Assembly: GCF_006345805.1 (NCBI RefSeq)
Contig: NW_021825959.1
Span: 1-13,815 of the forward strand
Source: Octopus sinensis
Lineage: Eukaryota
Direction of reading: 5' to 3'
DNA: 13,815 nucleotides
The position numbers and the translations under genes were made by a program. Positions 1-13,815 of the stretch are shown piece by piece. The notes below the pieces were generated by a model. The model ran no database searches. It worked only from the letters and a program-made list of their open reading frames with translations, and was not told where the DNA came from. Position 1 is the stretch's first letter; each line of letters opens with the position of its first letter.

Positions 1-49
1 AAGTCATTCTCTTTGCAAAACTTTTGTACGAAATATATTTTCGTTTAAA
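1..49 (+). CDS. Candidate coding exon (5' end outside window), unknown protein
   Basis: Open frame VILFAKLLYEIYFRL(K) ends at a donor AA|GTAAGA (50-55). Phase 2 matches the next candidate exon. No homology recognised. Confidence 0.4.
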
Positions 50-109
50 GTAAGAAATATTTGATCTTCTCAGAATGATATTTGGATTTAATTAGTAATT
101 TTTGACCAG

Positions 110-222
110 AAAATGGAGCACATTGATGAGAAGAGTATCGAATTCACACAAAGATAAATGTATTCGAGGTTGCCCGAACTGTGAACCAATCTTGATATAT
201 TCCGGCAGTTTTAAGACTTGTG
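110..222 (+). CDS. Candidate internal coding exon, unknown protein
   Basis: Acceptor ttttgaccAG (108-109) and donor TG|GTAATG (223-228). Open frame KWSTLMRRVSNSHKDKCIRGCPNCEPILIYSGSFKTC. The upstream intron would be 60 nt. Confidence 0.45.
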
Positions 223-290
223 GTAATGCAAGTATACTGTGTACTGATCATTCTATTAATTTCTGAAGGGAAGGAATTGTGTTTATATAG

Positions 291-350
291 TTTATACAAA
301 CATTCAGTCTAGAAAACTAGACTCATTTACAAGGCAAGAATCGCTGCGAG
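291..350 (+). CDS. Candidate internal coding exon, unknown protein
   Basis: Acceptor gtttatatAG (289-290) and donor GAG|GTATGT (351-356). The only open frame, (V)YTNIQSRKLDSFTRQESLR, is the one required by the upstream phase-1 junction. The intron would be 68 nt. Confidence 0.45.
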
Positions 351-622
351 GTATGTTTTTCATTTATTTTATATACATAGTTTGATTTATTGTATATACT
401 TAGTTTGGTAAATTACATATTAATATATATACGCACTTTAACTCTTATTTTTATGTTCTATTTTGATGCATTCTTACATATCAATCCGAAGTTTGAGCAT
501 TTATGCATTTTACTTACTCCTTCACAAGAAAGACTGTTCATAGGACTCTACCCAATAAGGGCAGTTTTGCCTTTTTCTATTCAAGGGAGTTTTTAACCTA
601 GTGCTTACACTTTTATCTATAG

Positions 623-642
623 CTTTGTCTGCTGCGAGTTAA
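623..642 (+). CDS. Candidate last coding exon (ALSAAS-stop)
   Basis: Pyrimidine-rich acceptor cacttttatctatAG (621-622). Phase-1 joining gives ALSAAS then TAA (640-642). An alternative AAG acceptor at 528 would instead give ERLFIGLYPIRAVLPFSIQGSF-stop. Confidence 0.3.
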
Positions 643-989
643 ATCTTTTAAAATCGAATTATTGCACGTCTATCGATGCTGCCTAAATTTTAATGACGTA
701 AGAATTTTGATTCAGAAGGTAGAACAAAGTCATTAGTATACATTTCAGAAATAGTCACTACAAAGTATCCTAAAAACTTCGTCACATTTCAGTAATTGTG
801 TCCTGGTCAAAATTCCAATGCATGTTAAGAGAATTGTTCAAAGCTTTCACTAAACATATACAACTTTGTAAAATATATTTCTATGCATATGTGTATGATA
901 ATACACATTGTACCAGCATATAAAAGTTTATATAATATAGACATAGATATTCACATATGAATCTCATTCTCTATATCGCTCTCTTATCA

Positions 990-1060
990 TATATTTATGT
1001 GTGTGTATGTTTATATATATATATGTATGTATGTATGTTTGTATGTATGTATATGTATAC
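990..1060. repeat. (TG)/(TA)/(TATG)n compound microsatellite
   Basis: Read directly from the sequence. It lies just upstream of the transposon remnant. Confidence 0.9.
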
Positions 1061-1151
1061 ACAGAGTGCGTAAGGTATTTGAGGACATACAGGTTTTGGG
1101 CAATTGCTGCATTTTTTGCTAACTCTATAATTTTTCTTTCAGAAAATAATA

Positions 1152-2127
1152 ATGGCAGACCCATAGCTTACTCAGGAAAGGAAGAAGCATGCTGTTATTG
1201 TGGTTAAAAAGACTGAGCAAAGTGATTTAGAAATATCTGGAGTTTTAAAATTTGGTAGATCTTTCGTCTACAAAGTTTGTATCAAAGCATAAAAAGCATT
1301 CTGAACACTCTGAAATCATCAGAACACCTGAATTCATCCAGAAAGTTCAACAGACCATTGATTACAATCCCAAAAAGTCCATGAAGTCAATTGCAAAACA
1401 TCGCCATGTCTAAGGACGGAACAGTCGGAAATGGTGTCCACAAAGGCATCAGATATAAGTCTTATATGATGAGGAAAGTCCAAATTGTCAGAAAAAGCAA
1501 AAGAAAATCACTATAACAGATTTAAAGGCTCTTAAACAAACTGAAAATACCAGCAGAAGATTTGATTAGATTTTTCTCAAACGAGAAACACTGACCAAGA
1601 TCAAAAAGTTAACAGTAAAATGACAGATGGTTACGTACAGACCCTTCTGAAGTTCTAAGTGTTATGTATACAAAATTTCCTGCAACTGTCATGGTTTTAT
1701 GGGTTGTCATCAATTAAAGACATGTGATGCCTTCTTACTTCTTTTCACAAGGCCTTAGAGTTAACTCTGCCGCCTACATTGGGGTCCTGGAAATAATTGT
1801 TAAGCCTTGGATAGACAGTGTACGCAAAGGAAGGCCATATGTGTTTCAGTAAGATTCTACACTATCACACATGGCTTTAGTTACACAGGAATGGATAGCT
1901 GAAAATTTTCATGATCACATAATCCCTAACATTTAGTCTACTAATTCCCCAGATCTCAATCCACTGAATTACTACATGTGGATCGTTGTTAAGAGAGATA
2001 TCAATGAACACGCCCACAGCACCAAAGATTCTATGAAAGCTGACATAATCAGAGTAATGTTCAAAATGAACCAGCACCACTTGATTCGAGTATGTAGATT
2101 ATGATTTAGATCTCTCATATAGAGCAG
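1152..2127 (+). mobile_element. Degenerate Tc1/mariner transposase, DD37D (maT-type), with stops and frameshifts
   Basis: Conceptual translation: MADP*LTQERKKHAVIVV...LEISGVLKFGRSFVYKV (HTH-like), IRTPEFIQKVQQTIDYNPKKSMKSIAK, FFSNEK (1571-1588), NDRWL..DPSEV..VMYTKFPATVMV, YVFQ*D (D at 1853-1855), NSPDLNPLNYYMW (third triad position 1967-1969). Exactly 37 codons separate triad positions 2 and 3. The C-terminus and right TIR are replaced by (TA)n. A possible left TIR start CAGAGTG at 1062 is weak. Confidence 0.93.
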
Positions 2128-2162
<35 letters not shown>

Positions 2163-2238
2163 GTGGTGTGTGTGTGTGTTGTGTGTGGTGTGTTATGTCT
2201 GTCTGTCTGTCTGTCTGTATGTATGTATGTATGTATGC

Positions 2239-2288
<50 letters not shown>

Positions 2289-2310
2289 TTATGTATATAT
2301 ATATATATAT
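2128..2310. repeat. Compound microsatellite (TA)n-(TG)n-(TCTG)n-(TATG)n-(TA)n
   Basis: Read directly from the sequence. Confidence 0.95.
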
Positions 2311-2772
2311 AGGAATATGTACTTACATAAGGCCAAAGATGGTACGGACGCCGCTATATATATTATATGTAGAAAAATACAAACTGGGACAAGAACGTAA
2401 AACATTTAGAAGACGATACAAAAAACACGGACGGGACATTCGAAGCCTTCAATCTTCAGTCAAGAACCGGATCATCCTAGCAATTTCGGCTGATTAATTT
2501 TGAGATCGCTCCGATCCGGCCAGCCCCAAGGAAAAACTAAGCTACGAGCATTAGATTTCTTGGAAAAAGGATCGAATGTATACGAAACAGGGACAGAAAA
2601 ACGGACGATTCCACACAAATATAAAATACAAAAAGCAATAAAGTAAAAACAGGACAAAAACAGCGGGTATCTTACGACTAATAGACAGTACAACTTAGTT
2701 TAGCTGGCGTATTTGGAAAAGAATGCCTTTTTCGGCGGACGAAGAGTCTAGTCAATCTTTGAAACCGGAATA
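2311..2772. mobile_element. Probable interspersed repeat remnant, family undetermined (possibly Penelope-associated)
   Basis: CpG-richer, non-low-complexity island bounded by microsatellites. Its last 23 bp (2750-2772) recur exactly at 8323-8345, and it ends in a degenerate hammerhead-like motif. Confidence 0.35.
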
Positions 2773-2956
2773 CACATACACATATTTTTTCATATATTAT
2801 ATATTATATTATATATACACGTATAGTTGCTTATTGATATTTATGTCTTATATATACTTATATACGTGTATATGTTTGTATGAATGTATATTAATAGTAA
2901 TGGTATGACAAAAAAAGAATGAATGAGACCTCGGTATTATGTAAAAAGAGGTATGT

Positions 2957-3462
2957 ATCTGTAATATAATAAGTGACAATTATTCGGTTGCCATAATAAA
3001 ACTCTGAGCTTCGGATGTCGGGGCGGAAAACTGCTCCGGCATCTCGTCAGTTATCAAGGCAATCAAAAAATGCTATGTAAATGACCGTTAAACAAAGAGA
3101 AATTATTGTGTAATTGACTGTTTTTTTAAGACAAAAGAGCCATTAGAATGACCGTTAAATAAGGGGGAAAACCGAAGAGGAGAAAGTAAAAAGTAGAAAG
3201 TAAAAATGCTCATAGAAATCGCATATGCGCGCATGTGCATACATACATATGCGCGCACGCACACCCACGTACATGTGCCTATATACATATGCTCACTCAC
3301 ACGTGAAACACATACATACACACCCACACATACGCCTATACATGCAACCACACATGTACACATATACATATCCGCACACACGCTCGCACACACACACACG
3401 TGCACATACCCATGCGCGCACAATTATATTCAAATACACGTCTGAAAATACGCGCAGACTAT
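2957..3462 (-). repeat. Left arm of a ~506-bp inverted repeat (ribozyme-bearing unit)
   Basis: Reverse complement of 4031-4536. Only 3 differences over 3051-3165 (115 bp), with lower identity in the CA/TA-rich inner half. Confidence 0.95.
2991..3059 (-). ncRNA. Type I hammerhead ribozyme motif, core-mutated copy
   Basis: Minus strand reads CCUUGAUAA-CUGACGA-GAUGCCGG...CCGACAUC-C-GAA-GCUC-A-GAGU-U-UUAUUAUGG. The fold matches 4435-4502, but A15.1 is G and the cleavage triplet is GUU. Confidence 0.7.
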
Positions 3463-3652
3463 GTATGCGTATGCTCATCTAGTAAGGCAGGTTAGACCCC
3501 GCTACATGTCTAAATTCAAGAACTGAACATTTGGATCATGTCTACATATGGCTAAATATTTGTTACGTTTTTGGTATCCCCAAGATCACAGATAGAACCT
3601 TCTCTTTATATTGTATCCACGTACAAGCATTTCATCTCTTCTTATATATATA

Positions 3653-3727
<75 letters not shown>

Positions 3728-3740
3728 TTTTACATACTTA

Positions 3741-3911
3741 TTCGTTTATTCTTTCTTTTATTTAATCAAGCAAATCGACACCAGGACTTATTCTTTGCAA
3801 GCCTAGTATTTATTCTATCGCCCTCTCTTGCCGAACTGCTAGGTGACTGGGACGTAAATACAGCAGCATCGGTTGTCAAGCGATGTTGGGGGTACAAACG
3901 CAGTCATATAC

Positions 3912-3992
<81 letters not shown>

Positions 3993-4030
3993 CACACACA
4001 CACACACACGACGGGCTTCTTTCAGTTTCT
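3741..4030 (-). mobile_element. SINE fragment with internal (TA)n(TG)n(CA)n microsatellite; tRNA head missing
   Basis: Minus strand reads ...gaaactgaaagaagcccgtcg-[microsatellite]-...cttgacaaccgatgctgctgtatttacgtcccagtcacctagcagttcggcaagagag..., recalled as the body of an abundant octopus SINE. It is related to the fragment at 8425-8547 and is cut off at the inner edge of the right inverted arm. Confidence 0.7.
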
Positions 4031-4536
4031 ATAGCATGCGTGTATTTAGGCATGTATTTGAATATAATTGTGCGCGTATGGGTATGTGCACGTGTGTGTG
4101 TGTGCACATGTGTACGCGGATATGTATTTGTATACATGTATGGTTGCATATATATATGCATATATAAGCGTATGTGTGGGTGTGCGTGTATGTGTTTCAC
4201 GCGAGTGTAAGTGATCATATGCATATAGGCACATGTTCGTGTGTTTGCGTGCGCGCATGTGTAGGTGTGTACGTGCGCGCATACTCGATTTCTATGAGCA
4301 TTTTTACTTCCTCATCTTCGATCCCTCATCCCTTATTTAACGGTCATTCTAATGGCTCTTTTGTCTTAAAAAACAGTCAATCACATAATAATTTCTCTTT
4401 GTTTAACGGTCATTTACATAGCATTTTTTGATTGCCTTGATAACTGACGAGATGCCGGAGCAGATTTCCGCCCGACATCCGAAACTCGGAGTCTTATTAT
4501 GGTAACCGATTAATTGACACACATTATATTACAGAT
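4031..4536 (+). repeat. Right arm of the ~506-bp inverted repeat (ribozyme-bearing unit)
   Basis: Reverse complement of 2957-3462. Like the left arm, it contains an internal repeat of TTTAACGGTCATT. Confidence 0.95.
4435..4502 (+). ncRNA. Type I hammerhead ribozyme motif with complete catalytic core
   Basis: Stem I CCUUGAUAA (4435-4443)/UUAUUAUGG (4494-4502), 8 of 9 paired. CUGACGA at 4444-4450. Stem II GAUGCCGG (4451-4458)/CCGACAUC (4472-4479), 7 of 8 paired, plus one extra C (4480). GAAA at 4481-4484. Stem III ACUC-G-GAGU (4484-4492). GUC cleavage triplet at 4491-4493. Confidence 0.82.
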
Positions 4537-4558
4537 GTATATGTGTGTATGTGTGTGT

Positions 4559-4805
4559 GGAGGCGCGTGGTTTAGTGGTTAGAGTGTCAGCACCATGATC
4601 GTAAGATGGTGGTTTCGATTCCTGGACCGGGCGACGCGTTGTGTTCTCGAGCAAAACACTTCATTTCTCGTTGCTCAAGTCCACTCAGCTTGCAAAAATG
4701 AGTAACGCTGCGATGGATGGGCGTCCCGCCCAGCTGGGGAAAACACACGCCATAGAAACCGGGAAGCCGAGCCCATGAGCCTGGATAGGCTTTAAAAGGG
4801 TGCAT
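4559..4805 (+). mobile_element. tRNA-derived SINE, full length, CORE-like central domain
   Basis: A box TGGTTTAGTGG (4568-4578), B box GGTTTCGATTCC (4611-4622), central GTGTTCTCGAGCAAAACACTTCATTT, followed by an (ATT)n-like tail. Confidence 0.88.
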
Positions 4806-4953
4806 ATATTTATTATTATTATATATATATAATTATTATTTGAGGGAATAAAATCCAACTTACAAGGAAAAAGAATTCAATTTAGAAATACTAAATCAAA
4901 TTCCACACAATAAATAATATATAAATGTTAGAAAAAAAAAACCCTTTTATCAA

Positions 4954-5181
4954 TTCGAAATGAATTATTAAATTACACCATCTAGAAAATTACATATAAT
5001 AGAAAAGTTAAAGTTAAAATAACAATTAATAAGTAAAGATTAAGTAAATTACAAGAATAATTATATACATTATATTATTCTTGTAATTTACTTAATCTTT
5101 ACTTTTTATTTGTTATTTTAATTTTAACTTTTCTATTATATGTAATTTTCCAGATGGTGTAATTTAATTATTCATTTTGAA
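4954..5181. repeat. Fold-back palindrome, 107-bp arms, 14-nt spacer
   Basis: 4954-5060 is the ungapped reverse complement of 5075-5181 with 6 mismatches (4957, 4966, 4984, 5013, 5026, 5030). The arms are not simple-repeat sequence. Confidence 0.97.
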
Positions 5182-5224
5182 AGAATGGAGCTGAACGACG
5201 AATTAACAAAATTCCTTTATTTTC

Positions 5225-5237
5225 GACATATGTTTCG
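5225..5237 (-). other. 3' half of a hammerhead-like motif (CGAAACAUAUGUC); CUGANGA half absent
   Basis: GAAA, then the palindrome ACAUAUGU, then GUC on the minus strand. The upstream region holds a TATTCCT/AGGAATA hairpin (5247-5268) but no CUGANGA box. Confidence 0.4.
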
Positions 5238-5444
5238 AAGGCTGCATATTCCTAATTGCGAAGGAATAAGGAGTATTCATATATTTATATATTTAAAATA
5301 AACATACAAATTTCCACACGAAAACACGTAATCTATGCCCTAGGCACGTAACTTCAACCATGTTTTTTCTGATGTGAATTTGCTACCCAGGTATCGGTTA
5401 ATTCGAATTATCCTTAATAAGATAATTCATTCAACTACTCAAAT

Positions 5445-5452
5445 ATTCATAC

Positions 5453-5485
<33 letters not shown>

Positions 5486-5526
5486 CAAGCATATACTTGG
5501 ATATGCATATATAAATGTGCATACCT

Positions 5527-5560
<34 letters not shown>

Positions 5561-5570
5561 GTATATATAA
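5445..5570. repeat. (TA)n/(CA)n compound microsatellite
   Basis: Read directly from the sequence. Confidence 0.9.
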
Positions 5571-5959
5571 ACTTACATCATACTTTGATTCATATGTAAA
5601 TGCGTATATAATAAAAGAGTAGCATTATAACTATGGGAAATAGTAAGCACATGAAACGTTGAAGGTGAGTTATATGAAGGAAAGAAACGCAAAAATGCCA
5701 AATGAATGAAAGCGCTGCACTGAATAATAAAGAACTGCGAGAATAAGGCGATGTCTTTTATGGAAGATGTACGAAAGATTAGAGCAGCAATTATTTGTAT
5801 TGTTATGAGCAACTGATAGATATTTCTGTGCGATATTGTCTATTATATGCTGTAAGACAGTGGAACTAATTGCTGCTTTGTATGATTCACTATAAACACA
5901 GGTAATACTTTTTTTTTCCATGAAATATCACTTCAATGCATTCTTGTTATAAGCAAACG

Positions 5960-6136
5960 CTTGTTACACACACACGCGCACATACGCATGTGTGCTTGTA
6001 TTTAAGTATACATATATATGTATATGTATGTATATTGATAGATAAACTCATACACACACACACACACACACGAACATATACACAAACGCACACACTCACA
6101 CACATATATATATATAAATGTGTATCTGTATATATT

Positions 6137-6178
<42 letters not shown>

Positions 6179-6303
6179 TTATATATTAACATACACAACA
6201 CACACACACACGTATATATATATAATTATATATATTATATATATTTCGTTTGAATTTTCGATTTTTGGAATTCTCACTTCGTTCCGTCTCTTTCCTCCCA
6301 GTT

Positions 6304-6349
<46 letters not shown>

Positions 6350-6385
6350 ATATATATATATATTATATATTGTATGTATATTGTA
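5960..6385. repeat. (CA)n/(TA)n low-complexity block
   Basis: Read directly from the sequence. Confidence 0.9.
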
Positions 6386-6618
6386 ATGTATGCTACTTTA
6401 TTAAAAATAACTCGAGGCAGATATTTTAAAATACACACATACCCTACTAAAAAGTGTTATGCTTTGGAAATGAGTGGCTTACGAGATCAGAAGCAGAAGA
6501 ATTCTTCAGCCGAACAGCAAGTATAGGAAATCTGAGTTCAAATGTTATATACTCTCACGACAAAGGAAAATTCGTTCAGAATTTTCATCGAGTATTTTTG
6601 TGTGCGTAGAATATAGTA

Positions 6619-6855
6619 GGCAGCGAGCTGGCAGAAACGTTAGCACGCCGGGCGAAAGGATTAGCGGCTTTTCTTCTGCCGCTACGGTCTGAGTTCAAAT
6701 TCCGGTGAGGTCGACTTTGCTTTTCATCCTTCCGAGGTCGATTAAATAAGTACCAATTACGCACTGGGGTCGATATAATCGACTTAATCCCTTGTCCTTT
6801 TTGGTCTTTGTTTGTCCTCACAGTGTGTAGCACCTTGTGGGCAGTAAAGAAATAA
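6619..6855 (+). mobile_element. tRNA-derived SINE, full length (octopus-type)
   Basis: Head GGCAGCGAGCTGGCAGAAACGTTAGC (A-box-like), B box GAGTTCAAATTCC, central GGTCGACTTTGCTTTTCATCCTTCCGAGGTCGATTAAATAAGTACC, A-rich tail AAAGAAATAAGAAA. The exact family name was not determined. Confidence 0.88.
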
Positions 6856-7054
6856 GAAACGTTAACACTCCAGGCGAGATGCTTAGTGTATTTCGTCTGT
6901 TTTTACCTTCTGATTTCTAATTCCGCAGAGGTCGACTTTGCTTTTCATTCTTTCTGATTTGATAAATTAAGTATTAATTGCGTGCTGGGGTCTATCTTAA
7001 TCTACTGTCCCCAACTCCCCAAATTTCAGGCCTTGTGCCTAGAGTAGAATAAAG
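6856..7054 (+). mobile_element. Second, more diverged SINE of the same group fused head-to-tail to the previous copy
   Basis: Starts AGAAACGTTAACACTCCAGGCGAGATGCTTAG and repeats GAGGTCGACTTTGCTTTTCAT. Its 3' end is different (CCCCAAATTTCAGGCCTTGTGCCTAGAGTAGAA). Confidence 0.82.
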
Positions 7055-7075
7055 TAGGTTAATAAATACATTTTT

Positions 7076-7203
7076 AATCCGAACTTAAAAGTATGAATAC
7101 AGACATTTCTTGAAATATTCCAAGAGCGTTTCATTTTAAATCCGAACTTAAAAGTATGAATACAGACATTTCTTGAAATATTCCAAGAGCGTTTCATTTT
7201 AAA
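7076..7203 (+). repeat. Perfect 63-bp tandem duplication (2 copies)
   Basis: 7078-7140 is identical to 7141-7203 (TCCGAACTTAAAAGTATGAATACAGACATTTCTTGAAATATTCCAAGAGCGTTTCATTTTAAA). Confidence 0.98.
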
Positions 7204-7274
7204 AGACCTACAAAGTACTCCATAAGGAAGCGTTTAGAATAATGGTATCACATTTTGAAATAATGTCGGTAATT

Positions 7275-7350
7275 TTTGAAGGAGGAACAAGTCGAATTCA
7301 TCGAGCTCAGTGCTCAAAGTAGTATTTACTTTATCGACCCCGAAAGGAAG
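7275..7350 (-). mobile_element. SINE central-domain fragment (same group as 6619-6855)
   Basis: Minus strand CTTCCTTTCGGGGTCGATAAAGTAAATAC...CACTGAGCTCGATGAATTCGACTT matches the central domain of 6619-6855. Confidence 0.7.
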
Positions 7351-7634
7351 TAACTTGGAGTATTTTAACTTTAAATTTTGTGCATTCATAGCCTTATTAT
7401 GTGTTAAGCCATAGATAATAGATAAATATCTACTGGCATTTCTGCTCCTCATTATCAAACATTATTAATATCTCTCCTTCGATTATATCCCATCACGTTT
7501 TTCTAGAAGTATATCTTCAGCAATAACTAAACAGTCATGAAAATATCTGAAGCGCGTAATTAATCAAAAGTTTGAGTGAACAGTAACTGGTTGAGAATAA
7601 TTGTAGCGAAGAAAGTAAATACATACCCGATATA

Positions 7635-7849
7635 AGAGGGGATGCTGAAAAGGTCCTGGATACGGATGAAAGAGAATACAGGAGGATCAGTAAATTACGA
7701 TTTCAATCAACATATCCCCTCTTACATTCACGCATTTATTGCAGCGGCCCTTCAGTTTTTCTAAGCCCTGTAAAAGAACTCGGAAGCTGGGTCTCCAAAT
7801 GGGTCTTTCGCGTTACCCTTAAAGCCAGGAACTTTCCAGCACCATCTCG
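7635..7849. mobile_element. Non-autonomous mariner-type MITE (215 bp)
   Basis: Imperfect terminal inverted repeats, 19 of 25 matches (AGAGGGGATGCTGAAAAGGTCCTGG versus reverse complement CGAGATGGTGCTGGAAAGTTCCTGG). Both ends are flanked by TATA (7631-7634, 7850-7853), consistent with a TA target duplication. No ORF. Confidence 0.8.
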
Positions 7850-7964
7850 TATAACGAGAGAAAAAGGCATATTTGAGATGTTCACTTAAAGAACAATATA
7901 ATACTTATCAGTTTTTTCAACCGAAATTTAATAATTTTATATCAGCAACAAGAATATGTATATT

Positions 7965-8079
7965 GCTATATCTATCACGTTGAAAGCACCGGTTCTCGTC
8001 TGATCACCGAAGTTAAGCAACGTCGAGCCTAGTCAGTACTTAGATGGTGACCGCTTGGGAAACCTAGGTGCAGTAAGCA
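7965..8079 (+). pseudogene. 5S rRNA pseudogene (dispersed single copy)
   Basis: TATCACGTTGAAAGCACCGGTTCTCGTCTGATCACCGAAGTTAAGCAACGTCGAGCCTAGTCAGTACTTAGATGGTGACCGCTTGGGAAACCTAGGTGCAGTAAGCA matches the invertebrate 5S consensus. The A box (AGTTAAGC) is intact and GCCTAG/CTAGGT pairing is kept. There is a 1-nt deletion in the C box (GATGG-TGA), a 1-nt deletion in GGGAA-AC, a degenerate 5' end and no oligo-T terminator. Confidence 0.92.
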
Positions 8080-8199
8080 TAGCACATTGTTGTAGTAAAG
8101 AAATATATATCTATTGTTACATAACGTGAAAGCATGGCTGTCTATCGTATAAATTTACCCCACTGTATGTACACAAAATGACGTATGCATATGTCAGTC

Positions 8200-8311
8200 A
8201 GAGAGAAAGAGAGAGACGAGGCAAGAGAAGGGAGAGAGAGACGAGGCAGGAGAAGGAGGAGAGAGAGAGACGAGGCAGGAGAGGTAAGAGAGAGAGAGAG
8301 AGACGAGAGAG
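8200..8311 (+). repeat. Purine-rich minisatellite, (GA)n-CGAGGCA unit, about 4 degenerate copies
   Basis: GAGAGACGAGGCA recurs three times, plus a truncated GAGAGACGAGA. Confidence 0.85.
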
Positions 8312-8424
8312 AATTGGTAAAAAGTCAATCTTTGAAACCGGAATAATCCTTTATTAAAAACATTCTTTTCTTTGCAGGAGTTCATCTGATATAATCTTTT
8401 TTTTTTTTTTCCACTTATTGCAGG

Positions 8425-8547
8425 CAATGGACTGCAGCCATGTTGAGGGACCACCTTGAACGTTTTTATTCGAACAAATAGACCAAAGTATATATATTTT
8501 TTCAAAATCTGGTACTTATTCTGACAGCATCTTTTAAGGAACCGCTA
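8425..8547 (-). mobile_element. Degenerate 3' fragment of the SINE family seen at 3741-4030
   Basis: Plus strand GACTGCAGCCATGTTGAGGGACCACCTT...GGTACTTATTCT...GAACCGCTA. The TACTTATTCT...GAAC(C/T)GCTA segment parallels 3809-3841. The family assignment is recalled, not searched. Confidence 0.55.
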
Positions 8548-8874
8548 TATATAAAGATAGTCATAACCTTAAACTTTTAAACGCTATGAGCGTTCCCTAT
8601 AATGAATCTTTATTTTGTTTTTTGATTATATATATTATAGCTATTCCAAAATAAACCGAAACACCTGCAGCAGATTTAGAAAAATGGTTGAAATAATTTA
8701 TGGATATTCTCATAATTTATTTACTTCACCAATTCATTTCTATATTAAATATTATGTATGCAGAAAGTTAAGTGCGTGGAGACTGCATGGATATTTTTGT
8801 TTGAATAAGTGAGAAAATATGTGCACGCTTAACATGTATACCGGTATGTGCGTGTGTGTATATTTATATATAGT

Positions 8875-9265
8875 GGAGACGCAATGGCCCAGTGGTTAGG
8901 GCAGCGGACTCGCGGTCATAGGATCGTGGTTTCAATTCCCAGACCGGGCGTTGTGAGTGTTTATTGAGCGAGAACACCTAATGCTCCACGAGGCTCCGGC
9001 AGGGGATGGTGGTGATCCCTGCTGTACTCTTTCACCACAACTTTCTCTCACTCTTACTTCCTGTTTCTGTTGTACCTGTATTTCAAAGGGCCGGCCTTGT
9101 CACTCTCTGTGTCACGCTGAATATCCCCGAGAACTACGTTAAGGGTACACGTGTCTGTGGAGTGCTCAGCCACTTACACGTTAATTTCACGAGCAGGCTG
9201 TTCCGTTGATTCGGATCAACCGGAACCCTCGTCGTCGTAACCGACGGAGTGCTTCCATTCCATTT
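8875..9265 (+). mobile_element. tRNA-derived SINE, full length, with candidate target-site duplication
   Basis: A box TGGCCCAGTGG, B box GGTTTCAATTCC, a long unique body and a (CCATT)2 tail. ATTTATATATA is present on both sides (8862-8872 and 9262-9272). Confidence 0.88.
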
Positions 9266-9279
9266 ATATATACCGGTAT

Positions 9280-9304
9280 ATACACACATATATACACACA
9301 CACG

Positions 9305-9362
<58 letters not shown>

Positions 9363-9430
9363 TACATATATGTATACATGCATACATATATATACAAGCA
9401 CGTACATATGTATGCATATATATATATAGA
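9280..9430. repeat. (CA)n/(TA)n compound microsatellite
   Basis: Read directly from the sequence. Confidence 0.93.
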
Positions 9431-9629
9431 TACTACTAATATAGGATGAAGTTTTTTTACAGAAAAAAATTCAATCAAAAAGTGCCAGCATATTAAAATC
9501 CCTTTAAATGTTAAAATTATAAACAACTTATAAACAAAGGCAAAAGAAAATTATTTCTATGCCAATATGGTTTTGGTATTTGAGTACTCCTTTTTCCACC
9601 TTGTTTCACATTTATGTGTTTACTACTCC

Positions 9630-9631
<2 letters not shown>

Positions 9632-9678
<47 letters not shown>

Positions 9679-9745
9679 ATATACATATATACATACACAC
9701 ACACAGATATATACATACATGTTTTTATCCATGTATGTATGTATA
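9632..9745. repeat. (TA)n/(CA)n/(TATG)n microsatellite
   Basis: Read directly from the sequence. Confidence 0.92.
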
Positions 9746-10073
9746 ACGATTACGGGCTGAGAGAAATTATTCAACGTGGCCAATGGTAAGTACTTGAACA
9801 AGACGAATAAAGATATATTCAATACGGTACACGATAAATCTTTGAATTTTGAAATTTAATACTGTTTCCAGAAAATGTGGAAGAATTGTTTGATGGCAAT
9901 CGGGGTTTACTCCTGATGAGAAAGGAAGACAACCTCAAGAACCAAGCAGTCTCTAAAGCGGACTGCTATGATTATTTCACAGCTTTACTTCATCTTCAGC
10001 AAGGAACTATAATATAACAAAGGAATAAGTATATCAAATTTCACGTTAACCATCACTATCATTGTCATAGTTG

Positions 10074-10295
10074 TCATCGTCGTCGTCATCATCATCATCA
10101 TCATCATCAACACCTGGAAATTACCCGATTTCCATGGCTTATAAGTAACCGACATGACGGACATTCCGCCTGAACGAGATGCCAGTCCGTCACAGAATTA
10201 CTCATTTGCAACTATGCGGACGGGGGCAGCGTAACTTCACTCACGTTTCCCTCAAGAACAAAGCGCACCGCCTTGTTCAGGAATCAAACCACGAT
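10074..10295 (-). mobile_element. Degenerate SINE related to 4559-4805, with adjacent (GAT)n tail-like tract
   Basis: Plus strand TTACTCATTTGCAAC...CTCAAGAACAAAGCGCACCGCCTTGTTCAGGAATCAAACCACGAT is a diverged reverse complement of 4600-4705. A (TCA)n/(TCG)n tract lies at 10074-10108. Confidence 0.7.
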
Positions 10296-10359
10296 GTGCC
10301 AATCATTCATCTAATTTGTTTTTTAAATTTTTGTTTTTTTCCTGTTGCAATTAATTTGT

Positions 10360-10511
10360 GAGCGGCGAACTGGCAAAATGCCTACCGACATTTCTTCTGG
10401 CTCAGGTTTGCCATTAATCCTTCTCACTTCGATAAAATAAAGTACCAATCAAGTACAAGAGTTGAGTGTGATGTAATCAACTTACCCTTCCCCTCAAAAT
10501 AGCTAATCTTG
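10360..10511 (+). mobile_element. Highly degenerate, internally deleted SINE (group of 6619-6855)
   Basis: GAGCGGCGAACTGGCAAAATGC head, TCGATAAAATAAAGTACCAA and GATGTAATCAACTTACCCTTCCCCTCAAAAT segments. Confidence 0.6.
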
Positions 10512-10650
10512 AATCCTGTAATTGACCGGCGTCCATTTGAGGGCGAAAGTTGTAATCTCAGCCACTTATATGACAATGCACACAGGGTGACCGTCGTTAT
10601 GAGTGCTGGGGCTCGTGAAAATGAAATGTATGAATACGCAAGGCATAAAT

Positions 10651-10851
10651 ATTGGTTTCAAATTTTGGCACATGGCTAGCAATTTCGAGGGAGGAGTTAA
10701 ATCGATTACATCGACCCCAATACTGAACTGATACTAATTTTAATCAACCTCGAAGGAAAGAAATGCAGAGACGACCTCGGCGGAAACTGAACTCAGAACG
10801 TAAAGACGGGCGAAACATATTGCCCGGCGCAATAACAATTCTGCCAGCTCG
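10651..10851 (-). mobile_element. tRNA-derived SINE, near full length (group of 6856-7054)
   Basis: Minus strand CGAGCTGGCAGAATTGTTATTGCGCCGGGCAA...CGTTCTGAGTTCAGTTTCCGCCGAGGTCG...GGGGTCGATGTAATCGATTTAACTCC...TGTGCCAAAATTTGAAACCAAT. Confidence 0.82.
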
Positions 10852-11119
10852 GTATAAGTATTTCTTTGTGTCTAAAAATTTCGGTTTCCCAGATACAAAG
10901 TTGGGCACCTGCTGTAGTGGATAATACGTGAACACAGATAAGATGGTACGTCAGTTTTAGCAAAGTCTTGAATCTTGAGGTTATAACCTTCTCATTTGGA
11001 ATTGGCGCCAATTGTAAGGAAAGGAATTCTTTATGTTCTCTGAAAGAAGAAGTTATTTCGATAAATCATAAACTGAAATTGTGTGATATATAATATAACA
11101 TTATTCGTCTGATATACAC

Positions 11120-11181
11120 AGGCACGCACACACACACACACACACACATACACACACGCACACACACACACACACACACAT

Positions 11182-11231
<50 letters not shown>

Positions 11232-11492
11232 TTGTGTGTGTGTGTGTGCGCGTGTATATAACTTGCGTGCAAATATATGTGTTCGTATGCATGCGTATAT
11301 GTATATAGACAAATATATACATATCTATGCATGGAAACACGCTCACATACCTACACACGCCACGCATGCGCGCACTCAGCACGAGCACACACACACTATC
11401 TATATGTAGCTATATATATCTATCTATATATCCATGGTGTGGTATGTATGTATATATATATATATATTATATATATATATATTATATATATG

Positions 11493-11523
<31 letters not shown>

Positions 11524-11555
11524 ATATATGTATATGTATATATGTATGTATGCAG
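11120..11555. repeat. (CA)n/(TA)n/(TG)n low-complexity block
   Basis: Read directly from the sequence. Confidence 0.93.
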
Positions 11556-11939
11556 TTTTGCATATCCTACGGTTAGGATTAATCTCAATATTTCAGAAGA
11601 ACGCTTATCCATTGTGTTTAACTCTATTTTCATTCTCTTTTGAACACCTCGTGGAGTTATAATATTACAAAACTGAAACATAGTCTTCGGGCACCAAATT
11701 ATCAAACACACACACACACACACATACATACACACACACATACGCATATTAATAGATATACGTGCATGTGTCTGTGTGTATATATATGCGAGCTTCACTG
11801 TGTTCGTATGCGTATGTATTGTTTGAGTAGAATTATAGTTATGCGTGTGAGTGTGATGTCTTTCAATGTACATATCAGGAGTGGTTCACGAACTTGTATA
11901 TATAAATAGATAATTGTGTGTGTATATGTATATGGTTTG

Positions 11940-11985
11940 CTTGTATATATGTGTGCATATATAATACATACATACATTATACATG

Positions 11986-12080
<95 letters not shown>
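11940..12080. repeat. Long interrupted (TA)n microsatellite
   Basis: Read directly from the sequence. Confidence 0.95.
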
Positions 12081-12082
<2 letters not shown>

Positions 12083-12436
12083 TATAAGCATGTATGTATC
12101 TATGTATCTGTGTGGAATAAAGTTTTCTTCAATACTAGAATATCAGAAATTTTCTTCTGGCAACTAACGAAAACAATTGAAAAATTCAAGATGCTTTTTT
12201 CCCATTCCCTCTAACATTTCTTTTCCCATCATTTTTCATGACGTATTTATGTTTGAGGCACACAATTTCGAACGCACACACACACACACACACTCTCACA
12301 CAAACACAAACACAAACACACACACATTCACATACACACATACACACGTATAGGTACATTTATATACGTACATGCTCTCATCTATGCAAAATAGATAAGG
12401 CCCATTGATCTCATACTCGGGAGCCAAAAAATCGTG

Positions 12437-12491
12437 CTATATACATACGTGTATATATATATATATAATATATAATATATATATATATATA

Positions 12492-12554
<63 letters not shown>

Positions 12555-12600
12555 GTATATATATATATATAATTATATATATATATATATATATATACCG
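12437..12600. repeat. Long interrupted (TA)n microsatellite
   Basis: Read directly from the sequence. Confidence 0.95.
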
Positions 12601-12899
12601 ATATAGATGTGTGTGTGTTTGTGAGTATAATTCTTTGCACACACTCACACACACGCATATACGATATGTATATATGTATTTATACAATGCTACATGCGTG
12701 CATAATGCGAATTCATACAGTCACGTTCAAACGGGGACTGAGAAATCTTTTTACAATTATTGACATACGTGCCTTCAATATACCATCAAAGGACGATGTA
12801 AATACACATCCGTGACAATACCATACATCGCCCGAAAGCATTAGCATAGACAAAGAATGATATTCTCATAAAGACTTTAGCAATATATAAAAATATAAA

Positions 12900-12925
12900 T
12901 ACCCATACATACACACACACACACA

Positions 12926-12981
<56 letters not shown>

Positions 12982-13068
12982 TATATATATATACACATAT
13001 ATACATACATACACACACACACATATATATACAGAGAAAGAGAGAGAGAGAGAAGTATATAGATAGAT

Positions 13069-13101
<33 letters not shown>

Positions 13102-13134
13102 CATATATATATACATACATATACATATATATAT

Positions 13135-13166
<32 letters not shown>

Positions 13167-13267
13167 CATATACATTTTGTGTATGTGTTTCTCTTTAAAT
13201 AGACATATCTGCACAAATATATACATATATGTATGTATATATATATATATGCATATATATATATATA

Positions 13268-13300
<33 letters not shown>

Positions 13301-13330
13301 ATATATATATATATATAAATAAACCTGATG
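12900..13330. repeat. Compound microsatellite (CA)n-(TA)n-(GA)n-(TAGA)n-(TA)n
   Basis: Read directly from the sequence, including about 9 TAGA units near 13064-13102. Confidence 0.95.
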
Positions 13331-13815
13331 TATATACCTATACAAGCATATGCATGCACACACATATGTTTGCATAATACGTACACACACATGTTCCTTT
13401 AACAAAAAAGAACCCCTTTGACTGTTACGCAGGAAAATATCTGCATTACGCTTATGGTTAACAGACACCTTATCGTAGACATTTAGTGGAATCTACCATA
13501 ATAAGAAGGATTTTGACATTTAAACATAGTAGAAAAGTATCTGCCTGTGTTTTTCTTTTTATATTTCTGGTGTTACTATTTATGTATGATGCAATAGTCT
13601 TGGTGTAATTTTGTACACTATTGACACGAAGATCTAGATAAATTCTATAGTAATATCATTTCATTTCTCTCTGACTGGAGCACGAGTGGCGTACAATTTT
13701 AAGTTACCCTTGAAAGAAAAGCTAATGAGAAGTCCCTTCTACTGCCGGAAAATCTGCGAGAAATAGGAACCAAATTAGCCTTTTGGTTGTTTTATGCTTT
13801 TGTTTCCTATGATAT

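What the first reader, a model, noticed from the sequence alone, without database searches (positions are those of the whole stretch)
4435..4502. Apparently intact type I hammerhead ribozyme with a 1-nt stem III loop and an extra C next to the core
All core elements appear in the right order with three supporting helices: stem I 8/9 pairs, CUGACGA, stem II 7/8 pairs with a possible further extension, GAAA, stem III ACUC/GAGU and GUC, with predicted cleavage after C4493 (seen). A 1-nt loop is sterically implausible as a monomer, which points to a dimeric fold as known for minimal retroelement hammerheads (established plus inference). The unpaired C at 4479/4480 forces a bulge beside the 10.1-11.1 pair, a non-standard feature that strict motif searches would miss.
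Basis: partly seen in the sequence, partly recalled or inferred. Interest (0 to 1): 0.85.

Follow-up and report, generated by a model that had tools for sequence, protein, structure and literature searches.

The report
Relic Penelope-retroelement hammerhead ribozyme motif
A sequence-intact hammerhead self-cleaving RNA motif sits in the tail of a dead, shortened copy of a Penelope-like (Hydra-clade) jumping gene; such elements are already known to carry these ribozymes, so the find is real but ordinary.

Summary
Helix I, CUGACGA, a long helix II, an extra C, GAAA, ACUC-G-GAGU and GUC are all at 4434-4503, with the cut site at 4493/4494.

It is not a free-standing ribozyme. It lies in the 3' module of a 5'-truncated retrotransposon copy (3473-4536, +). 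That copy is joined head to head with an inverted, more decayed copy (2960-3456, -).

ORF-intact relatives in the same genome encode a 708-aa protein with the published Hydra-clade Penelope-like element signatures. The family has thousands of copies. Helices I and II show compensatory changes between subfamilies. The extra nucleotide was present in all 45 sampled copies.

Relatives from other organisms (about 45-50% protein identity) carry hammerheads at the same place. Their helix III is always palindromic, which supports the dimer reading.

Rfam misses the motif and those relatives. Cleavage is untested. The most abundant subfamily sampled, the only one seen with intact ORFs, carries U4-to-C in the core, so cutting may be dispensable.

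Earlier notes of this scan report the same element family elsewhere in this genome. Verdict: new member of a known kind, low interest.

The parts
4434..4443 (+). Hammerhead helix I, 5' strand
   Evidence: Pairs with 4494-4503. Pair 4438/4499 switches U-A to A-U between subfamilies, and 4439/4498 switches G-U to G-C.
4444..4450 (+). Core C3-A9 (CUGACGA)
   Evidence: Invariant in 31 sister copies. The commonest subfamily has CCGAAGA instead.
4451..4480 (+). Helix II: GAUG/CAUC base, mismatched extension, 8-nt loop in this copy. One extra C (4479 or 4480) sits next to the G10.1-C11.1 pair.
   Evidence: This copy has lost one C compared with most sisters. The extra nucleotide is present in 45 of 45 copies. 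Pair 34-43 of alignment A2 is C-G in 20 copies and U-A in 18.
4481..4483 (+). Core G12 A13 A14
   Evidence: Invariant in sister copies.
4484..4492 (+). Helix III: ACUC-G-GAGU, a palindrome with one central G. It forms only 3 bp plus a triloop as a monomer, and 8 bp in a dimer.
   Evidence: The same architecture occurs in relatives from other organisms.
4493..4494 (+). Predicted cleavage site, C17 (4493) / U1.1 (4494)
   Evidence: Position in the hammerhead consensus. C in 55% of sister copies and U in most of the rest. Cleavage was not tested.
4494..4503 (+). Hammerhead helix I, 3' strand
3473..4536 (+). 5'-truncated Penelope-like element copy (3' UTR only). It starts just after the position of the ORF stop codon and ends in ...ATTACA, followed by a TG/TA microsatellite.
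   Evidence: Local BLAST against the longer copy L043. Shared 3' end and variable 5' ends among 30 sister loci. Places 4082-4118 were not sent to any search.
2960..3456 (-). Inverted, shorter 5'-truncated copy of the same element. It meets the + copy head to head within 17 bases.
   Evidence: It is 84% identical to the + copy overall and 93% over the hammerhead module.
2990..3060 (-). Decayed hammerhead of the inverted copy: A15.1 changed to G (3009), C17 changed to U (3000), central G changed to A (3005).
   Evidence: Read. Row L001:85-167:-.
2860..2959 (-). About 100-nt extension beyond the ATTACA end of the inverted copy. It is homologous to the element's own 5' leader (the 'tail' or start of a tandem unit).
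   Evidence: Present in 14 of 32 sampled copies. In L080 it runs on into the ORF.

Best explanation
The motif is the hammerhead ribozyme of the 3'-terminal (pseudo-LTR) module of a Penelope-like retrotransposon of the Hydra clade. In this window it survives in an old, non-coding, 5'-truncated copy that was inserted head to head with a second truncated copy beside microsatellites.

Inferred mechanism in the master elements, from the literature on such elements: the RNA folds into a type I hammerhead. Its short palindromic helix III becomes stable only when two motifs pair (a double hammerhead) or when the element's protein assists. It would then cut after C17 and so help to process tandem or read-through element transcripts.

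This particular copy is a relic with no expected function. Its core is intact in sequence, apart from the family-typical extra nucleotide next to G12. Whether it cleaves is not shown.
For: Repeat family:
- More than 1500 candidate copies of the 121-nt module, 40 scored at 88-94% identity.
- 2277 genome matches to the CUGA form of the motif and 3009 to the CCGA form.
- Common 3' end and scattered 5' ends. Head-to-head pairs occur.

Host element, ORF-intact relatives L079 and L080:
- 708-aa ORF, unit of about 2.6 kb, tandem or pseudo-LTR layout.
- The protein has the published Hydra-clade marks (PMC8557442 section 11): RWK, DKT, a CxCX5C linker (CSCRNKELC), a GIY-YIG without CCHH, then CxxC and CxH.
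- Weak Pfam GIY-YIG hit, E 0.009.
- Atlas neighbours carry RVT_1, GIY-YIG and HTH_animal.
- 924 homologues, mostly on 2.2-3 kb contigs.

RNA structure:
- 81% of cells paired, against 36-51% with slid partners.
- Compensatory switches in helices I and II.
- A U-G intermediate subfamily is visible.

Other organisms: hammerheads at the same place in six relatives' contigs, with a CUGAUGA or UUGAAAA (U3-A8) core and a palindromic helix III.

Dimer energetics.

Literature:
- Penelope-like elements carry hammerheads with a long helix II and a palindromic helix III. These occur in opposite-strand pairs and are weakly active as dimers (PMC4209133).
- Hydra-clade elements have readily detected hammerheads and insert into (TA)n.
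Against: - No cleavage or RNA-end data.
- Rfam Hammerhead_1 gives no hit even at E<=10.
- The unpaired nucleotide lies on the 3' side of helix II, not between A9 and G10.1 as described for Penelope-element hammerheads. Its effect on catalysis is unknown.
- The minimum-energy monomer fold is not the hammerhead fold (-19.4 against -13.0 kcal/mol).
- Pfam finds no RT domain in the ORF, and no phylogeny was made, so clade placement rests on motifs.
- The commonest subfamily, the only one seen with intact ORFs, has C at U4. The family has therefore multiplied without a consensus core.
Confidence: 0.85

Rival explanations
1. The module keeps a hammerhead-shaped fold mainly for a non-catalytic job, for example as the RNA structure that the element's RT/endonuclease recognises near its internal start site. 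On this view self-cleavage is weak, optional or lost.
For: - The commonest subfamily, the only one seen with intact ORFs, has CCGAAGA (U4 to C) in 97 of the first 100 of 1851 exact matches (L079 and L080). It still has helices I-III.
- Published work on a Poseidon element found that hammerhead core mutants did not affect insertion in vitro, that cleavage needed the element's protein, and that no RNA-seq ends fell at the cut site (PMC11167929).
- Naiad elements thrive without hammerheads (PMC8557442).
Against: - Core nucleotides are kept in relatives from other organisms, including a U3-A8 covariation. That is hard to explain without catalysis.
- The CCGA subfamily differs from its nearest CUGA relatives by only a few changes, so retained helices may simply reflect too little time to decay.
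- No binding data exist.
Confidence: 0.1
2. It is a unit of a metazoan non-LTR retrozyme, or an independent hammerhead-bearing SINE that makes small circular RNAs.
For: Type I hammerheads of animals often lie in such elements (PMC7229834 abstract). A tRNA-like SINE head lies right next to it at about 4559.
Against: - No tandem array of hammerhead units in the window.
- Each copy has one motif. Longer copies continue upstream into the GIY-YIG ORF.
- The neighbouring SINE is a separate insertion beyond the microsatellite and has no hammerhead core.
Confidence: 0.03
3. It is a chance hammerhead-like string without ribozyme ancestry.
For: No Rfam hit. A second bare-core match in the window at 9961-9999 (-) shows that such strings do arise by chance.
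Against: Thousands of homologous copies, helix covariation, and homologous canonical hammerheads at the same place in related elements of other organisms.
Confidence: 0.01

Closest known systems
Hammerheads of Penelope-like elements (min-HHRs; Cervera and De la Pena 2014, PMC4209133)
   Same: Type I. Located in the terminal repeat module of a Penelope-like element. Longer than usual helix II. Short palindromic helix III that implies a dimer. Thousands of mostly solitary copies. Frequent pairs on opposite strands 100-700 bp apart. One unpaired nucleotide next to helix II.
   Different: Here the unpaired nucleotide lies on the 3' side (between the CAUC strand and G12), not between A9 and G10.1. 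Helix II is much longer, 13 positions with internal mismatches. Helix III is a full 4+1+4 palindrome rather than absent.
Hydra clade of Penelope-like elements (Craig et al. 2021, PMC8557442)
   Same: Under 3 kb. Single ORF with a C-terminal GIY-YIG. RWK and DKT motifs. CxCX5C linker. No CCHH. CxxC and CxH motifs. (TA)n or microsatellite targets. Inverted 5'-truncated partner copies and one-sided tails. Hammerhead present near the 3' end.
   Different: The published families are mostly cnidarian, with a small number of mollusc families. No phylogeny was made here. Some subfamilies here have a 3' UTR of about 1 kb full of low-complexity repeats. The commonest subfamily has a U4-to-C core.
Dimeric type I hammerheads of newt satellite 2 and viroids (Forster et al. 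1988, as cited in PMC6155905)
   Same: Helix III is too weak as a monomer. Activity is expected through a double hammerhead with an extended helix III.
   Different: Those lie in tandem satellite or rolling-circle RNAs, where two motifs sit on one transcript. Here copies are solitary, inverted or 2.6 kb apart.
Protein-assisted hammerhead of the Anolis Poseidon element PAc (PMC11167929)
   Same: A hammerhead of a Penelope-like element. A tail beyond the RT start site is seen at genomic copy ends.
   Different: The PAc motif overlaps the ORF start and lacks helix III. A different clade. Biochemistry exists for PAc and none here.
Hammerheads with an extra core-adjacent nucleotide (De la Pena and Flores 2001, as cited in PMC4209133)
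   Same: One inserted nucleotide beside the 10.1-11.1 pair is tolerated in natural ribozymes.
   Different: There the insertion follows A9. Here it precedes G12. The details of that work are recalled from the citation only.

Membership tests
Hammerhead ribozyme, type I | Core C3 U4 G5 A6 N7 G8 A9 ... G12 A13 A14 ... A15.1-U16.1, H17, in that order with helix I open | tested here: met
   4444-4450, 4481-4484, 4492, 4493.
Hammerhead ribozyme, type I | Three helices around the core, supported by covariation | tested here: met
   81% of cells paired against 36-51% with slid partners. Compensatory pairs in helices I and II. Helix III covaries between organisms. The events are few and follow subfamily lines.
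Hammerhead ribozyme, type I | Score at or above the Rfam RF00163 gathering threshold | tested here: not met
   No hit at gathering or at E<=10. Relatives with canonical cores are missed as well.
Hammerhead ribozyme, type I | G10.1-C11.1 directly flanked by A9 and G12 | tested here: inconclusive
   One extra C. Either C4480 is unpaired (-13.0 kcal/mol) or C4479 is bulged so that the canonical junction is kept (-9.6 kcal/mol).
Hammerhead ribozyme, type I | Site-specific self-cleavage giving 2',3'-cyclic phosphate and 5'-OH ends | not testable with these tools
Only contig-level runs were found.
Penelope-like-element hammerhead (min-HHR) | Lies in the terminal repeat or 3' module of a Penelope-like element | tested here: met
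   About 200 nt downstream of the ORF stop in L079 and repeated upstream of the ORF in L080.
Penelope-like-element hammerhead (min-HHR) | Palindromic 15.x/16.x positions and loop 3 | tested here: met
   ACUC-G-GAGU. Relatives.
Penelope-like-element hammerhead (min-HHR) | Conserved unpaired nucleotide between A9 and G10.1 | tested here: not met
   No nucleotide there. The unpaired one is on the opposite strand, before G12, in 45 of 45 copies.
Hydra-clade Penelope-like element (host) | Under 3 kb, single ORF, C-terminal GIY-YIG without CCHH, CxCX5C linker, RWK and DKT motifs | tested here: met
   compared with the description read. Pfam GIY-YIG is weak.
Hydra-clade Penelope-like element (host) | Telomerase-like RT domain and phylogenetic placement within the clade | tested here: inconclusive
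   No Pfam RT hit and no solved-structure hit. YKDD and FLDV motifs are seen by eye. Atlas neighbours carry RVT_1. No tree was made.
Hydra-clade Penelope-like element (host) | Insertion into (TA)n | tested here: met
   Many copies end in TA, CA or GATA microsatellites. L079 ends in (AT)n. This window's copy ends in a TG/TA run.
Metazoan non-LTR retrozyme | Tandem short units (about 170-400 nt), each with a hammerhead | tested here: not met
   No such array. One motif per copy.

The most novel reading that the evidence does not exclude
The most prolific subfamily, the only one seen with intact ORFs, carries a U4-to-C core yet keeps all three helices. The hammerhead-shaped module of Hydra-clade elements may therefore serve chiefly as a structural signal for the element's own RT/endonuclease, with cleavage being secondary. 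Alternatively, a C4 core with the 3'-side bulge could still cleave with protein help, which would be an undescribed core variant.
Probability: 0.15. Interest if true: 0.55.

Novelty: new member of a known kind. Interest (0 to 1): 0.2.

Why it matters
On its own this copy matters little. It is a fossil of a known class of ribozyme-bearing retrotransposon, and earlier notes of this scan report the same family elsewhere in this genome.

The family as a whole is a useful natural experiment. It holds thousands of copies in several subfamilies, with intact (CUGA) and core-mutant (CCGA) hammerheads, a conserved bulge on the unusual side of helix II, and an obligately palindromic helix III. Together these bear on an open question: do Penelope-like elements need their hammerhead to cut, or only to fold?

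It also shows that the Rfam hammerhead model misses this whole clade of motifs.

Tried and rejected
- Rfam at gathering score and at E<=10 gave no hammerhead hit on the window, on the ORF-intact element L079, or on three relatives' contigs.
- tRNA scan of the window found none.
- The second core-pattern match at 9961-9999 (-) has no helices and is taken as chance.
- I first read the roughly 510-nt and 1.44-kb copies as non-autonomous elements with a fixed 5' end. That was an artefact of using a truncated copy as the query. The copies are 5'-truncated pieces of a 2.6-kb coding element.
- I first suspected an N-terminal GIY-YIG (Naiad/Chlamys type). This was rejected because the domain is C-terminal.
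- Pfam on the ORF gave nothing at E<=10 for the whole protein and only a weak GIY-YIG hit on the C-terminal piece. The solved-structure search gave only noise.
This is no real excess, as expected for copies decaying neutrally. The informative comparison is between subfamilies and between organisms.
- The supplement of Craig et al. with the Hydra hammerhead drawings is not held.

Full report
**1. The observation.**
Reading 4300-4650 confirms each element.
- Helix I: 4435-4443 with 4494-4502, 8 of 9 pairs. There is one U-U mismatch and one G-U, and G4434-U4503 can extend it.
- Core: CTGACGA at 4444-4450.
- Helix II: a GATG/CATC base with a further mismatched extension. ViennaRNA draws the same helix II.
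- An extra C at 4479/4480.
- GAAA at 4481-4484.
- Helix III: ACTC-G-GAGT at 4484-4492.
- GTC, with C17 at 4493.

The bare core pattern is expected 0.10 times per window and a tighter one 0.03 times. Rfam reports only a 5S rRNA in the window. It reports no hammerhead even at E<=10 on 551 bases.

**2. It is part of a repeat.**
The 121-nt stretch has more than 1500 candidate matches in the window's own 2.7-Gb assembly. Forty were scored, at 88-94% identity, and one of them is an inverted copy in this window.

Among 30 fetched loci the copies share a 3' end (...ATTACA). After that end comes either a TA/CA/GATA microsatellite or, in 14 of 32 copies, an extension of about 100 nt. The 5' ends are scattered between the equivalents of 4030 and 4390. 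Directly abutting inverted pairs are common.

Longer copies (L043 to L046) run upstream through a low-complexity 3' UTR into a GIY-YIG-like reading frame. A search with that peptide found about 14,500 candidate places, some with open frames of about 700 codons.

**3. The host element.**
Two fetched copies (L079 and L080) carry an intact 708-aa ORF. They are 94.7% identical over about 2.6 kb. In L080 the 3' module is repeated upstream of the ORF, which is a pseudo-LTR layout.

The protein shows RWK, DKT, YKDD and FLDV. It has a CSCRNKELC linker (CxCX5C). Its GIY-YIG core (IIYEATV...KKYVGLT) lacks the CCHH cysteines. CGLC and CPH follow. This matches, feature by feature, the published description of the Hydra clade of Penelope-like elements: under 3 kb, a single ORF, these motifs, (TA)n targets, and hammerheads readily detected (PMC8557442 section 11).

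Independent support is modest.
- Pfam GIY-YIG at E 0.009 on the C-terminal piece, and no RT hit.
- Language-model neighbours carry RVT_1, GIY-YIG, HTH_animal and DUF8422, with cnidarian, mollusc and arthropod members.
- 924 homologues at about 41-51% identity, mostly on 2.2-3 kb contigs.

**4. Layout in the window.**
A local comparison with L043 shows the layout.
- The + copy spans 3473-4536 and begins exactly where the ORF stop would be.
- The inverted copy spans about 2960-3456.
- The two therefore meet head to head within 17 bases.

This inverted 5'-truncated partner arrangement is described for Penelope-like elements (PMC8557442). Cervera and De la Pena also noted paired hammerheads on opposite strands 100-700 bp apart.

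The inverted copy's hammerhead (2990-3060) has decayed: A15.1 to G, C17 to U. The two arms are 84% identical, so the insertion is old.

**5. Is the RNA structure conserved?**
In 45 distinct copies from several subfamilies (alignment A2), the hammerhead structure has 81% of cells paired. The figure is 36-51% when partners are slid. Three pairs switch.
- Helix I pair 11-73: A-U in 16 copies, U-A in 14.
- Helix II pair 34-43: C-G in 20 copies, U-A in 18.
- Helix II pair 29-48: C-G, U-G and U-A.

A third subfamily listed has U-G at pair 34-43, the expected intermediate. These switches follow subfamily lines, so the independent events are few.

The extra nucleotide before G12 is present in all 45 copies, as C or U. 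Within the window's own subfamily the core is no better kept than the flanks (0.957 against 0.928), as expected for dead copies.

**6. Relatives from other organisms.**
Contigs encoding homologues at 45-49% identity were fetched. All six with enough flank carry a hammerhead in the spacer between tandem ORFs or beside the ORF.
- Three have CUGAUGA cores.
- Three have UUGAAAA, the U3-A8 core covariation already known from schistosome Penelope-like elements.
- Helix III is always ACUC(N)GAGU or ACAU(N)AUGU, with 0 or 1 central nucleotide.

The fourth pair of helix III changes C-G to U-A, although it cannot form in a monomer hairpin. This is the best evidence for the dimer reading.

Energetics agree: -39.9 kcal/mol for the double hammerhead, -26.0 for two monomer hammerhead folds, and -38.8 for two misfolded monomers.

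Rfam misses these relatives too.

**7. A complication.**
The strict motif occurs 2277 times with CUGA (several diverse subfamilies) and 3009 times with CCGA. The CCGA form is almost entirely one homogeneous subfamily, the one with the intact ORFs. There are 1851 exact 35-mers, and 97 of the first 100 carry C.

All other subfamilies and all foreign relatives have U4. By parsimony C4 is derived, but the C lies in a CpG, so the direction is an inference. From my memory of classical hammerhead mutagenesis, changes at U4 strongly reduce cleavage; I did not check this in a paper here.

The family has therefore multiplied most with a core that should be impaired. This fits published doubts about the need for cleavage.

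**8. Verdict.**
The motif is a genuine relic hammerhead of a Hydra-clade Penelope-like element. It is intact in sequence but sits in a dead copy. Its modest peculiarities are the 3'-side bulge, the very long helix II and the Rfam miss.

Earlier notes of this scan report the same family elsewhere in this genome. I reached the Hydra-clade reading from the protein motifs before seeing them.

Those notes call the genome an octopus. I did not verify that. The assembly size and its roughly 30 large scaffolds would fit, and Penelope-like elements are annotated in octopus genomes (PMC13282606).

Noticed in passing
window 7958-8079 (+): Full-length 5S rRNA match (86.4 bits, E 1e-17), in a region otherwise full of microsatellites. 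Whether it is a gene, a pseudogene or a 5S-derived SINE head was not examined.
   Followed up: no
window 4559-about 4800 (+): A tRNA-like head (ggaggcgcgtggtttagtggttagag...ggtttcgattcc) with a body ending in a TA-rich run, right after the microsatellite at the element's 3' end. Probably a tRNA-derived SINE. ARAGORN calls no tRNA, and it has no hammerhead core.
   Followed up: partly
window 4336-4348 and 4402-4414 (+): TTTAACGGTCATT occurs twice, 66 nt apart, just upstream of the hammerhead. The second copy is kept in all sister copies and, nearly unchanged, in the CCGA subfamily. Its function is unknown.
   Followed up: no
L084:98 and 2534; L085:2282 and 2418; L086:2282: Relatives from other organisms carry hammerheads with a UUGAAAA core (U3-A8 instead of C3-G8) and a U-A or U-U at 10.1-11.1.
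   Followed up: partly
L082 to L085 and L087, 100-250 nt upstream of each ATG; window about 2925-2934 (-): A TTGAGCACT-like word occurs once or twice in the leader before the ORF in every foreign relative. The octopus leader or tail has TTGAGGTCTC at the matching place. It may mark the promoter or the RT start region.
   Followed up: no
L082 and L083: Head-to-tail arrays of complete ORFs with spacers of only 235 and 402 nt, giving units of 2367 and 2513 nt, each spacer with one hammerhead. Two motifs on one transcript would allow the dimer.
   Followed up: partly
G000, e.g. C13:29988995-29989039 (L031): The same genome holds hammerheads that Rfam does recognise: 8 over the cut-off among 74 scored of about 266,000 loose candidates. 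Most are about 42 nt, presumably from other Penelope-like families. Not examined.
   Followed up: no
L043:9160-9600; window about 4030-4290: The long 3' UTR of the window's subfamily contains one or two copies of a degenerate GT/GC-rich unit of about 200 nt plus (TA)n. The CCGA subfamily lacks it, so its hammerhead lies only about 200 nt after the stop codon.
   Followed up: partly
window 7069-7203: A 63-bp tandem repeat, 2.1 copies at 98% identity.
   Followed up: no
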